Assembly (NCBI GenBank): GCA_913054135.1
Contig: CAJXJK010000005.1
Location: forward strand, 206,925 to 270,924
Source: an uncultured Flavobacteriales bacterium
GTDB taxonomy: Bacteria; Bacteroidota; Bacteroidia; Flavobacteriales_D; Crocinitomicaceae
Reading direction: 5' to 3'
DNA length: 64,000 bases
Shown: positions 1 to 64,000 of the stretch, piece after piece
Layout of the letters: every line of letters begins with the position of its first letter
Position numbering within the stretch: the first letter of the stretch is position 1
Program-made: the position numbers and the translations under genes
Notes under the pieces: model-generated
Seen by the model: only the letters and a program-made list of their open reading frames with translations
The model's database searches: none
Told to the model about the DNA's origin: nothing

Positions 1-2
1 AA

Positions 3-131
3 AAATTAGGCATTTCAGAGTCTAGATTGCACCATCACGGATTCGGAGAGTCAAGGCCGGTTGCAACCAACTCTACCGAAGAAGGAAGAAGAAAGAATAG
101 AAGAATAGAATTTGAGATATTTTCTGAGTAA
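3..131 (+). CDS. OmpA-family protein, C-terminal end (5' truncated by window edge)
   Basis: Frame 3 reads KLGISESRLHHHGFGESRPVATNSTEEGRRKNRRIEFEIFSE*, matching the OmpA peptidoglycan-binding domain tail (G.GE..P...N....GR..NRR.EF). Not in the ORF track. Confidence 0.9.
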   Translation, partial: KLGISESRLHHHGFGESRPVATNSTEEGRRKNRRIEFEIFSE

Positions 132-244
132 TTCACAATCATTGTTGAAAAAATCAAAAATCTTGAATTAATTGAACTATTAGAAATTATTATATTCATC
201 TCGTTATTCAAAGTGGATGACATTATTAACCAAAAATTTGAACT

Positions 245-388
245 ATGAAAAAGTTATTATTTATGATGTTCCTTTTAGGAGGAGTAGCTGTAGGATTTTC
301 TAGCTGTGGTGAAGAAGGTGGAGATGATGCTGCTGAAGAAACTACTGAAGAAGCTGCTGACGAAGGTCACGACGAAGGAGGACACTAG
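245..388 (+). CDS. 47-aa acidic lipoprotein (missed by ORF track)
   Basis: MKKLLFMMFLLGGVAVGFSSC-GEEGGDDAAEETTEEAADEGHDEGGH*: basic N-terminus, hydrophobic core, lipobox FSSC, followed by a terminator. Confidence 0.75.
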   Translation: MKKLLFMMFLLGGVAVGFSSCGEEGGDDAAEETTEEAADEGHDEGGH

Positions 389-409
389 TCTACTTCAAAC
401 GAAAAAATT

Positions 410-445
410 AATCCTGACAAGCTTTGGCTTAGTCAGGATTTTTTA
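410..445 (+). terminator. Intrinsic terminator
   Basis: AATCCTGAC...GTCAGGATT inverted repeat followed by a T-run, between convergent genes. Confidence 0.75.
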
Positions 446-952
446 TTTCAATACTTTTTTACACTTTTCTTCATTCAGCCATTGTCCCCATTTTTTATCA
501 AAACCGTGAACAGCCTTTGTAGGTAGTCCTTTATCGTTTTCTAATGGATAACCTGAGTTGGCCCAATTGAAAATTCCACCATATAAGTTGTAAACTTTGG
601 TGAATCCATCCTTTTCAAGTTTTTCACCAATTTTTTCTGAACGATATCCAATTGAACAATAAACATAGACTTTACTATCTTTTGAAATGTCTTTCACGTT
701 TTCAATTTTGAATTCATCATATCCAATGAATTTGGCTCCTTTTATGTGACTTACCTCGTATTCTTTTTTCTCTCTTGCATCTAAGATTACTACATCAGCA
801 TTTTTACTCATTTCGAATTTGAGCTGGGTTGGTTTAGCCAGTGCTACCGTCCCTTTGATGTATCCTTTACACATATTGTCAAAACCATCCGGGTTTTGTC
901 CAAAACCAATTAGAACAAATGAGAAAAATAGAATAAACAAAGACAATTTCAT
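443..952 (-). CDS. Exported rhodanese-like domain protein
   Basis: Start reassigned to MKLSLFILFFSFVLIGFG (signal peptide). Motifs ILDARE..EY.VSHI.GA, active-site loop YCSIGYRS and NLYGGIFNW. Confidence 0.85.
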   Translation of the reverse strand: MKLSLFILFFSFVLIGFGQNPDGFDNMCKGYIKGTVALAKPTQLKFEMSKNADVVILDAREKKEYEVSHIKGAKFIGYDEFKIENVKDISKDSKVYVYCSIGYRSEKIGEKLEKDGFTKVYNLYGGIFNWANSGYPLENDKGLPTKAVHGFDKKWGQWLNEEKCKKVLK

Positions 953-1052
953 AGTCTTAAAATTACCAAAACAGTGCCACAAATCCAAGATTCAATGAAT
1001 TATGTGACCTTTGCTACTTTGTTTAGTCGTACAACATCCTATTTTTGTACAG

Positions 1053-2777
1053 TTGAAAAAATACATTCCCATATTAGAATGGCTTCCCAATTATAAAGCC
1101 AGTACTTTAAAAAAAGACTTGCCTGCAGGCTTAACAATCGGAATCATAATGATTCCTCAAGGGTTGGCCTATGCAATGATTGCAGGTTTGCCGCCTATAT
1201 ATGGTTTGTATGCAGCCTTATTACCTCAATTTATATATGCTCTTTTAGGAACCTCAAGACAATTGTCGGTTGGTCCTGTAGCAATGGATTCACTTTTGGT
1301 AGCATCCGGAATAGGAGCGTTGAGCTTAGCTGATCCCAGTGATTACTTATCAGTAGCCATATTTTTAGCACTCTTTATGGGTTGCGTGCAATTCCTTTTA
1401 GGAGTTTTACGAATGGGATTTTTGGTCAATTTTCTCTCTAAACCCATTATCTCAGGATTCACCTCAGCTGCGGCCCTAATTATAGGGTTTTCGCAATTAA
1501 AGTATCTAACGGGAGCTGAGATTGAGCGAAGCAATGTGTTTCATAATATAGTTCAAAACACACTTGACAAGATTAACGAAACCAATATGACTTCCCTATG
1601 GATAGGATTGGCCGGTATAGCTATCATATATGGATTAAAGAAGTGGAAAAAGTCATTCCCAGGAGCCTTACTTGTTGTTGTGGCGTCAATTGTATTTATG
1701 TACATGAGTGGGTTAGATCAAACTGGGGTTGATATCGTCGGTAAAATACCTGAAGGCTTACCATCATTTCAAGTACCATCAATTACACAAGATCAATTTT
1801 GGGAAATTGCTCCTTTCGCCTTCGCTCTAGCCTTAGTGGCCTTTACTGAAGCTATTTCAATTGGTAAGTCAATAGAACATCAGCATGATGATTATAAAAT
1901 TAATCCTAATCAAGAATTGAGAGCCTTAGGAATTTCAAATATTGTCGGGTCTTTTTTCATGTCCTATCCTACAACCGCAAGCTTCTCTCGGTCAGCAATT
2001 AATAATGAGGTAGGAGCAAAAACAGGAATGGCTTCAATTATTGGAGCTGTGATTATTGCCTTAACCTTACTTTTTTTAACCCCACTTTTCTTTTATTTAC
2101 CAAAACCAATATTAGCTTCAGTAGTAATGGTATCGGTTTTTGGATTAATTGATCTCAAGTACCCAATTCAATTGCTGAAGAGAAGGCCAGATGAATTTCT
2201 TTCTTTGGTCATTACCTTTTTAGCAACATTGTTTATTGGCATTATCGCAGGTATTATTATTGGAATTTTGTTCTCATTACTCTTGTTGGTTTACAGAACT
2301 GCCAAACCCCATATTGCAGAGCTAGGAAGAGTGGGAGAGTCTGATTACTTTAAAAATGTAGAACGATTTGAAGATGTTAATGAAAGAGAAGATCTCTTGG
2401 TTTTGAGGTTTGACAGCCAATTATATTTTGGGAATACTGACTTCTTTAAAACTGAATTGACAAGGCGTGTGGAACGTAAAAAAGGAAAGTTATCTGCCAT
2501 TATTCTTAATGCTGAGTCAATTAATTATATTGATTCAACCGGAGCCATAGTTCTTTGCAACGTGATTAAGGAATATAAAGTTAAAGAGATTCAATTTTTC
2601 ATAACCGGAGCAATAGGTCCTACAAGAGATATCCTATTGAAAAGTGGCGTGATGAAAGAGCTGGGAGAAGATTATCTCTTTGTAAAAACCCACGAAGCTG
2701 TTGATTTTATTGATCGCGGAGTTGGTAAAAATGAAATACAAGACAAGATCGCACGTCAAACTAAAAAGGAAAAGTGA
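1053..2777 (+). CDS. SulP/SLC26 family anion permease with STAS domain
   Basis: DLPAGLTIGIIMIPQGLAYAMIAGLPPIYGLY and GTSRQLSVGP signatures, multiple TM helices, C-terminal STAS (RFDSQLYFGN...INYIDSTG). Start placed at TTG 1053; the ORF track opens at 1011. Confidence 0.92.
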   Translation: MKKYIPILEWLPNYKASTLKKDLPAGLTIGIIMIPQGLAYAMIAGLPPIYGLYAALLPQFIYALLGTSRQLSVGPVAMDSLLVASGIGALSLADPSDYLSVAIFLALFMGCVQFLLGVLRMGFLVNFLSKPIISGFTSAAALIIGFSQLKYLTGAEIERSNVFHNIVQNTLDKINETNMTSLWIGLAGIAIIYGLKKWKKSFPGALLVVVASIVFMYMSGLDQTGVDIVGKIPEGLPSFQVPSITQDQFWEIAPFAFALALVAFTEAISIGKSIEHQHDDYKINPNQELRALGISNIVGSFFMSYPTTASFSRSAINNEVGAKTGMASIIGAVIIALTLLFLTPLFFYLPKPILASVVMVSVFGLIDLKYPIQLLKRRPDEFLSLVITFLATLFIGIIAGIIIGILFSLLLLVYRTAKPHIAELGRVGESDYFKNVERFEDVNEREDLLVLRFDSQLYFGNTDFFKTELTRRVERKKGKLSAIILNAESINYIDSTGAIVLCNVIKEYKVKEIQFFITGAIGPTRDILLKSGVMKELGEDYLFVKTHEAVDFIDRGVGKNEIQDKIARQTKKEK

Positions 2778-2817
2778 TTAATGTCACGAAAAGTTGAAGG
2801 TAAAGGCCTTAACTTTG
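2774..2817 (+). promoter_or_regulatory. Internal promoter for the MBL-rhodanese gene: GTGA-N6-TCAC palindrome plus -7 element
   Basis: GTGATTAATGTCAC at 2774-2787; TAACTTTG at 2810-2817 fits the Bacteroidota TAnnTTTG consensus; ATG at 2835. Confidence 0.45.
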
Positions 2818-2834
2818 AAGTAAGATTTAAAAGA

Positions 2835-4244
2835 ATGAAAGTAGAACAATTATATACAGGATGTTTGGCACAAGGTGCTTATTACATTGAAAGTAACGGA
2901 GAAGCGGCAATCATTGATCCGCTAAGAACAGTTGACGGCTACATTAAAATGGCTGCAGATAGAGGAGCGAAGATTAAGTATATTTTTGAGACTCACTTTC
3001 ATGCAGATTTTGTGAGTGGTCACGTGACCTTGGCGAAGGCCACAGGTGCTCCTATAGTTTACGGTCCGACCGCGAATCCACAATTTGATTGTGTGATAGG
3101 AGAAGACAATCAAGAATTCAAATTGGGTGATGTGACTATCAAATTGTTACACACTCCTGGTCATACCATGGAGAGTTCATCATATTTATTGATTGATGAA
3201 AACGGTAAAGAGCATTCATTGTTTTCAGGTGATACCTTGTTCTTAGGAGATGTTGGACGTCCTGATTTAGCTCAAAAGGCTGCTTCAATGACACAAGAAG
3301 AATTGGCAGGAATACTTTATGAAAGTTTAAGAAATAAGGTGATGACTTTGGCAGATGATGTGATTGTTTATCCTGGACATGGAGCAGGTTCTGCATGTGG
3401 TAAAAACATGAGTTCTGAAACAGTTGGTTCAATTGGACACGAGAAAGCAACAAACTATGCTTTGAGAGCAGATATGTCAAAAGAAGAGTTTGTCAAAGAA
3501 GTTACAGATGGCTTAATGGCTCCCCCAGCATATTTTCCTCTGAATGTTAAAATGAATAAAGAAGGATACGATCACTTTGATGAGGTATTGAATAGATCAA
3601 ATAAAGGTTTAAGTCCTCAAGCATTTGATGCTGCTGCGAATGAAACAAGTGCTGTAGTTTTAGATACAAGACATCAAACAGAATTCTCAAAAGGATTTAT
3701 ACCAAAATCTACTTTCATAGGAATTGATGGTGGATTTGCTCCTTGGGTTGGAGCATTGATTAAAGATGTTGAACAACCAATATTACTTGTGGTAGACGAA
3801 GGAAGAAGAGAAGAAGTAGTTACTAGGCTGGCAAGAGTAGGTTTTGATAATGTGTTAGGGTATTTAGAAGGAGGATTTGAAGCTTGGAAAGCGTCAGGTA
3901 AAGAAGTAGATTCTTTTGAAAGCATTTCAGCTGAAGACCTAGCAAAAATTCAAGGTAATGAAGACGTTAAGATTTGTGATGTCAGAAAACCTGGCGAGTA
4001 TGCTGCAGAACATATTGATGGAGCATGTACGGCACCATTAGATGATTTGAATAACTATTTAGAAAAGTTCGATCCAAACAAAACTAATTATGTTCACTGC
4101 TTAGGAGGGTACAGATCGGTAATAGCAATTTCAATATTAAAAGCAAGAGGAATCCATAATGTGGTTGACGTTCTTGGAGGCTTTAAAGCAATTGAAAAAG
4201 CAGATTTTAAGTTGACAGATTTTGTCTGTCCAACGACTTCATAA
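2835..4244 (+). CDS. MBL-fold persulfide dioxygenase-like hydrolase fused to two rhodanese domains (CstB/Blh-like)
   Basis: ETHFHADFVSG, HTPGHT, GDTLF.GDVGRPDL, YPGHGAGSACGK; C-terminal rhodanese with HCLGGYRS. Start set at MKVEQLY. Confidence 0.9.
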   Translation: MKVEQLYTGCLAQGAYYIESNGEAAIIDPLRTVDGYIKMAADRGAKIKYIFETHFHADFVSGHVTLAKATGAPIVYGPTANPQFDCVIGEDNQEFKLGDVTIKLLHTPGHTMESSSYLLIDENGKEHSLFSGDTLFLGDVGRPDLAQKAASMTQEELAGILYESLRNKVMTLADDVIVYPGHGAGSACGKNMSSETVGSIGHEKATNYALRADMSKEEFVKEVTDGLMAPPAYFPLNVKMNKEGYDHFDEVLNRSNKGLSPQAFDAAANETSAVVLDTRHQTEFSKGFIPKSTFIGIDGGFAPWVGALIKDVEQPILLVVDEGRREEVVTRLARVGFDNVLGYLEGGFEAWKASGKEVDSFESISAEDLAKIQGNEDVKICDVRKPGEYAAEHIDGACTAPLDDLNNYLEKFDPNKTNYVHCLGGYRSVIAISILKARGIHNVVDVLGGFKAIEKADFKLTDFVCPTTS

Positions 4245-4261
4245 AACTAAAAATTATAATA

Positions 4262-4666
4262 ATGAAAACGCTAAGATTATTAATGTTGGCAGCAACTTTT
4301 ACTGCCTTAAATGTAGGTTTCAGTATAAGCGCTAAACCTGCAATTCATCAACAAGATGATAAAAAACAAGTAGCTAAAAGAGTTACTCAAACTGAGTTTA
4401 AACAAAAACTTAAATCACTAAAAAATGTGCAGCTCATTGATGTGAGAACGAAAGGGGAGTTTAGCAGAGGAACAATTGAAGGAGCCGTAAATATAGATTA
4501 CAACTCATCTTCATTCAAAACCATGATTGGTAAACTAGATCGATCTAAGCCAACCATGATATTTTGTCATTCAGGAGGAAGAAGCTCGGCAGCTTTGAGA
4601 CAATTTAAGGCGCTCAAGTTTGAATATGTTCTTGAATTAGAAGGTGGATACAGCCATTGGAAATAA
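4262..4666 (+). CDS. Exported rhodanese-like domain protein
   Basis: Signal peptide MKTLRLLMLAATFTALNVGFSISA; LIDVRT..EF..G.I.GA; active-site FCHSGGRS; ELEGG. Confidence 0.88.
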   Translation: MKTLRLLMLAATFTALNVGFSISAKPAIHQQDDKKQVAKRVTQTEFKQKLKSLKNVQLIDVRTKGEFSRGTIEGAVNIDYNSSSFKTMIGKLDRSKPTMIFCHSGGRSSAALRQFKALKFEYVLELEGGYSHWK

Positions 4667-4674
4667 GCTGAGGT

Positions 4675-4911
4675 ATGTTAAAAGCGATAGAAAAGAATAT
4701 TAGTTTGTGGGCAATGGCCTCTTTCACTTTAGGACTTGCTCCTTTTAATCCACCGCACATTTGGGGTAAAATTCAATGGATAATGGGTGGAGCTGTAGGT
4801 ATGAAGGCTGTTGATTGGGGAGATTTCTTCATGCATGGCACTCCTTGGATCCTTTTGATAGTGGCACTTTCACTGAAACTGAAAAATAAATTACAAAAAA
4901 AAACATCTTAG
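4675..4911 (+). CDS. Small conserved two-TM membrane protein
   Basis: 78 aa with hydrophobic segments and a LGLAPF.PPHIWGKIQWI.GGA.GM...DW.D..MHG.PW motif; co-oriented with the rhodanese cluster. Confidence 0.7.
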   Translation: MLKAIEKNISLWAMASFTLGLAPFNPPHIWGKIQWIMGGAVGMKAVDWGDFFMHGTPWILLIVALSLKLKNKLQKKTS

Positions 4912-4912
4912 C

Positions 4913-4942
4913 ATAGGGGTAAGTTCATTTTGAGTTGTCATA
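4913..4942 (+). promoter_or_regulatory. Putative ECF-sigma promoter, copy 1
   Basis: ATAGGGGTAA-gttcattttg-AGTTGTCATA; both boxes and spacing are identical to 11004-11033. Confidence 0.75.
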
Positions 4943-4968
4943 TAACCAAAGACACAAAAATTAACAAA

Positions 4969-5700
4969 ATGAAAACTTTAAAAATTACCCTTATCGCATT
5001 AGCCGGATTGGCAACAATTACATCTTGTAAAAAAGGAGGCGTGTTCTGTTATGGAGCAAACGGCAATACAACAACCGAAACTAGAACGGCATCTAATTTT
5101 GATGAAGTAGAACTAGCAATGGCTGGAGATGTTTATATCACAAAAGCCGATAACTATTCAGTGCAAATTGAAGCTTCTGACAACCTTCATGAGATTATAG
5201 AAACGAAAGTGAGCGGATCTGAACTAGAAATTGACCTTCAAAACAATAAATGTTTAAAAGGGAATTCGAACGTCAAGATTTACATAACAATGCCCGAATT
5301 GACAGGCTTAACAGTTTCAGGGTCTGGCGGGATTTATGTTTCTTCATTCTTCGATTCAAACTCAATGGATATTGATATCTCGGGCTCTGGAGAAATTGAA
5401 ATGGATAGCTTAAAGGTGAATTCTTTTGACGCGAATATCTCAGGGTCAGGAGAAATGCTGATTCATGGTGTTGATACTTGCAATAATCAAAAATTGAATA
5501 TTTCGGGTTCTGGAAAATTCAGAGGTTATGATATGCTTACCAAAAGTTCAGACATTGACATATCAGGCTCAGGAAATTGTGAAATCAATGTTGTCAATGA
5601 CATTAAAGCAAGAATTTCAGGAAGCGGTAATGTAATTTATAAAGGTTCTCCTTCAATCGATTCAAATATTTCAGGATCAGGAACAGTAAGACCTTATTAA
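4969..5700 (+). CDS. Head GIN domain (DUF2807-like) lipoprotein
   Basis: Lipobox ITSC; repeated ISGSG/VSGSG beta-helix units; C-terminal ARISGSGNVIYKGSP. Start set at MKTLKIT. Confidence 0.85.
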   Translation: MKTLKITLIALAGLATITSCKKGGVFCYGANGNTTTETRTASNFDEVELAMAGDVYITKADNYSVQIEASDNLHEIIETKVSGSELEIDLQNNKCLKGNSNVKIYITMPELTGLTVSGSGGIYVSSFFDSNSMDIDISGSGEIEMDSLKVNSFDANISGSGEMLIHGVDTCNNQKLNISGSGKFRGYDMLTKSSDIDISGSGNCEINVVNDIKARISGSGNVIYKGSPSIDSNISGSGTVRPY

Positions 5701-5710
5701 TAATTTAATC

Positions 5711-5736
5711 GGTGAGAGAATTTCGGTTCTCTCACC
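5711..5736 (+). terminator. Strong hairpin after the GIN gene, abutting the sigma-factor promoter
   Basis: GGTGAGAGAA-tttcgg-TTCTCTCACC, a perfect 10-bp stem with a weak U-tract. Confidence 0.55.
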
Positions 5737-5737
5737 T

Positions 5738-5745
5738 TATCTTTG
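5738..5745 (+). promoter_or_regulatory. Housekeeping -7 element of the ECF sigma gene
   Basis: TATCTTTG, 5 nt before the GTG start at 5751. Confidence 0.55.
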
Positions 5746-5750
5746 TTTAA

Positions 5751-6308
5751 GTGCAATTAGTGGCTGATAAAATATCCCTCAATCAATTCGAAGATCTTTT
5801 TCGATCTCAGTATTCAGATTTATGTGCTGTAGCGAATAAGTATTTACAGGATTTAGATGCTGCCGAAGAGATTGTTCAATCTGTATTTGTGAAGTTTTGG
5901 GAAAGCCGAGAGAGTCTTCAGATCAAACAATCAATCAAAGGATATTTATTTACAGCAGTGAAGAATAATTGCCTAAATCAAATTAAGCACTTAAAAATTA
6001 AAGAAGAATATAAGGCACATAATCAAAGAGAGATTGCCTTAGAAGAAAGTCAATTTGAAGGAGAATTGGAAGGTTCTGAATTAGCCAAAAAAATCCAAGA
6101 ATCTATAGATAAATTGCCGGATGCTAGAAAGCAAATCTTCGTGCTTAGCCGATATGAAGGCTTGAAGTATAAAGAAATAGCCGAGAAATTAAACATCAGT
6201 ATAAAAACAGTTGAAAATCAAATGGGAAGCGCACTCAAATTCATGAAATCACAACTTTCAGAATATTTAGTAAGCCTATTAATTTTTATCATTTATATCT
6301 GGAAGTAA
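5751..6308 (+). CDS. ECF sigma-70 factor (Bacteroidota FecI-like)
   Basis: Region 2 AEEIVQSVFVKFWE...KGYLFTAVKNNCLN; region 4 IFVLSRYEGLKYKEIAEKLNISIKTVENQMGSALK; hydrophobic C-terminal tail; adjacent to fecR. Confidence 0.93.
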   Translation: MQLVADKISLNQFEDLFRSQYSDLCAVANKYLQDLDAAEEIVQSVFVKFWESRESLQIKQSIKGYLFTAVKNNCLNQIKHLKIKEEYKAHNQREIALEESQFEGELEGSELAKKIQESIDKLPDARKQIFVLSRYEGLKYKEIAEKLNISIKTVENQMGSALKFMKSQLSEYLVSLLIFIIYIWK

Positions 6309-6328
6309 ATGAAGTATTAATTGTCATA
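6299..6328 (+). promoter_or_regulatory. Putative ECF-sigma promoter, copy 2 (degenerate), upstream of FecR
   Basis: CTGGAAGTAA-atgaagtatt-AATTGTCATA; same 10-nt spacer; overlaps the sigma stop codon. Confidence 0.6.
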
Positions 6329-6338
6329 AGAGAAGAAC

Positions 6339-7346
6339 ATGTCAGAAAACAACTACATAGAATTCAATGAAGCAACCCTAATGGCTTATATCAACAAAGA
6401 GTTGAGTGATGAGCATATGGGAATGGTAGATCATTGGCTGACACTTTCTGATGATAACCAAGAAGAGATGGATAAATTGAAGAAGATATGGGACGGAAGT
6501 AAATTGGTAGCTGTGACCCCAGTTACTGTTGACACTGAAAGTGCATTGAAAAATGTACTTTCCCAAATTGATACCTCTGAAGAAAAAGTAATCCCAATTG
6601 AAAAGCCAACTAATTTCAGAAGAATATTCTTGTCTGCGGCAGCAATTATGATAGCATTAATTGGGGTCGTAGGATTACTCAATTACATTAATGGATCAGT
6701 TGAACAAATGAGTTTGACGGCGAGCTCGGGGATTTTAGAAAGTGAACTTCCTGATGGTACTTCAGTGAGCCTTAATGAAAACGCAACCTTAAAATATCAA
6801 AGTGAATTCTCTTCAAATGAAAGAAGAGTTGCGCTTGAAGGAGAGGCATTTTTTGATGTTGAACGAAACGAAGAAAAACCTTTTATCATTGATCTACATC
6901 ATGAGTCATATGTGAAAGTTTTAGGAACTTCATTCAATATTGATGCAGATGATAAGAAAGAGTTCACTACGGTATATGTTAAAAGCGGAAAGGTTGAATT
7001 CGGAACAGAGAAGGACCAAGTGACACTCAATGCTGGCGAAACTGGAGTAATGAATAATCTCACTGGTGAAGTTGAGAGGCGAGTAAATGAAAGCGAAGAG
7101 ATGAAAAGCATTTACTGGAAAACGCAAGAACTTGATTTTGATGACATCAAACTCTCTGAAACTATTGAGATATTGGAAGATGTTTTTGAAGTAAAAATTG
7201 ATCTGAATTGCATAGAAAAAGGAGACGATAGATTGGTGTCACATCACAAAGATGAGACGCTAGATGAAATTCTAAATGTTATTGCAACTGTTCTAGACCT
7301 TGATCTTATTCAAACCAGAGTATCTTATCAATTAAATTGTGATTAA
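6339..7346 (+). CDS. FecR-family anti-sigma factor
   Basis: N-terminal anti-sigma helices, single TM (ILSAAAIMIALIGVVGLL), LPDGTSVSLN, RRVALEGEAFFDV, VKVLGTSFN, VKSGKVEF, C-terminal STN-binding domain. Confidence 0.93.
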   Translation: MSENNYIEFNEATLMAYINKELSDEHMGMVDHWLTLSDDNQEEMDKLKKIWDGSKLVAVTPVTVDTESALKNVLSQIDTSEEKVIPIEKPTNFRRIFLSAAAIMIALIGVVGLLNYINGSVEQMSLTASSGILESELPDGTSVSLNENATLKYQSEFSSNERRVALEGEAFFDVERNEEKPFIIDLHHESYVKVLGTSFNIDADDKKEFTTVYVKSGKVEFGTEKDQVTLNAGETGVMNNLTGEVERRVNESEEMKSIYWKTQELDFDDIKLSETIEILEDVFEVKIDLNCIEKGDDRLVSHHKDETLDEILNVIATVLDLDLIQTRVSYQLNCD

Positions 7347-9195
7347 AAAAGCACTTTTGTTCCTATTGGTATTGCTTTGCGTTCAATCTGCAGATGCAAA
7401 AAAAATGCTTTTAGATAGAGTCATTTCAATTGAGATTAAGGCAACTCCAATCAAGAGAATCTTGAAGGCAATTGAAGAAAAAGCACAAGTTAAATTCTCC
7501 TACAATCCTGATCTCATTGATGAGAATAAAATTGTTGATTTAGTGATAAAAGAGAAGTCCATCCGTGATGGTCTTTCTATGATTTTTGACGGAACAGTTC
7601 GTTTTAAAGAGGTAGGGAATCACATTGTTCTCTTGCAAAATGAATCAAAAGAGCAAATCAAAGAACGTAGAAAAGAAAAGGGGGATTACATTTTTCAAGG
7701 CTTAATAAGTGATAAGAGAACAGGCAAAGCTATTCAAGGCGCCAGCGTATATGATGTTGATGCCAGGTTTGCAGCTGTTTCTCATGCTAACGGAAGGTAT
7801 AGGTTAGAAATTCCGAAAGAAGAAAGTGTAAGAAGTTTATACTTCAAGAAAAAGGGCTATGAGGCACAAGTCATTGTAATTAGGGCAGATGATGCCTTTT
7901 CTTGGGTAAACAATATCAGCTTAGTTCCCATTGAAATTGATGTCAATAAAATTGGGGTGTCGGCCATTGAGAAAGTAGAAGTGCCAATTGAAGAAAGAGC
8001 GCTTTCAGGGGCTTTGGTTTCTGAAGATACTTATATCCATTCTGAAAATTTAGAAGAAATAGATGAGGTGCGTTTTGCCCAAATATCTTTAGTGCCTTCG
8101 GTTGGTATTGGCTCAAACCTTTCCACAAATGGTTTGATCACCAATAATTTATCTCTTAACATCTTAGCAGGATATTCAAACGGAGTGGATGGCGTTGAAG
8201 TTGGAGGGCTCATGAACATGACAAAGGGAGATGTAAGTGGAGTTCAAGTTGCTGGAATTACCAGTTTAGTGGGTGGTGATGTTCAAGGGGTGCAAGCTGC
8301 AGGAATCGCAAATCTCATTCAAGGTAATTTTGACGGAACTCAAATTTCAGGTGTGAGTGGAATTGTGAAGGGAGATTTCATTGGATTTCAAGGATCAGGA
8401 ATCTCCTCAATAGTTAGAGGCGGTTATCGCGGCATTCAGTTAAGCGGTATTAGTAATGTCGCTTTTAAAGATTCGTATGGTTTCCAGTTTGCAGGTATTT
8501 CAAATACAGTTTTTGACACCTTAGTTGGAGGGCAAGTTTCTGGAATTGCCAACTTCGCCTTAAAAGGTTCTAACTATTTGCAAGTATCCGGCATCACAAA
8601 TCTTGCCGAGAACAATTATGGATTACAAGTAACTGGAATCTTTAATAGAGCTAAACATAACGGAGGCCTTCAACTTGGTTTGGTTAACCTGAGCAAAACA
8701 AGTACGGGAATCGCTATTGGCCTTTTCAATTATGTCCGTAAAGGATACCATAAAACAGAGGTGGCTGCAAATGAAATATTCCCGGTCAATCTAACCTTTA
8801 AAACAGGGGTTCAAAGATTATACAATACTTATCATTTCGGAGTTAAATTTGGTCCGAGCAGAGCGTATGCTGCTGGTTTAGGATTCGGAACTTTTTTCAG
8901 GCTCAACAATAAAATGACAATCAGTCTTGATCTATCTGGTGATATGGCCTATGAACCAGAATTGAATGTTAATGGTTTTTCTCAGCTTTATAAACTGTCT
9001 TCGACATTTGATTATCAAATCGCAAAATGGGTAACTGTATTTGGCGGTCCATCTTTCAATGTAAACGTCATGCAATTTCAAGATGATACTGGTCAATACA
9101 ATTCTAACCTCTCATTCAATCCTTTCTACAATGAGCAATTCACTAATGCAGGTGTACAGTGTTGGGTGGGCGGGCAAATTGGATTTAGGTTTTAA
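7339..9195 (+). CDS. STN + CarboxypepD_reg-like + Gly-rich GxQxxGxxN repeat (LA_2272-like) + C-terminal OM barrel protein
   Basis: Signal peptide; STN (LLDRVISIEIKATPIKRILKAIEEKAQVKFSYNPDLI); GLISDKRTGKAIQGASVYD; about a dozen ~15-aa repeats; ends GGQIGFRF. No TonB-receptor plug or 22-strand barrel length. GTG start overlaps the fecR stop. Confidence 0.8.
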   Translation: MIKKALLFLLVLLCVQSADAKKMLLDRVISIEIKATPIKRILKAIEEKAQVKFSYNPDLIDENKIVDLVIKEKSIRDGLSMIFDGTVRFKEVGNHIVLLQNESKEQIKERRKEKGDYIFQGLISDKRTGKAIQGASVYDVDARFAAVSHANGRYRLEIPKEESVRSLYFKKKGYEAQVIVIRADDAFSWVNNISLVPIEIDVNKIGVSAIEKVEVPIEERALSGALVSEDTYIHSENLEEIDEVRFAQISLVPSVGIGSNLSTNGLITNNLSLNILAGYSNGVDGVEVGGLMNMTKGDVSGVQVAGITSLVGGDVQGVQAAGIANLIQGNFDGTQISGVSGIVKGDFIGFQGSGISSIVRGGYRGIQLSGISNVAFKDSYGFQFAGISNTVFDTLVGGQVSGIANFALKGSNYLQVSGITNLAENNYGLQVTGIFNRAKHNGGLQLGLVNLSKTSTGIAIGLFNYVRKGYHKTEVAANEIFPVNLTFKTGVQRLYNTYHFGVKFGPSRAYAAGLGFGTFFRLNNKMTISLDLSGDMAYEPELNVNGFSQLYKLSSTFDYQIAKWVTVFGGPSFNVNVMQFQDDTGQYNSNLSFNPFYNEQFTNAGVQCWVGGQIGFRF

Positions 9196-9295
9196 TCAAA
9201 AAATCCAATTCATCTAGCAGATAATAAACTGCTTGCTTTTGTTTAATTAGATAATTGCGAGATTAATTCATTGTTTCTTTCTTTAAAGAAAAAAG

Positions 9296-10246
9296 ATGAA
9301 ACTGCTCTTCCTCATATTTGCTATTATCCCGTTTACCATCTTTGCCCAAAAGGCTAATGACTTAGGAGTTTATGATTATTATGCTCTTCATCAAAAAAAT
9401 GAACCAAAACAAGGATTCATTGTCCTTTCTGATATGTTCCCTTTTGACGAATTCAAAGGTGATAACAATATTATTGCACCAGAACATCTAGGTGAATTTG
9501 AGTTTTCGAATGATAACTATCATGAGTTAAAGGGTGAAAACCGAGACCGATTTTTAGGGGCCCTGAAAATTCAAGAAACAGACTTTCTTTTCGTCAACAA
9601 TCTAAATCTAAATAAGATTAAATCGTTCAAGGTGAGTCAGCTAAAACTAACAGCCTTCTTGAGTCCATATCGTCCTGATATTACTGTGCATAATTGGGAT
9701 TACCTCATAGGTTTTGAGTTGGGTTCTGTTCAAATGCCATTTAATCCTCCAGATATTTATGGTCAAACAATCTTTTCATGCGTCGGCGCAAAGAATCCTT
9801 TTAATCAAGGCAAAGCAGAACCAATGAAGTGGAAAAAAGTTAATCAAAGTGAGTTTATTTGGAAGCTAGAGAAAGATGAAACTCCAAAACATATGCTAGA
9901 CATTAAGTACAAGAGCGTCTATAAATTCAAGTGGAGCAAATTAAATTATTACGTTCGTGAAATCTATGCAGGTGATTTTCTCTATGGTTATTACCTTGTT
10001 GTTACAAAGTCTAAATCAGGAGAGAAGGTGAACTCAATGCTCTTTTTTGAAAGCGAAGGCACTTACCTTCAACCCTTGAATGGTCAAAAAAATAGTTCTG
10101 GAGACCTGCAGTTCACCGGCTATATCTTCAAAGATAAACCACCAATCATTTATGGTTTTCAATCAAACTCTTTTGGATGCCCTTACATTTCCTTCGCAGA
10201 TGATACCGATAATTACCTTTGGTTAAAGTGCGATAATAGACACTAA
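9296..10246 (+). CDS. Exported hypothetical protein
   Basis: 316-aa ORF with signal peptide MKLLFLIFAIIPFTIFA; ends FGCPYISF...WLKCDNRH. Confidence 0.7.
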   Translation: MKLLFLIFAIIPFTIFAQKANDLGVYDYYALHQKNEPKQGFIVLSDMFPFDEFKGDNNIIAPEHLGEFEFSNDNYHELKGENRDRFLGALKIQETDFLFVNNLNLNKIKSFKVSQLKLTAFLSPYRPDITVHNWDYLIGFELGSVQMPFNPPDIYGQTIFSCVGAKNPFNQGKAEPMKWKKVNQSEFIWKLEKDETPKHMLDIKYKSVYKFKWSKLNYYVREIYAGDFLYGYYLVVTKSKSGEKVNSMLFFESEGTYLQPLNGQKNSSGDLQFTGYIFKDKPPIIYGFQSNSFGCPYISFADDTDNYLWLKCDNRH

Positions 10247-10280
10247 GAAAATCTTAACTTAGTGAGCTCAATAAAAGCCC

Positions 10281-10973
10281 ATGGGAATCGGAAAATACTT
10301 TGGAGGCGTTTGGAAAATATTCGCTTCAATCACGCTCACCTTATTCATTTTAAGTGTAATCATTTATGGATTAGACTTGAATGTAAGCCAACCTGAAACG
10401 AATAAGCAAACGATTACGAGCCATCTTGAAAATGAACGCTCAACAAGACATTATTTTGAATTGAACGATTCTATTTGTTTTGTTGTCGATACCGAAGAAG
10501 CAAAAGAAGACCGTGTGGTCACCATGAAGTCATATACCACAAACTTTGTCCCTTTCTGTTATTTCTGTGGATATAATCGAGGAACGTATCGTTATGAATA
10601 CGGGATCTACATTGATGAACCGTACATGTATGGTGATTTTGTTTACACCAAAATCCCTTATGATTATGATGACGGAGAAATTCCATTCGGCAGCTTTCAA
10701 ACGTACAATTTCAAAACAGGCAAAGATGGTTATGTTGAGCAATTAGAAGATATCGGGCCAGACGCAGCAAATAACAAATACAGGGTCACTGAAGATTATC
10801 TCTTAGAGAATAACGGCCTAATTTCTTACTACGAAAATGAATCTTGTCAAATCGCCTTTGGGGTCATTTTTGTTTTGGTTGCAGGTTTATTATTAGGAGC
10901 AATGATTGGTGTTCCAATTAGAGTTTATCGATTTAGAAAGCAAGCTAAAAAAGAGGCTCAAGGCGAATCTTAA
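10281..10973 (+). CDS. Hypothetical membrane protein (N- and C-terminal TM helices, Tyr-rich loop)
   Basis: 230-aa ORF with two hydrophobic segments flanking a soluble domain. Confidence 0.65.
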   Translation: MGIGKYFGGVWKIFASITLTLFILSVIIYGLDLNVSQPETNKQTITSHLENERSTRHYFELNDSICFVVDTEEAKEDRVVTMKSYTTNFVPFCYFCGYNRGTYRYEYGIYIDEPYMYGDFVYTKIPYDYDDGEIPFGSFQTYNFKTGKDGYVEQLEDIGPDAANNKYRVTEDYLLENNGLISYYENESCQIAFGVIFVLVAGLLLGAMIGVPIRVYRFRKQAKKEAQGES

Positions 10974-11003
10974 TCAAAGCCATATAGAAAATTTTCTCTC
11001 CCA

Positions 11004-11033
11004 ATAGGGGTAAACGTTCTTTCAGTTGTCATA
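11004..11033 (+). promoter_or_regulatory. Putative ECF-sigma promoter, copy 3
   Basis: ATAGGGGTAA-acgttctttc-AGTTGTCATA, 24 nt upstream of the TonB receptor ATG. Confidence 0.75.
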
Positions 11034-11057
11034 AATGTGAAACAAGCATTTTAGACA

Positions 11058-13421
11058 ATGAAAACAACAAAAATTCTATTATTACTTTCTATCCTTTTTA
11101 TCGGAGGATCATCTTTTTCTCAAGGTTTAACTCAAACGCTTAGAGGAACAATTATTGACTTTGATTCTAAGGTTCCGCTCATTGGAGCTAAAGTAATCGT
11201 TTTCGGAACAGATCCTTTGCAAGGTTCAGTAACTGACCTCAATGGAGATTTTAAAATTGAAAATGTCAAAGTAGGTCGGGCAGCTATTCAAATTACTTCC
11301 ACAGGATATAAGCCCATTTCAATGCCTTCAGTTCTAATCGAGTCAGGGAAAGAGAAAATCCTGAATCTTCAAATGACAGAAGACATCAAAGTACTTGGGG
11401 CAGTTGATGTAAAAGCCAATAAAGATAAATCAGAGTCTATCAACAAAATGGCAACAACATCAGCCAAAACATTTACAGTTGAAGAAACAAACAGATATGC
11501 CGGTTCATTAAATGATCCTGCCAGAATGGTCTCTGGTTTTGCAGGTGTCACGGGGGATGCAGAAGGAGATAACGACATTGTCGTGAGAGGGAACTCCCCG
11601 CGTGGCATCCTTTGGAGATTAGAAGGAATTGATATTCCAAATCCAAATCACTTTTCTGATAACGGAGCAACCGGTGGTCCTATAAACGCATTGAACGGAT
11701 CGGTTTTAGCCAACTCTGATTTCTTTTCAGGAGCCTTTGCACCTGAATATGGTAATGCACTCTCAGGAGTGTTTGACGTCAAAATGAGAACAGGAAACAA
11801 TGAAAAAAGAGAGTATTCATTCTCTGCTGGTGTTATCGGTTTAGACGGAACATTAGAAGGACCTTTTTCTAAAAACTCAAGAGCATCATACATGGTGAAC
11901 TATAGGTATTCATCAATCGCATTGTTGGATAAAGCTGGTATTCTTGATTTTGACGGAATTCCAATTTATCAAGACGCCGCATTTAAGCTCAACTTTCCAA
12001 CTAAAAAGGCCGGAACTTTCACCCTAATTGGTTTGGGTGGAATGAGTAAAATTGATCAAACAGATCAAAATGATTCTACTGGTGAAGTGTACGGTAGGTA
12101 CGACTTCAAAGCCAACTTGGGAGTAGCAGGATTAAAGCACACATACATTGTGAATCCTAAAGTTTATGTGAAAAGTTTTATCTCAGCATCTACTCAATAT
12201 AATGGCGGAGAAGGGCAGTTTTTAAATTCAGATTCAGTCTTGTTCTTATCCGAACGAGAAGGGAATACTGATAACCAATTAAAGGCGCAATCTATCGTGA
12301 ATTATAAGATGAACAAGAAGAACATCTTTCAAGTAGGTGCCACCTACACGCATTTCAACTACAATTTCTATTACGAAGACGACTATGATGATGAAGACGG
12401 AATTATGACACGTCATAATAATTCAAAAGGAGATGCCGATATGCTGCAATCATTCTTGAGTTGGAAGTACAGAATTACCAATGATCTGACGGTCGTGTCA
12501 GGAGTCCATCATACCCATTACCTATTGAACAACAATTTTAAAGTTGAACCGAGAGTTGGGATGAAATGGCAACTAAATCCAAGACACAGTTTATCTGCTG
12601 GTTTCGGGATGCATTCAAAACTAGAATCACCTTCGGTTTATTTGTACAATGAATTGCAAGAAGATGGATCATATAAATATCCAAACAGAGATTTAGATCT
12701 AACAAAGAGTACTCATTATGTTTTAGGATATGGTTTCAGAATCTCTGAACACTTACACTTGAAGTCTGAAGTATATTATCAAGCTTTATCAAACATTCCA
12801 GTAGCTAAGGATACTGCAGCTGAATCAGGCTTCTTTAGTTTCGTGAATTGGTCTTCAGGAGTTCCAGATTTTGAATTGGTAAATGAAGGTACGGGTCATA
12901 ATTATGGAGCTGAATTGACATTGGAAAGATTCTTTGAAAACAACTTCTATTTCTTGTTAACGGGCTCGATTTATAAATCACAATACAAGGGGTCTGATGG
13001 TATTTTGAGAGATACGCGATATGACGCCAATTTCGCTTCTAATTTCTTGGCAGGTAAAGAATTCAAATTTGGTAAAAAGAAGAATTTAAATAAGACATTC
13101 GGAATCAACACTAAGGTATCGTTGATTGGTGGAAACAGATTTACTCCAATTGATTTACAAGCTTCTCAAGATGCCGGATATACGGTAAGAGATTGGGACA
13201 ATCCTTGGGGTAAAAAAGGAGAGAATGTGTTCTTCATCAATTTAGGATTGACATACAGATGCGACATGAAAAGAGCAAGTCACTCTTTCAAAATTGACAT
13301 TCAAAATCTTACAAATAATCAATCTGTTGTTTCAGAATATTATAACGGCAGAACAGGAACTATAGACACTGATACGCAACTGTCTTTCATTCCAAACATC
13401 ATTTATACAATTAAATTTTAA
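11058..13421 (+). CDS. TonB-dependent receptor with CarboxypepD_reg-like N-terminus (no STN)
   Basis: Signal peptide; QTLRGTIIDFDSKVPLIGA; plug NDPARMV...VVRGNSPRGILWRLEGIDIPNPNHF; FFSGAFAPEYGNALSGVFD; C-terminal PNIIYTIKF. Confidence 0.9.
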   Translation: MKTTKILLLLSILFIGGSSFSQGLTQTLRGTIIDFDSKVPLIGAKVIVFGTDPLQGSVTDLNGDFKIENVKVGRAAIQITSTGYKPISMPSVLIESGKEKILNLQMTEDIKVLGAVDVKANKDKSESINKMATTSAKTFTVEETNRYAGSLNDPARMVSGFAGVTGDAEGDNDIVVRGNSPRGILWRLEGIDIPNPNHFSDNGATGGPINALNGSVLANSDFFSGAFAPEYGNALSGVFDVKMRTGNNEKREYSFSAGVIGLDGTLEGPFSKNSRASYMVNYRYSSIALLDKAGILDFDGIPIYQDAAFKLNFPTKKAGTFTLIGLGGMSKIDQTDQNDSTGEVYGRYDFKANLGVAGLKHTYIVNPKVYVKSFISASTQYNGGEGQFLNSDSVLFLSEREGNTDNQLKAQSIVNYKMNKKNIFQVGATYTHFNYNFYYEDDYDDEDGIMTRHNNSKGDADMLQSFLSWKYRITNDLTVVSGVHHTHYLLNNNFKVEPRVGMKWQLNPRHSLSAGFGMHSKLESPSVYLYNELQEDGSYKYPNRDLDLTKSTHYVLGYGFRISEHLHLKSEVYYQALSNIPVAKDTAAESGFFSFVNWSSGVPDFELVNEGTGHNYGAELTLERFFENNFYFLLTGSIYKSQYKGSDGILRDTRYDANFASNFLAGKEFKFGKKKNLNKTFGINTKVSLIGGNRFTPIDLQASQDAGYTVRDWDNPWGKKGENVFFINLGLTYRCDMKRASHSFKIDIQNLTNNQSVVSEYYNGRTGTIDTDTQLSFIPNIIYTIKF

Positions 13422-13423
13422 TC

Positions 13424-14584
13424 ATGAAAAAGATATTCATAATAGGCGCTATCGCGCTCACATCACTTAGTAGTTTTTCTCAGGAAGATTCAACGCTAAC
13501 AAGAGCAACACAAGTTTCATTTATTTATCCTATCGGAACCAATGGAGTTGATGCAACCAAATACACAAACAACTTTTCATTCAATGTCCTTTATGGCTTA
13601 AACGGAGGCTTGAACGGTGTAGAAATTGGTGGACTAGTAAACTCAAATATAGGTGCTGTGAATGGCGCGCAGTTTGCAGGAATCGCTAACATCAACGGGG
13701 CAACAGCACATGGGTTTATGGGCGCCGGAATAGCAAACGTAATTAAGGATTCTTCAAATTCAATTTCAGGTGCTGGTATCGCAAATGTCTGTGGCGGAAA
13801 CTTTGTCGGATTGCAAATGGCAGGAATTGCAAACGCAGTAAAAGGTGATTTCTTAGGTGGTCAAATGTCAGGTATAGCAAATTTCAATCATGGCGATTTT
13901 AAAGGGGCACAACTTAGCGGAATTGCAAATACAAGTACGGGTAATTTTTATGGATTGCAGGGTTCTGGAATTGCAAATTTTGTTGGAGGAGATTTACAAG
14001 GTGCTCAGGTTGGATTGGTTAACCGTGCAAGAAAAATCAAAGGATTTCAATTGGGATTAATCAATGTTGCAAATGATTTTGAAAGTGGTGTTCCGCTTGG
14101 CTTGATCTCTTATGTTAAAAATGGATATCATGCCGTTGAGTTGGCTGGTGGTGATGCCGTTTACGGAAATCTAAATTTCAAATTAGGTGTAGAAAAGTTG
14201 TATAATATCTATAAGATTGGATTCGCACCCAATGGGTCTGAACAATACTTTACTTACGGTTTAGGGTTAGGAAGCAAACTGAATTTTACCGAAAAATTCG
14301 GTTTATCCATTGAAGGTTCTGCTTCGCACATTGTTCATCAAAACTTCAATCCAAGATTAGATATGTTGAACAAATTAGACGTCAACTTCAGATATGCATT
14401 GGGTGACCATTTTGACCTTTTTGCAGGGCCGTCTTTCAACGTATACTTATCACAACATGACCCTGAAACAGAATCTTCAGCACTCAATGTTCCTTATTCA
14501 TTGTTCACTCACAATTGGGGTAACGGAGAAGGTCAAACTTATATGTGGCTTGGAGCAAATGCTGGCATCTGCGTTAACTTCTAA
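13424..14584 (+). CDS. Gly-rich repeat (LA_2272-like) OM protein; paralog of the C-terminal half of 7339-9195
   Basis: QVSFIYPIGTN...TNNFSFNVLYGLNGGLNGVEIGGLVN, GxQxxGIAN repeats, GLISYVKNGYHAVE...FKLGVEKLYNIY, terminal GICVNF. Confidence 0.8.
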   Translation: MKKIFIIGAIALTSLSSFSQEDSTLTRATQVSFIYPIGTNGVDATKYTNNFSFNVLYGLNGGLNGVEIGGLVNSNIGAVNGAQFAGIANINGATAHGFMGAGIANVIKDSSNSISGAGIANVCGGNFVGLQMAGIANAVKGDFLGGQMSGIANFNHGDFKGAQLSGIANTSTGNFYGLQGSGIANFVGGDLQGAQVGLVNRARKIKGFQLGLINVANDFESGVPLGLISYVKNGYHAVELAGGDAVYGNLNFKLGVEKLYNIYKIGFAPNGSEQYFTYGLGLGSKLNFTEKFGLSIEGSASHIVHQNFNPRLDMLNKLDVNFRYALGDHFDLFAGPSFNVYLSQHDPETESSALNVPYSLFTHNWGNGEGQTYMWLGANAGICVNF

Positions 14585-14612
14585 TAAAGACTGTAAATAT
14601 CAAATCAATTTT

Positions 14613-14640
14613 AGGCCGACTTTTGTAGTCGGCCTTTTTT
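14613..14640 (+). terminator. Intrinsic terminator
   Basis: AGGCCGACT-tttgt-AGTCGGCCT followed by TTTTT. Confidence 0.85.
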
Positions 14641-14791
14641 GTCATTCAGAACAAAAAATGTCGTCTTGAACATTATTCAGAAATCCCAGAATAACATCAA
14701 AGTTGATTTAAGTTTTTATCAAAACGGAGTTTATTTATTGAACCTAGCAACAAAAGAAGGAAGCTTCTTTAAGAGAGTTGTCAAACAATAA
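14639..14791 (+). pseudogene. Orphan T9SS C-terminal sorting domain fragment
   Basis: Frame reads ...NNIKVDLSFYQNGVYLLNLATKEGSFFKRVVKQ*, typical of a type-A CTD tail. An in-frame stop at 14612-14614 lies just upstream; no signal peptide or cargo. Confidence 0.6.
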
Positions 14792-14810
14792 CTAACTGAA
14801 AACAATAAGC

Positions 14811-14849
14811 AAAGAGGCCAATCAAAATTTTGATTGGCCTCTTTTTTTT
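14811..14849 (+). terminator. Intrinsic terminator
   Basis: AAAGAGGCCAATCAAA / TTTGATTGGCCTCTTT long inverted repeat plus T-run. Confidence 0.85.
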
Positions 14850-14851
14850 GA

Positions 14852-14881
14852 GTAGGGGTATTGTATTGGGAATTCGTCTTA
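14852..14881 (+). promoter_or_regulatory. Putative ECF-sigma promoter, copy 4 (degenerate)
   Basis: GTAGGGGTAT-tgtattggga-ATTCGTCTTA; GGGGTA and GTC.TA cores with the same spacing as copies 1-3. Confidence 0.5.
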
Positions 14882-15006
14882 TTGACGAATAAGAAACCAA
14901 TTTTAACCAAATTAAGGTTGAAAAGTAAATGAATGACTTGGGTCGCCATTGAACCTTTTAGCTGTTATTTGTGTTATAGAGATACAAAACTTAAAAGACT
15001 ACTATT

Positions 15007-15237
15007 ATGTCGTATCATATAAATCTGAAGGAGAGAATCCAAAACAATGAATTGATTGGCTTTGAGATTTTTCAAGATTATCAAGGCAAAGCAGAAAAAA
15101 TGCTGCTTTACTTTCAGTCAGAACCTAAGATTAGACCTATCCTCAAGAACAAAATTGAAGAGTATAAGGTAATGCTCAAAGACATTAATACTCGTTTTGA
15201 GCAAATCACAACAGGCTTTTCACCAATATCACATTAG
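15007..15237 (+). CDS. Small hypothetical protein, paralog of 20945-21142
   Basis: 76 aa; 22/51 ungapped identities to the 20945 product; followed by hairpin AAAGCT-atct-AGCTTT plus T-run. Confidence 0.7.
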   Translation: MSYHINLKERIQNNELIGFEIFQDYQGKAEKMLLYFQSEPKIRPILKNKIEEYKVMLKDINTRFEQITTGFSPISH

Positions 15238-15333
15238 AAAGCTATCTAGCTTTTTTTCTTTCATTGCTTCATAAAGCTCATTAAATGTTGACGCATTAGA
15301 CACTCTTAGATAAAATCCCATTAAATTTGTGTC

Positions 15334-15945
15334 ATGTCTTTCAAAAAAATTAATCAAGAATTACTTGAGGTCTTAGCTGCAGAAGGTGTTGAATCGCCTA
15401 ATGATTTTCAAAAGGCTATGATTCCAAAAATTAAGTCTGGGGCTAGTTGTTACGGTTTTGCCGAAAAGGGAGCTGGTAAAACTACTACCGCCTTAATAAT
15501 GGCTTTGAATAAGATTGATTTTAAAGAGCAAGGTGACAATCCGCAAGTGGTAATATTTGCAGAGAACAAGAAGAAGGTTGTAGCGATTGAGGAGATGTTG
15601 AAAGAGCTAACTTTCAGAACTGAAATCAGAACATTCTCAATTTATGAAGAAGGCGATTTGACTTTTCAAAAGAATACCATTTATCCAGGGGTTGACATTT
15701 TGGTAGCCACAACTAAGCGATTTGCACAATTATATTTTCAGAACGGAATCAATTTGAACGAATTGAAAATGATTATGGTAGATGATGCTGAGTTTTTGAA
15801 TCGCGGCACTTCTCATACTGATCTTGATCGTATTAACGAGAGTTTGAAAAGTTGTCAATTCGTCCTGTTTGCTGCTGAAGATGATCCAAAATTTAAGAGG
15901 CTCAATGATTTATTCATGCAAAGAGCTGTTAAAGTGAAGGCTTAA
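15334..15945 (+). CDS. Single-domain degenerate DEAD-box helicase (RecA1 only)
   Basis: Q-motif GVESPNDFQKAMIP, Walker A AEKGAGKTTT, DILVATT, motif II MVDDAE; ends at 203 aa with no helicase C domain. TAAATTTG at 15322-15329. Confidence 0.8.
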   Translation: MSFKKINQELLEVLAAEGVESPNDFQKAMIPKIKSGASCYGFAEKGAGKTTTALIMALNKIDFKEQGDNPQVVIFAENKKKVVAIEEMLKELTFRTEIRTFSIYEEGDLTFQKNTIYPGVDILVATTKRFAQLYFQNGINLNELKMIMVDDAEFLNRGTSHTDLDRINESLKSCQFVLFAAEDDPKFKRLNDLFMQRAVKVKA

Positions 15946-16488
15946 CTATTTCTTTTTCTTCTTTTTTTTCTTTCGGTTGAAATTCAATCCATCCACATCC
16001 CATTTTCGGTCGGTGACCAAAGTAAAACGAAGTCTTATAAAAAGTCCGTTTGTGTTTGTGAAAGTATCGCTTGGGGTTAAGATGTGGTATCCAGCCTGTA
16101 AATGAAAGCCAAAAAGGCGATATCCAATCATAGGTGATATGCCATATCTCGTTTCGTCAAAGTTCGTTCTCAAAACCAAACTAGCGCCAAAACTCATGTT
16201 CAGTCGGCCTTGTTTATACCAATAGCCGGTTTCAAAACCTAGGGCTGGTTCTTCCCATCCAAAATTCATCCCCAAATGAATGCCGTGAACACTAGCCTTT
16301 GTCAAAGAAATCTTCTTGAACATCATTTCAGATCCTAATTCAATTACTGAAGCTCGTCCTAACTCATATCCAATATAAGGTCCTACTTTTCTTACCGAGA
16401 TGTCAAGCGGTTTAATCTTGAGGCGATCATCTGCGAAAGCAGTTTGAACCCCTAGTGAGAAAATAAATATGAATAATAGATACTTCAT
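15946..16488 (-). CDS. Exported, probably small beta-barrel protein with poly-Lys tail
   Basis: Signal peptide; alternating aromatic/Gly beta-strand pattern; C-terminal NRKKKKKKK. Confidence 0.65.
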   Translation of the reverse strand: MKYLLFIFIFSLGVQTAFADDRLKIKPLDISVRKVGPYIGYELGRASVIELGSEMMFKKISLTKASVHGIHLGMNFGWEEPALGFETGYWYKQGRLNMSFGASLVLRTNFDETRYGISPMIGYRLFGFHLQAGYHILTPSDTFTNTNGLFIRLRFTLVTDRKWDVDGLNFNRKKKKKKKK

Positions 16489-16527
16489 TGCAAGAATAAC
16501 CCAAAGGTACTGAATGGTTTCATTTCA

Positions 16528-16761
16528 CTATGAATGAAGCTTCCATTTTGATTTGAGTTTATCTAGCTTTTTTTGATTCTCTAAATCTTCTTTTACTATG
16601 TATTCTTCTATGAATCCGCAGGTCACACAGACGTATGAGGCGATTAAAAATCGTCTTATTCCTCCGATATGCAAGCCCGAACGCTCGCCCTGTTTCATCT
16701 GATCTTCGTTGGTATATATTTCATGCCCATTGCATTTTGGACATTTCTTTGAGTTCTTCAT
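16528..16761 (-). CDS. Small zinc-ribbon protein
   Basis: CPKC...CVTCG knuckle pair in 77 aa. Confidence 0.7.
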   Translation of the reverse strand: MKNSKKCPKCNGHEIYTNEDQMKQGERSGLHIGGIRRFLIASYVCVTCGFIEEYIVKEDLENQKKLDKLKSKWKLHS

Positions 16762-16770
16762 TTTCTGATT

Positions 16771-19026
16771 TTAAGGTTGATTGAACTTTAGACCAATCAT
16801 ACATACATCATCAACTTGCTCTAAACTTCCTCGCCATTCTTCAAAGGTTTCATCCAGAATGATTTTCTGCTGGTTTAAAGGTTCTTTTTGGATTCTCAAA
16901 AGTAATTCGCGTAATGCTTTGGCTCTAAATTTTTTACCTTTTTCACCACCAAATTGATCTACATATCCATCTGAAAAAATGTAAATACAGTCACCATTTT
17001 CTAAAGTGACCTCATGATTGCTATAAGGGCTTGCATTATCGTATTTTCCAATTGGCTGTTTATCTGCTTTGATTTCAATTATTTCATTTTTTCTAATTAT
17101 CCAAAGAGGATTATTAGCTCCGGCATATTCAAGCTTATTGTTTTCAATAGCGCATAAGGCAATGTCCATTCCGTCTTGAACTTCTTCATCACTCTTTTCA
17201 AATTCTTGAATTACAATTTCTCTGGCTTTATCCAATATCATGCTGGGTTTAACCAAGTTGTGTTCACGCACTGCTCTGTTAAGCGCGTTATTGCACACCA
17301 CACTCACCATGGCTCCTGGTACTCCATGACCTGTGCAATCGGCAGCCGCAAATACTACTTTACCATTTTTCTCTTCTAGCCAATAAAAATCTCCAGCTAC
17401 TATGTCTTTTGGTTTGTAAAGAACGAATGAATTTGGCAAATGCTTTTCAATAATGTGATTTGGAGGAAGAATGGCAGATTGAATTCGTTTTGCATATTTT
17501 ATTGAATCCAATATTTCGTTATTCTTTTCTTCTAATTCACCATGTGCATGTTCTACTCTTTCTTTTTGAAGTTCTACTTCTGATTTTTGAGCTTCAATTA
17601 CTGATTTCTGTTTTCGAGTAATTTTTAATCGATTAAACACAAAAAATAGAAATCCTGCGATTAGAATCATACCAATAAATGCTGCGTATTTTAAGACTTC
17701 AGCTTTCTTTTTTGCTTCTTGTTCTATGCTCAATTCTTTGTCATGTTGAATATCATCAATCGCTTTTTTCTTCTCGTATGCATATTTAGCTTCTAGGTTC
17801 GCGCTCGCTTTTTGAGTGGCCTCATTGTTCAAGCTGTCTCGCATTTCAATTTGCAATTTGTACATCTCAAGGGCTCTCATGCCATTTGACTCGTGTTCGT
17901 ATAGCTTGCTCAATAATTCAGCTGAAGATTGTATTTTTTCTGGAAATCCAATGATTTGACTGAGTTCAAAACTTCTTTCTGCATGTCGTTTGGCGAGTTT
18001 CATTTTATTGAGTTGAAATTCAACTGTACCTAGATTAGTGAGCACCATAGATTGCCCTTCAATGTCTCCAATTTCTTCATAAAGTGTTAGGGCTTGTTCA
18101 TAGTATCTGACAGCTTCATCTATATCTCCTGATTCTTTAGAAGCAAAGGCCAAATTATTTAAAGAGTAGGCTTGCCCTCCTTTGTCTCCAATTTCTATTT
18201 GGATCTCTTGAGAAAGATTGAGATAGTGAAGAGCTTCAAAATAATTGTCTTGTTGAATTCGAACGTATCCAATGTTATTTAGAGACATTGCTTCACCAAA
18301 CTTATCTTCTATTTCAGTTCGCAATGACAAAGCCATTTCATGATATTCAATTGACTTTTCGTATTCGCCTTGACTTTCGTAAACTGTACCAATATTGTTG
18401 TAAGTATAAGCCAAGCCTTCTTTGTCGTTAATATGCTTACGAAGGTTTACCGTCTTGTCAAAAATCTCTAATGCTTTCGGAATATCTCCCTTATTCAAAT
18501 AGATTCCACCAATGTTATTGAGCAAAATGGCTGTTCCTTCAATGTCTTGATGTGCAATATGAATATCCATTGCCTGTTTGTAATAGTCGAGGGCTAATTC
18601 AATTTCCCCTGTTAATTCATAGACGCCTGCAATATTGTTGAGCACAACTGCCATTTCGTTTGAATTGTCATTCTCTTTGAGAAGGTCTAAAGATTTAAAA
18701 TGATAACTAAGTGAAAGATCGCTTTCGCCAATTACGAAGTTTAAATAACCTAACCAGCCATAGCCTTCAGCTTGTCCTGATTCGTAATTGTTTTGCTCGG
18801 CTAGTTTTACAGCATGGGTGCAAATTTCAATCGCGGTATCAATTTTGGTTTGATAATAATAAAGAGCTAAGTAATAACAAGAGTTAACTTGAATAGTGTC
18901 GTGATACTGCTCGCCTAAAATGATTGACTTTAAACTGTCTACGCTCTTTTTTTCTTGCTTGTCGAATGATTGAGCGTAACTCAAATTCGTGAGGCAAATA
19001 AGAATGAAAAGGGCAATGCGTCTCAT
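16771..19026 (-). CDS. TPR-sensor / TM / PP2C (SpoIIE/RsbU-like) phosphatase
   Basis: Signal peptide; tandem TPRs (LNNIGxVY); one TM; coiled coil; PKDIVAGDFYW, AAADCTGHGVPGAMVS, DGMD, FSDGYVDQFGG, DDVCMIG. Confidence 0.9.
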   Translation of the reverse strand: MRRIALFILICLTNLSYAQSFDKQEKKSVDSLKSIILGEQYHDTIQVNSCYYLALYYYQTKIDTAIEICTHAVKLAEQNNYESGQAEGYGWLGYLNFVIGESDLSLSYHFKSLDLLKENDNSNEMAVVLNNIAGVYELTGEIELALDYYKQAMDIHIAHQDIEGTAILLNNIGGIYLNKGDIPKALEIFDKTVNLRKHINDKEGLAYTYNNIGTVYESQGEYEKSIEYHEMALSLRTEIEDKFGEAMSLNNIGYVRIQQDNYFEALHYLNLSQEIQIEIGDKGGQAYSLNNLAFASKESGDIDEAVRYYEQALTLYEEIGDIEGQSMVLTNLGTVEFQLNKMKLAKRHAERSFELSQIIGFPEKIQSSAELLSKLYEHESNGMRALEMYKLQIEMRDSLNNEATQKASANLEAKYAYEKKKAIDDIQHDKELSIEQEAKKKAEVLKYAAFIGMILIAGFLFFVFNRLKITRKQKSVIEAQKSEVELQKERVEHAHGELEEKNNEILDSIKYAKRIQSAILPPNHIIEKHLPNSFVLYKPKDIVAGDFYWLEEKNGKVVFAAADCTGHGVPGAMVSVVCNNALNRAVREHNLVKPSMILDKAREIVIQEFEKSDEEVQDGMDIALCAIENNKLEYAGANNPLWIIRKNEIIEIKADKQPIGKYDNASPYSNHEVTLENGDCIYIFSDGYVDQFGGEKGKKFRAKALRELLLRIQKEPLNQQKIILDETFEEWRGSLEQVDDVCMIGLKFNQP

Positions 19027-19105
19027 ATGTTAAAAGTACTTATAATGTAGGGAATATTTTTTTCATATAAATAATGCATTCTCTACCTTTGCACAAAATT
19101 TTAAT

Positions 19106-19651
19106 ATGAGTAGTTCACATCCTTGGCATTCAGTATCGGTAGGAGACAACCCACCACATAGCGTGAATGGGATAATCGAGATTCCAAAAAACACCAGAGC
19201 AAAATATGAGATTGATAAAGAATCGGGTCTTTTAAAGCTAGACAGAGTATTGTTCTCGGCTATGCATTACCCAGTTAATTATGGGTTTATCCCACAGACT
19301 TATTGTGATGACAATGACCCTCTTGATATTTTGATCTTATCACAAATTACTGTGGTACCATTATGTATTGTTTCGGCAAAACCAATTGGCGTAATGAGAA
19401 TGTCTGATGGAGGAGAAGGAGATGATAAAATCATTGCGGTGGCTGAGCATGATGTAAGTGTCAATCACATTAATGATATGTCAGAATTGCCAGAGCACTT
19501 TTTTAAAGAGATCAGAAATTTCTTTGAAGATTACAAAAAGCTAGAAAACAAATCAGTTGATGTTGAGCATTTTTATGGAGCAGATGTAGCAAGAAATGTG
19601 ATTGAACAAAGCATGATTGACTACAAGAAATTGATGGAATCAGAGTCTTAA
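19106..19651 (+). CDS. ppa: Inorganic pyrophosphatase, family I
   Basis: [47 protein letters not shown]; TACCTTTG -7 element upstream. Confidence 0.93.
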
Positions 19652-19950
19652 CCAAATGGCCATTTAGGCGGGTTCATGATGAGTTTTGAATCCTGAATAA
19701 TCATGAAGATTCCAAAGCCGGCACTCAAAATAAATAGAATCCACCCAGCAATTTGTCGACCTTTTGAGATCGGAGGATTCAACATTTTGATTCCGCTTAA
19801 TCCTAAAGTCAATCCTAGAAGAATAAATCCAATTTGGATGGCAAAAGATACATTTTCCATAAATCCCCACACGCCTTTAACGTAGCACCAAACACTGAGT
19901 GATGTTTGTGCAAGAATTAGAATTAGGAAAAGAGGTTTCAAAAATTTCAT
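19648..19950 (-). CDS. Hypothetical three-TM membrane protein
   Basis: 100 aa with three hydrophobic segments; convergent overlap with the ppa stop. Confidence 0.6.
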
Positions 19951-19989
19951 CTCTTAAAGATAATCTATATTTGTTGAATCAATTTCGGC

Positions 19990-20943
19990 ATGAGTATTAC
20001 ATTACTATCTTCTCCATTACAGGGTTTTACTGATTTCAGATTCAGAAATGCTCAACACAAATATTTTGGCGGAATTGACACTTATTTCGCTCCGTATATA
20101 AGGCTCAATGGTAAGCTTGATATAAAACCTGGATACCAAAGAGACCTAGACCCAAAGAACAACAAAGTACCTGTTCTTCATCCTCAAGTGATGACGAATG
20201 ACCCTGATGAATTTATGTTCGTGGTCAAATATGTACGGTCATTGGGGTATACTGAGTTGAATTGGAATTTGGGTTGTCCTTATCCAATGGTGACGAAAAG
20301 AGGAATGGGTTCTGGTTTAATTTGCGAGCCAGCTAAAATTGATGCCGTTCTCAAAAAAGTTCATAATGAATCAGACATTGTTGTGTCAATGAAAATGAGA
20401 ATGGGATATGAACATGCTGAAGAGATTCTAGATGTCTTTCCAATTCTGGATAAATATCCTATTAAAAATGTAGCCATTCATGCTCGGATTGGAAAGCAAT
20501 TGTATAAAGGTGGAGTTGATTTAGATTCATTTCAAAAATGTATTGATGCGAGCAATCACAAATTATATTACAATGGCGATATCACTTCTGTAGATGCCTT
20601 CAATGAAATGCAAGAACGATTTCCATCTATTGATCATTGGATGATTGGGAGAGCTTTGATTGCTGATCCTTTTTTGCCAACAATGATTAAAGAAAACTCT
20701 ATTCATTATCCTGAAAACAGAGTAGAGCTCTTTAGCTATTTTATTCAAGAGTTATTTGAAGGATATGCATCTGCCTTATCTGGTAAAAGTCATGTCTTAA
20801 CAAAGATGACATCCTATTGGGAATACTTTGCTCAAACATTTCCAGATCCACACAAAACCTATAAACGAATTAAAAAATCGAAATCAATAGATGCTTATCA
20901 TGAAGCGGTTCAGATTAATTTAGATACATTAGAAGTAAATTAA
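19990..20943 (+). CDS. tRNA-dihydrouridine synthase family protein
   Basis: SPLQGFTD, ELNWNLGCPYPMVTKRGMGSGL, VSMKMRMG, IHARIGKQLYKG, YNGDI, MIGRALIADPFL. Confidence 0.88.
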   Translation: MSITLLSSPLQGFTDFRFRNAQHKYFGGIDTYFAPYIRLNGKLDIKPGYQRDLDPKNNKVPVLHPQVMTNDPDEFMFVVKYVRSLGYTELNWNLGCPYPMVTKRGMGSGLICEPAKIDAVLKKVHNESDIVVSMKMRMGYEHAEEILDVFPILDKYPIKNVAIHARIGKQLYKGGVDLDSFQKCIDASNHKLYYNGDITSVDAFNEMQERFPSIDHWMIGRALIADPFLPTMIKENSIHYPENRVELFSYFIQELFEGYASALSGKSHVLTKMTSYWEYFAQTFPDPHKTYKRIKKSKSIDAYHEAVQINLDTLEVN

Positions 20944-20944
20944 G

Positions 20945-21142
20945 ATGTATCCCTATCACAACAAAATCAAGCAAAGAATCAATAACAAGGAGTTACTTTC
21001 TTACGAGTATGTAGAGAAGTATAAAAATATCTCACCTTGCCTATTGTTGCATTTTGAAACTGAGCCAAAAGTTAGACCCATTAGGGAACACAGGTTTGAG
21101 GAATATGAGAAGTTTTTTGCTGAAAATAGAGATTACAATTAG
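20945..21142 (+). CDS. Small hypothetical protein, paralog of 15007-15237
   Basis: 65 aa starting 1 nt after the dus stop; YHNKIKQRINNKEL...LLLHFETEPKVRPIREHRFEEY. Confidence 0.75.
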   Translation: MYPYHNKIKQRINNKELLSYEYVEKYKNISPCLLLHFETEPKVRPIREHRFEEYEKFFAENRDYN

Positions 21143-21289
21143 TTGATATTGTATTGGATAAAAAATTATCTTAAAAATTGCCAATATTACTTACCCACAT
21201 ACGTCTCTAACTCTAAACGTGGAAGGGTAACAATTTTCACCAAAATAGACATAGTTGTTAACTACCTTGTAAGAATTAAAAAAGCATTT

Positions 21290-21766
21290 ATGAGCAATTT
21301 AAATAAGATAGGATTAGACCAAGAAAAGAGTGCTGAACTAGTCAATCAGCTGAATGAATTACTTGCCAACTATTCCATTTTTTATCAAAATGTGAGAGGA
21401 TATCATTGGAATGTTTCAGGTAACAACTTCTTTGAATTACATGTTAAATTTGAAGAGCTTTATAATGATCTTTTTATAAAGATTGATGAAGTGGCAGAGC
21501 GAATTCTTACTCTTGGATCTCGTCCTTTACATAAATATTCAGATTACGCAGGAATATCCTTTATCAAAGAAAGTAATGAAGGAGCCAACGGATTAAACGC
21601 GGTTTCTGAAATTTTAGATGCTTTTCAAAATCTGATTTTAAAGCAAAGAGAGATATTAGATTTTGCCGGAGATTTGGGTGATGAGGGAACCAATGCATTG
21701 ATGAGTGATTACATCAGAGAACAAGAAAAATTAGTTTGGATGTATTCAGCTTATTTGGGAGAGTGA
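21290..21766 (+). CDS. dps: Dps family DNA-protecting ferritin-like protein
   Basis: GYHWNVSG.NFFELHVKFEELY, IDEVAERILTLG, EQEKLVWMYSAYL. Start reassigned to MSNLNKIG. Confidence 0.93.
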   Translation: MSNLNKIGLDQEKSAELVNQLNELLANYSIFYQNVRGYHWNVSGNNFFELHVKFEELYNDLFIKIDEVAERILTLGSRPLHKYSDYAGISFIKESNEGANGLNAVSEILDAFQNLILKQREILDFAGDLGDEGTNALMSDYIREQEKLVWMYSAYLGE

Positions 21767-22974
21767 TGAAATAGTATTTCATATGAGGTGCCGCTATCAT
21801 TTGAGGAGTTAACCATTAGGTTGGCATCAATTTGATCAGCTAAATCATTGATAAGCATGATGCCAATGGAATCACTTGATAATGAGGTGTCAAATCCATT
21901 TCCGTTATCTGAACAGCATAATTTAATTTTCTCATTAGATTCTGACAGCTGAATAGTAATGGTGCCTGATTTCTTATTGAGAAAGGCATGTTTGAGTGAA
22001 TTAACAATTATCTCATTCGCAACGAGTCCCAGGGGAACTGCAGTAGTGATGTCAACTGTGACATCCTCAGTGTTCATTATAAGTTTAAGATCAAAGTCAT
22101 CTTGCTTGTATGATTTGATGACATCTTCACATAGATTTATTAAGTAGTGATTAAAATTAATCTCATTCAAATTTCCAGAATTATAAAGGCTATCATGAAT
22201 CAGACTCATGCTTTTAAGTCGGTCTGAATTCTGTACTAAAATTTCAGAAGCCTCTTTATTCTTTGTCTGGTGAATTTGCAAGTTGGTGAGGCTTGTCATA
22301 ACAGCCAAGTTGTTTTTAACCCTGTGATGCACTTCGGCCAACAAAACATTTTTTTCAGAGATGTTTTTTTCAAGTTCGGCATTTGATTTTTTTAATTGAC
22401 GATTCGTAATGAAATAGCGATTGATGATTTGGAAATTCATAACCACTAAAAGAATTAATCCAATCACAAAATTAGACCTGAACAGAGCAGAAAGGGTAGG
22501 GAGCTCGAACGGGACAATTGGCTTTATCTGAAACTGCCCAATTGCAAGAGTTGCCGATATTGAAATGAGGACGGCGCCAAAGGTAAGTGCTAGCTGCTTT
22601 TTCTCACTTAGATCAAAAATACTCAGCATCAATATTGGTGCTAAAAAGTAATATAAATAGAAACCGCTTTGAAAGCCTATGTAGTAAGTTAGAAGAGGTA
22701 GAGCAAGAGCATAAATAAAGACGATAAAATACCTTGAAGCAGCAAGTTTACCAATGTAATTCAAGTAAAGAGAGCTACAAAGAACTATTTGAATAGCAAA
22801 GAAAACCCCTGTTATGGCATATTGGTTAATTGAAATAAAATATACCTCAAAAGGAATAGCAAAGAGGGTTGAAACAATCGCAAAACTATTCTGAATAATC
22901 AGAATATGGCTCTTAGAAGGGTCTTCATGACGAGCACCAATATTGAAGAGTTTTTTCAGTAATGACACGCCCAA
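21751..22974 (-). CDS. Membrane sensor histidine kinase (HisKA_2/HWE type)
   Basis: Several TM helices; LLAEVHHRVKNNL H-box; ANEIIVNSLKHAF; DNGNG; no cognate regulator adjacent. Confidence 0.88.
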   Translation of the reverse strand: MGVSLLKKLFNIGARHEDPSKSHILIIQNSFAIVSTLFAIPFEVYFISINQYAITGVFFAIQIVLCSSLYLNYIGKLAASRYFIVFIYALALPLLTYYIGFQSGFYLYYFLAPILMLSIFDLSEKKQLALTFGAVLISISATLAIGQFQIKPIVPFELPTLSALFRSNFVIGLILLVVMNFQIINRYFITNRQLKKSNAELEKNISEKNVLLAEVHHRVKNNLAVMTSLTNLQIHQTKNKEASEILVQNSDRLKSMSLIHDSLYNSGNLNEINFNHYLINLCEDVIKSYKQDDFDLKLIMNTEDVTVDITTAVPLGLVANEIIVNSLKHAFLNKKSGTITIQLSESNEKIKLCCSDNGNGFDTSLSSDSIGIMLINDLADQIDANLMVNSSNDSGTSYEILFHHSPK

Positions 22975-23149
22975 ATTTAGAGAAAATAAGGCATATCTGT
23001 GAAGTCGTTGGTTGCTAAGGGGTTGGGTTCTGTTGCCAAGCTCAACGCTAAGGTGCTCTTCATATTCGTATCAAGATTATTGATTAAAAACATCATGTAA
23101 TCAAACTTCCATCAGTTGCCTAATCGTTATTCTGACATAATTTGGCTTT

Positions 23150-23548
23150 ATGTTAGAATATAATATCTCAGGAACATCTGTGGCGCATACGAAGGCCGAA
23201 TTTGAAGTTAGAAATCATCTATATAAATTTGGAATCACTCCTGAAGACGATTCCGCTTCTCCTGCCGACCTATTAGTTGGGGCTTTTGCTGCTTGTGCAA
23301 TAAAGAATGTAGAGCGCTTTTCAAAAATGATGAAGTTCGAATATGAAGAAGCAAAAGTAGAGGTGAATGCAAAGCGACAAGATAAGCCACCCATGATTAA
23401 AGAGATCAACTTTGTTCTTAGTATAAAAAGTGATGATCCTAAATTAAACTTGCCATTACTTCAAAAGAATATTGAAAAGTTCGGAACTATATACAACACC
23501 TTAAATCAGGTTTGTGAAATTCGAGGAGAGTATAAGCTGATAGACTAA
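23150..23548 (+). CDS. OsmC family protein
   Basis: SPADLLVGAFAAC motif and OsmC-like length; the second Cys position reads KFGTIYNTL. Confidence 0.75.
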   Translation: MLEYNISGTSVAHTKAEFEVRNHLYKFGITPEDDSASPADLLVGAFAACAIKNVERFSKMMKFEYEEAKVEVNAKRQDKPPMIKEINFVLSIKSDDPKLNLPLLQKNIEKFGTIYNTLNQVCEIRGEYKLID

Positions 23549-23575
23549 TCTTTACTTTTGGTATATTCATCTCGT

Positions 23576-24157
23576 ATGTCCAAAAAAGAGATAAAGAGTT
23601 TTTGCCCAAAAGACAAAGAAGAATGGCGGCAATGGTTAAAGGAGAATCATAAAGTTGAAGATGCTGTTTGGTTAATCTCTTATAAAAAAAGTAGCCCAAA
23701 TCATAACTTAAGTTGGGGTGAAGCAGTTGATGCAGCTCTTTGTTATGGTTGGATAGATAGCGTCAAGAAGACAATCGATAAAGAACGCTACCAACAATAT
23801 TATTCAAAGCGAAAAGCAACAAGCACATGGTCAAAAGTCAACAAATTGAAAGTTGCCCAGTTCGAAAAAGAGGGCTTATTGACGCCCGCAGCATTAAAAA
23901 CCATTGAAGTTGCAAAAGAAAACGGAATGTGGACTATGTTAGATGCCGTTGAGGATCTGATAATTCCAGAAGACTTAGAAGATGCCTTTAAGAATCATTC
24001 CAACTCTAAAGATTATTTCTCGAGTTTAAGTAAATCAATGAAGAAGCAGTTGTTGTATTGGGTGGTATCTGCAAAACGATCTGAAACTAGAGCGAAACGA
24101 ATCAATGAGATTGCATCCAAGGCTTCTGAGGGTCAAAAACCAAAACAGTTCGTTTGA
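23576..24157 (+). CDS. YdeI/OmpD-associated family protein
   Basis: EWRQWL.ENH....VWL..YKK, ALCYGWIDS, RKATSTWSKVNK, IPEDLE.AF, SAKRSETRAKRI. Confidence 0.88.
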   Translation: MSKKEIKSFCPKDKEEWRQWLKENHKVEDAVWLISYKKSSPNHNLSWGEAVDAALCYGWIDSVKKTIDKERYQQYYSKRKATSTWSKVNKLKVAQFEKEGLLTPAALKTIEVAKENGMWTMLDAVEDLIIPEDLEDAFKNHSNSKDYFSSLSKSMKKQLLYWVVSAKRSETRAKRINEIASKASEGQKPKQFV

Positions 24158-24193
24158 CCACAACAAATTCATGTCTTTAAACGTTAAACAATT

Positions 24194-25192
24194 ATGGCGT
24201 TTTTCAAGAATGTAAGAAGATTACTGGGTGCGACTGTGTTGACGCTATTCTTCAGTTTGTTCTTGGGGTCATGCAACAAAGAGTATAACATCCCTATTCC
24301 ACAAACCGTTCAATTCGAACAAAACTTATCTGCCTACAACATTTTTCAAGGGGAGATGAAAAACCTAGTGCCTTCATCTGATTTTTATGAAATCGAATTA
24401 AGTTCAATCCTTTATTCGAATTATGCGAAAAAACAAAGGTTGATAATGGTTCCTTCTGGAACGATTGTCACTGAAAATGGTAATGGAATTCCTGTGTTTC
24501 CAGAAGGCTCAATTTTAGTGAAAACATTCTATTACTTTATAGATGAAACCAATGAAACCTTGGGTAAACAAATAATTGAGACAAGACTCTTAATAAAAGG
24601 TCAAGGTGAGTGGAACGTAGCTACTTACATTTGGAATGAAAATCAAACCGAAGCTACTCTAGAAAATAATGGACTAGACACACAGGTTGATTGGATAGAT
24701 GCAGCAAGTGATTCCAGATCAATTGATTATCATGTGCCTTCTCAAAATGAATGTGTTAAATGTCATCAAAGTGTTTCTGAAGTGATGCCGATTGGACCAT
24801 CATTGAGAAATTTGAATAGGGAGGTAGTTAGGAATTCAGTTACACTTAACCAGCTGCAACACCTGCAATCAGAAGGCGTATTAAACAGTTTTGATATTAG
24901 TGGAATTAGTTCAATTCCGGATTATAATGATTTGAGTGTTTCGCTTTCAGATAGAGGTAGAGCTTATATGGATATGAACTGTGCGAGCTGTCACAACCCT
25001 GATGGTTTGAGTGAGGCAGAGAAGAAAGGGTTTGATTTTAGATTTGAAACGGAACTAGGAGACACAAAAATTTTAAAGAAGAAAGACTTGATTATTGAGA
25101 TGATGGAAGAAGGCAGAATGCCAGATGTTGGTACTACCGTCATTGACCAAGAAGGATTAGATCTCATGAGAGAGTATATCAATAGTCTTTAA
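24194..25192 (+). CDS. Diheme c-type cytochrome lipoprotein (SO2930-like)
   Basis: Lipobox FLGSC; LYSNYAKKQRLI, FP.GSILVKTFYY, IETRLLI; CVKCH and CASCH heme motifs; RMP near the C-terminus. Confidence 0.75.
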   Translation: MAFFKNVRRLLGATVLTLFFSLFLGSCNKEYNIPIPQTVQFEQNLSAYNIFQGEMKNLVPSSDFYEIELSSILYSNYAKKQRLIMVPSGTIVTENGNGIPVFPEGSILVKTFYYFIDETNETLGKQIIETRLLIKGQGEWNVATYIWNENQTEATLENNGLDTQVDWIDAASDSRSIDYHVPSQNECVKCHQSVSEVMPIGPSLRNLNREVVRNSVTLNQLQHLQSEGVLNSFDISGISSIPDYNDLSVSLSDRGRAYMDMNCASCHNPDGLSEAEKKGFDFRFETELGDTKILKKKDLIIEMMEEGRMPDVGTTVIDQEGLDLMREYINSL

Positions 25193-25349
25193 TTTGCATA
25201 CTAGCAAAAATCTCATGCTTCTGCAGCTGAAGCCATCACCTCATTATCATTTACCAAAATGTATACGTCATATGAAAATGCGTATAAGAGAATAGAGCTT
25301 CTTCTTTCTGATCTTTGTACTGTTCTTATTAATCACAAAAAAATTAGAT

Positions 25350-26294
25350 ATGAGTACGAATCAATTTGGAAAGAAAGGGTGGACCCCAGAAAGAATAAAA
25401 GATTTAAGTGGTGAAACATTTGTAATTACTGGTACAACAAGCGGAACAGGTTTTGAGGCTGCGAAAATATTGTTGTCAAAAAAAGCAAAAGTGGTAATGC
25501 TTAATAGAAATCCAAAAAAATCAGAAGACACTATTGCAGCATTGAAACAAGAACTTGGTAATGGAATAGACGTGTCAAATATTCAAATGGATTTGGGAGA
25601 TCAGAGTTCTGTAAAAAAGGCCGCAGAAGAAATTCTTAATTCGGTTCCTAAGATAGATGCCCTCATTTGCAATGCTGCCATTGCCCAAACACCTGAAAGA
25701 AAACTGACCAAAGAAGGTTGGGAACTTCAAATGGGTGTGAATTATTTTGGAAATTTCACACTTCAAGGTTTGCTTTATCCTTTAATTGAAAAATCAAATG
25801 GTCGAATTGTAACTGTTGGTAGTATGGGCTATGATATGGGGATTAAGGCAATTAAATTTGACGATTTAAATTGGGAAAAAGACTATACTGCTAATAACGC
25901 CTATAGCCAAAGTAAGCTTGCACAAATTATGTCAATGTATGAGATTCAAGACCGACAAGAACAAGCCGGAAAATCTGCTGTGAAAACATATGCATGTCAC
26001 CCGGGAGCTTCACGAACTTCTTTAATCAAGACAAATGCGAGTAGATTGATGCGTTTTATATTTTTTCTAATGACGCCATTAACGCAGTCAGCCGAAAAAG
26101 GTGCATATCCACAATTGATGTGTGCAACAGAACCAGAATTAGATCAAAAAGGATTTTATGGTCCTACAGGTAGAAGTAATTGGGTTGGCCCAGTTGGCGC
26201 ACACGAAATCAAACCTCATGCAAAAGATAAGGTCGCTTCAAGTAAATTGTGGGATCTGTCAGAAAAAGAAACAGGAGTAAAATGGAATTTTTGA
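25350..26294 (+). CDS. Short-chain dehydrogenase/reductase (retinol-DH-like)
   Basis: ITGTTSGTGFEAA, LICNAAI, YSQSK (YxxxK), CHPG. Confidence 0.9.
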   Translation: MSTNQFGKKGWTPERIKDLSGETFVITGTTSGTGFEAAKILLSKKAKVVMLNRNPKKSEDTIAALKQELGNGIDVSNIQMDLGDQSSVKKAAEEILNSVPKIDALICNAAIAQTPERKLTKEGWELQMGVNYFGNFTLQGLLYPLIEKSNGRIVTVGSMGYDMGIKAIKFDDLNWEKDYTANNAYSQSKLAQIMSMYEIQDRQEQAGKSAVKTYACHPGASRTSLIKTNASRLMRFIFFLMTPLTQSAEKGAYPQLMCATEPELDQKGFYGPTGRSNWVGPVGAHEIKPHAKDKVASSKLWDLSEKETGVKWNF

Positions 26295-26329
26295 ATCTCT
26301 TCATAATCACTTAAATTTGAATTATAGAA

Positions 26330-27241
26330 ATGAAACACTTTAGCACCTTATCGTCCTATTTTGAATATTTGGAACTTCCGAGTCCTGAGCATCCAATGTT
26401 TAGTGTAATGTCTGCAATGGGAGAAAGTTTTTTGCCTTGCCCAAAGGAGAGTTCGCCTCCAATCACGACTGATTGCTACAACATAAGTTTGAAGAAAATA
26501 CTCAAAGGTGATTTGAATTATGGACGAACCAAGTATGACTTTACAAATGGAGCTTTGATCTTTATCTCTCCAAGACAAGTGTTGCAGTGGGATAGCAGTG
26601 TTTCATTTGAGCAAAAAGGGTTTTCGATTAACCTTCATGAAGATTTCATAAAAGGAACAGAACTCGAGCAACAAATTAAGAATTATGGTTTCTTTTCATA
26701 CTCTGTGAATGAAGCTTTGCATTTGTCACCAAGCGAAGAGAAACAAATTGAGTCAATCGTTGAAAGCATTGAGGCTGAATATCATAATAATCAAGATGCT
26801 TTTAGTAAAGAGATTATTATTGCCCACTTAAGCACTTTACTTAAATACGCAAACCGTTATTATGAGCGTCAATTTTTGAATAGAAAAGAACTGTCAAATG
26901 ATCTTCTTGAGCAGTTTAATATTCAACTTGAAAAGTATTTAGCTGCTGGTTTACTTGAAGAAAATGGTGTTCCGACTATTGAACTTTTGGCTAATAAAAT
27001 GGAGGTGACTCAACGATATTTGAGCGATACCCTTAAAAAAGAAACAGGTAAAACAACAACTGAACATTTGCAGTTGTTTTTGATTGATGAAGCGAAGAAT
27101 TTGCTACTAAGACCTAATTCGTCAATCTCCGAAACGGCTTATCAATTAGGATTTGAATATCCGCAATATTTCTCAAGATTGTTTAAGAAGAAAGTGGGAG
27201 TAAGCCCAAAGCAATTTATTGAAAGTCATTCAATGAATTAA
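26330..27241 (+). CDS. AraC family transcriptional regulator
   Basis: GRTKYDFTNGAL N-domain; C-terminal HTH SISETAYQLGFEYPQYFSRLFKKKVGVSP. Confidence 0.92.
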   Translation: MKHFSTLSSYFEYLELPSPEHPMFSVMSAMGESFLPCPKESSPPITTDCYNISLKKILKGDLNYGRTKYDFTNGALIFISPRQVLQWDSSVSFEQKGFSINLHEDFIKGTELEQQIKNYGFFSYSVNEALHLSPSEEKQIESIVESIEAEYHNNQDAFSKEIIIAHLSTLLKYANRYYERQFLNRKELSNDLLEQFNIQLEKYLAAGLLEENGVPTIELLANKMEVTQRYLSDTLKKETGKTTTEHLQLFLIDEAKNLLLRPNSSISETAYQLGFEYPQYFSRLFKKKVGVSPKQFIESHSMN

Positions 27242-27290
27242 ATTTAAGCGCAGCGAATCGATTGCTAATAAATGTTTCGTGAGTTTGATT

Positions 27291-27992
27291 CTAAGAATTA
27301 TACAGTTTACTAACAGTACTCTTATATGTTTGCCCGATAGGAATTTTATCGGTTCCAATCTGAATTTGATTTCCTTCTATGAGCTTAATCTTTTCAAGCG
27401 CAACGATAAATGATTTATGAACTCTTAAAAAGGTCTCTTTGGGTAAAAGTTCTTCAAAAGCTGAGATTTTTTCATGACTTACAAGCATTTCCTCTTTCAA
27501 GAATAATTTGGTGTAATTTCCATAAGCCTCTATGTAAAGCAAGTCATTTAAGTCAATTTGATGATGCTTTTTATCTCCTTTAACAAAAAATCGAGCCGAA
27601 GTTGAACTATTAGAAACTTCTTTAACTGTTGATTTTGGAGTTTCAGATTCTGATACTTTATTTACTGCCTTTACCAAACGATCGAAACTGAAAGGTTTGA
27701 GAAGATAGTCCACTACGTTTAGCTCAAATCCTTCTAATGCGTACTCTTTATAAGCTGTTGTTATGATTGTTTTCGGAGGGTTTTGCAAGGTTTTTAAAAA
27801 GTCAAGTCCTTTTAATTTGGGCATATTGATGTCTAAAAACATAAAGTCTACCTTGTTTTCATTTAAATACTGCATGGCTTCCATAGCACTATAGCAATCT
27901 TTTTCTAATTGAAGATGTGGCAGCATGCTACAGAATTCTTTAATAATATCATGAGCTAATGGCTCGTCATCAATAATTATGTACTTAAGCAT
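27291..27992 (-). CDS. LytTR family response regulator
   Basis: IIDDEPLA, FLDINMP, IITTAY..YALEGFELNVVDYLLKPF, FLRVHKSFIV. Confidence 0.93.
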   Translation of the reverse strand: MLKYIIIDDEPLAHDIIKEFCSMLPHLQLEKDCYSAMEAMQYLNENKVDFMFLDINMPKLKGLDFLKTLQNPPKTIITTAYKEYALEGFELNVVDYLLKPFSFDRLVKAVNKVSESETPKSTVKEVSNSSTSARFFVKGDKKHHQIDLNDLLYIEAYGNYTKLFLKEEMLVSHEKISAFEELLPKETFLRVHKSFIVALEKIKLIEGNQIQIGTDKIPIGQTYKSTVSKLYNS

Positions 27993-28950
27993 CTTTAAAG
28001 ATTTTTAATTTTGTTTTATAAATGTTGGCTGCTACATCCGCAGTGTACTCGTGTTTACCTTTATACAATAAAGACAGCCTTTTAATAAGATTATTTAACC
28101 CAATACCACTTGATTCATTTTGATTTTCACGATCAAAATTATTCTCAATTTCAAAACAGATGAAATTACCTTCTTCATACAGATGGATAGTTATAAAGGC
28201 GTTTTCGGCAAGTGTTTCTATTCCATGTTTGAAAGCATTTTCTAACAGTATAATATACATTAAAGGAGCAACTTCTAGATTCGTGTCAACTTCATGATTA
28301 AAGGTTATTTCGACCTGTTTTTTATAACGTATCTTATGCAGCTCAATATAGTTTTCTAAGTATGTGATTTCATCCAATAGTTTTACTTTTTCCTTTTCTC
28401 CTTCATAAATGGTGTATCGCATCATGTCAGATAATTTCAAGATCACCTCTGGTGCTTGATCTGATTTTGTGATGGTTAGGGCATACAAATTATTTAAGGT
28501 GTTAAAGAAAAAATGAGGGTTGATTTGAGAACGTAATAAACTTAACTCTGCCTCTCGTTTTCCTGCTTTCAAATTTTGAACCAACTTCCATTGTTCAAAT
28601 ATCCATAAACCTAGTCCAAGAAACATAGGGATGGGAATCAAAAAGGCTATAAGATAAAGATCATCTCTTATTTTTAGATAGGTCTCAAAATCTTCAGAAG
28701 ATAAACGGATGTAAGTGAAGATTAGAATTAGCGGAACGAAGTACAAAACAATCACTTTCCAGTACTTTCTAACGAAAGAAGGCATTAGCAAATGAACGAA
28801 CCCTATCCAAAAGGCCAGTAACAGCAGTATAGTTAGGGGATTGTCTAAGTAATTCATTGAACCTTCCACCACTATTATCACAGCTAGCAGTAGGAGCAAG
28901 GATCCAACTCTCATTGCAATTTTCTTTATCTTCTTTTTAAGGTCACTCAT
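27985..28950 (-). CDS. LytS/YehU-type sensor histidine kinase
   Basis: TM helices; LRSQINPHFFFNTLNNLY; LLENAFKHG; SGIGLNNL. Confidence 0.92.
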   Translation of the reverse strand: MSDLKKKIKKIAMRVGSLLLLLAVIIVVEGSMNYLDNPLTILLLLAFWIGFVHLLMPSFVRKYWKVIVLYFVPLILIFTYIRLSSEDFETYLKIRDDLYLIAFLIPIPMFLGLGLWIFEQWKLVQNLKAGKREAELSLLRSQINPHFFFNTLNNLYALTITKSDQAPEVILKLSDMMRYTIYEGEKEKVKLLDEITYLENYIELHKIRYKKQVEITFNHEVDTNLEVAPLMYIILLENAFKHGIETLAENAFITIHLYEEGNFICFEIENNFDRENQNESSGIGLNNLIKRLSLLYKGKHEYTADVAANIYKTKLKIFKDA

Positions 28951-29046
28951 AGTTCAAAACTACTGTACTAAAGGGATATCAACAACTATTTTGACAGACA
29001 CCAGTCAAATTGATACAAACACCCTTTTTTTTGGGTCGAACCATGG

Positions 29047-29143
29047 TTTGATTCGCTTAAACATAGGTGTAAGGTAATTATTCTTTAGTTCATCATCTAT
29101 TCTTTTTAAGGCCAAATTTCGACAGCATATTTGTCCTGTAATC
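29047..29143 (+). promoter_or_regulatory. Duplicated promoter region, copy A (upstream of OM receptor)
   Basis: Ungapped similarity to 31844-31940, including identical GTTCATCATCTATT, GACA.CATATTTGT and TGTAATC. Confidence 0.7.
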
Positions 29144-29194
29144 AAAGGATGATTAGTCAGTCCTACTAATGACTAAAAAGAAAAATAAAGCATT

Positions 29195-31696
29195 ATGGAA
29201 TATTCAATTTTAATCTTCAAAACTACTGGGCTATTAGCATTTATAGTATGCTGGTATTTGTTCAATAGTAAAAGAAAAAAATCTAAATCTACAGGGAAAA
29301 GAATGCTCTCAACGTTTTTCTCGCTTATTGTAATGTTTGCATCCTTTTCTGCAAGTGCTCAGAGCCAAATTGAAATTTCTGGACAAGTAAAGGATATCGA
29401 AACAAAAGAAAACCTTCTTTATTCAAAAGTTACCGTATTAAATAATCAGGATAGCATCATAAGTGGAGGTATTACAAACGAAAAGGGATTCTTTAAGATT
29501 CCTGTTAATCCAGGGTCATATCAAATAGTTATTAGTTCTCTTGGTTACATTAATGACAGTGTATCCATTGGATTGATTAGACAAGAAAGTTTTTTAGGAG
29601 TCTTTAAATTGCAAGAAGATACACTTACGTTAGCCGAGATTGAGGTTGTTGCAAATTCTAGAACAGAGAGCTTGGATAAAGATGTTCAACTGGTAACAAA
29701 AACGCTTAGGAACGGAACAACTGCAGCTAAGGATGTCCTTAACAAAATAACAGGAGTCTCCTATGATGATTATGCAGGTGTCATAAAAGTTGATGGTGAT
29801 GCGAATATCATGGTTCTCGTAAATGGGGTAGAAAAAAGTCAGGAATACATTCAAAATTTGAATCCTGAAAGACTACTGAAAGTAGAAACTATAAGAGACC
29901 CAGGAGGACGTTACGGACTTGAAGGATACTCTGCTATCCTCAATATCGTTTTAAAATCTAATTACTCCGGAACTGAAGTATATGTAGAGGAAATGCAATT
30001 GGTTGATATCGACACAGATGGAAAAGATCTTGATTTATTAATAGGAGCTGTTGCAGGGACCTATAACTACACAAGAGACAATTTGAATATTTATGGCGGC
30101 CTTCGTTTTGGACGAAAACAATTCGAAATCACAACAGAATCGGAAACAGAGTATGAAGATGGGGTAGTGGTTTTTGAGAATGCAGAATCGAATGATCCAA
30201 ATGCCCTTATCCTTGAATACAATTCACGTTACAACTTAGGAATTGACTACCAGATTAATCCAAAACATATCATAAGTTTTGAAAGCAATATGGAAACTTT
30301 TCCTTTGAACGGAAAACAAAATAGTTTTGATCACATAACTCAGATATACTCAAATGACTCATTGACTGATCAATTTAGGTTTAGTTCTGAAGGGAACAGT
30401 AAGAAATGGGAATCTTATAATTCACTTTTCTACGTTGGAGAGTTTAACAAATCCAACAAGTTGAACATGAACTTCACCTATTCAAATTATAGAGAAAGTT
30501 TTACGAGCAATACTTGGCAAGAAGAAGATTATAATCGTGAGGAAGAAGGGGTAAATAAAAAACAATATACCCGATTCTATGCTGAATTTGATCACGTTTT
30601 ATCACCAAATAAGAACATCCAATTCGGCTATGGAAATTCGTGGAGGGAATTGAACAACACTTATGATATCAGTCAATTGGACATCAGTTCAAAGCAAATG
30701 AATATGATCTCAAATGACTTTCAGTTGACTGATATACGTCACAAGCTTTATTCGAACTTTAGCTGGAAAATGAATAAAAAACTGGGAATGCGAGCAGGAA
30801 TTGCCGTTGAAACTTCTTCTCCAAGCGTTCTTGATCAACAATTTAGTTATCAGGTAATTCAACCACTACTTGACTTGAAATACAACATTTCAAAGAAAGT
30901 CAATATTAAATTCAAATACCGTGTATCAACAGATTATCCAACAATAGCACAAACGAATCCATTTGTAAGCCAGATAAACTCTAGAATTACAGAAACAGGA
31001 AATCCATTTCTGAGACCATCATCAACACATAGGTTCTCTCTTCGTCTTAATGCACTGCGTGGCTTGTTTGCTTTTGAGCCATACTTGCATTATTCAAACA
31101 ATTTGATCGCATCAATTGGTGATTTAGGAGATAACAATGTTTTCAACTATAGATTTGAAAATGTAGACAGGTATCAAAGAACCGGAGGGAAACTAAACTT
31201 TAGAAAGTATGTGAAAAAGTATAATTTTCTAATCAAAAGCAAGTTAGAAGTGTTTCATGCTTCAGTAGAATCGGCGAGTGGAACCAATAGCTTTTTTGAT
31301 TGGAGAGCAGGTGTTGATCTTATGTACATCTCTCCGAAGCATGGCAGTGTTCTTGGATTGAAGTATCAGCATGATATGACCAAACAAATTGATGGATTAG
31401 GTTATAAAAAAGGTGATATTGATTTTTGGATGTTGTTATACAAACAACCTCTCTTCAAGAAAAAAGCAAGTGTAATGGTTGGATGTTTTTTACCTATTGG
31501 ATTAGGAGCAAATTTCAATCAGGGGTCGTACGCCGAGTCAACAGGATTCAGGACGACTACTAACAATGACGTATCATTGGTGAAGAACATGTTTATTCTT
31601 GAGTTCACTTATCGATTTAGTAATGGAGAGAAAGTAAAGAAAAAGCAAAAAGAGGTTGAGCGTGAATCAGAAAATGGAGGAGGAGGTCCATTTTAA
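29195..31696 (+). CDS. Outer-membrane beta-barrel / TonB-dependent-type receptor with CarboxypepD_reg-like domain
   Basis: EISGQVKDIETKENLLYSKV; plug region VLVNG...LNPERLLKVETI.DPGGRYG.EG..AILNIVLK; GNP.LRP; barrel end ILEFTYRF. May instead start at MLSTFF. Confidence 0.82.
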   Translation: MEYSILIFKTTGLLAFIVCWYLFNSKRKKSKSTGKRMLSTFFSLIVMFASFSASAQSQIEISGQVKDIETKENLLYSKVTVLNNQDSIISGGITNEKGFFKIPVNPGSYQIVISSLGYINDSVSIGLIRQESFLGVFKLQEDTLTLAEIEVVANSRTESLDKDVQLVTKTLRNGTTAAKDVLNKITGVSYDDYAGVIKVDGDANIMVLVNGVEKSQEYIQNLNPERLLKVETIRDPGGRYGLEGYSAILNIVLKSNYSGTEVYVEEMQLVDIDTDGKDLDLLIGAVAGTYNYTRDNLNIYGGLRFGRKQFEITTESETEYEDGVVVFENAESNDPNALILEYNSRYNLGIDYQINPKHIISFESNMETFPLNGKQNSFDHITQIYSNDSLTDQFRFSSEGNSKKWESYNSLFYVGEFNKSNKLNMNFTYSNYRESFTSNTWQEEDYNREEEGVNKKQYTRFYAEFDHVLSPNKNIQFGYGNSWRELNNTYDISQLDISSKQMNMISNDFQLTDIRHKLYSNFSWKMNKKLGMRAGIAVETSSPSVLDQQFSYQVIQPLLDLKYNISKKVNIKFKYRVSTDYPTIAQTNPFVSQINSRITETGNPFLRPSSTHRFSLRLNALRGLFAFEPYLHYSNNLIASIGDLGDNNVFNYRFENVDRYQRTGGKLNFRKYVKKYNFLIKSKLEVFHASVESASGTNSFFDWRAGVDLMYISPKHGSVLGLKYQHDMTKQIDGLGYKKGDIDFWMLLYKQPLFKKKASVMVGCFLPIGLGANFNQGSYAESTGFRTTTNNDVSLVKNMFILEFTYRFSNGEKVKKKQKEVERESENGGGGPF

Positions 31697-31745
31697 GAAA
31701 GACCTTCTAGACCTTTCGTTTGCTTTGACAGCTTCTTAAGTTAAT

Positions 31746-31776
31746 AAGGCCTTTCATGTCTGAAAGGCCTTTTTTT
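31746..31776 (+). terminator. Intrinsic terminator
   Basis: AAGGCCTTTCA-tgtc-TGAAAGGCCTT plus T-run. Confidence 0.85.
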
Positions 31777-31843
31777 CTGCAACAATCAGGACGTACATTG
31801 CTCGAAATGTCAAGAACACCTCATTTTTTATGTTCAACTGCGT

Positions 31844-31940
31844 TTTGGTTGCCTTAAGTCTATGTGTGGACCGTTAAGTCTGTTGTTCATCATCTATTTT
31901 TTATAGGCCCAAACATAGACACCATATTTGTATTGTAATC
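31844..31940 (+). promoter_or_regulatory. Duplicated promoter region, copy B (upstream of 32001)
   Basis: See copy A. Also carries TTAAGTCT direct repeats at 31854 and 31874. Confidence 0.7.
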
Positions 31941-32000
31941 GAGCTGTAAATGAATTAACCAATTAACATTCAAGCAGCCTAACCTTTAAAAAAATAAATT

Positions 32001-32315
32001 ATGAAAAAGTTTATTCTAGTAGCAGCATTATTGGTAACGAGTATCAGTTTTGCCGCGGTGAAACCTTCATTAAGAAAAGAGATCGTTGAAAAAGTTAACA
32101 TTGACTTAAGTGATATCGAGTTGGATGAGTTCCATGAAGACTTTGTTGTTGTGAGTTTTCAAATCAAAGATTCTCAAATCTTAATCACAGAAATTCAAGG
32201 ATCTCAGGAGCAATTAATAGAATCAGTTCAAAAAGAACTAACTCAAATGTGCATCCAAAAGGAATACTCTAACACAGACATTTATAATTACAAATTCACA
32301 TTTAAAAAAGTATAA
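32001..32315 (+). CDS. Small exported hypothetical protein
   Basis: Signal peptide MKKFILVAALLVTSISFAA; 104 aa, acidic. Confidence 0.7.
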   Translation: MKKFILVAALLVTSISFAAVKPSLRKEIVEKVNIDLSDIELDEFHEDFVVVSFQIKDSQILITEIQGSQEQLIESVQKELTQMCIQKEYSNTDIYNYKFTFKKV

Positions 32316-32341
32316 TTTTTTTCTAATAAAAAGCTAAAACT

Positions 32342-33307
32342 ATGAAGGCAGCAATAGTAACAAATTACGGAAAACCAGAAGTATTAGAATTAAGAGAGGT
32401 TCAAAAACCATCTCCGAAAGAAAATCAAATCTTATTAAAGATTCACACCTCTTCAGTGACTTCAGGAGATGCTAGAATTAGAAGAGCAGATCCATATGTT
32501 ATCAGATTGATTTTCGGATTTAAGAGACCTAGAAAATCAATTCTGGGTGTAGTGGTTGCAGGAGAGGTGGAGTCAGTTGGAGATAAGGTAAGTAAGTTTA
32601 AAGTTGGAGACAAGGTATTTGGGACAACTGGAATGTCATTCGGAGCGCACGCTCAATACCAATGCATTTCTGAAGAAGGAACCTTGGCTTTGATTCCAGA
32701 GAATATGTCTTACGAAGATGCGGCGGCGATTCCATTTGGAGGTACTGCTGCGCTTCACTTTCTTAGAAAAGGTAATGTTTCAAAAGGGCAAAAAGTATTG
32801 GTTTTTGGAGCATCAGGTGCATTGGGTACGGCAGCTATTCAATTAGCTAAAGAACGTGGGGCCGAAGTAACAGCAGTTTGTAGTGGTAAAAATGCTGAAA
32901 TGGTAGCTGAATTAGGAGCAGATATTGTCATTGATTACACAAAAGAGAATTTTACCGAGAACGGAGAAATGTATGATGTCATTTTTGACACCATTGGAAA
33001 AAGTTCATTCACTAAAGGGATGAAATCTTTAACCAAGAAAGGAACTATGCTTTTGGCAAGTGCAAACATGGGATTAATGATTAGAGGCGGGCTGACTTCT
33101 ATGTTCGGTAAGAAGAAAGTGATTTCAGGAGTGATTAAGGAAACGGCAAACGATATGAAATTCTTCAAAAAACTGATCGAAGCCGGAAAATTAAAAGCAG
33201 TAATTGACAAAGTTTATCCTTTAGAAGAAATAGCTAGAGCACATACACATGTTGATGCAGGTCACAAGAAAGGAAATGTCATTATTAGTATGAATCACGC
33301 TTCATAA
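32342..33307 (+). CDS. NAD(P)-dependent MDR oxidoreductase (zinc-independent, quinone-reductase-like)
   Basis: AGEVE.VG..V..FKVGD.VFG, AAAIPFGG.AA, VLVFGASGALG.AAIQLAK, VIDKVYPLEEI..AH. Confidence 0.88.
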   Translation: MKAAIVTNYGKPEVLELREVQKPSPKENQILLKIHTSSVTSGDARIRRADPYVIRLIFGFKRPRKSILGVVVAGEVESVGDKVSKFKVGDKVFGTTGMSFGAHAQYQCISEEGTLALIPENMSYEDAAAIPFGGTAALHFLRKGNVSKGQKVLVFGASGALGTAAIQLAKERGAEVTAVCSGKNAEMVAELGADIVIDYTKENFTENGEMYDVIFDTIGKSSFTKGMKSLTKKGTMLLASANMGLMIRGGLTSMFGKKKVISGVIKETANDMKFFKKLIEAGKLKAVIDKVYPLEEIARAHTHVDAGHKKGNVIISMNHAS

Positions 33308-33344
33308 GGATCAAATAATAATTATTCATTAATGTATCAAAGCA

Positions 33345-33374
33345 AAAAGCCCCAGTTCTAAGGCTGAGGCTTTT
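33345..33374 (+). terminator. Imperfect hairpin terminator after the MDR gene
   Basis: AAAAGCCCCAG...CTGAGGCTTTT. Confidence 0.5.
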
Positions 33375-33444
33375 CTATTCACGAAAATTGGAAGCTTCCG
33401 TGAGGTATTTTTAATGTTTTTTGCCCTTCTAAAATTAAGAGCTA

Positions 33445-33477
33445 AAAAAACCCTTCAGATTTTCTGAAGGGTTTTTT
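33445..33477 (-). terminator. Bidirectional terminator immediately after tRNA-Leu
   Basis: AAAAAACCCTTCAGA-ttt-TCTGAAGGGTTTTTT. Confidence 0.85.
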
Positions 33478-33478
33478 G

Positions 33479-33562
33479 TACTCGAGGCGGGACTTGAACC
33501 CGCACGACCCAGAGGTCACAAGATTTTAAGTCTTGCGTGTCTACCAATTCCACCACTCGAGC
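33479..33562 (-). tRNA. tRNA-Leu (UAA)
   Basis: GCTCGAG acceptor stem; D-loop TGGTA; anticodon arm CAAGA-CTTAAAA-TCTTG; long variable arm; T-loop TTCAAGT; discriminator A; CCA not encoded. Confidence 0.95.
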
Positions 33563-33659
33563 ATCTCACTTAGCCCGTGAAGACTAAGTGAAAAATCATT
33601 GCTACCGAAGCCCGGTAGCAGTGGTTTGGCATTTTTAGCAGAGATGTTCTCTTGCTTAG

Positions 33660-33732
33660 AGCGGGAGACGGGGCTCAAACCCGCGACCTCCACCTTGGCA
33701 AGGTGGCGCTCTATCAGCTGAGCTACTCTCGC
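33660..33732 (-). tRNA. tRNA-Gly (GCC) with non-canonical elbow
   Basis: GCGAGAG TA GCTC AGCTGATA GAGC G CCACC TTGCCAA GGTGG AGGTC GCGGG TTTGAGC CCCGT CTCCCGC T; U73 discriminator. Confidence 0.92.
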
Positions 33733-33805
33733 TTATATCTTTTCGCTAATGCGCTAATTTCAATCTTTTTCCTAGAATCAACTCTTTGACTCATTTTCGG
33801 GAGGG

Positions 33806-33835
33806 CAAATATAATACTTCTAAATGAATTGCAAA
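33806..33835 (-). promoter_or_regulatory. Promoter of the tRNA-Gly/tRNA-Leu operon
   Basis: Minus-strand TATATTTG (33813-33806) with TTTG (33835-33832) 18 nt upstream. Confidence 0.6.
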
Positions 33836-33902
33836 ATTCTTTTACGCAACTTTATTCATAAAAGTTTAGAATTCTTAAATCTTGAAAGTATTCGGTTAGT
33901 AA

Positions 33903-34784
33903 TCAGTCCTTTTGATATTTCTGATATAAATTGTAAATCATTCCGTCAGAAAGACCAATTTTAGGAACATACACCTCTTTGGTTCCTATTTCATTGAAAA
34001 TGAATTCATAAATCTCACAGGCAGGTACAATTACATCTGCTCTATCTGGCTTTAAATTATATTCAGAAATTCTATCTTCCAAATCAAGTTTTCTCAACTT
34101 TTTGGCCAAGTCTTTCATTTCATCAATCTCAATTGGCTCAGTAGATTTCATTCCAAGTATTTTGTGAATTTTATTGATGTTCCCACCGGTTGCAAACGTC
34201 TTGAATTTGTGTCCCTTTTTCAAATAAGTATTTATCCACTCAGCTAAATCTTCCCAACTTTGGCGTTTTACTTTTCCTTTTATTATTCTAATGGTCCCAA
34301 GTTTGAATGATTTCGAAGCAACTTTTTCACCTTTTTTGAAAATGGATATTTCAGTTGATCCCCCACCCACGTCAATTACCAAAAAAGGATCTTTTTGATC
34401 AAACTCCATTAAAAAGAAGGTAGATAAAATCAGTTTGGCTTCTTCTGAACCTTCAATGATTTCAATGTTTACACCACTTTCTTTTTTAATCTTCTTTTGA
34501 ATTTCTTTTCCGTTTGACGCTTCACGCATTGCTGAGGTAGCACAAGCTCTCAATTCTGTCACTTCAAACACTTCAGATATCAAACGAAATGCTTGCATTG
34601 ATTTGATGAACTCAACACTTTTATGCTCAGAAATTTTACCATTCTCAAAAACTTCCAAACCTAATCTTAACGGAATTCTGGTATAAGAAATCTTCTTGAT
34701 GAAGTGGCGTTTTCCTTCTAATTGAATTTCTCCAATTAGTAATCTTGCTGCATTGGTTCCTATGTCAATCGCTCCAAATCTCAC
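33903..34784 (-). CDS. ppx: Exopolyphosphatase, Ppx/GppA family (short form)
   Basis: AIDIGTNAARLL, ACATSAMREASNG, IDVGGGSTE, PDRADVIVPA, GLSDG; downstream of ppk1. Confidence 0.9.
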   Translation of the reverse strand: MRFGAIDIGTNAARLLIGEIQLEGKRHFIKKISYTRIPLRLGLEVFENGKISEHKSVEFIKSMQAFRLISEVFEVTELRACATSAMREASNGKEIQKKIKKESGVNIEIIEGSEEAKLILSTFFLMEFDQKDPFLVIDVGGGSTEISIFKKGEKVASKSFKLGTIRIIKGKVKRQSWEDLAEWINTYLKKGHKFKTFATGGNINKIHKILGMKSTEPIEIDEMKDLAKKLRKLDLEDRISEYNLKPDRADVIVPACEIYEFIFNEIGTKEVYVPKIGLSDGMIYNLYQKYQKD

Positions 34785-36832
34785 TGATGTATTTTTTGTA
34801 AGAAATAATTGTAGGTTTCGGTTTGTGCATTGTATGGCACAATCTCTCCACCTTCATATCTATGATTGGCTTGCTCTTTATCAATAATTCTTGACTTTGT
34901 GTTGTCATTCAAACAAGCTTCAATCATGAATTTTAAATCTTTTTGAATCTTTGAATCATATATTGGAGTCGCAACTTCTATTCTTCTGTCAATGTTTCTC
35001 CCCATCCAGTCAGCTGATGAAATGAAATAGCGTTCTTTTCCTGCATTGGCAAAAATCATTATTCTAGAATGTTCTAAAAAACGCCCAACGACACTTCTTA
35101 CTACAATGTTTTCAGATAATCCTTTGACCCCAGGAACAAGAGCACAAATCCCTCTTACAACCGCGTAAACTTTAACACCCGCCTTAGAAGCTTCATATAA
35201 TTTTTTGATCATTTTAGAATCTACCAAGTTGTTTATCTTCAGATAGATATAAGCCTCATCACCATTGTGAGCATTTTTGATCTCTTTATCAATTAAGCTA
35301 GAGAGTTTTCTTCTCGTATTAAAGGGAGAGACAATCAGTTCTCTGAATACCGAGCGGTCAAAATTGTTTTTGAATATTTTGAAAACCTTATCTACTTCTT
35401 TGGTAATTCCCGGATCAGCCGTTAAAAGCGAACAATCAGTATACACATTTGCAGTTCCTTCATGAAAGTTCCCCGTTCCTATGTGAGCGATTGTCTGAAT
35501 GTTATTCCCAGATTTTCTTTTGATCACAAACAGTTTTGAATGCACCTTAAGGTTTTGTACACCAAAAAGAACGGTTACTCCATTTTCTTCAAGATGGTTT
35601 GACCATTTAATGTTATTCTTCTCATCAAATCGAGCCAATAACTCAATTACTACCAATACTTTTTTACCGTTTTTGGCAGCCGATATTAATGCATTTATAA
35701 TTTGAGAATTCTTTGCTACTCTGTAAAGGTTAATCTTAATAGAGGTCACCTTAGGGTCAATTGCAGATTCTCTTAAAATATCAATAATAGGTCTAAACGA
35801 TTGGTATGGATAAGTCAAAAGTATATCCTTGTCAAGAACCGTTTTAATGATTGATTTATTTGAGTCTTGAAGTAATGGATGATTTAAAGGAGTCATCTCA
35901 TTATAGACAAAAGTTGAGTTTCCAAAGTCAGGGAACCCCATAAAATCTTTGAAGTTGTGATAACGACCTCCAGGAATAATATTTTCACCAGCTTTTAATC
36001 CTTGAACATTCATTAAATAGTTCAACATATCTAGAGGCATGGCACTGTCATAGACAAAACGAACCGTGTCACCTTCTTTACGCATATCAACACTATCCTT
36101 CATTTTCTCAAGGAAACTTTTCGAGATATCGTCATCTAAATCAAGTTCAGCATCCCTTGTAATCTTGAAAGTGAAAGCTTCGATTTTATCAAAAGAGAAA
36201 ATGCTAAATATTTCAGAGAGGTGAAAACGAATGATGTCATCTAAAAGAATTATCTTTTTTACATCAGTTTTCTTATCACCTGGGATTATAAAGAATCGTG
36301 AAATATCACTTGGAATCTGAATTAGTGCAAATTTGGTTTTCGTTTTCTCATAGTCAGTCATCTTAATTGCCAAGTAAATTCCTTTATCCCGCAATCGAGG
36401 GAAAGGTCTCTTTGATGACAACATTATCGGAACTATTTGAGGTCGAACCGTGTCATGGAAAAAAGCAGAAATTGAATCTGACTCTTCTTCTTTTAAATGA
36501 CTTTCGTCTGTTTGAAGAATGTGTTTTTCTCTTAGACGTTGAAGTATTTTCTCATAAGAAAGTTGAAAAAGTGTTTGTTGCTCCAAAACCAATTTCTTGA
36601 TTTCTTTCAAGAGCTTGGCAGGAGATCCTTTAAAGCCCTCAACTTTCTTAGATCCTAATGCATCCATCCTTCTAATGGTGGCTACGCGAACTTTAAAAAA
36701 TTCATCAAGGTTGTTAGAGTAGATTCCTAAAAAACGGATTCTTTCTATCAATGGATTAGCGGGATCTAGAGATTCTTGAAGAACTCTTTCATTAAATGAT
36801 AACCAGCTTAATTCTCTATTGAATAACTCCAT
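34781..36832 (-). CDS. ppk1: Polyphosphate kinase 1
   Basis: FNRELSWLSFNERVL, LTYPYQSF, LYRVAKNS, ARFDE.NNI, VHSKL, GTGNF, GRFLEHSR, SADWM.RN.DRRIE. Confidence 0.96.
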   Translation of the reverse strand: MELFNRELSWLSFNERVLQESLDPANPLIERIRFLGIYSNNLDEFFKVRVATIRRMDALGSKKVEGFKGSPAKLLKEIKKLVLEQQTLFQLSYEKILQRLREKHILQTDESHLKEEESDSISAFFHDTVRPQIVPIMLSSKRPFPRLRDKGIYLAIKMTDYEKTKTKFALIQIPSDISRFFIIPGDKKTDVKKIILLDDIIRFHLSEIFSIFSFDKIEAFTFKITRDAELDLDDDISKSFLEKMKDSVDMRKEGDTVRFVYDSAMPLDMLNYLMNVQGLKAGENIIPGGRYHNFKDFMGFPDFGNSTFVYNEMTPLNHPLLQDSNKSIIKTVLDKDILLTYPYQSFRPIIDILRESAIDPKVTSIKINLYRVAKNSQIINALISAAKNGKKVLVVIELLARFDEKNNIKWSNHLEENGVTVLFGVQNLKVHSKLFVIKRKSGNNIQTIAHIGTGNFHEGTANVYTDCSLLTADPGITKEVDKVFKIFKNNFDRSVFRELIVSPFNTRRKLSSLIDKEIKNAHNGDEAYIYLKINNLVDSKMIKKLYEASKAGVKVYAVVRGICALVPGVKGLSENIVVRSVVGRFLEHSRIMIFANAGKERYFISSADWMGRNIDRRIEVATPIYDSKIQKDLKFMIEACLNDNTKSRIIDKEQANHRYEGGEIVPYNAQTETYNYFLQKIHQ

Positions 36833-36981
36833 ATTGTTCTGATACGAAACGTCTGAAAATAAAAATACCAGCTAAAATTAGAATCTTAGCTGGTATTTTC
36901 ACCTCAAAAAACTATGTTTCCATGAAAAAACAGTTCAAAGATAATACAGCTTTTTTAATCTCCAAAGTATTTTAACTTTTT

Positions 36982-37977
36982 TTATTGAATTAATAAATTA
37001 CATCCTCTGATGTCTGAGGTGTCAAATCGACCTAAAATCTCAAAGGTGTCTCCATTTTGCCTACCAAGATCTTGCGTCTCTATAAATGAACAACTGAAAA
37101 CATTTGCCAAGTCAATTACATTTACGCCGCCAGATTTTCCTTCAGAAAAAGAAAAAGGGTCGGTTTGTTCACGGATTAAAACTTTCATCCAAGCAGGTGT
37201 TTTGAAAATTCCATGACCACTTGAGTATGCTTGCGAAAGCAACTCTGTCATTCCGTACTCTGAGTGAATCGTGCTCGTGTTGAGTGCTGAACAAAGTTTT
37301 TCATGCATCTCAGCTTTCGTGATTTCTTTTCTTCGTCCTTTCATTCCGCCGGTCTCCATCACTATGCAATGTGAAAGGTCAACTTTATATTTTTCAGCCA
37401 AGTCTAATAGCGCATAAGATACTCCAAAGAGGATGATTTTTTTCTCATGTTTTCGTGCTTCGATAATTTGACATAGTTTATCAAAGTCATTCATAAATAA
37501 GCCACTGTCCTGATCTTTAGAATGCGTGATTAAATAATCAACCATATAGATTAGTGAAGAGTGCTGATTCTCCATATATGACGGAAGTAAACCAAGAATA
37601 ATAAAATCTTCTATATGCCCATAAAAATGTTCGAACGCCTTAATGAAACTGAGTTCATAAATGGTAAGGTCAAGAATGAAGTGCTTACTTTTCTCAGTTC
37701 CAGTTGTTCCTGAACTATGAAATTCAACTTTCGGTTCACCTTTGCCTGTAATTACTTTCTGATTCTTAAAAAACGAGATGGGTAAAAATGGAATGTCCTG
37801 AAGCTTTTTGACTTCAATATCCCTCTTTGAAAGTTGGCAATATGATCTGTATACAGAATTGTTTTCATATTGAAAATGGAACAATTGTATTGCATATTTC
37901 TCAAACTCTGAGGGAGATGAAATATTGAAAATGTTTTTGATATCAAAAGGTAAATCAGTCAGCAATTGTAGGTTCAA
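36982..37977 (-). CDS. LuxE/acyl-protein synthetase-like acyltransferase
   Basis: IPFLPISFFK, FHSSGTTG, METGGMKGRRKE, SEYGMTELLSQAY, TQDLG, GRFD.SDIRGCN. Confidence 0.85.
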   Translation of the reverse strand: MNLQLLTDLPFDIKNIFNISSPSEFEKYAIQLFHFQYENNSVYRSYCQLSKRDIEVKKLQDIPFLPISFFKNQKVITGKGEPKVEFHSSGTTGTEKSKHFILDLTIYELSFIKAFEHFYGHIEDFIILGLLPSYMENQHSSLIYMVDYLITHSKDQDSGLFMNDFDKLCQIIEARKHEKKIILFGVSYALLDLAEKYKVDLSHCIVMETGGMKGRRKEITKAEMHEKLCSALNTSTIHSEYGMTELLSQAYSSGHGIFKTPAWMKVLIREQTDPFSFSEGKSGGVNVIDLANVFSCSFIETQDLGRQNGDTFEILGRFDTSDIRGCNLLIQ

Positions 37978-38026
37978 TGATTAATGGTTATCTTAGTCCT
38001 AAATCTGGCAAAGCCATATTCAGCAC

Positions 38027-38542
38027 ATGAAGTTAAAAACAAAAATAAGTCTATTTCTACTCTTAGGGCTAATTTTATTTGGATTACAAGGATGTTTTAA
38101 AAGTGAGAATTATCCACTTGAACCAATCATCTCTAATCCTCAAGTAACTTTGTTGGGCGATTCAGCAAGAGTCTCTTTTGATTTCACAGATGGTGATGCC
38201 GACTTAGGATTGCCTGAGGGTGACACCATTGGTATTTTTGCTCCTGATTCTTTTTACTATAACAATATCTATCTTAGTTATTATGAAAAAGATGATGTGT
38301 TAGGCTGGGTGCCTGGGGAAGATTTAGAGGGAGACCCCGTAAAGTTTAAATACAGAATAAAACCTATTGAAGTTTCAGATAACACAGAAGGTATTAAAGG
38401 CAGAATTGATGTAATGGTTGAGCCAACATATAAAAACAATTTGTCTCCAAATTCAGACACTATTAAGTTTGAAATATTACTGATTGATAAAGCTCTTAAC
38501 CACAGTAATCTTCTGGAAACAGAAGAGGTTATCAGTCTATAA
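38027..38542 (+). CDS. Hypothetical lipoprotein
   Basis: Lipobox LQGC; FDFTDGDADLG motif common in Bacteroidota lipoproteins. Confidence 0.75.
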   Translation: MKLKTKISLFLLLGLILFGLQGCFKSENYPLEPIISNPQVTLLGDSARVSFDFTDGDADLGLPEGDTIGIFAPDSFYYNNIYLSYYEKDDVLGWVPGEDLEGDPVKFKYRIKPIEVSDNTEGIKGRIDVMVEPTYKNNLSPNSDTIKFEILLIDKALNHSNLLETEEVISL

Positions 38543-38552
38543 AGAAACTCGC

Positions 38553-39428
38553 ATGCTCATCTATATTTTATCAAGATCTTCTGAGCTATACTCTACAAAA
38601 AGAATTTATAAGTCAGGAACAAAATCGCGGCATAACGTCAGAGTGATCAATTATCTTGAGTGCGATATAATAGTTGAAAACGGAGATTATAAAATCATCT
38701 ATGAGCACGAAGAACTCCTTAAACCTGATTTCGTTATACCAAGAATTGGCGCTTCGGTAACATCTTATGGCTGCGCAGTGGTTCGACATTTTGAAGTGAT
38801 GGGCGTGCCAGTATTAAATTCATCAGCCGGTATTTATGAGTCAAGAGATAAATTTAGATGTTTACAACAATTGAGTTATGAGGGCATACAGGTTCCTATA
38901 ACTTACCATTCTTATGACTTGTATTATGCCGAACGCATAGTAAGAACAAAGCTCGGGTATCCGTTTATTTTCAAGGTATTAGAGGGTACTCATGGTGAAG
39001 GAGTTCATTTGGTAAATAATGAAGAAGAATTGCACAATAAGTTTTATGAGTCTCAAGCAAAGCATGAAAAAATATTGCTACAAGAATTTATTTCAGAATT
39101 TAAAGGGAAAGATCTTCGCATCATTGTAATTGGAAATGAAGTAGTGGCCTCAATGATGAGAATAGCTCAAGAAGGAGATTTTAGATCAAACATACATAAA
39201 GGAGGGAGAGGAGAAAACGTTCCTATTTCGGCCAAAGAAAAAGAAGTTGCTTTAAAGGCAGCCAAAGTATTGGGTCTTGGAATGGCAGGAGTTGATATAT
39301 TGCGATCTAGCAGAGGTCCTTTGATAATTGAGGTGAATTCATCACCTGGAATTGAAGGCGTAGAGGGAGTGACAAAGATTAAGATTGCAGAGAAGTTAAT
39401 TGAACACATTGAAAATTCAGAAAAATGA
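38553..39428 (+). CDS. RimK-family ATP-grasp alpha-L-glutamate ligase
   Basis: ILSR..ELYSTKR, VIPRIGASVTSYG, RDKFR, GTHGEGV, DLRIIV, FRSNIHKGG, AGVDILRS, IEVNSSPGIEG. Start reassigned to MLIYILS. Confidence 0.92.
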   Translation: MLIYILSRSSELYSTKRIYKSGTKSRHNVRVINYLECDIIVENGDYKIIYEHEELLKPDFVIPRIGASVTSYGCAVVRHFEVMGVPVLNSSAGIYESRDKFRCLQQLSYEGIQVPITYHSYDLYYAERIVRTKLGYPFIFKVLEGTHGEGVHLVNNEEELHNKFYESQAKHEKILLQEFISEFKGKDLRIIVIGNEVVASMMRIAQEGDFRSNIHKGGRGENVPISAKEKEVALKAAKVLGLGMAGVDILRSSRGPLIIEVNSSPGIEGVEGVTKIKIAEKLIEHIENSEK

Positions 39429-40360
39429 AAATTGCGGGAAAAACGATACGTAGAAATGGGTTAACGAGAATTGAAATTCCGATTGCGCGATTGCCGTCTA
39501 ACACTCCAATTGACATGGTAGCCCATTGTTACCGTTCTAAAAATGATGGTCCAACTTTTCTAGTTTTAGGTGGAGTTCATGGTGATGAGGTGAACGGAAT
39601 TGAGATTGTGAAGAGAGCAGAACAACAAAAAATGTTTAGTGATCTAGAGAAAGGAACTGTGATTTCAATTCCACTTTTAAATGTATACGGTTTTATTAAT
39701 TTTTCAAGAGGTTTGCCTGACGGTAAAGACGTTAATCGGTCTTTTCCGGGAAGCAAAAATGGATCACTGGCTTCAAGAGTTGCCCGTACTTTAACTGAAC
39801 ACATTTTGCCTCATGTTGATTTTGCCATTGACTTTCACACAGGAGGATCGGCCATTTATAATTATCCTCAATCAAGAGTGTTCAGAGATGATCCTAAAAG
39901 TATAGAGCTAGCCAAAATGTTTGGTATGCCTCACTTGATAAAAGGAGGGTTGATTTCTAAATCACTTCGAAAGATTGCCCACGGAATGGATATTCCCATG
40001 GTAGTTTTTGAGGGAGGAGAATCATTGAGAATGGATGAGTTTTCTATTTCAGAAGGAATCAGAGGGATTGAAAGAGTCTTGATTTCAAAAGGAATGAAAA
40101 AGGGTAAAGTTCCTGATGTACATGAAGTGGTTTTAGAAAGCAATAGTTGGCTGAGAGCCTCACGATCGGGAATGCTGAAGTGTTTGAAGGTGTCGGGTGA
40201 TTATGTGATGAAGAACGAAATATTAGGAACAGTTTCAGGTCCTTACGGCAGGTTTGAAATGAAGATTAAAGCAAAGAAAACGGGAATGATTTACGGACAC
40301 AATAATAATCCGGTAGTTAGTCAAGGAGACGCCATTTTTCACATAGGATACGAATCATGA
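39425..40360 (+). CDS. Succinylglutamate desuccinylase/aspartoacylase (AstE/M14-like) family
   Basis: GGVHGDEVNG, DVNRSFPG...GSLASR, IDFHTGG, FEGGE; ATGA overlap with rimK. Confidence 0.9.
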   Translation: MKIAGKTIRRNGLTRIEIPIARLPSNTPIDMVAHCYRSKNDGPTFLVLGGVHGDEVNGIEIVKRAEQQKMFSDLEKGTVISIPLLNVYGFINFSRGLPDGKDVNRSFPGSKNGSLASRVARTLTEHILPHVDFAIDFHTGGSAIYNYPQSRVFRDDPKSIELAKMFGMPHLIKGGLISKSLRKIAHGMDIPMVVFEGGESLRMDEFSISEGIRGIERVLISKGMKKGKVPDVHEVVLESNSWLRASRSGMLKCLKVSGDYVMKNEILGTVSGPYGRFEMKIKAKKTGMIYGHNNNPVVSQGDAIFHIGYES

Positions 40361-41337
40361 AAGTAGCAGTTACTGGAGCAACAGGGCATTTAGGAAATGT
40401 TGTTTGCAGAATATTAGTAGATAAGGGGCATGAAGTTCAGGCCTTGTATCGTTCGGAGTCGTCAGCTCTTGATGGTCTAGATCTTACATTGCACAAGGGA
40501 GATTTATCTGACAAAAAATCATTGGAAGATCTGATGGCCGGATGTGATTATGTAGTTCACTCGGCTGGCTTGATTTCAATATCAGGAGGTCAAGATGGAT
40601 TAGTGGATAAGGTAAATGTTGAAGGAACTCGAAATGTGCTGGAGACCGCTATCAAATGTGGGTTAAAGAAAATCATTCATATTTCATCTGTTCACGCATT
40701 AGTGCCTCCGAATTACAATACACCAATGAATGAAAATCATATTTATAAATCAGAGAGAGATTATGCCTATGATTATTCAAAGGTGAGAGGTGAGAAAATC
40801 ATGTTAAAAGCTTTTAAAGAAGGAAAGATTGAAGGCTGTGTCATTCGTCCATCACTTATCACTGGTCCTTTTGATTTCAGACCATCTGAAATTGGTAAAG
40901 GTCTTATTGATTATCGCAATGAAAAAATACCAGTAGTCCCTCCTGGTGGTTTTGATTTTGTGGATGTAAGGGATGTAGCAAAATCAATTGTTTCAGCTAT
41001 AACTAAAGGACAAAATGGCGAAGCTTACATGATTAGTGGACAATATATTTCAATGAAAGAACTCACTTTATTTATAAAAAAGGCGGCAGGTGTTAAGGTA
41101 CCTAAAAGAGTGTTGCCATTTTGGGTGATGCGAACCTCACTTCCGTTTGTGAAAGTTTATGGTAAGGTTAGAGGTGCTGCGCCTATCTTTACAAAAGAAT
41201 CAATTGCGGCCCTAAAAAATGGACATCCAAATATAGATTCATCAAAGGCTAAAGATCATTTAGGTTATTCTTCTCTTCCGGTATTAGAAACCTTAAAAGA
41301 TTTTTACGAATGGTATGATATCAGCCAAAACAAATGA
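40357..41337 (+). CDS. Extended SDR (NAD-dependent epimerase / 3beta-HSD / DFR-like)
   Basis: TGATGHLG, VVHSAG, VNVEGTRNV, HISSVHA, YDYSK, FVDVRDVA; ATGA overlap. Confidence 0.88.
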   Translation: MKVAVTGATGHLGNVVCRILVDKGHEVQALYRSESSALDGLDLTLHKGDLSDKKSLEDLMAGCDYVVHSAGLISISGGQDGLVDKVNVEGTRNVLETAIKCGLKKIIHISSVHALVPPNYNTPMNENHIYKSERDYAYDYSKVRGEKIMLKAFKEGKIEGCVIRPSLITGPFDFRPSEIGKGLIDYRNEKIPVVPPGGFDFVDVRDVAKSIVSAITKGQNGEAYMISGQYISMKELTLFIKKAAGVKVPKRVLPFWVMRTSLPFVKVYGKVRGAAPIFTKESIAALKNGHPNIDSSKAKDHLGYSSLPVLETLKDFYEWYDISQNK

Positions 41338-42098
41338 GTATGAGTGTTTTTGAAATTATCTGTCTGGTTTGGCTAGGAGTTGCTGTTGTAGTGCATTTTG
41401 TGATGTTTTATGTCACGGCGCCTTTTGGGCGTCATACTTCTGAGAATTGGGGTCCAATGGTGAATAATAAATTGGCTTGGGTATTGATGGAGTTTCCATC
41501 ACTAGCAATCATGACCTACTTTCTTTTTTGGGGAACGAATTCAATGAATAGTTTCGCTTGGGTGGTCTTTGCATTGTGGATATTTCATTACTTCAATCGC
41601 ACATTTGTATATCCTTTAAGGATTAAAGCAACTTCTAAGAAAATGCCTTTCGCAATCATGGGAAATGCAATACTTTTTAATTTGATGAACGCAGGTCTAA
41701 ATGGCTATTTTTTGTCTGAGATTGCTACTTCAAACCAATATGATATCACTTGGTTGCAGTCGCCTACAACCATTATTGGTTTAGTTATCTTTTTTGTTGG
41801 ATTAAGTATTAATTGGAGATCAGATCACATATTAATCAACCTGAGAAAACCTGGAGAAACCGGCTACAAGATTCCGCATAAATTCTTGTTTAAATATGTT
41901 TCTTCACCTAATTTAATGGGAGAAGTGATAGAGTGGGCTGGCTTCGCCATTGTCGCGTGGAACTTACCAGCATTAACTTTTGCGGTTTGGACATATGCTA
42001 ATCTCGTACCACGTGCAAAAAACCACCACGATTGGTATCATAAGAAATTCGAAAATTATCCGAAAGAAAGAAAGGTGATTTTCCCTTTCATATATTGA
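41334..42098 (+). CDS. 3-oxo-5-alpha-steroid 4-dehydrogenase (SRD5A-like)
   Basis: APFGRH, AWVLMEFPS, HYFNRTFVYP, LRKPGETGYKIP, VSSPNLMGEVIEW, RA..HH.WY. Confidence 0.9.
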   Translation: MSMSVFEIICLVWLGVAVVVHFVMFYVTAPFGRHTSENWGPMVNNKLAWVLMEFPSLAIMTYFLFWGTNSMNSFAWVVFALWIFHYFNRTFVYPLRIKATSKKMPFAIMGNAILFNLMNAGLNGYFLSEIATSNQYDITWLQSPTTIIGLVIFFVGLSINWRSDHILINLRKPGETGYKIPHKFLFKYVSSPNLMGEVIEWAGFAIVAWNLPALTFAVWTYANLVPRAKNHHDWYHKKFENYPKERKVIFPFIY

Positions 42099-42099
42099 T

Positions 42100-42684
42100 T
42101 TATTCAGAGGCTGTGTTGTGTGGTTGAGCCAAAATGCTCACGAAATCTTTATCAAAATTCATCTGACCGTATTCTCTTTCGTAGGCCGTTTTGGTGCGCA
42201 CCCAATACTTAGTCACATCTGTGTCTGATCGAATACTAGATGGAGGTCTATCTGTAAAGTAATAACTAATATGTGCTGAAGGCATTTTTGTTATAGATAG
42301 TGGTAAACAAAGTATGTCATATGAATTGTTGTAATAAGAATCTGTGTAGATATATTTTTCAATAACTAATGGTGCTTCAGTGTCATTAATAAGAAAGCCT
42401 TGACTAGCTGACATGCTTAACTTTAAGGTATACCCATTCGAGAATTCGTAATTGGGAGCACCATAAACTAAATACTCGCCAAAGTCATCTGTATTTTTAA
42501 TGATAACAACTCTTCCCGCTCCTAATACTATCATGAAGCCCACAATTAAGCCCGCTATTGTTCCTGTCACTCCGCTAGCCTTTTGTGGAACTTTAATTGC
42601 ACGAAGAAGTTTGTAAAATATTAAGATGACCAGTGAACCACAAATTACGGCAGCTACAATTCCAATCCACAACGATAAAAGCAT
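42100..42684 (-). CDS. Hypothetical membrane protein (two N-terminal TMs)
   Basis: 194-aa ORF with two hydrophobic helices followed by a soluble domain. Confidence 0.65.
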   Translation of the reverse strand: MLLSLWIGIVAAVICGSLVILIFYKLLRAIKVPQKASGVTGTIAGLIVGFMIVLGAGRVVIIKNTDDFGEYLVYGAPNYEFSNGYTLKLSMSASQGFLINDTEAPLVIEKYIYTDSYYNNSYDILCLPLSITKMPSAHISYYFTDRPPSSIRSDTDVTKYWVRTKTAYEREYGQMNFDKDFVSILAQPHNTASE

Positions 42685-42720
42685 AGAAATATCTTTAAAG
42701 ACAATCTAAAAATACAAATT

Positions 42721-42819
42721 CTAAAGGATTACGAATATGGTGGCTGAAATTAATAAAACAGCAACTGAAACGACTAATACCTTTTCGGTAAAAGAAATAC
42801 GTCTTTTACTTTGAAACAT
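42721..42819 (-). CDS. Possible 32-aa single-TM small protein
   Basis: MFQSKRRISFTEKVLVVSVAVLLISATIFVIL*; below the ORF-track cutoff. Confidence 0.4.
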   Translation of the reverse strand: MFQSKRRISFTEKVLVVSVAVLLISATIFVIL

Positions 42820-43024
42820 ATTGTCAAATAAGTAGGATACGACTTTAGTCATTCTTTTAGTAGTGATTGCGCCAATTCATCACTGAATTGACTAGAGTTC
42901 TTATACAATATTACGACTTATTTTAGCTTGAAGTTTGGTCTAGAAGTGAGATTTTTTCACCAACCAATTTGTTGAAAACCTTAAAGATTTGATATCCAAA
43001 GCTTAAGGGAGGGGCGCCTAACAA

Positions 43025-43837
43025 TTATTTAATTTTAAATTCATAAAATTTGTTGGCATAGTGTACACTGTAGGTACCAGATTTTTGATTTTTCGTATCA
43101 ATTTCCTTTGCAAATCCTCGGCTTATAACGTCCTTTTTGTCATTATAAAAAATGAAATGGTGTTCATCATTAAAAATTACTTGCTGTTTTTTCTTTTTAT
43201 ACTTCGCTTTTGCCTTCTTTTTTTTGACTTCAATGCTCACGGCTTCTGATGGATAAAACTCGTAATCAATGTTTGCGACTGTCACTCTGAATTCATTTAA
43301 CCCTTTGTTTAAAAAAGGAGTCAAATCAAATTCAAATTGATCTTCTTCAAGAACATTAAAATTGGGACCTATTTTCACCCATTCTCCCCATTTGTTTTGT
43401 TCAACTTGTGTCCAAAGCCTGATGTCAGGGAAGTTTTGTGGAGACCGCCAATGAATTTTGTTGCTGGTATCAATTTTCACATCCTCGGCCGGAAGAATCT
43501 TTTTAGGAAAAAACTGATTAGGATTTATTATTCTGAGTTGACATTTGTTGTTGTAATGAATTTGGATATCTACCTTTTGATAGATTTCAAGTTTCTTATT
43601 CTCATTAATATTGAGGTCAAACTGATCAATTTCAATCTTTTCTAACTTCTTTGAATTTACAATTACCGAATCAAGACAATTACATTTTTGCCAAGGTGAA
43701 ATTTGGTTTTGACGACATTGAATCTTCAGCTTATCCCCTCTATAAAACCCCTCAAATGTCTTTAATTGATTCGTGTTTTGGGCAAACGTGATTGACGTCA
43801 ATAGCAACAAAAATAAAGATGATAGTTGACGTCTCAT
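43025..43837 (-). CDS. Exported hypothetical protein
   Basis: Signal peptide MRRQLSSLFLLLLTSITFA; Ig/FN3-like beta-rich segments. Confidence 0.7.
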   Translation of the reverse strand: MRRQLSSLFLLLLTSITFAQNTNQLKTFEGFYRGDKLKIQCRQNQISPWQKCNCLDSVIVNSKKLEKIEIDQFDLNINENKKLEIYQKVDIQIHYNNKCQLRIINPNQFFPKKILPAEDVKIDTSNKIHWRSPQNFPDIRLWTQVEQNKWGEWVKIGPNFNVLEEDQFEFDLTPFLNKGLNEFRVTVANIDYEFYPSEAVSIEVKKKKAKAKYKKKKQQVIFNDEHHFIFYNDKKDVISRGFAKEIDTKNQKSGTYSVHYANKFYEFKIK

Positions 43838-43841
43838 TCTG

Positions 43842-44600
43842 TTAAGATAAGAAATTGACTACTTCTAAATAGAATTCTTTGGGTGCTTCGGCATGAATCC
43901 AATGACCCGATTCTTCAATCGTATGAATTTCTGAATTTGGAAATTTAGCCTCAATTTCGGGGTAGTCAGATTCAACTATGTAATTGCTTTTTCCACCTCT
44001 CATAAAAAGAGTTTCGGTTTCAATTGTGTCAAATTTGATTTCCTCAATGATGTCATGGATCTTATCACTTAAAACCGGAATATTAATTCGCCAACCGAGC
44101 TCTCCTTTTTCAACCCAATAAAGGTTTTTAAGTAAGAATTGACGTACTCCAATTTCTTCAATATAATTCGCCAATTGACGGTCGGCTTGACCTCGACTTT
44201 TGAATTGACTTAAATCTAATGCATTTAATCCTTCAAGAATTTTCTCATGATGCATTGGGTATTGTTTGTGTCCTATATCGGCCACAATCATTTTGTCAAT
44301 AAACTCAGGGTATTTAACCGCGAATCCAATTGCAGTTTTACCTCCCATTGAATGTCCAATGATATTGATTTTAGATAATCCAAGATCAGTTACAAGTTCA
44401 TGAAAGTCTGATACCATCAAGTCATAACTGAAGTCGTCAGAATGTGGAGATCGACCGTGGTTTCTTTGGTCAACAAAGTACACTTTATATTTTTCAGCAA
44501 ACTTTTTACCCAAAGTTTGCCAATTATCAGACGAACCAAATAATCCGTGCAATATAAATAAAGGTTCTCCTTCTCCTAAAACTCTGTAATGCAATTTCAT
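43842..44600 (-). CDS. Alpha/beta hydrolase (YbfF-like esterase)
   Basis: ILHGLFGSSDNW, DQRNHGRSPH, GHSMGGK, SGHWIHAE. Confidence 0.9.
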   Translation of the reverse strand: MKLHYRVLGEGEPLFILHGLFGSSDNWQTLGKKFAEKYKVYFVDQRNHGRSPHSDDFSYDLMVSDFHELVTDLGLSKINIIGHSMGGKTAIGFAVKYPEFIDKMIVADIGHKQYPMHHEKILEGLNALDLSQFKSRGQADRQLANYIEEIGVRQFLLKNLYWVEKGELGWRINIPVLSDKIHDIIEEIKFDTIETETLFMRGGKSNYIVESDYPEIEAKFPNSEIHTIEESGHWIHAEAPKEFYLEVVNFLS

Positions 44601-45337
44601 CAGACAACTAATAGTTTTTTATACATGTTTACTGTGTTCTCTAGGCCTAAATAAATGGCATCCGAGATTAAGGCATGCCCTATTGATACCTCTAATAATT
44701 CAGGAATCTCTGTTGCGAAATAGTTGAGGTTGTCAAGACTCAAATCGTGACCGGCATTAATTCCTAATCCATTTGTCAGGGCAACCTTTGAAGATTCAAT
44801 ATATGGTAATATGGCAGACGCTTTGTTTTCAGAGTACTGCTCTGCATAAGGTCCTGTATAAAACTCAATTCTATCGGCACCAACCAAGGCTGCGTTCTCA
44901 ATCATCTTTGCATCTGTTTCAATGAACAAAGAGGTGCGAACACCTAATGATTTCAATTCAGAAATAATATCAGTTAAATAATCTTTGTGTTTTACAGTAT
45001 CCCACCCTGCATCAGATGTTAATACATCTTCTGCGTCAGGTACCAAAGTAGCCTGATGAGGTTTAAAATCACGAATCATTTGCATGAAACGCTCATTCGG
45101 TTTTCCCTCAATGTTGAACTCTGTTGTTATGATTGGTGAAATTTCTTTCACATCATTCAAAGTGATATGACGCTCGTCTGGTCTTGGATGTACTGTGATG
45201 CCATCTGCTCCAAACTTTTGGCAATCAATTGCTGCCTGAACTACACTCGGATACTTTCCTCCTCTTGCATTTCGAAGGGTAGCAATTTTATTAATATTTA
45301 CACTTAGCTTTGCTGGCATAGGATAATAAATTGTCAA
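44600..45337 (-). CDS. pdxJ: Pyridoxine 5'-phosphate synthase
   Basis: LSVNINKIATLRNARG, GITVHPRPDERHI, EFNIEG, NAGHDL, EVSIGHALI. Confidence 0.96.
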   Translation of the reverse strand: MTIYYPMPAKLSVNINKIATLRNARGGKYPSVVQAAIDCQKFGADGITVHPRPDERHITLNDVKEISPIITTEFNIEGKPNERFMQMIRDFKPHQATLVPDAEDVLTSDAGWDTVKHKDYLTDIISELKSLGVRTSLFIETDAKMIENAALVGADRIEFYTGPYAEQYSENKASAILPYIESSKVALTNGLGINAGHDLSLDNLNYFATEIPELLEVSIGHALISDAIYLGLENTVNMYKKLLVV

Positions 45338-45421
45338 TTTTGATTCAAATTTATGATACTTAGAACAATTATTGGTTACATTAGTTGTTATAATTAAAGA
45401 ATTAAATCAAGAGTAATAAAA

Positions 45422-46084
45422 ATGCGAGCAGAAGAACTTATATCTGACATTATTCCACCACTGAAATTTACCGAAACTGGTGAACGTGCAATGGATTGGA
45501 TGAACGAGCTCAGAGTAAGCCACTTACCAGTAGTTGAAAACGGTGAGTTCATTGGTTTGATTTCAGAAAATGAGGTGTATGATATGCCAGATCCTTCTGA
45601 AAGAATTTGTGACTGCTTCTCTAATTTACCTAAACCATTCATTTATTCTGACCGACATGTTTATGAGGTTATGAAGATGATTGCAGATTTAAAAATCACG
45701 GTAATTCCAATTTTAGATGAGGATAACCAGTATTTAGGATGTACTGATTTATTGTATCTGATGTCTCAAATTACGGCCGTTAATTCAATAAAAGAATCAG
45801 GTTCAATCGTGGTGTTATTGATGAACACACATGATTATTCTTTGACACAAATCGCAAGAATTGTAGAAGAGAATAATGCTAAGGTTTTAAGTTCATTTAT
45901 TACTTCAAAAGAAGACACAACTGAAATTGAGGTGACTTTAAAAATCAATGCCGATAATATTGACCGAATTCTACAAACCTTTACGAGATACGACTATACA
46001 GTGAAGGCAACTTTTCAAAAAGGAAATTTTCAAGATGATTTGAAAAAGAGATATGATGAGTTGATGAACTTTTTGAACATGTAA
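45422..46084 (+). CDS. CBS-domain protein
   Basis: Tandem CBS domains (HLPVVENGEFIGLISE; IPILDEDNQYLG) plus an ACT-like C-terminus. Confidence 0.88.
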   Translation: MRAEELISDIIPPLKFTETGERAMDWMNELRVSHLPVVENGEFIGLISENEVYDMPDPSERICDCFSNLPKPFIYSDRHVYEVMKMIADLKITVIPILDEDNQYLGCTDLLYLMSQITAVNSIKESGSIVVLLMNTHDYSLTQIARIVEENNAKVLSSFITSKEDTTEIEVTLKINADNIDRILQTFTRYDYTVKATFQKGNFQDDLKKRYDELMNFLNM

Positions 46085-46086
46085 TT

Positions 46087-46965
46087 ATGCGCATTGGTAT
46101 CTACGGTCGTTCATTTGATGATTCCTTCATTCCTAACATTCAAGTATTGTTCAATACCATCAGATTGTTCGGATGGGAGTTGAGTATATATGAGCCGTTC
46201 ATGGCTTATTTGCAGCCGCGAATTAGCATGGAAGATGATCCGCAGCTATTCTCCAAGTACAAAGATGTTAAAGGGAATGTAGATATCATGCTAAGTGTTG
46301 GTGGTGACGGAACTTTTCTTGAAACGGTAAACGTGATTAGAGATTCTGAAATTCCAGTTTTAGGAATCAATACCGGGAGGTTAGGTTTCTTGGCCTCAAC
46401 TTCAAAAGACAATATCAAGGCAGCTCTTCAAGATATTTATGACGGTAGGTATAGATTGCAAACCAGATCATTATTAACCTTAGTAACTGATCAAGGTTTA
46501 TTTGGTGAAGAGAACTTTGCTTTAAACGAACTTACGGTTCACAAGAAGGAAACGTCTTCAATGATCACGATTCATACTTATATAGGAGATCTGTATTTAA
46601 ACTCTTATTGGGCAGATGGATTAATTGTTTCTACACCCACTGGTTCAACCGCATATTCTTTGAGTTGTGGAGGTCCGATAATGGTGCCTGGCGCAAAAGA
46701 TTATGTCATCACTCCAATTGCTCCTCACAACCTTAATGTAAGGCCAATTATTGTTCCAGATTCACGAACAATTAAATTGAAAATTGAGGGTAGAGGAAGA
46801 GACTTTTTATGTTCATTAGATTCACGTTCAGTGACCATTGATTCGTCAATTGAGCTTATTGTTAAAAAGGCATCTTTTCAAGTGAATGTCATTCAAACTG
46901 AGGGTCAAAATTTCTTAAACACCATTAGAAATAAGATGATGTGGGGATTAGACCGAAGAAACTAA
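46087..46965 (+). CDS. nadK: NAD kinase
   Basis: SVGGDGTFL, GINTGRLGFL, ALNE, ADGLIVSTPTGSTAYSLSCGGP. Confidence 0.95.
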   Translation: MRIGIYGRSFDDSFIPNIQVLFNTIRLFGWELSIYEPFMAYLQPRISMEDDPQLFSKYKDVKGNVDIMLSVGGDGTFLETVNVIRDSEIPVLGINTGRLGFLASTSKDNIKAALQDIYDGRYRLQTRSLLTLVTDQGLFGEENFALNELTVHKKETSSMITIHTYIGDLYLNSYWADGLIVSTPTGSTAYSLSCGGPIMVPGAKDYVITPIAPHNLNVRPIIVPDSRTIKLKIEGRGRDFLCSLDSRSVTIDSSIELIVKKASFQVNVIQTEGQNFLNTIRNKMMWGLDRRN

Positions 46966-47106
46966 AAAGTCAGTTCCTTTTCTACTAACACATTTCTCAA
47001 TTTTGGTTGTTAATAACTCCAAAAACTAAATTTCAACTTTGAGAAAATCCTTCCTAAATTTAGTATAGTTGATTATTCAACATTACAATAAAATGCTCTT
47101 ACATAT

Positions 47107-48441
47107 ATGGCTAAAAAAGCTGCAAAGAAAAAAATATTCGTGCTTGACACTTCAGTATTATTGTTTGATCACGATTCTATTAATAATTTTAAAGAAAATG
47201 ATGTCGCGATTCCAATTACAGTGTTGGAAGAGTTAGATAATTTCAAAGTAGGTAACGACACCAAAAATTTCCAGGCAAGAGAAGTAATTAGATTACTTGA
47301 TAAACTTTCAGGTGATGGTAAAATGGATGATTGGATTAGCCTCGGTAAAAATAGAGGTGAGATTAAAATCGTCATGTCAAACCTAGTGAACGGACGTGAT
47401 GCCGAAGCCGTTTACGGTAGAGGTAAAAACGATCACAAAATCATCAACGCCGCTATCACGCTAGCAGATACCATGACTGATCATCAGGTCATCATGGTGA
47501 CAAAGGATATCAACTTAAGACTTAAAGCTAAAGCCATAGGATTAATTTCTGAAGACTACCTAACTGGTAAAGTGAAGGATGTTGATAAAATGGATGACGG
47601 ATTCCCTGTTGTTGATATTACTGATCCTATGACTATCACAGACCTTTATAAGAAGGGGAGAATTGATGAGGCTGGCTTGCTGGGTGATAAGAAAGTAGCA
47701 AATGGTTATTACATATTGAATAATGGTAAAGACTCAGTTCTTGCAAGGTATGATGAGAAGGATAATTACATAGAAAGAGTTGAGAAAGAATACATCTACA
47801 GTGTTAAACCAAAAAATGCCGAGCAGGCTTTTGCTGTGAATGCTTTACTTAATGACGACATAAAATTAGTGGCTCTTCAAGGAGTAGCGGGAACAGGGAA
47901 AACTTTGTTGGCACTGGCTTCGGCACTAGAGCAGAGATCAAAATACAATCAAATCATTTTGGCAAGACCGGTGATTCCATTAAGTAACAGAGATATTGGG
48001 TTTTTACCAGGGGATGCTAATGAGAAGATTAATCCATACATGCAACCGCTTTGGGATAATTTGAAGTTCATCAAAAGTCAATTCAAACCAACTGAGAAGA
48101 AAGTGAAAGTGTTGGATGAGATGGAAGAATCAGGTGAGCTTTCAATAACTGCCTTAGCATTTATTAGAGGTCGTTCCCTTTCAAATGTTATGTTCATTGT
48201 TGATGAGGCACAAAACCTCTCTCCTCATGAGGTGAAAACGATTATCACTAGAGCTGGCGAAGGAACCAAAGTTGTGTTTACAGGTGACATTAATCAAATT
48301 GACACACCATACATGGATGAAGAGTCTAATGGACTCACATATTTAATTGACAGACTTAAAGGTCATCCTTTATTTGCTTCAGTAAGACTTGAAAAAGGTG
48401 AAAGGTCTGAGCTAGCCAATTTGGCGAATGACTTGCTGTAA
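47107..48441 (+). CDS. PIN-domain + PhoH ATPase (PhoH2/YlaK-like)
   Basis: FVLDTSVLL PIN domain; GVAGTGKT Walker A; IGFLPGD; RGRSL; IVDEAQN; TGDINQID. Confidence 0.92.
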   Translation: MAKKAAKKKIFVLDTSVLLFDHDSINNFKENDVAIPITVLEELDNFKVGNDTKNFQAREVIRLLDKLSGDGKMDDWISLGKNRGEIKIVMSNLVNGRDAEAVYGRGKNDHKIINAAITLADTMTDHQVIMVTKDINLRLKAKAIGLISEDYLTGKVKDVDKMDDGFPVVDITDPMTITDLYKKGRIDEAGLLGDKKVANGYYILNNGKDSVLARYDEKDNYIERVEKEYIYSVKPKNAEQAFAVNALLNDDIKLVALQGVAGTGKTLLALASALEQRSKYNQIILARPVIPLSNRDIGFLPGDANEKINPYMQPLWDNLKFIKSQFKPTEKKVKVLDEMEESGELSITALAFIRGRSLSNVMFIVDEAQNLSPHEVKTIITRAGEGTKVVFTGDINQIDTPYMDEESNGLTYLIDRLKGHPLFASVRLEKGERSELANLANDLL

Positions 48442-48468
48442 ATAAGCAGTCACATATTAAATACTATT

Positions 48469-48500
48469 AAAGAGCAAAGACTTATGTCTTTGCTCTTTTG
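48469..48500 (+). terminator. Intrinsic terminator
   Basis: AAAGAGCAAAGAC-ttat-GTCTTTGCTCTTT(T). Confidence 0.85.
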
Positions 48501-48543
48501 TCTTTCATCTAATTATTATCTTTACCGCCTAAATTAAATCATC

Positions 48544-49827
48544 ATGCCAAAGAATTTCGTAGAAGAACTAAGATGGAGAGGAATGTTGCAAGACATCATG
48601 CCAGGAACTGAAGAATTACTTGAAAAAGAATTAGTGACTGGATATGTTGGGTTTGATCCCACTGCAGATTCTTTACATGCAGGAAATTTGATTCCAATCA
48701 TGATGTTGAAACATCTTCAAAGAGCAGGTCACAGACCAATTGCTTTAGTTGGGGGTGCAACAGGAATGGTAGGTGATCCTTCGGGAAAATCAGACGAAAG
48801 AAATTTGCTTGATGAAGAGACTTTAGCGAAGAATATTGCCGGGGTAAAAAGTGTGTTGGAAAGATTTCTTGATTTCAATGACTCTGAAACAGGAGCTGTA
48901 ATGGTGAATAATTACGATTGGATGAAGAACTTTTCTTTCATTGAATTCATCAGAGATGTAGGAAAGCATTTGACAATAAACTACATGTCGGCTAAAGATT
49001 CTGTGAAGAAGAGAATTGAAACAGGGATTTCGTTTACTGAATTTTCTTACCAATTACTTCAAGGTTATGATTTCTTGCACTTATACAGAGAGTTTGGATG
49101 TAAGCTTCAAATGGGAGGATCTGATCAGTGGGGAAATATCACTACAGGAACGGAGCTGGTGAGAAGAATTGATGCGGGAGAAGGTTTTGCTTTTACTTGC
49201 CCATTAATGACCAAAGCAGATGGTTCTAAGTTCGGAAAAACTGCTGGTGGTGCAGTTTGGTTAGATGCAGATAAAACGTCTCCTTATGCTTTTTACCAAT
49301 TCTGGTTCAATGCAACTGATGATGATGCACCAAAATACATTCGTACGTTTACCCTTTTAGAAAAAGAAGAGATTGAGGCAATTGAAGCTGAGCATGCTGA
49401 AGCTCCGCACCTAAGAGTGCTTCAAAAGAGATTGGCTGCTGAGGTGACGCTTATGGTTCACAATCAAGAAGCCTTAGATTCTGCTCTAAGAACAACAGAA
49501 ATCTTATTCAATAAAAAATCTACTATTGATGATTTGAAGAAGTTATCAAACCAAGAGATTTTAGAAGGTTTTGCTGGCGTACCTCAAGCAAAAATTGCGA
49601 AGGCAGATGTTGATGCTGGTTTAGGTATCATTGATGCCTTAGCCGGGAAGTCAGGCTTTTTAGCTTCAAACGGAGAAGCAAAAAGAGAGCTTAAGGGAAA
49701 TGCTATTTCAGTGAATAAGGCGAAAGTTAATGCTGAATATGTTATAACTGCAGATGATTTAATTAATGATTCTGTAGTCATTTTAGGAAAAGGTAAGAAG
49801 AACAATTATATCTTGATTGTTGAGTAA
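48544..49827 (+). CDS. tyrS: Tyrosine--tRNA ligase
   Basis: YVGFDPTADSLHAGN, QMGGSDQWGNI, KFGKT, C-terminal S4 domain. Confidence 0.97.
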   Translation: MPKNFVEELRWRGMLQDIMPGTEELLEKELVTGYVGFDPTADSLHAGNLIPIMMLKHLQRAGHRPIALVGGATGMVGDPSGKSDERNLLDEETLAKNIAGVKSVLERFLDFNDSETGAVMVNNYDWMKNFSFIEFIRDVGKHLTINYMSAKDSVKKRIETGISFTEFSYQLLQGYDFLHLYREFGCKLQMGGSDQWGNITTGTELVRRIDAGEGFAFTCPLMTKADGSKFGKTAGGAVWLDADKTSPYAFYQFWFNATDDDAPKYIRTFTLLEKEEIEAIEAEHAEAPHLRVLQKRLAAEVTLMVHNQEALDSALRTTEILFNKKSTIDDLKKLSNQEILEGFAGVPQAKIAKADVDAGLGIIDALAGKSGFLASNGEAKRELKGNAISVNKAKVNAEYVITADDLINDSVVILGKGKKNNYILIVE

Positions 49828-50040
49828 TATCACTTCATTTTTTTAATGATCTCCCAATCTTCTTTTGAGAAGTATTGTTTTTGATCAATTGCCCACTCGG
49901 CCATGATCTTTCTACTTTCAGTTTAGGGAAAATATTAGCCATGTTTTGAACCATTCCTTCAGGGTAATCAATTCCATTTATGGTATGAATCATTTCTAGC
50001 ACGCATTTTGTATTTATCTTAGTAGAATAAAATTATTATC

Positions 50041-50463
50041 ATGAAATATTTACTTGTTTGCCTAATGGCTTTGACCTTGATTTCTTGCAAAGAATTAGAA
50101 GTTGAGAAACTGCAATATGAAACTGTTACCATGATGGGGAAAACTACTCTCGCCGTGACAAAAGATAAGGTGGTGGTAGATTTTAATGGTCGTGGAGAGC
50201 CAACTCATTTTGAAAGAGATACTAAAGATTCAGAGTGGGCAGCTTTGATTATGGGTATGAAAGATGTCAAATTAGATGAGGTCAATTCTCTTGTAGCGCC
50301 TTCTGAAAAGAGAGCTACAGATGCCGCACCTTTCGCGAAAATGTTATTCGTTACACCTGATTCTACATACGTTTCGGCCAGTTTTGATCATAAAAATCCC
50401 AATGCCATGTTGATGCCATTGATGGATGAGATCTTAAAGATTCAAGCCGAGAATAAAAAGTAA
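50041..50463 (+). CDS. Hypothetical lipoprotein
   Basis: MKYLLVCLMALTLISC lipobox. Confidence 0.75.
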   Translation: MKYLLVCLMALTLISCKELEVEKLQYETVTMMGKTTLAVTKDKVVVDFNGRGEPTHFERDTKDSEWAALIMGMKDVKLDEVNSLVAPSEKRATDAAPFAKMLFVTPDSTYVSASFDHKNPNAMLMPLMDEILKIQAENKK

Positions 50464-50654
50464 ATCTCCTTTTTTAGACCTGTATAATATTGAATGATCT
50501 TTTAGGAAGGTTATGAAATAATACTGATTTCTTGAGGTTAATCTAATAACCAAAACAATGAAATCGTAAGATAAGTAATGCTTTCACTTTTTTTCATTTC
50601 AGCTTAAATCACTGATTTCGTTTGGCTTTTTTTTAACCAAGAAAAACTAAACAA

Positions 50655-52205
50655 ATGCTGAGATTTATCAATCAATTTCGCTCTACTTATGAGGGGAAGC
50701 TTTTCAAGTACACGCTTTTTTTAATCTTCTTTTGGCTCGTCTTGGGCTATTTTCAATTGAATGGAGATTTAGATCAAATGTTCTATGGTCCACATTATTG
50801 GAGGCAAGCTGACGGCTTGGCTCAAACAATGAATTATGTAAAGAACGGATACGATTTTTTTGATCATTCTCTTTACTACAATCAGTTCAATGGATCGGCC
50901 AAAGGAGTGGGAGAATTCCCAATAATGTATTACCTAATTGCTCTTCAAAAAGGAGCTTTCGGAGGTGACCTCTTCTTCTTGTTCAGACTAAACAATTTCA
51001 TTATTGGCTTTTTTGCCTTGCTTTCGATTTTTAAAATGTCTCATCATTTTTTAAGAAGTGCGGTACTCTCTATTGCAACTACATTTTTACTTTTTTGTTC
51101 GGCCGTATTTGGCATGTATTACCTGTCTCCAATGCCTGACCCGCTTGCCTTTAATTTGTCAATGATTGGTTATTGGTGGATGATGCAGTATTACTACAAG
51201 AGAAGGTCAAGGTTTTTGCTAGGCTCTGTTTTCATTCTGTCAATAGCGTTTATGGTGAAGTTCTATTTTATCATTCCGTTTTTAGCTTTTCTTGTATTGT
51301 TGGTAGTGAGAAGACTCTTAAAAATTGAACCGTTTTTGCATTTAAAGTTTCATCCTTTTCAACTGATTCCGGTTCTTGCAGGTATTGGTTGGTTGGTATA
51401 TATGAGTTGGTATAATGCATCCGGAACTTGCAATTGCTTTCTTTCTGAAATCATGCCAATTTGGTCTCTTGATTCCGTTCAAATGGAGAAGGTATGGTAT
51501 TCTATATTTTATTATAGGTATGATTATATGAGTAAGTATATCCTTATCCTGTTTGCGATTTCATTACTTATCAATTTTAGTTGGTGGGATAGAAAATTTG
51601 TTTTGATGAACTGGTATCTACTCATAAGTGTTGTGGGAAGTTTACTATTCGTTTTGTTCTTTTTTCAAATGTTCGAATCGCATGATTATTACGTTTATCC
51701 AATTGTGTTTTTGATTCCATTGAGTATCGGAATGATGTGTTACAAATTGAAAACGATTATTGAAGGAAAAGCAAGGGTTCAAAGGTTTGCTCTAATTTCC
51801 TTATCAATAGTCTTGTTAGGAATTCAAAATGCGGTTCCCAACTTTGAAAAGAGAAAATGGGATAAATCAGTGAATCATCAAGAGTATTACGCCAATTATA
51901 AGAACACGGATATCGTGTTAGAAGAAGTTGGAGTCAAGCAGACTGCAAGTATTTTGTCATTGTCAGATGTGACACCAAATTACTCTCTGTTCTTGATGGA
52001 TAGAGTTGGTTGGTCGGCCTATCAGGCGTATTATTTAAAATGGACCATGAATGATTTTATTGACAAAGATGTTGAGTTTTTAGTGTTCAACAATAATTTG
52101 AATCTCTGGGATGCGAAAAAGCATGCTGAAGGTTATTTGGATTTTCCTTTGGGAGAGATGAACGAAATTGCAGTCTATGATTTAAGGCCGTATGGGAGTG
52201 AGTAG
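50655..52205 (+). CDS. GT-C superfamily (ArnT/PMT, GT39-like) glycosyltransferase
   Basis: About 11-13 TM helices; periplasmic HYWRQADG motif; GEFPIMYYL; MPDPLA. Confidence 0.75.
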   Translation: MLRFINQFRSTYEGKLFKYTLFLIFFWLVLGYFQLNGDLDQMFYGPHYWRQADGLAQTMNYVKNGYDFFDHSLYYNQFNGSAKGVGEFPIMYYLIALQKGAFGGDLFFLFRLNNFIIGFFALLSIFKMSHHFLRSAVLSIATTFLLFCSAVFGMYYLSPMPDPLAFNLSMIGYWWMMQYYYKRRSRFLLGSVFILSIAFMVKFYFIIPFLAFLVLLVVRRLLKIEPFLHLKFHPFQLIPVLAGIGWLVYMSWYNASGTCNCFLSEIMPIWSLDSVQMEKVWYSIFYYRYDYMSKYILILFAISLLINFSWWDRKFVLMNWYLLISVVGSLLFVLFFFQMFESHDYYVYPIVFLIPLSIGMMCYKLKTIIEGKARVQRFALISLSIVLLGIQNAVPNFEKRKWDKSVNHQEYYANYKNTDIVLEEVGVKQTASILSLSDVTPNYSLFLMDRVGWSAYQAYYLKWTMNDFIDKDVEFLVFNNNLNLWDAKKHAEGYLDFPLGEMNEIAVYDLRPYGSE

Positions 52206-52245
52206 ATTCTATTGGCTTCATTTCATGAGAAATTGAAAGGGCTGA

Positions 52246-54861
52246 TCATTTAACACCCATGTATTTCTTGATGTCATTCAATTTCATCAAGGCTTCAACT
52301 GGGGTTAGAGTGTCGATATCAATATTTTCAATTTCTTCTTTGATTTGCATCAAAACAGGATCGTCTAATTGAAAGAAAGACAATTGCATATCTGCTTCAG
52401 CTGCTAAGGCCTTTGCTTCTGATTTTAAATCACCTGAGTGATTTTGCTCAAGTTTTAATAATATTTGGTCGGCTCTTTGAAGCACCTGTTTAGGCATGCC
52501 TGCCATTTTTGCTACATGAATACCAAAGCTATGATTTGATCCGCCCGGAACCAGTTTACGCATGAAAATAACCTTGTTACCAACCTCTTTTACCGAAACA
52601 TTATAATTCTTAATTCGATCATAAGTTTGACACATTTCGTTCAACTCATGGTAATGTGTTGCAAACAAAGTTTTTGGTCGTGCAATATTGTTTTCATGAA
52701 GAAATTCAGTGATAGACCAAGCAATTGAAATTCCATCATAAGTTGAGGTTCCTCTTCCTATTTCATCCAAGATAATTAATGATCTCTCTGAAAGATTATT
52801 TAGAATGCTGGCCGTCTCATTCATTTCAACCATGAAGGTAGACTCACCTGAAGAGATATTATCAGAAGCACCTACTCTCGTAAATACCTTGTCAATTAAT
52901 CCAAGCTTAGCGCTTTCTGCTGGCACAAAAGATCCCATTTGAGCCATTAATGAAATGATTGCGGTTTGTCTTAGCAAGGCTGATTTACCTGACATGTTTG
53001 GTCCGGTAATCATGATTACTTGTTGACGGTCGTTATCTAAAAATACATCATTAGCAATGTACTCTTCTCCAATTGGTAATTGTTGTTCTATAACTGGATG
53101 ACGTCCCTGTTTCACATCTAATCCTAATGTTTCGTTCATTTCAGGTTTGCAATACATATTCGCCATTGCGCTTTGTGCAAATGAATGCAAGCAATCAAGT
53201 TTCGCTAATTGAACAGCATTATGCTGGATAGGAGTGATATATTCAGCCATTGCAGAAATGATTTCTGCTAAAATCTGACTTTCCAAGGCGTGAATTTTCT
53301 CTTCAGCACCCAATATTTTGGTTTCGTATTCTTTTAGTTCTTCAGTGATGTATCGCTCAGCATTTACCAATGTTTGCTTTCTGATCCACTCTTCAGGCAC
53401 TTTGTCTCTATGAGTGTTTCTGACTTCAATGTAATAGCCGAAAACGTTATTAAAAGCAATCTTGATAGGAATGCCCGTTTTCTCCATCTCTCTCTCTTTG
53501 ATACCTTCTAGGTATTCTTTTCCTGAGTTTAAAATGGCACGTAACTCATCTAATTCTTTATTAACTCCAGTAGCAACAACTTCTCCTTTTGAAATTGCGA
53601 TTGCTGGCTCGTCTTTTATCTCTTTTTCAATTCTAGATCTCAGCTCAGCACAAGGATTGAGGTTGTCAGCTATTACTTTAAGCGATTTACTCTTTGTTTT
53701 TTTGCAAGCTGACTTGATTGGGTCAATAGCGGTTAAAGCTCTTTTAAGAGCTATAATCTCTTTAGGGTTAATTCTTCCTGTCGCAACTTTTGAAATGATT
53801 CTTTCTAAGTCACCAACTTCTTTTAATTGAGATTCAATATCCTCTTTAAAATCAGGATTTTGGATGAAGTAATCTACAATCTCATGTCTCTCCTGAATGG
53901 GAGCCAAATCTTTTAAAGGCAGTACCATCCATCTTCTCATCATTCTGCTACCAGGTGGCGTTACCGTTTGGTCAAGTATGTCAATTAGCGTAGTGGCATC
54001 TTCATTATATGAATACAATAACTCTAGGTTTCTAATCGTAAATCTATCCAACCAAACATATTTGTCCTCTTCTAATCGAGAGATATTCTTGATATGAGCC
54101 GTTTTATCATGAGCCGTTTCTGATAAGTAATGCAGAACTGCTGATCCAGCAATTATGGCCAATGGCATACGGTCAACACCAAATCCTTTAAGTGATTTAA
54201 CTTCAAAATGCTTTCCTAAATTCTCATTTGCAAAGTCTGAAGAAAAGACCCAATCATCCAATCTATAGGTATAGATTTTAGCATTGAAATGTTCTTCATA
54301 AAGCTTTTGTCGGCCTTTTTGATAGAGGATTTCTTTCGGTTGAAAGCCTTGAATCAACTTATCTACATACTCAAAGCTGCCTTCGGCAACCAAGAATTCT
54401 CCAGTCGAAACATCAATAAAAGCCACGCCTGCCTGCTCGCCTTCAAAGTGAACAGCACATAAAAAATTGTTGCTCTTACCCTCTAAAACCTTGTCATTAT
54501 AAGATACTCCAGGTGTTACCAATTCAGTCACCCCTCTTTTGACAATGGTCTTTGTCATTTTCGGATCTTCCAATTGGTCACAGATGGCAACTCTCATTCC
54601 TGCCCTAACCAGTTTTGGTAAATAAGTGTCTAGTGAATGGTGAGGAAAGCCAGCAAGAGCTACCTCAGTTGGACCATTTCTTCGTGCAGTCAAAACAATG
54701 TTCAAAATGTTCGCAGCTTTTACAGCATCATCTCCAAAGGTTTCATAAAAATCTCCAACTCTAAACAACAACAACGCATCAGGGTACTTAGCCTTGATTT
54801 GGTTGTACTGCTTCATTAAAGGAGTCTCGGTAGGTTTTTTCTTTGCTGCTTTTTTTGCCAC
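52246..54861 (-). CDS. mutS: DNA mismatch repair protein MutS
   Basis: [62 protein letters not shown]. Confidence 0.97.
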
Positions 54862-55044
54862 GACTTATTCTGATTTAGGGCTAACGAAGATAGGGTTTTA
54901 GCCTTAGTTTTCAATGAAACTCGAATTCCCAGTTTTCATAAGTTGTTAACATATTGATAGTTTGGTTTCCGTTTTTCGTAAATCGTTTTTCGATTCCATG
55001 GTTTTGTATCTTCGCAATCGAATAACGAAACACGAAAATCGATT

Positions 55045-55581
55045 GTGGGTAGAAAACTAAAATTGCAAGAGCTAAACAGGATCTCCGTTGATGAATACAA
55101 GTCAGCCGAGAAAACACCTATAATTATTGTTCTAGATAACATCAGAAGTTTCAATAATGTGGGTTCCGTTTTTAGAAGCTCAGATTGTTTTAGAATTGAA
55201 AAAATATACCTCTGTGGAATCACTGCTCAGCCTCCTCATAGAGAGATTCATAAAACCGCAATTGGAGCAACTGAGTCAGTAGAATGGGAGCATGCTGAAA
55301 ACACTTTGGACGTTTTAGAGAAACTGAAGTCAGCCGATTGGAAAACTTATGCTATTGAGCAAACTGAAAACTCTGTAATGCTCAATGATTTTAATCCAGG
55401 AGAAGATAAGATTGCCATTGTAATGGGAAACGAAGTTGAAGGGGTTCAGCAAGACGTCATTAATGCTTGTTATGGCGTCATTGAGATTCCGCAAATCGGA
55501 ACTAAACATTCATTGAATATTTCAGTTTGTACAGGGGTAGTGCTCTGGGATCTTTATTCGAAAATGTCTGCTCAGAAATAA
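55045..55581 (+). CDS. SpoU/TrmH family RNA methyltransferase
   Basis: VLDNIRSFNNVGSVFR, GNEVEGV, IEIPQIGTKHSLNISV. Confidence 0.92.
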   Translation: MGRKLKLQELNRISVDEYKSAEKTPIIIVLDNIRSFNNVGSVFRSSDCFRIEKIYLCGITAQPPHREIHKTAIGATESVEWEHAENTLDVLEKLKSADWKTYAIEQTENSVMLNDFNPGEDKIAIVMGNEVEGVQQDVINACYGVIEIPQIGTKHSLNISVCTGVVLWDLYSKMSAQK

Positions 55582-55588
55582 GCTAGTC

Positions 55589-57382
55589 TTAGTTCTTAAC
55601 GAAAGTGGTATACTGCTTAATCTGCTTGTAGATCAATGAAACCCTGTATTTTCCTTTCGGAAGTCTGGTGATATCAACAACATCTGTATTTTCAGAATGA
55701 CCTGTTATTACAGTTTCATTTTTATCGTTTTCTATTTTATATTCAAAAGCTCCTGGGTAAGAAACAGTAACGAAGGCTTCATCTTCACTCGTCTCGGCCG
55801 TAAGTCTTGGTCCAGGTGGAAGTTCGTCAATCACTGCTGGCGCAGGTTCAATAGTATAAGATGCTTTTTCAGTGCATCCAATGTTGTCAGTGACCATTAC
55901 TTCATAAGTGCCTTCTTCAAGATTGTTTAAGTCTTTTTCAATACTAATCTCAATGTTTCCATCTTTCCATTGGTACTTGTACGGTGATGAGCCTCCGTCA
56001 ATTAAGAGGTCAACTTCACCTTTCTGGTTTCCGTTAATTTGAGTTACACTTGCATCAATAATTATTTTATTCACTTTGATGATGATCTCATCTTCTGAAG
56101 CACACTCTCCTTTTCTAGTTACTTTATATTTATTCTCTCCTACTGGTGGAGCGAATGCTTGTCCTTGAGTTATACCATTGTCCCAAACGACTCCAGTCAT
56201 ATCTTGTACTTCTAATGTTACCATTTCACCTTCACATACTGCTGTTTTAGAAGCAATAATAGTTGGTTTTCCTGGCTTCACCTTAATGTCAATGGTGTAG
56301 TCACATTCCTTTTTATTATCACTTTTCATGGTGTAAGTATTATCGCCCAAAAACGGCATGAATGCCACTCCATTTTTAATATTGTTGTCCCAGCTTAAAG
56401 TAGCGCCATATCTTGATTTTCCAGTCAAAGTGATTTCGTCTCCATGACAAATTTCAACTTCTCCAATTAAGGCAACATCAGGTGTTACACATGCAGGTTC
56501 AATGACCACTTGGCCGTTTCCTTCTCTTACTCCTTGTTCGTGAACAGGGTCAATTGCTTGTGCTTCTGAGAATGAGCTTCCGCCACCACCTCCAGACCAA
56601 GATCCGCCGCCGCCTCCGTAATAGCCGCCACCGCCACCGCCACCAGATGTGCTATCTGCTGCAGTTCCGCCTTTACCTAATTTCCCTCTTTCTCCTCTTA
56701 AGTAGCTCATCCATTGACCGCCACTTCCGCCGTCAAGTTGATTTCCGCCCAAACCTGCTGAAGGGTCATTTGACACACCAATTGGTTTTCCATCTTTATC
56801 AACTAAAAGTCCTTTGCCTTGTGAGTCTTCAACAATTTGCCCTGACCAACCATTGTGACCAGTAAGACCGCCGCCTTCTCCTCCAAAATCTGCTCCGTCT
56901 TCAAAGTTAGCACCTGCTCCTCCTCCTCCGCCAGCGATTAATACTCTATTTTGAAGTCCTGAACCACCAATTCTAATGTCAGATGCGCCACCGCCTCCTC
57001 CGCCACAAAATGGACCGTAAGTTCCTGTATTTCTTCCATCAGCTCCACCATTGAAGCCTCCAGTTCCTTGTATTGAATCCTTTGCATTCTCACCTTTTCC
57101 TCCAACAAAAATGTAAACAACTTCTCCAGGATTAACGGGGTAACTTGCTTCTAAAGAACCACCTTTCCCGCCTTCAAACTTACCAGGATGAGGGGCGTTA
57201 TCCCATCTTCCTAATCCGCCTTCGGCACCAAATAGTGTGACTTTGATTTCAGTAACTCCGTCAGGAATAGTATACTTCTGAACCTTGCCTGTGTAATCGA
57301 AGGTTACCTTCTCTTGGGCGAAAGTCAAATTAGCCAGCAGAAAGCTAGAAGTAAAAATGATATGTTTTAGTATTCTATTCAA
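55589..57382 (-). CDS. T9SS cargo: Gly-rich (ALK/LTK-like) domain + Ig-like repeats + SprB repeat + CTD
   Basis: Signal peptide; FDYTGKVQ.Y..P.GV; GGGGGGASDIR; GGGGGGGYYGGGGG; GGSSPYKYQW...GTYEVMVTD.IGC; tail DITRLPKGKYRV...FVKN. Confidence 0.8.
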   Translation of the reverse strand: MNRILKHIIFTSSFLLANLTFAQEKVTFDYTGKVQKYTIPDGVTEIKVTLFGAEGGLGRWDNAPHPGKFEGGKGGSLEASYPVNPGEVVYIFVGGKGENAKDSIQGTGGFNGGADGRNTGTYGPFCGGGGGGASDIRIGGSGLQNRVLIAGGGGGAGANFEDGADFGGEGGGLTGHNGWSGQIVEDSQGKGLLVDKDGKPIGVSNDPSAGLGGNQLDGGSGGQWMSYLRGERGKLGKGGTAADSTSGGGGGGGYYGGGGGSWSGGGGGSSFSEAQAIDPVHEQGVREGNGQVVIEPACVTPDVALIGEVEICHGDEITLTGKSRYGATLSWDNNIKNGVAFMPFLGDNTYTMKSDNKKECDYTIDIKVKPGKPTIIASKTAVCEGEMVTLEVQDMTGVVWDNGITQGQAFAPPVGENKYKVTRKGECASEDEIIIKVNKIIIDASVTQINGNQKGEVDLLIDGGSSPYKYQWKDGNIEISIEKDLNNLEEGTYEVMVTDNIGCTEKASYTIEPAPAVIDELPPGPRLTAETSEDEAFVTVSYPGAFEYKIENDKNETVITGHSENTDVVDITRLPKGKYRVSLIYKQIKQYTTFVKN

Positions 57383-57495
57383 TGTCTGATAGTCTTAACG
57401 AATGTAACGATTATCTTCTTTTAGACTCTTATTGTTTACACAAAAACAATGCCTTACTATGTGAGGCGACTCAATTTTAGGATAAATGGTTGGTA

Positions 57496-59496
57496 CTAAA
57501 ATTCGTTTAAGAGTTGGTCATCAACAAGGTTAGGAATTGTAACTGTCAAGTTTGGCGTTCGCTCCATTTCTCTTTTGATAGCGAAAATAGCGCCTTCATT
57601 TCTTGCCCAAGACCTCCTTGCTATTCCATTGTTTACGTCCCAATGAAGCATCATTTTTAGTCTTCTGTCAGATTCTGCTGTTCCGTCTAACAACATTCCG
57701 AAACCACCGTTTATAACTTCTCCCCAGCCTACGCCACCACCGTTATGAATTGAAATCCATGTTGCTCCTCTAAATCCATCACCAATGACATTTTGAATAG
57801 CCATATCAGCCGTGAATTTTGATCCATCATAAATATTGGATGTCTCTCTAAAAGGAGAATCGGTTCCTGAAACGTCATGATGATCTCTTCCTAAAACGAC
57901 TGGTCCGATCTCACCATTTTTGATGGCTTCATTAAATGCAGCTGCAATTTTAATTCTTCCTTCTGCATCTGCATAAAGAATTCTCGCTTGCGAACCAACG
58001 ACAAGTTTGTTTTCTTGGGCACCCTTAATCCATGTGATGTTATCGGTCATCTGTTGTTGGATTTCAGCAGGAGAATTTTGTCTTATTTCTTCTAATACTT
58101 TACAAGCCAAGTCATCCGTTTTTTGCAAGTCATCTGGATTCCCGGATGCACAAACCCATCTAAACGGACCAAAACCATAATCGAAACACATAGGTCCCAT
58201 GATATCTTGTACGTAAGAAGGATATTTAAAATCGATTCCGTTTTCGGCCATTATATCGGCACCTGCTCTTGAGGCCTCTAGTAAAAATGCGTTTCCGTAA
58301 TCAAAGAAATACGTTCCTTTCGCAGTGTGCTTGTTCACAGATGCTGCATGTCTTCTTAAAGTTTCTTGAACTTTCTCTTTGAACAATTCAGGCTGGTTAG
58401 CCATCATTTCATTTGATTCTTCAACAGTTAAGCCAACCGGATAATATCCTCCGGCCCATGGGTTGTGTAAAGATGTTTGGTCTGACCCTAAGTCAACATA
58501 AATATTTTCTTCATCAAATTTCTCCCAAACGTCAACCACATTTCCTTGAAAAGCGATAGAAACTGTTTCTTCATTTGCTTTTGCGGTTTGTACTCTTGTA
58601 CAAAGTTCATCCAAATCTGCAATTACTTCATCCACCCATCCTTGAGAATGTCTCGTGCGAGTCGCTTTTTCATTTATTTCGGCTGTCACAGAAATCACTC
58701 CTGCAATGTTACCCGCCTTTGGTTGAGCACCAGACATTCCGCCTAATCCCGCAGTTAAGAAAAGTTTTCCTTTGGTGGTTCCGCTTCCCGGAAGTTTTCT
58801 GCAGGCATTAAGAACCGTGATGGTTGTTCCATGAACAATACCTTGAGGTCCTATATACATATAAGATCCCGCAGTCATTTGCCCGTATTGAGAAACTCCT
58901 AAAGCATTCATTTTCTCCCAGTCATCTGGTTGCGAGTAATTCGGAATAACCATTCCGTTTGTAACTACAACTCTTGGAGCATCTTTATGTGAAGGGAACA
59001 ATCCCATTGGGTGTCCCGAATAAATTGTGAGTGTTTGATTTTCTGTCATTTCAGATAGATACTTCATGCATAATCTGTACTGAGCCCAATTCTGAAAAAC
59101 AGCTCCGTTTCCTCCGTACGTTATTAACTCATGAGGATGCTGCGCCACAGCATAGTCCAAGTTATTTTGAATCATCATCATGATTGATTTCGCTTGCTCA
59201 CATTTTCCTGGATACTCTTCGATAGGACGAGCATACATTTTATAATCAGGACGATATCTATACATATAGATTCTCCCAAAGTCTTTTAACTCTTGGGCAA
59301 ACTCCTTTGCTAATTGAGCGTGTTGATCTTTAGGGAAATACCTCAACGCATTTCTCAAAGCCAGCTTCTTCTCTTCAGTTGAAAGAATTTCTTTTCGCTT
59401 AGGTGCGTGGTTGATAGCTGAATCGTAAGGTTTAGCCGAAGGTATTTCAGATGGAATTCCCTGGCAAATGTCTTGTTTGATATCTTCTATTGTCAT
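57496..59496 (-). CDS. hutU: Urocanate hydratase (long form)
   Basis: YGQMTAGSYMYIGPQGIVHGT, GLGGMSGAQPKA, SDQTSLHNP, GRDHHDVSG, HNGGGVGWG. Confidence 0.96.
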   Translation of the reverse strand: MTIEDIKQDICQGIPSEIPSAKPYDSAINHAPKRKEILSTEEKKLALRNALRYFPKDQHAQLAKEFAQELKDFGRIYMYRYRPDYKMYARPIEEYPGKCEQAKSIMMMIQNNLDYAVAQHPHELITYGGNGAVFQNWAQYRLCMKYLSEMTENQTLTIYSGHPMGLFPSHKDAPRVVVTNGMVIPNYSQPDDWEKMNALGVSQYGQMTAGSYMYIGPQGIVHGTTITVLNACRKLPGSGTTKGKLFLTAGLGGMSGAQPKAGNIAGVISVTAEINEKATRTRHSQGWVDEVIADLDELCTRVQTAKANEETVSIAFQGNVVDVWEKFDEENIYVDLGSDQTSLHNPWAGGYYPVGLTVEESNEMMANQPELFKEKVQETLRRHAASVNKHTAKGTYFFDYGNAFLLEASRAGADIMAENGIDFKYPSYVQDIMGPMCFDYGFGPFRWVCASGNPDDLQKTDDLACKVLEEIRQNSPAEIQQQMTDNITWIKGAQENKLVVGSQARILYADAEGRIKIAAAFNEAIKNGEIGPVVLGRDHHDVSGTDSPFRETSNIYDGSKFTADMAIQNVIGDGFRGATWISIHNGGGVGWGEVINGGFGMLLDGTAESDRRLKMMLHWDVNNGIARRSWARNEGAIFAIKREMERTPNLTVTIPNLVDDQLLNEF

Positions 59497-59551
59497 GGTT
59501 CAGATTTGTCAGGCAAATATAACTGAAACAGACAAAAAAGTGTTTTAAATA

Positions 59552-59878
59552 TTAGAATTTATAACTGAACGAAAAACCTGCAGCTGGCTGAGTTTTATTG
59601 ACCTTTAATCCTGTCATAATTGGAAGTGCACCCGTTTGAACTTGGAAATTGAATCCATTAGGACGGCTCAAGTTAAACTCAAGAGTAGGGGAGTATGAAA
59701 TACCGTTAATCAACTCAGCTTTTGTTTCTAGTAACCAGTCACCTTCAATGAAGAAATTCTTTTGTTTTTTGAGTTGAACGTGAGACTGTAATGGTTGTGA
59801 AACCTTTGTAGAATCACTGTTGTATCCAAAAGAAACTCCTGAGAGGAAGAATAAGCAGATGATTGATAGCGTTTTCAT
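59552..59878 (-). CDS. Small exported hypothetical protein
   Basis: Signal peptide; ends GFSFSYKF. Confidence 0.6.
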   Translation of the reverse strand: MKTLSIICLFFLSGVSFGYNSDSTKVSQPLQSHVQLKKQKNFFIEGDWLLETKAELINGISYSPTLEFNLSRPNGFNFQVQTGALPIMTGLKVNKTQPAAGFSFSYKF

Positions 59879-59993
59879 AATGTTTGTTTTACACTACAAA
59901 TTTGGCGAATCATTAGTCTATTTTAGAATTGAATAACGCTTTGGTAAATATGGTTTTGCGTTTAACGCAAATTTAAAACGGAGAAGGTGAAGT

Positions 59994-62177
59994 TTAGAAT
60001 TGGACTCCGATTACGCAAACATCATCTAGCTGTTCAAAATCTGACTTCCATTTGATAAATTCTTGCTTTAATATTTCGCCTTGCTTTCCTATTGGTTTTT
60101 TGGCGTTTTCTAAAAGCAATTTCTTGAAGTTCTTGTTCTTCAATTTTTTTCCTTTCAATCCACCAAATTGGTCAGCATAGCCATCAGAGAATAGATAGAG
60201 CAAGTCTTTGGCTTTCAGTTGAACTTTATGAGTCACAAAAGGTTTTTTATCAAAGTGAAGTCCAACCGGTTGTTTGTCTCCTTTGATTTCAATGAGTTTA
60301 CGGTCTCCAATTTCATTGGTTAGTTCATCCGAATCACCTTCTGATTCTCTGATAATCCAGAGTGGGTTATTCGCGCCAGAAAAAAGTAAAGTGTCATCTT
60401 TTTTATTGTAAGAGCAAATGGCGATATCCATACCATCTTTCACTTCTTGCCCACTTTTCATGAAAGTTTCAATGACAGATTCTCTGGTTGCTTCTAAAAT
60501 TCGCCCCGGATCTCTTAATCCTAATTCATGAATACTTTTATTCAGAGCGTTGTGACAAACTACACTTACCATTGCCCCTGGGATTCCATGGCCAGTGCAA
60601 TCGGCCGCAGCCCAAATTATGGTGTCTTCAACCACATCCATCCAATAAAAATCTCCAGCTAAAACATCTTTTGGTTGATAAAAAATAAAGCTTTCACTTA
60701 GGTTCTCTTTGAAAAAAGAGGTGCTCGGTAAAATCGCGTCCTGAATCCGTTTTGCATAGTTTTGAGAATCAAGCATTTCTTGATTCTTTTCCTGGATTTG
60801 ATGTTTTTGGAGTTCTATTTTTTTGTTTTTTTCGTTCACTTCATCATTTTTTTCAACTAATAAAGCGTTCGCTTTCTTTCTTTTAAGATTAGTTCGAATG
60901 ACAAATCCAATCAATCCCAATAGGATGAGACCTAATATTGTACCGAATAAAATGTAGTTTTCTTGACTCTTGAGTTTGGCAGATCGATTCACCTCACGTA
61001 GGTCAGCAGCATCTAATTCTGCACGGAGTTTTTCCTGTAGAATTTTATTGTTCTTATTTTGATAGATAGCTTCAAGTTTTTTAGCTTCTTGAAAATTTTC
61101 TAAACTAATTAAACTATCATTGAGCGTATAAAAGTCTGATTGATATTGATAAGCAAGCATATAATTTTTTGTTAAGGCATAATATTCAGAAAATGCTTGA
61201 TTGACTTGAACTTTTCGCCTTAGTAGGTTTAGTTCATTTGATATTTGCTCAGCTTCTTCTAAGCACACAAATGCTTTTTTAAAGTTGCGAGATTTAATAT
61301 GTATAGCGGCTATGTTAGATAGTGTGGTTACCACTCCGTCCTTATAGTTTAAAGCTCTTTTAAGCTCGAGAGATTTTTGGTAAGTTGTTAGAGCTAATGT
61401 TGTGTCTCCTAAATTCCCATACAAGATGGCCAGGCTGTTATAATTTCTTGCAATCCAAATAGAGTCATTGATTTCTTTTGAATACTCTAATGACCTATTC
61501 AGGTAAAAAGCGGCAGTGTCATATGATTCGTTATTTCTGTATATAACACCTCTGTTTTTATCATTTGATAGAACTATATAATCGAATTCTGATGAGGTAT
61601 CAATGTCGTGGGAAATAAATTCTTCAGACTTATCATAATACTGTATTCCTTCATAACCGCTACTGCTAGACTTGAAAATTGTACCCAAAGAATTGTACAC
61701 AGTAGCCTGATAGAGGTGGTGATTTGGATTAAAACTTAAGGCTTCGTTTAAAACGTTGATTGCTTTAGGGGCTTCATTAGTGAACTGATAAAGGCCCGAA
61801 AGTCTTTGAATCACCATCAACTGATTTTGAATGTCGTTTTCTTTTCGAAAGATGGTTAAAGACTTTAGATAGAGTCGTTCTGATTCAACAAAATCTTGAG
61901 ACCATTTAGATTGCCATCTTGCAAGACCAAATGAAGCTAGGCCTCTTCCATGCTGATAACGTAACAAATCTGAGTTTGATTGACAGAAGGTGAAATATTC
62001 AAAAGATTTTGTAGAATCTTGACTCAAATAAGTTGCTCCTAGTTCATACAGATCTAGAACCAATGATGTATCGATTTTTCTTTCAGAAAGATTAGCCTCT
62101 AATTTTTCAAGCTCACTTTGTGCGAGCAATCCATTTCCCCAGACAATAAAAAAGAAAATGAATAGAACTTTGGGCAC
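59994..62177 (-). CDS. TPR-sensor / TM / PP2C (SpoIIE/RsbU-like) phosphatase, paralog of 16771-19026
   Basis: TPRs; one TM; PKDVLAGDFYW, AAADCTGHGIPGAMVSVVCHNAL, DGMD, FSDGYADQFGG, DDVCVIG. Confidence 0.9.
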   Translation of the reverse strand: MPKVLFIFFFIVWGNGLLAQSELEKLEANLSERKIDTSLVLDLYELGATYLSQDSTKSFEYFTFCQSNSDLLRYQHGRGLASFGLARWQSKWSQDFVESERLYLKSLTIFRKENDIQNQLMVIQRLSGLYQFTNEAPKAINVLNEALSFNPNHHLYQATVYNSLGTIFKSSSSGYEGIQYYDKSEEFISHDIDTSSEFDYIVLSNDKNRGVIYRNNESYDTAAFYLNRSLEYSKEINDSIWIARNYNSLAILYGNLGDTTLALTTYQKSLELKRALNYKDGVVTTLSNIAAIHIKSRNFKKAFVCLEEAEQISNELNLLRRKVQVNQAFSEYYALTKNYMLAYQYQSDFYTLNDSLISLENFQEAKKLEAIYQNKNNKILQEKLRAELDAADLREVNRSAKLKSQENYILFGTILGLILLGLIGFVIRTNLKRKKANALLVEKNDEVNEKNKKIELQKHQIQEKNQEMLDSQNYAKRIQDAILPSTSFFKENLSESFIFYQPKDVLAGDFYWMDVVEDTIIWAAADCTGHGIPGAMVSVVCHNALNKSIHELGLRDPGRILEATRESVIETFMKSGQEVKDGMDIAICSYNKKDDTLLFSGANNPLWIIRESEGDSDELTNEIGDRKLIEIKGDKQPVGLHFDKKPFVTHKVQLKAKDLLYLFSDGYADQFGGLKGKKLKNKNFKKLLLENAKKPIGKQGEILKQEFIKWKSDFEQLDDVCVIGVQF

Positions 62178-62240
62178 GTTTTAAAATTTTAAGATGGCAT
62201 CACATATTTATAAATGTAATGTGTTGATTGAGAGATGAAA

Positions 62241-62954
62241 TCATCTATCTACGAAACGTAAGATTGTCAAGAATAGGTTAATGAATAGAATGTATAACAT
62301 TAATCCACCCATTAATTCTTGCTTTTGCTTTATCTCGGCTGTGATGTTTGGATCTTGTGCCACCTTCTTAAGTCTTTGCATTTCCCAAGCCGTAAGACCC
62401 GTGAATACGAAGAGTCCTAGGAAAGAAATGACCCAGCCCATAGTTCCACTTCCAATCCAAATATTGGCGATAGATGCTATGAACATTCCAATGAACAACA
62501 TATACAAGAGACTTCCCATTTTAGAAAGGTCAACTTTTGTAGTATAGCCGATTAAAGCCATGGCACCAAAGGTTCCAGCTGTGATGAAAAAGGTGAGTGC
62601 AATACTCCCCATGCTGTAGATTAGAAATATAAAGCTCAAGCTAATTCCGATAAGCACAGAGTATAAAATGTAGATACCCATTGCGCTTCCAAAAGAGATT
62701 TTATTAATTCTTGATTGAAGAAAAATAACCACTGCTAATGGGGCAAACATGATTACCCAACCCATTGGAGCCATTGTTCCTTGAGAAGTGAAGGCAACAT
62801 CTATGTACCAACCGGTATCGGCAGAAACAAATGCTGTTACACCCGAAACGGCAAGCGCTAAAAACATGTAACGGTAAACATTTGCAAAAAACGATCTAGT
62901 TTGCTCTGCAATTGAATGTTCGCTATCTAAAACTTCATAATTATTGTAACTCAT
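62241..62954 (-). CDS. Bax inhibitor-1/YccA family membrane protein
   Basis: FFANVY.YM..AL.VSG; FFITAGTFG.MAL.GYTTK.DLS; LTAWEMQRLK; LYILFINLFL..LR. Confidence 0.92.
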   Translation of the reverse strand: MSYNNYEVLDSEHSIAEQTRSFFANVYRYMFLALAVSGVTAFVSADTGWYIDVAFTSQGTMAPMGWVIMFAPLAVVIFLQSRINKISFGSAMGIYILYSVLIGISLSFIFLIYSMGSIALTFFITAGTFGAMALIGYTTKVDLSKMGSLLYMLFIGMFIASIANIWIGSGTMGWVISFLGLFVFTGLTAWEMQRLKKVAQDPNITAEIKQKQELMGGLMLYILFINLFLTILRFVDR

Positions 62955-63042
62955 CTCTTCAAAAATTTAATGCAAAAATAGTAAAATATAGTCTTATTTT
63001 TGTCGTAATAGTAGACGAATCACAAACAATTATATTTTCAGA

Positions 63043-64000
63043 ATGATAGTAGTAACAGGAGCAGCAGGTTTTATCTCATCTTGCTTAGTGAGTGAGTTAA
63101 ATGCTTTAGGCCACAATGATATTGTGGTGGTAGATGACTTTTCAAGAGCAGAGAAGAATCTGAATCTTGAAGGCAAAACCATTAGCGCGAAAGTTCCGAG
63201 GACGGATTTCTTTGCTTGGGCAAAGGATTTTAAAGGTGAGATTGATTTCGTTTTTCATTTAGGCGCGAGAACTGATACGACTGAATTTGATAAATCTATT
63301 TTTGATGAACTGAACTTTGGTTATTCGCAAAAAATGTGGCAATTGTGTTCTGAAAATAAGATTCCATTAGTATATGCTTCGTCAGCAGCAACTTATGGTT
63401 TGGGTGAGTTTGGTTATGAAGATAACCATGAAGTTATTGATAAATTGAAGCCATTGAATCCTTACGGAGATTCTAAAAATGATTTTGATAAATGGGCCTT
63501 AAAACAAGAGGGTCAACCTCCATTTTGGGCAGGACTGAAATTTTTTAATGTATACGGCCCAAACGAGTATCATAAAGGAAGAATGGCATCTGTGATAATG
63601 CATGCCTTCAATCAAATAAATGAAACGGGTGCAATGAAGTTATTTGCCTCACATAACCCCAACTTCAAAGACGGCGAACAGCTTAGAGACTTTGTTTATG
63701 TGAAAGATGTGGTTAGCGTTTGTACTTATCTAATGCAAAACAAACCTGAAAACGGATTGTATAATCTCGGTACAGGACAAGCTAGAACATTTAATGATTT
63801 AGTAAAATCAACCTTCTCAGCTTTAGGCAAAAATGCTGATATCAGCTACATTCCGACACCCGAAGACATAAGAGATAAGTATCAATATTTCACTGAGGCG
63901 AAAATGGAAAAGTTGATTTCGTCTGGCTACACAAAAAAATTCTATACTTTAGAGGAAGGAGTTTCAGACTATGTAACAAACTATTTGTCTGAAAATAAAT
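63043..64000 (+). CDS. hldD: ADP-L-glycero-D-manno-heptose 6-epimerase (3' truncated by window edge)
   Basis: MIVVTGAAGFISSCLV, FHLGARTDTT, YASSAATYG, PLNPYGDSK, KFFNVYGPNEYHKGRMASV, RDFVYV, YQYFTEA; no stop before 64000. Not in the ORF track. Confidence 0.93.
   Translation, partial: MIVVTGAAGFISSCLVSELNALGHNDIVVVDDFSRAEKNLNLEGKTISAKVPRTDFFAWAKDFKGEIDFVFHLGARTDTTEFDKSIFDELNFGYSQKMWQLCSENKIPLVYASSAATYGLGEFGYEDNHEVIDKLKPLNPYGDSKNDFDKWALKQEGQPPFWAGLKFFNVYGPNEYHKGRMASVIMHAFNQINETGAMKLFASHNPNFKDGEQLRDFVYVKDVVSVCTYLMQNKPENGLYNLGTGQARTFNDLVKSTFSALGKNADISYIPTPEDIRDKYQYFTEAKMEKLISSGYTKKFYTLEEGVSDYVTNYLSENK

What the first reader, a model, noticed from the sequence alone, without database searches (positions are those of the whole stretch)
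29047..31940. Duplicated ~97-bp promoter defines a probable LytS/LytTR regulon
29047-29143 (before the OM receptor, divergent from the TCS) and 31844-31940 (before the 104-aa secreted protein) align without gaps. They share TTTG..TT..CTTAA, TA.GTGT, an identical GTTCATCATCTATT, and GACA.CATATTTGT..TGTAATC. In both, the 14-mer starts exactly 38 nt before a non-consensus -7 box (CATATTTG instead of TAnnTTTG), as expected for activator-dependent promoters. Copy B has TTAAGTCT repeats 20 nt apart, close to LytTR direct-repeat geometry.
Basis: partly seen in the sequence, partly recalled or inferred. Interest (0 to 1): 0.65.

Follow-up and report, generated by a model that had tools for sequence, protein, structure and literature searches.

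The report
Conserved promoter module of a LytTR two-component system
The two similar stretches are real copies of a roughly 165-base regulatory region. It always sits next to, or close to, one sensor-kinase/LytTR-regulator gene pair across the bacterial order Flavobacteriales, so it is very probably that regulator's target promoter: a sound, previously undescribed but unsurprising piece of gene regulation.

Summary
**Observation.** Confirmed. Window 29047-29143 and 31844-31940 match at 69 of 97 positions without gaps; the next best placement in the window matches at 48 of 97.

**Extent.** The repeat is longer than reported, about 165 nt: copy A is roughly 28981-29145 and copy B roughly 31779-31942.

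**Conservation.**
- A profile of the element finds about 21 copies in Crocinitomicaceae-type genomes and metagenome contigs, 1-3 per genome.
- Each copy lies just upstream of a gene: the outer-membrane barrel, the 104-aa secreted protein (with an oxidoreductase behind it), or a beta-lactamase-family protein.
- Ten of eleven loci with enough flanking DNA carry the orthologous histidine kinase/LytTR regulator pair next to a copy.
- Five Flavobacteriaceae genomes, found through the kinase protein alone, have a homologous element aligned in register in the same divergent intergenic region. Their target genes differ.
- Homologues of the target genes that lack the two-component system lack the element. 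Three of these promoters keep the same core promoter under a different upstream module, next to a TPR-AraC regulator.

**Other tests.**
- No RNA structure is predicted.
- The element has a reproducible 21-nt internal periodicity, which is the LytTR repeat geometry.

- The TTAAGTCT repeat is not conserved in copy A or in most orthologous copies.
- The AgrA consensus is not matched.
- The argument from a weak -7 box is poor.

**Limits.** Regulator binding and transcription start sites are untested.

**Verdict.** A new member of a known kind, of moderate interest.

The parts
27291..27992 (-). Response regulator, receiver + LytTR DNA-binding domain (233 aa)
   Evidence: Pfam Response_reg 1.2e-20 and LytTR 1.8e-16. 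Orthologues at 74-83% identity sit next to the element in relatives.
27985..28950 (-). LytS-type sensor histidine kinase (321 aa, PF06580), overlapping the regulator gene by 8 nt and so in one operon with it
   Evidence: Pfam His_kinase 2.7e-26. More than 100 orthologues at 62-82% identity across Flavobacteriales.
28955..28962 (-). Consensus -7 box (TAGTTTTG) of the kinase operon's own promoter. It ends 4 nt before the kinase ATG, so the predicted start site is the A of the ATG at 28950 (leaderless mRNA).
   Evidence: The CAT-N4-CAAAnnTA arrangement is conserved in nearly all kinase-adjacent copies across two families; one deviates in the box. The -12 to -5 position of TAnnTTTG is taken from PMC9723704. 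Inference; no start-site data.
28981..29145 (+). Element copy A: the full conserved regulatory module upstream of the outer-membrane barrel gene, divergent from the kinase
   Evidence: nhmmer E 2.5e-45. 78.8% identical to the orthologous copy in L151, against 52-62% at third codon positions of the regulator, kinase and barrel genes and 34-45% in flanking non-coding DNA.
28993..29062 (+). Four 21-nt-phased direct repeats of type YAWAC: GACAGAC 28993-28999, TACAAAC 29014-29020, GTCGAAC 29035-29041 and the weaker CTTAAAC 29056-29062. Candidate regulator sites.
   Evidence: Shift 21 is the top autocorrelation peak: z 3.27 (21 copies), z 3.26 (9 diverged or Flavobacteriaceae copies) and z 4.66 (14 cross-family copies). 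The AAC of the second and third repeats is invariant in all 21 copies. Coordinates.
29038..29049 (+). Near-palindrome GAACCATGGTTT (consensus AAACCATGGTTT; the AAC and GTT ends are conserved), overlapping the third repeat
   Evidence: Top inverted-repeat score in the profile. The ends are conserved across copies. Function unassigned.
29067..29075 (+). Conserved block GTGTAAGGT, 21 nt upstream of the proximal block; a possible distal half of a LytTR pair (only 4 of 9 positions match the proximal 9-mer)
   Evidence: GTGTA is conserved in most copies. The pairing is inference.
29088..29101 (+). The 14-mer GTTCATCATCTATT (first 11 nt invariant in all Crocinitomicaceae-type copies), at about -50 to -37, ending 1-4 nt before the -33 T-run
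   Evidence: It is also invariant in copies found without using it as a search pattern: L151 A and B, and C33_A. In Flavobacteriaceae it degenerates to nTnnATCAnnT.
29103..29107 (+). -33-like T-run (TTTTT instead of TTG/TTTG)
   Evidence: TTTT is conserved in at least 19 of 21 copies at -35 to -32.
29126..29133 (+). -7 box CATATTTG (7 of 8 match to TAnnTTTG). Predicted start site about 29138-29140, inside the conserved TGTAATC.
   Evidence: ATATTTG is nearly invariant. In diverged copies the start codon lies about 21 nt after the TTTG, which leaves no room for another promoter. Box position from PMC9723704.
29303..31696 (+). Outer-membrane beta-barrel protein (OMP_b-brl_3 + CarboxypepD_reg). 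The ORF opens at 29195, but the signal peptide and the homologues begin at Met37 = 29303.
   Evidence: Pfam. The L151 orthologue is called at 797 aa. The L001 homologue starts at its signal peptide.
31746..31771 (+). Intrinsic terminator of the barrel gene, directly upstream of copy B
   Evidence: 11-pair stem followed by a T-run. It shows that copy B begins a new transcription unit.
31779..31942 (+). Element copy B, upstream of the 104-aa protein gene. It is the most diverged of all copies (52-64% identical to the others).
   Evidence: nhmmer E 3e-38; identity matrix. Sub-features: phased repeats at 31790-31796, 31810-31817 and 31832-31838; 14-mer at 31885-31898; -7 box at 31923-31930; predicted start site about 31935-31937.
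31854..31881 (+). Pair of TTAAGTCT repeats 20 nt apart, found in this form only in copy B
   Evidence: Not present in copy A or in most orthologues. Only the MB391_a-type copies have a similar TGAAGC...TTAAGC pair 20 nt apart.
32001..32315 (+). 104-aa secreted protein of unknown function (no Pfam or NCBIfam match)
   Evidence: Small family, 7 database hits. AlphaFold2 model has pLDDT 77, and its only fold matches (TonB/TolA C-terminal domains) are not significant.
32342..33307 (+). Zinc-type NAD(P)H quinone oxidoreductase, 26 nt after the 104-aa gene and so probably in the same operon
   Evidence: Pfam and NCBIfam. The 104-aa gene followed by the oxidoreductase is conserved in GLR79, MB391, C33, L027 and L151.

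Best explanation
Each copy is a roughly 165-bp regulatory module: a weak sigma-A promoter (T-run at -33, nATATTTG at -7) preceded by about 130 bp of conserved protein-binding sequence.

**Proposed mechanism (inferred).** The divergently encoded membrane kinase (PF06580 type) phosphorylates the LytTR regulator. The regulator then binds the module and activates transcription of the outer-membrane barrel gene (copy A) and of the operon holding the 104-aa protein and the oxidoreductase (copy B). The most likely contact sites are the 21-bp-phased YAWAC repeats at about -145 to -76 and the invariant GTTCATCATCT block that abuts the -33 element. Copy A lies back-to-back with the kinase operon's own consensus promoter, so the same sites may also feed back on the two-component system.

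**Shown here.**
- The repeat is real and about 165 nt long.
- It is under purifying selection.
- The duplication is ancient.
- It is tied to the two-component system across two families.
- It has 21-nt periodicity and no predicted RNA structure.

**Inferred.** The start sites, which blocks the regulator touches, and whether it activates.
For: 1. **Real repeat.** 69/97 identities against a background maximum of 48/97.

2. **Conserved across species.**
- About 21 copies are found by nhmmer with E-values from 1e-22 to 1e-49.
- Against the closest relative, L151, copy A is 78.8% identical, compared with 52-62% at third codon positions of the neighbouring regulator, kinase and barrel genes and 34-45% in flanking non-coding DNA.

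3. **Ancient duplication.** Kinase-adjacent copies from different genomes resemble each other (73-81%) more than window copy A resembles copy B (61%).

4. **Linked to the two-component system in both search directions.**
- Copies found by DNA have the kinase and regulator adjacent in the window, L151, GLR79, MB391, C33, L027, L221, L047, L065 and L147.
- Kinase orthologues found by protein alone in Tenacibaculum, Polaribacter, Lutimonas, Lutibacter and Lacinutrix all have a homologous element aligned in register in the divergent intergenic region, with the 38-nt spacing kept where it was counted, in Tenacibaculum and Polaribacter.

5. **Negative controls.**
- Homologues without the two-component system lack the element: the barrel gene in L001, the 104-aa gene in L026 and L028, and the oxidoreductase in L019.
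- L026, L028 and the L019 oxidoreductase promoter keep the same core promoter and 5' UTR, but under a different upstream module with TAATTCAGAAC repeats next to a TPR-AraC regulator.

6. **Promoter features.**
- A terminator lies directly before copy B.
- In diverged copies the ATG lies about 21 nt after the TTTG.
- The -7 and -33 elements sit where sigma-A elements sit in Flavobacterium (PMC9723704).

7. **LytTR geometry.**
- Shift 21 is the top autocorrelation peak in three alignments.
- LytTR regulators use 9-bp direct repeats 12-13 bp apart, 4-11 bp upstream of the -35 element (PMC6193735 and PMC5600425).
- The invariant 11-mer ends 4 nt before the -33 T-run.

8. **Not an RNA.** RNAalifold predicts no base pairs and Rfam gives no match.
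Against: - There is no binding, start-site or expression data. No RNA runs exist for this organism.
- One locus, L149 (an 18-kb contig), carries the element before a 104-aa gene with no two-component system within about 8-10 kb. TPR-AraC regulators flank it instead.
- The AgrA-type consensus [TA][AC][CA]GTTN[AG][TG] is not matched at conserved positions.
- The clearest 21-nt repeats lie 60-110 bp upstream of the -33 element, further than in classical LytTR promoters.
- The promoter-proximal block has only a weak direct-repeat partner (4 of 9 positions).
- The periodicity statistic is at the family-wise 5% line in two of the three alignments.
- Part of the invariance of the 11-mer and of TATTTG comes from using them as search patterns, although copies found without those patterns agree.
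Confidence: 0.7

Rival explanations
1. The module is a promoter, but it is controlled by a different factor, such as another transcription factor binding the AAACCATGGTTT palindrome or an alternative sigma factor reading GTTCATCATCT. On this view the two-component system is only a syntenic neighbour.
For: L149 has the element without a nearby two-component system. A conserved palindrome typical of dimeric helix-turn-helix regulators is present. The AgrA consensus is not matched. The same core promoter can evidently be driven by a different regulator type, a TPR-AraC protein.
Against: No other regulator gene is conserved next to the element. The window's 303-aa AraC gene at 26330-27241 is absent in GLR79, C33 and L151. 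The element tracks the kinase/regulator pair across two families while the target genes change completely. No sigma or anti-sigma gene lies nearby. The -7 and -33 elements fit sigma-A.
Confidence: 0.12
2. The element mainly serves the divergent kinase operon, as autoregulation or as a repressor operator. Its copies before other genes are carried-along duplicates, with the LytTR regulator acting as a repressor or having little effect on the forward promoters.
For: The phased repeats R1-R3 start about 7-10 bp upstream of the kinase promoter's -33 region, which is the classical LytTR autoregulation position (PMC6193735; geometry).
Against: Eleven copies with no divergent kinase gene keep the R2/R3 AAC invariants, the 11-mer and the forward -7 box. 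Copy B follows a terminator and precedes a gene. The kinase promoter itself has a perfect consensus -7 box, so it does not look activator-dependent.
Confidence: 0.08
3. The element is a transcribed cis-acting RNA (leader or riboswitch) or a small RNA, rather than a DNA-level operator.
For: It is long (about 165 nt) and highly conserved non-coding sequence directly upstream of genes.
Against: RNAalifold finds no consensus pairs. Rfam gives no match. The only conserved sigma-A-like -7 box lies at the 3' end of the element, and in diverged copies the ATG follows it by about 21 nt. Conservation comes in short blocks with 21-nt phasing, as expected for DNA-binding sites.
Confidence: 0.03
4. The similarity is a neutral local duplication or a small mobile repeat with no function.
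For: There are two copies 2.8 kb apart within one locus.
Against: The element is conserved well above the neutral rate. The copies cluster by position rather than by genome. It is found in at least 11 lineages and two families. Exact-pattern scans of 185,579 species genomes find no copies outside these loci, including only 2 in the complete 2.9-Mb chromosome OX044359.1. No terminal inverted repeats were seen.
Confidence: 0.02

Closest known systems
AgrA-dependent P2/P3 promoters of Staphylococcus aureus, and ComE/BlpR/PlnC-type promoters (LytTR response regulators)
   Same: A LytTR response regulator is encoded next to its targets. Several promoters in one locus share an upstream element. The element has an internal direct periodicity of 21 bp (9 + 12). 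A conserved block sits just upstream of the -35/-33 element, and the core promoter is weak (PMC5600425).
   Different: The consensus [TA][AC][CA]GTTN[AG][TG] is not matched. The module is much longer, about 130 bp of conserved upstream sequence with up to four phased repeats plus a palindrome. The promoter is of the Bacteroidota -33/-7 type. No peptide pheromone gene lies in the window.
HdrR/BrsR LytTR regulatory systems of Streptococcus mutans and relatives (PMC6193735)
   Same: Direct repeats 12 bp apart lie 4-11 bp upstream of the -35 element, autoregulation of the regulator's own operon is a defining trait, and repeat sequences diverge widely between systems. Here R1/R2 occupy that position relative to the kinase promoter.
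   Different: Those systems pair a LytTR protein with a membrane inhibitor and have no kinase. Here the system is a classical kinase plus receiver-LytTR regulator, and autoregulation is only inferred.
LytS/LytTR-type two-component systems BtsS/BtsR and YpdA/YpdB of Escherichia coli, and AlgZ/AlgR of Pseudomonas aeruginosa
   Same: Same domain architecture: a PF06580 kinase and a receiver-LytTR regulator. BtsR is the best NCBIfam hit of the regulator, at 117 bits against a cutoff of 246. From my own knowledge, these systems have very small regulons of one or a few target promoters carrying direct repeats, and AlgR also uses sites far upstream of its promoter.
   Different: The match is well below the equivalog cutoff, so this is not an orthologue. 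The target genes (outer-membrane barrel, small secreted protein, oxidoreductase) are unrelated to the carbon-starvation transporters or alginate genes. The signal is unknown.
Bacteroidota sigma-A promoters (TTG at -33, TAnnTTTG at -7)
   Same: The core of the element fits: a T-run at -35 to -32 and nATATTTG at -12 to -5 (PMC9723704).
   Different: The first position of the -7 box is never T in the 21 Crocinitomicaceae-type copies, and the -33 element lacks the G.

Membership tests
LytTR-regulator-dependent promoter (AgrA/ComE/HdrR type) | A regulator with a LytTR DNA-binding domain is encoded at the locus | tested here: met
   Pfam LytTR 1.8e-16 plus Response_reg. The pair is adjacent to the element in 15 of 16 informative loci.
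LytTR-regulator-dependent promoter (AgrA/ComE/HdrR type) | Imperfect direct repeats of about 9 bp separated by 12-13 bp (21-22 bp period) | tested here: met
   Shift 21 is the top autocorrelation peak in three alignments: z 3.27, 3.26 and 4.66, against a family-wise 95% threshold of about 3.25. The repeats TACAAAC and GTCGAAC are exactly 21 nt apart and conserved across two families. Significance is marginal in two of the three sets.
LytTR-regulator-dependent promoter (AgrA/ComE/HdrR type) | The proximal repeat lies 4-11 bp upstream of the -35 element | tested here: inconclusive
   The invariant 11-mer ends 4 nt before the -33 T-run, but its partner 21 nt upstream matches at only 4 of 9 positions. 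The clearest repeats lie at -145 to -76 of the forward promoter, although R1 lies about 7-10 bp from the kinase promoter's -33 region.
LytTR-regulator-dependent promoter (AgrA/ComE/HdrR type) | Match to the family consensus [TA][AC][CA]GTTN[AG][TG] | tested here: not met
   No column has matches of at least 8 of 9 in most copies; the best is 13 of 21 copies, on the reverse strand, at a poorly conserved site. PMC6193735 shows that repeat sequences vary widely, so this weakens AgrA-likeness rather than LytTR control.
LytTR-regulator-dependent promoter (AgrA/ComE/HdrR type) | The regulator binds the sites and expression depends on it | not testable with these tools
   No RNA-seq runs were found. 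Needs gel-shift, footprinting or reporter assays.
Bacteroidota sigma-A promoter | TAnnTTTG at -12 to -5, with TTG about 19 nt upstream | tested here: met
   CATATTTG matches at 7 of 8 positions in both window copies. ATATTTG is nearly invariant. A conserved T-run lies 18-19 nt upstream. The homologous AraC-type promoters and three of the six Flavobacteriaceae promoters have a perfect TAnnTTTG at the same place. The start site is not mapped.
Structured cis-regulatory RNA or small RNA (Rfam) | Conserved secondary structure with covariation, or a match to a known family | tested here: not met
   RNAalifold predicts 0 pairs on 11 copies. The only Rfam hit is a chance lncRNA match at E 0.35.
Mobile or dispersed repeat (MITE/REP) | Many dispersed copies, terminal inverted repeats, no fixed relation to genes | tested here: not met
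   There are 1-3 copies per genome, all at or near the two-component locus and all oriented toward a downstream gene. Only 2 exact-pattern hits occur in a complete 2.9-Mb chromosome.

The most novel reading that the evidence does not exclude
The element may be the cognate operator-promoter of an order-wide, uncharacterised LytTR two-component system of Flavobacteriales that works as a peptide-responsive (quorum-sensing or bacteriocin-like) circuit.

In Lutimonas, Lutibacter and Lacinutrix, the homologous promoter is followed by conserved ORFs of about 28 aa (MRTL...WNAKRRFK). In Lutimonas and Lacinutrix these lie just upstream of an ABC exporter whose permease is fused to an M1-peptidase domain. 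That layout resembles the Gram-positive Com/Blp/Agr systems of peptide, processing exporter, kinase and LytTR regulator.

On this reading, the window's version has swapped the output genes for an outer-membrane barrel and a small periplasmic protein, and the promoter modules behave as exchangeable cassettes (LytTR-type against TPR-AraC-type) on a common core promoter.
Probability: 0.15. Interest if true: 0.75.

Novelty: new member of a known kind. Interest (0 to 1): 0.45.

Why it matters
Transcriptional regulation in Bacteroidota, and in marine Flavobacteriales especially, is poorly mapped. LytTR regulators are numerous there, yet full-text searches of the paper library returned no described binding site or regulon for one in this group.

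This finding supplies three things:
- a precisely bounded, deeply conserved DNA element;
- a specific regulator to test against it;
- target genes that change between lineages: an outer-membrane barrel, a small secreted protein, an oxidoreductase, beta-lactamase-family hydrolases, an S41 peptidase, and an ABC exporter with an M1-peptidase domain.

That makes an order-wide signalling system directly testable with simple assays. It also shows that upstream regulatory modules can be exchanged on a fixed core promoter. In itself it is an expected kind of arrangement: a two-component system with adjacent targets that share a motif.

Tried and rejected
- **Rfam and RNAalifold** on the element gave nothing, so an RNA element was rejected.
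- **AgrA consensus scan** found no conserved match.
- **TTAAGTCT pair as the LytTR site:** the exact repeat is confined to copy B.
- **RNA-seq or start-site evidence:** no RNA runs exist for the window, and only marine metagenome DNA runs hold 5-11% of its words.
- **Exact look-up of the window's 104-aa protein** found nothing on record.
- **Other 14-mer hits:** the hits in L008, L012, L013 and L022 looked like further copies. In L008 the 14-mer lies in a YoeB-type toxin coding sequence, encoding RIDDEHR on the opposite strand next to a Phd/YefM antitoxin, so the hit is irrelevant; the other three align closely with it. Hits in Clostridia, Saccharibacteria and other groups are chance.
- **Window search for more copies:** searching for further copies of the 14-mer, for the core promoter, or for the AraC-type TAATTCAGAAC operator gave chance-level counts only.
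- **Fold search with the 104-aa protein model:** TonB/TolA C-terminal domains rank first, but with E 0.35-1 and TM 0.35-0.47, which is not significant.
- **The window's own AraC gene (26330-27241) as the regulator:** rejected because it is not conserved at the locus in relatives.


Full report
**1.

- Window 29047-29143 and 31844-31940 align without gaps at 69/97 identities. No other placement of either copy in the 64-kb window, on either strand, exceeds 48/97. The repeat finder reports the 3' 62 nt at 81%.
So are the identical 14-mer GTTCATCATCTATT (29088-29101 and 31885-31898), the 38-nt distance to CATATTTG (29126-29133 and 31923-31930), and the two TTAAGTCT copies 20 nt apart in copy B.
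- The gene calls are correct:
  - receiver + LytTR regulator at 27291-27992(-);
  - PF06580 histidine kinase at 27985-28950(-);
  - OMP_b-brl_3/CarboxypepD_reg barrel on the + strand;
  - a 104-aa signal-peptide protein at 32001-32315, with no family match;
  - a zinc-type quinone oxidoreductase 26 nt further on.
- The barrel ORF opens at 29195, but its signal peptide and its homologues begin at Met37 (29303).
- An intrinsic terminator at 31746-31771 lies directly upstream of copy B.

**2. The element is conserved in relatives**

- An exact scan of one genome per species for the 14-mer plus ATATTTG returned several Crocinitomicaceae and Flavobacteriales metagenome-assembled genomes.
- An nhmmer profile built from 11 copies gives envelopes of 28981-29157 (E 2.5e-45) and 31779-31956 (E 3e-38) in the window. 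It finds about 21 non-redundant copies in genome and metagenome loci.
- Each copy points at a downstream gene:
  - the barrel gene;
  - the 104-aa gene, often followed by the oxidoreductase, sometimes duplicated;
  - in more diverged contigs, a 523-aa Beta-lactamase+DUF3471 protein (L047) or other signal-peptide proteins, whose ATG lies only about 21 nt after the TTTG.
- Against the closest relative (L151, whose 104-aa protein is 83% identical), copy A is 78.8% identical. Third codon positions of the regulator, kinase and barrel genes are 52-62% identical, and flanking non-coding DNA 34-45%.
- Kinase-adjacent copies from different genomes are closer to each other (73-81%) than window copy A is to copy B (61%). 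The duplication therefore predates these lineages and has been maintained.
- Copy B is the most diverged copy of all.

**3. The element is tied to the two-component system**

*Search direction 1: from the DNA element to its neighbours.*
- The kinase/regulator pair is adjacent, and divergent from one copy, in the window, L151, GLR79, MB391, C33, L027, L221, L047, L065 and L147.
- The one exception with enough flanking DNA is L149. There the element precedes a 104-aa gene on an 18-kb contig with no two-component system, and two TPR-AraC regulators flank it.

*Search direction 2: from the kinase protein to its neighbours.*
- The kinase has more than 100 orthologues at 62-66% identity in Flavobacteriaceae.
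- All five loci retrieved have the regulator gene immediately downstream of the kinase. In each, the divergent intergenic region aligns in register with the window element. The five are Tenacibaculum soleae, Polaribacter filamentus, Lutimonas zeaxanthinifaciens, Lutibacter flavus and Lacinutrix jangbogonensis.
- The 38-nt spacing is kept where it was counted, in Tenacibaculum and Polaribacter.
- The target genes differ completely in these genomes: ABC_tran plus a permease fused to Peptidase_M1, Beta-lactamase+DUF3471, and Peptidase_S41.

*Negative controls.*
- Homologues of the target genes without the two-component system lack the element: the barrel gene in L001, the 104-aa gene in L026 and L028, and the oxidoreductase in L019.
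- L026, L028 and the L019 oxidoreductase promoter keep the same core promoter and 5' UTR (TTTGTCnTGTAATCGAGCTGTA...). Their upstream part is different: TAATTCAGAAC repeats and a perfect TACATTTG -7 box, next to a TPR-AraC regulator of about 600 aa.
- GLR79 and L151 carry both module types in tandem before the barrel gene.
- So the core promoter is shared, and the upstream 130 bp is the part that goes with the LytTR system.

**4. Anatomy and likely mechanism**

- In Flavobacterium psychrophilum, TAnnTTTG occupies -12 to -5 (PMC9723704). On that basis the start sites should be near 29138-29140 and 31935-31937.
- Relative to those start sites, the conserved T-run lies at -35 to -32 and acts as the -33 element. 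The invariant GTTCATCATCT lies at -50 to -40, ending 4 nt before the T-run.
- Further upstream are conserved blocks:
  - GTGTAAGG at about -71;
  - a near-palindrome, AAACCATGGTTT;
  - a T-run;
  - direct repeats of type YAWAC (GACAGAC, TACAAAC, GTCGAAC, CTTAAAC), each exactly 21 nt from the next.
- The 21-nt shift is the top autocorrelation peak in the 21-copy alignment (z 3.27 against a family-wise 95% threshold of 3.23). It is also the top peak in a largely separate set of diverged and Flavobacteriaceae copies (z 3.26 against 3.27) and in the combined cross-family set (z 4.66 against 3.23).
- LytTR regulators bind 9-bp imperfect direct repeats separated by 12-13 bp, usually 4-11 bp upstream of the -35 element. 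Repeat sequences differ widely between systems (PMC6193735; PMC5600425).
- The geometry therefore fits. The AgrA consensus itself does not, and which blocks the regulator touches remains an inference.
- Copies with no divergent kinase gene keep the upstream repeats, so those repeats serve the forward promoter and not only autoregulation.
- RNAalifold predicts no base pairs, and Rfam finds nothing.

**5.

- The unit is about 165 nt.
- The TTAAGTCT pair is not general. Only MB391_a-type copies have a similar TGAAGC...TTAAGC pair 20 nt apart.
- The weak -7 box is a poor argument for activator dependence, because three of the six homologous Flavobacteriaceae promoters have a perfect box. It is still true that the first position is never T in the 21 Crocinitomicaceae-type copies.
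- At exact-pattern stringency, every copy in the 185,579 species genomes lies in these loci, at the two-component locus in every genome except the L149 contig. That includes only two in the complete 2.9-Mb chromosome OX044359.1. The regulon therefore looks small and local, although degenerate sites elsewhere could not be scanned.

**6. Caveats**

- The invariance of the 11-mer and of TATTTG is partly imposed by the search patterns. Copies found by profile or through proteins (C33_A, GLR79_C, L027, L151 A and B) do agree, while the Flavobacteriaceae copies show the 11-mer relaxing to nTnnATCAnnT.
- No expression, start-site or binding data exist.
- Full-text searches of the paper library found no description of this system or of any LytTR operator in Flavobacteriales.

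**7. Verdict**

- This is a genuine, conserved, previously undescribed cis-regulatory module.
- It is very probably the target promoter of the adjacent LytS-like/LytTR two-component system: a new member of a known kind of arrangement.
- Interest is moderate. It rises if the peptide plus ABC-exporter context seen in Flavobacteriaceae orthologues proves to be a peptide-signalling circuit.

Noticed in passing
L026:6840-7000, L028:6870-7000, L019:6010-6180, L007:~1900-2110 (- strand), L151:~4090-4200: A second, alternative upstream module sits on the same core promoter and 5' UTR as the window element. It has the palindrome GTTCTGAATTATAATTCAGAAC, a further TAATTCAGAAC about 20 nt on, and a perfect -7 box TACATTTG. 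In L026, L028 and L019 it lies next to a TPR + AraC regulator of 593-607 aa. In GLR79 and L151 it sits in tandem downstream of the LytTR-type module before the barrel gene. The window has no such module (chance-level matches only).
   Followed up: partly
window 28950-28962 (- strand): The kinase operon has its own consensus -7 box, TAGTTTTG, ending 4 nt before the ATG. That predicts a start site exactly at the A of the start codon, that is, a leaderless kinase-regulator mRNA. The arrangement CAT-N4-CAAAnnTA is conserved in nearly all kinase-adjacent copies from Crocinitomicaceae to Flavobacteriaceae; one deviates in the box.
   Followed up: partly
L232:~3680-3800, L233:~3680-3800, L234:1580-1900 (- strands): In Lutimonas, Lutibacter and Lacinutrix, the homologous promoter is followed by conserved ORFs of about 28 aa. 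The four sequences are MRTLINNQYKNRLIKTNGIRWNAKRRFK, MSTLNNTNIRIQIKASNNNVWNNKRRFR, MRTLNNNQITNRLSTTNSFKWNAKRRFK and MRTLSNIRITNRLSATHSATWNAKRRFK, the last two being in tandem in Lacinutrix. In Lutimonas and Lacinutrix they lie just upstream of an ABC ATPase and a permease fused to Peptidase_M1. The layout recalls peptide-pheromone or bacteriocin loci controlled by LytTR systems. No such ORFs lie in the window.
   Followed up: partly
window 29146-29302: The barrel gene has a 5' leader of about 165 nt. It holds an in-frame 36-codon extension (MEYSILIFKTTGLLAFIVCWYLFNSKRKKSKSTGKR) that is probably not translated as part of the protein. In L151 and GLR79 the corresponding stretch holds the AraC-type module, which looks partly deleted in the window.
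   Followed up: partly
window 32001-32315: The 104-aa secreted protein belongs to a very small family (7 database hits, all unnamed). Its AlphaFold2 model (pLDDT 77) has a helix, a beta-hairpin, a helix and a strand. The best PDB fold matches are TolA and TonB C-terminal domains, but they are not significant (E 0.35-1, TM 0.35-0.47). This is intriguing next to a TonB-receptor-like barrel, but unproven.
   Followed up: partly
L015:2956-6513: In the C_MB391 genome the 104-aa gene is duplicated, one copy on each side of the barrel gene. The barrel protein's N-terminus (MKQLIFIVAILTSNLSFGA...) is that of the 104-aa protein, which indicates recombination between these genes.
   Followed up: no
L008:5640-5700, with similar hits in L012, L013 and L022: In L008 the 14-mer also occurs inside a YoeB-type toxin coding sequence, where its reverse complement encodes RIDDEHR, next to a Phd/YefM antitoxin. 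The L012, L013 and L022 hits align closely with it but their coding context was not examined. These exact-pattern hits are unrelated to the element.
   Followed up: yes
window 27985-28950 compared with L015:6762-7898: The kinase comes in two lengths. It is 321 aa in the window, GLR79 and C33, and 373-378 aa in MB391, L151, L047 and the Flavobacteriaceae. Both forms share the same start-codon context, so the short form lacks about 57 residues of the N-terminal membrane region.
   Followed up: no

What the first reader, a model, noticed from the sequence alone, without database searches (positions are those of the whole stretch)
33660..33732. tRNA-Gly(GCC) with the near-invariant G19:C56 elbow pair swapped to A19:U56
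The D-loop is AGCUGAUA (G18-A19 instead of G18-G19) and the T-loop is UUUGAGC (U56 instead of C56). The two changes are compensatory, so this looks like selection rather than decay or sequencing error. There is also an A4-C69 acceptor-stem mismatch. The elbow is read by RNase P, the ribosomal L1 stalk and modifying enzymes. Non-canonical elbows in staphylococcal tRNA-Gly mark non-ribosomal use, which raises the possibility of a specialised Gly donor (for example for glycine lipids or other aminoacyl transfer), or a lineage-specific variant.
Basis: partly seen in the sequence, partly recalled or inferred. Interest (0 to 1): 0.6.

Follow-up and report, generated by a model that had tools for sequence, protein, structure and literature searches.

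The report
Ordinary glycine tRNA, swapped elbow pair
This is the cell's normal glycine tRNA for GGC/GGU codons. A near-universal G-C contact at its corner has become A-U, as in this bacterium's other glycine tRNAs and many relatives, so it is a recurring natural variant and not a special-purpose tRNA.

Summary
Observation confirmed; specialised-donor idea not supported. The gene (33660-33732, minus) is the only tRNA-Gly(GCC) found in a Crocinitomicaceae genome. It sits at the conserved ppk-ppx / Gly / Leu(UAA) locus and keeps the strong EF-Tu T-stem. Both Gly(UCC) genes, including the tuf-cluster copy, and both CGN-reading Arg tRNAs also carry A19:U56. No Fem or MprF-type transferase was found. 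A4.C69 is common in relatives with canonical elbows. Independent assemblies give the same gene. A19:U56 is not family-wide: it marks 3 of 7 genomes of this genus and 7 of 10 of a second genus. It recurs in Bacteroidales Gly(UCC) (12 of 31 genomes), Bdellovibrio and Clostridia. No half-swapped gene was seen. In 151 Bacteroidia genomes all 44 swapped tRNAs were Gly or Arg-CGN, and metagenome hits lean towards four-codon boxes. That hints at tuning of strong-codon tRNAs, but tolerated compensatory drift is at least as likely. The scan has noted this swap before on other DNA (81 findings). Low interest.

The parts
33660..33732 (-). tRNA-Gly(GCC), 73 nt, CCA not encoded; G1-C72, C2-G71, G3-C70, U73, C35, C36, U32-A38; T-stem G49-U65, C50-G64, G51-C63
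   Evidence: T-stem compared with PMC7826273
33714..33714 (-). A19 (canonical G19), D-loop partner of the elbow pair
   Evidence: alignment
33677..33677 (-). U56 (canonical C56), T-loop partner of the elbow pair
   Evidence: alignment
33664..33729 (-). A4 (33729) opposite C69 (33664): acceptor-stem mismatch shared with canonical-elbow relatives
33806..33835 (-). Probable Bacteroidota-type promoter: TTTG, 18 nt, TATATTTG (the -7 element begins 81 nt upstream of the tRNA)
   Evidence: sequence; a TAnnTTTG motif lies upstream of the gene in 20 of 21 related loci; consensus from my own knowledge; function inferred
33593..33627 (.). hairpin in the Gly-Leu spacer (processing signal, repeat or weak terminator)
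33478..33562 (-). tRNA-Leu(UAA) with canonical G19:C56, probably co-transcribed; follows Gly(GCC) in most relatives
33447..33479 (.). inverted repeat with A-run and T-run just after tRNA-Leu, probable bidirectional terminator
   Evidence: self-inverted match in blastn; sequence; function inferred
33903..36832 (-). upstream ppk (34781-36832) and ppx (33903-34784); ppx lies upstream of Gly(GCC) in both swapped and canonical relatives

Best explanation
It is the housekeeping elongator tRNA-Gly(GCC). Shown: an intact cloverleaf, the only GCC gene found, an orthologous core locus and standard Gly identity bases. Inferred: it is transcribed with tRNA-Leu(UAA), processed, charged by the alpha2-type GlyRS, bound by EF-Tu through a strong T-stem, and decodes GGC/GGU (45% of Gly codons in long ORFs). 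Position 19:56 is a Watson-Crick tertiary pair whose flat face is read mainly by stacking, so A19:U56 keeps the elbow shape with one hydrogen bond fewer. This family's machinery already handles W19:W56 in its CGN-reading Arg tRNAs, so Gly genes can switch at little cost. Half-swapped states are purged, so only matched pairs persist. On why Gly switches, I put tolerated compensatory change slightly ahead of adaptive tuning (about 0.5 against 0.3).
For: All 3 Gly and both Arg tRNAs found in the genome carry A19:U56, including the UCC copy in the Thr-Tyr-Gly-Thr-tuf cluster. The single-contig relative G002 has one GCC gene, at the same locus. The T-stem matches the S. aureus proteogenic set (PMC7826273). 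One alpha2 GlyRS; TruB present. Both elbow states coexist within single genomes (G005, G006, G086, G140, Bacteroides oleiciplenus). Family Arg-CGN genes show A:U and U:A. G19A+C56U barely changed processing of a pre-tRNA-Gly by plant PRORP3 (kreact 1.78 vs 1.67 per min, KM 7.7 vs 4.8 nM; PMC4797305). The elbow is read as a flat stacked face (PMC4810234). Codon counts.
Against: The assembly lacks some tRNAs (no Ala, Ile-GAU or Arg-UCU), so a missing extra Gly gene cannot be strictly excluded. There are no expression or charging data. Pure drift does not easily explain the confinement to Gly and Arg-CGN in Bacteroidia (44 of 44), or repeated change at exactly this pair in otherwise nearly invariant UCC genes. 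The PRORP result comes from a eukaryotic enzyme.
Confidence: 0.94

Rival explanations
1. Adaptive tuning (compatible with the housekeeping role). The weaker A:U elbow is selected in tRNAs that read strong four-codon-box codons (Gly GGN, Arg CGN; elsewhere Ala, Thr, Pro, Val). It loosens elbow contacts with the ribosome (H38, uL5, L1 stalk) and evens out binding or release, like the known 32-38 tuning.
For: 44 of 44 swapped tRNAs in 151 Bacteroidia genomes are Gly or Arg-CGN. Housekeeping Arg(UCU/CCU) keep G:C in the same genomes. Family Arg-CGN use A:U or U:A, never G:C. 4 state changes each for GCC and UCC on a 30-genome rpoB tree; one clade rejected (p-AU 1e-9 and 7e-4). G000 UCC differs from the canonical sister gene only at 19 and 56. 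Metagenome hits with non-C35 anticodons: 61 of 80 clusters in four-codon boxes vs 16 of 49 and 12 of 27 in canonical backgrounds (odds ratio 3-7, p 1e-6 to 0.03). Tuning of strong-codon tRNAs is established at 32-38 (PMC5041475).
Against: Most Bacteroidia Gly tRNAs keep G:C with the same codons, and no swapped Ala or Pro tRNA was found in the class sample. Which isoacceptor switches differs by lineage (GCC first here, UCC only in Bacteroidales). The tree changes could partly reflect movement of one allele, since the GCC gene is the same in both genera. No kinetics.
Confidence: 0.3
2. The swap is an anti-determinant against an elbow-reading protein (a tRNA-cleaving or -modifying toxin, a phage factor, or a modification enzyme), or a co-adaptation with GlyRS.
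For: Patchy, repeated gains and possible lateral movement of alleles fit episodic selection. GlyRS has E at G000 position 136 in all 12 swapped genomes.
Against: The same residue is in 5 of 17 canonical genomes, and no GlyRS column separates the two groups. The GlyRS tree shows no joint transfer. TruB is present in both kinds, and the review consensus GUUYRANYC admits U56 (PMC7912444). No such reader was identified.
Confidence: 0.12
3. A dedicated non-ribosomal Gly donor, as with staphylococcal NP1-NP3.
For: Only the general resemblance of an altered D/T-loop contact in a tRNA-Gly.
Against: No canonical Gly tRNA is left to translate. The T-stem is the high-affinity type, not A49-U65/U50-A64/A51-U63. 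No FemAB or LPG_synthase_C match. Core syntenic locus.
Confidence: 0.02
4. A decaying pseudogene, an integration-site remnant or an assembly error.
For: The three departures from a textbook gene are all transitions, and the assembly is in 24 contigs.
Against: Identical gene in other species and assemblies, no second partial copy in the genome, no integrase among the flanking genes examined, conserved promoter motif.
Confidence: 0.01

Closest known systems
   Same: Same locus, same acceptor stem including A4.C69, same anticodon loop, T-stem and discriminator
   Different: A19:U56 instead of G19:C56; also C28-G42 instead of G28-C42, and G59 instead of A59
tRNA-Gly(UCC) of Bacteroides, Prevotella, Alistipes and Marinilabiliaceae, and Bacteroidota tRNA-Arg(ACG/UCG/CCG)
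   Same: A19:U56 in core housekeeping tRNAs, the Gly gene often in the Thr-Tyr-Gly-Thr cluster
   Different: In the Bacteroidales sample only UCC is swapped and GCC/CCC are canonical; in this family GCC is swapped in every listed genome that has swapped UCC
tRNA-Gly(GCC) of Bdellovibrio bacteriovorus and Clostridium sp. CAG:567
   Same: A19:U56 in the only GCC gene found
   Different: Other phyla, different anticodon stems, canonical Arg and UCC tRNAs: probably independent origins (inference)
Staphylococcal non-proteogenic tRNA-Gly NP1-NP3 (PMC7826273)
   Same: Gly identity; departure from the canonical D/T-loop sequence
   Different: Those are extra UCC isoacceptors with a weak EF-Tu T-stem, used by Fem transferases and confined to staphylococci; none of this holds here

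Membership tests
elongator tRNA-Gly(GCC) | full cloverleaf and tRNA model score | tested here: met
   (59.4 bits, model positions 1-71)
elongator tRNA-Gly(GCC) | Gly identity bases G1-C72, C2-G71, C35, C36, U73 | tested here: met
   sequence; identity set from my own knowledge
elongator tRNA-Gly(GCC) | high-affinity EF-Tu T-stem G49-U65, C50-G64, G51-C63 | tested here: met
   sequence vs PMC7826273
elongator tRNA-Gly(GCC) | Watson-Crick 19:56 tertiary pair | tested here: met
   A19:U56 by covariation; base identity differs from the usual G:C; the 3D structure was not determined
elongator tRNA-Gly(GCC) | expressed, charged and used on ribosomes | not testable with these tools
staphylococcal-type non-proteogenic tRNA-Gly | extra isoacceptor beside a canonical proteogenic set | tested here: not met
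   only GCC gene found; all 3 Gly genes share the elbow
staphylococcal-type non-proteogenic tRNA-Gly | weak T-stem A49-U65, U50-A64, A51-U63 | tested here: not met
staphylococcal-type non-proteogenic tRNA-Gly | Fem-family or other aa-tRNA-dependent transferase in the genome | tested here: not met
   PF02388 and PF09924 not found; other transferase families were not searched
staphylococcal-type non-proteogenic tRNA-Gly | poor EF-Tu-GTP and ribosome binding in vitro | not testable with these tools
   needs a binding assay

The most novel reading that the evidence does not exclude
The 19:56 elbow pair is a so far undescribed tuning position. Bacteria repeatedly replace G:C by A:U (or U:A) in tRNAs for strong four-codon-box codons. 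Sister species of this family that differ only at this pair in tRNA-Gly(UCC) are a natural experiment for how the elbow sets ribosomal binding or release.
Probability: 0.3. Interest if true: 0.5.

Novelty: new variant of a known kind. Interest (0 to 1): 0.2.

Why it matters
As a single gene it matters little: it is a normal tRNA. It does show that the 'invariant' G19:C56 is a covarying Watson-Crick pair in housekeeping bacterial tRNAs, so such genes should not be read as pseudogenes or as non-ribosomal. If the restriction to Gly and Arg-CGN is adaptive, it would add the elbow to the known tuning elements (32-38 pair, T-stem). The sister genomes G000 and G005 give a clean two-base test.

Tried and rejected
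2. An MFE fold did not give the cloverleaf (z -1.76). This is uninformative for unmodified tRNA; the covariance model was used instead.
3. Low-threshold ARAGORN gave only noise and was not used.
4. Gene conversion from GCC to UCC was rejected: the UCC genes keep their own bases at 16, 52, 60 and 62 next to the swapped ones.
5. Co-evolution or co-transfer of GlyRS was not supported.
6. Loss of TruB was rejected. Loss of Psi55 on U56 tRNAs was considered, but the review consensus admits Y56; left open.
7. 'The norm in Bacteroidales', my early reading, was corrected to 12 of 31 genomes with a UCC match.
8. AT-bias alone: swapped genomes have somewhat lower rpoB GC than close canonical relatives, but other canonical genera are as low; inconclusive.
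9. Literature: no paper with the term A19-U56 and none found on Bacteroidota elbows. Marck and Grosjean 2002 was not held, so prior mention is not excluded.
10. The first Arg pattern missed G37 tRNAs and was corrected.

Full report
Observation. The window holds two tRNA genes, Gly(GCC) at 33660-33732 and Leu(UAA) at 33478-33562, both on the minus strand. The Gly gene matches the whole Rfam tRNA model at 59.4 bits, with 4:69 the only non-standard pair. The same 73 bases occur in another species of the genus and in two independent metagenome assemblies, one differing at 35 of 2482 surrounding positions. It is therefore not an error. Raw reads could not be examined.

Organism and locus. The neighbouring Ppx protein has Crocinitomicaceae as its nearest named relatives. 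The gene lies downstream of ppk-ppx. ppx lies upstream of it in swapped and canonical relatives alike, and Ppx similarity follows the genus. A TAnnTTTG promoter-like motif precedes it in 20 of 21 loci. It is a core gene at its ancestral place.

The genome's tRNA set settles the main question. This is the only GCC gene found. Both Gly(UCC) genes, one in the Thr-Tyr-Gly-Thr-tuf cluster, also have A19:U56, as do Arg(ACG) and Arg(UCG). GGU and GGC make up 45% of Gly codons in long ORFs. The assembly misses some tRNAs, but the single-contig relative G002 also has one GCC gene, at this locus. The T-stem is G49-U65, C50-G64, G51-C63, the proteogenic set in S. aureus, whose non-proteogenic tRNAs have A49-U65, U50-A64, A51-U63 (PMC7826273). 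FemAB and LPG_synthase_C families were not found. A4.C69 occurs in many relatives with canonical elbows, beside G-C and A-U at that pair, so it is unrelated to the swap.

Distribution. In the family, swapped GCC occurs in G000, G005 and G006 (3 of 7 genomes of the genus with a match) and in 7 of 10 genomes of genus g9. Swapped UCC occurs in G000 and four g9 genomes. Of 150 listed family matches, 15 were A:U and 135 G:C; 153 further matches were not listed. In a Bacteroidales sample of about one genome per family, 19 of 131 matches were A:U, all UCC, in 12 of the 31 genomes with a UCC match. No mixed pair appeared in any list, and G19.U56 was found in 0 of 151 class genomes. Arg tRNAs for CGN codons are A:U or U:A in all family genomes examined, while housekeeping Arg(UCU/CCU) stay G:C. 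Across the order, Arg(ACG) is either A:U or G:C. Three Watson-Crick states at 19:56 show that pairing is what is conserved.

History. On an rpoB tree of 30 genomes the GCC and UCC states each change at least 4 times, and a single clade of swapped family genomes is rejected (p-AU 1e-9 and 7e-4). G006 was left out because it had no rpoB match, and the root is not inferred. The UCC genes of G000 differ from those of its sister G005 only at 19 and 56, and keep UCC-specific neighbouring bases, so conversion from the GCC gene is unlikely. The swapped GCC gene is the same in both genera, so movement of one allele, or an old origin with reversions, cannot be told from convergence within the family. 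Different stems in Bdellovibrio, Clostridia and Bacteroidales argue for separate origins at larger scale (inference). GlyRS is alpha2-type and shows no residue or transfer tied to the swap. TruB is present in both kinds of genome.

How it works. Shown: intact gene, Gly identity bases, strong T-stem, strict covariation. From the literature: 19:56 is a Watson-Crick pair that presents a flat face to the ribosome and RNase P (PMC4810234), and G19A+C56U barely affected processing of a pre-tRNA-Gly by plant PRORP3 (PMC4797305). Inferred: the tRNA is charged, delivered by EF-Tu and decodes GGC/GGU with a slightly weaker elbow (0.94). Why Gly switches is open. Tolerated compensatory change in a lineage already handling such Arg tRNAs is my first choice (about 0.5). 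Tuning of strong-codon tRNAs comes second (0.3). All 44 swapped tRNAs found with an any-anticodon pattern in 151 Bacteroidia genomes were Gly or Arg-CGN; that pattern covers only tRNAs with the common D-arm and a 5-nt variable loop. Metagenome hits with non-C35 anticodons were mostly Ala, Thr, Pro and Val: 61 of 80 clusters, against 16 of 49 and 12 of 27 in canonical backgrounds. Tuning of strong four-codon tRNAs at 32-38 is established (PMC5041475). Escape from an elbow-reading protein gets 0.12.

Novelty and verdict. I found no paper naming A19-U56 in bacterial tRNAs, but key older surveys were not held. The variant is present in public genomes such as Bacteroides oleiciplenus. This scan has noted the swap in 81 findings from at least 79 genomes, with similar verdicts for Clostridia Gly(GCC) and Bacteroidota Arg(ACG); those notes are not independent evidence. 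Verdict: a real, conserved, ordinary housekeeping tRNA carrying a recurrent elbow variant. Interest 0.2. The tuning reading has probability 0.3 and would deserve 0.5 if true.

Noticed in passing
G038:C21:53879-53925 and C30:68663-68709; G014:C2:436408-436454; G018:C1:185339-185385 and C12:52772-52818: tRNA-Arg(UCG/ACG) with U19:A56, a third Watson-Crick state of the elbow pair, within the same family.
   Followed up: partly
L502 (G161:C64, first 200 bases) and L506 (G267:C1:944748-944799): The tRNA-Gly(UCC) near rpoB in G161 is identical to that of G267 from another family and unlike G161's other UCC copy. This is lateral transfer of a tRNA gene or a mis-join near the contig end.
   Followed up: partly
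G002:C1:2053614-2058953 (L250, L251): An array of 23 low-scoring tRNA matches, including Ile(UAU), probably from a mobile element.
   Followed up: no
L209 (G463:C6:260478-261319, Bacteroides oleiciplenus): A tRNA array holding a Ser(GCU) with A19:U56, the only non-Gly/Arg case in that genome.
   Followed up: no
own genome G000: No tRNA-Ala, Ile(GAU) or Arg(UCU) was found although AGA is 64% of Arg codons; probably assembly gaps.
   Followed up: partly
G650:C2:440027-441473: Four tandem tRNA-Gly(UCC) copies at about 465-bp spacing, all A19:U56.
   Followed up: no
L423:3179-3229: A tRNA with anticodon CUA (amber-reading) and A19:U56 on a metagenome contig.
   Followed up: no
L139: One locus with two Thr/Gly/Tyr clusters, one with canonical and one with swapped Gly(UCC); possibly a chimeric contig or an acquired cluster.
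   Followed up: no
L485 (GlyRS of G000), residues 133 and 136: E136 is present in all 12 swapped genomes and N133 in 11, but they are also in 5 and 6 of 17 canonical ones.
   Followed up: partly
window 38027-39428: A RimK-like ATP-grasp gene (38484-39428) after an unassigned 171-aa ORF; a LuxE-family gene lies at 36982-37977. No link to the tRNA was seen.
   Followed up: no
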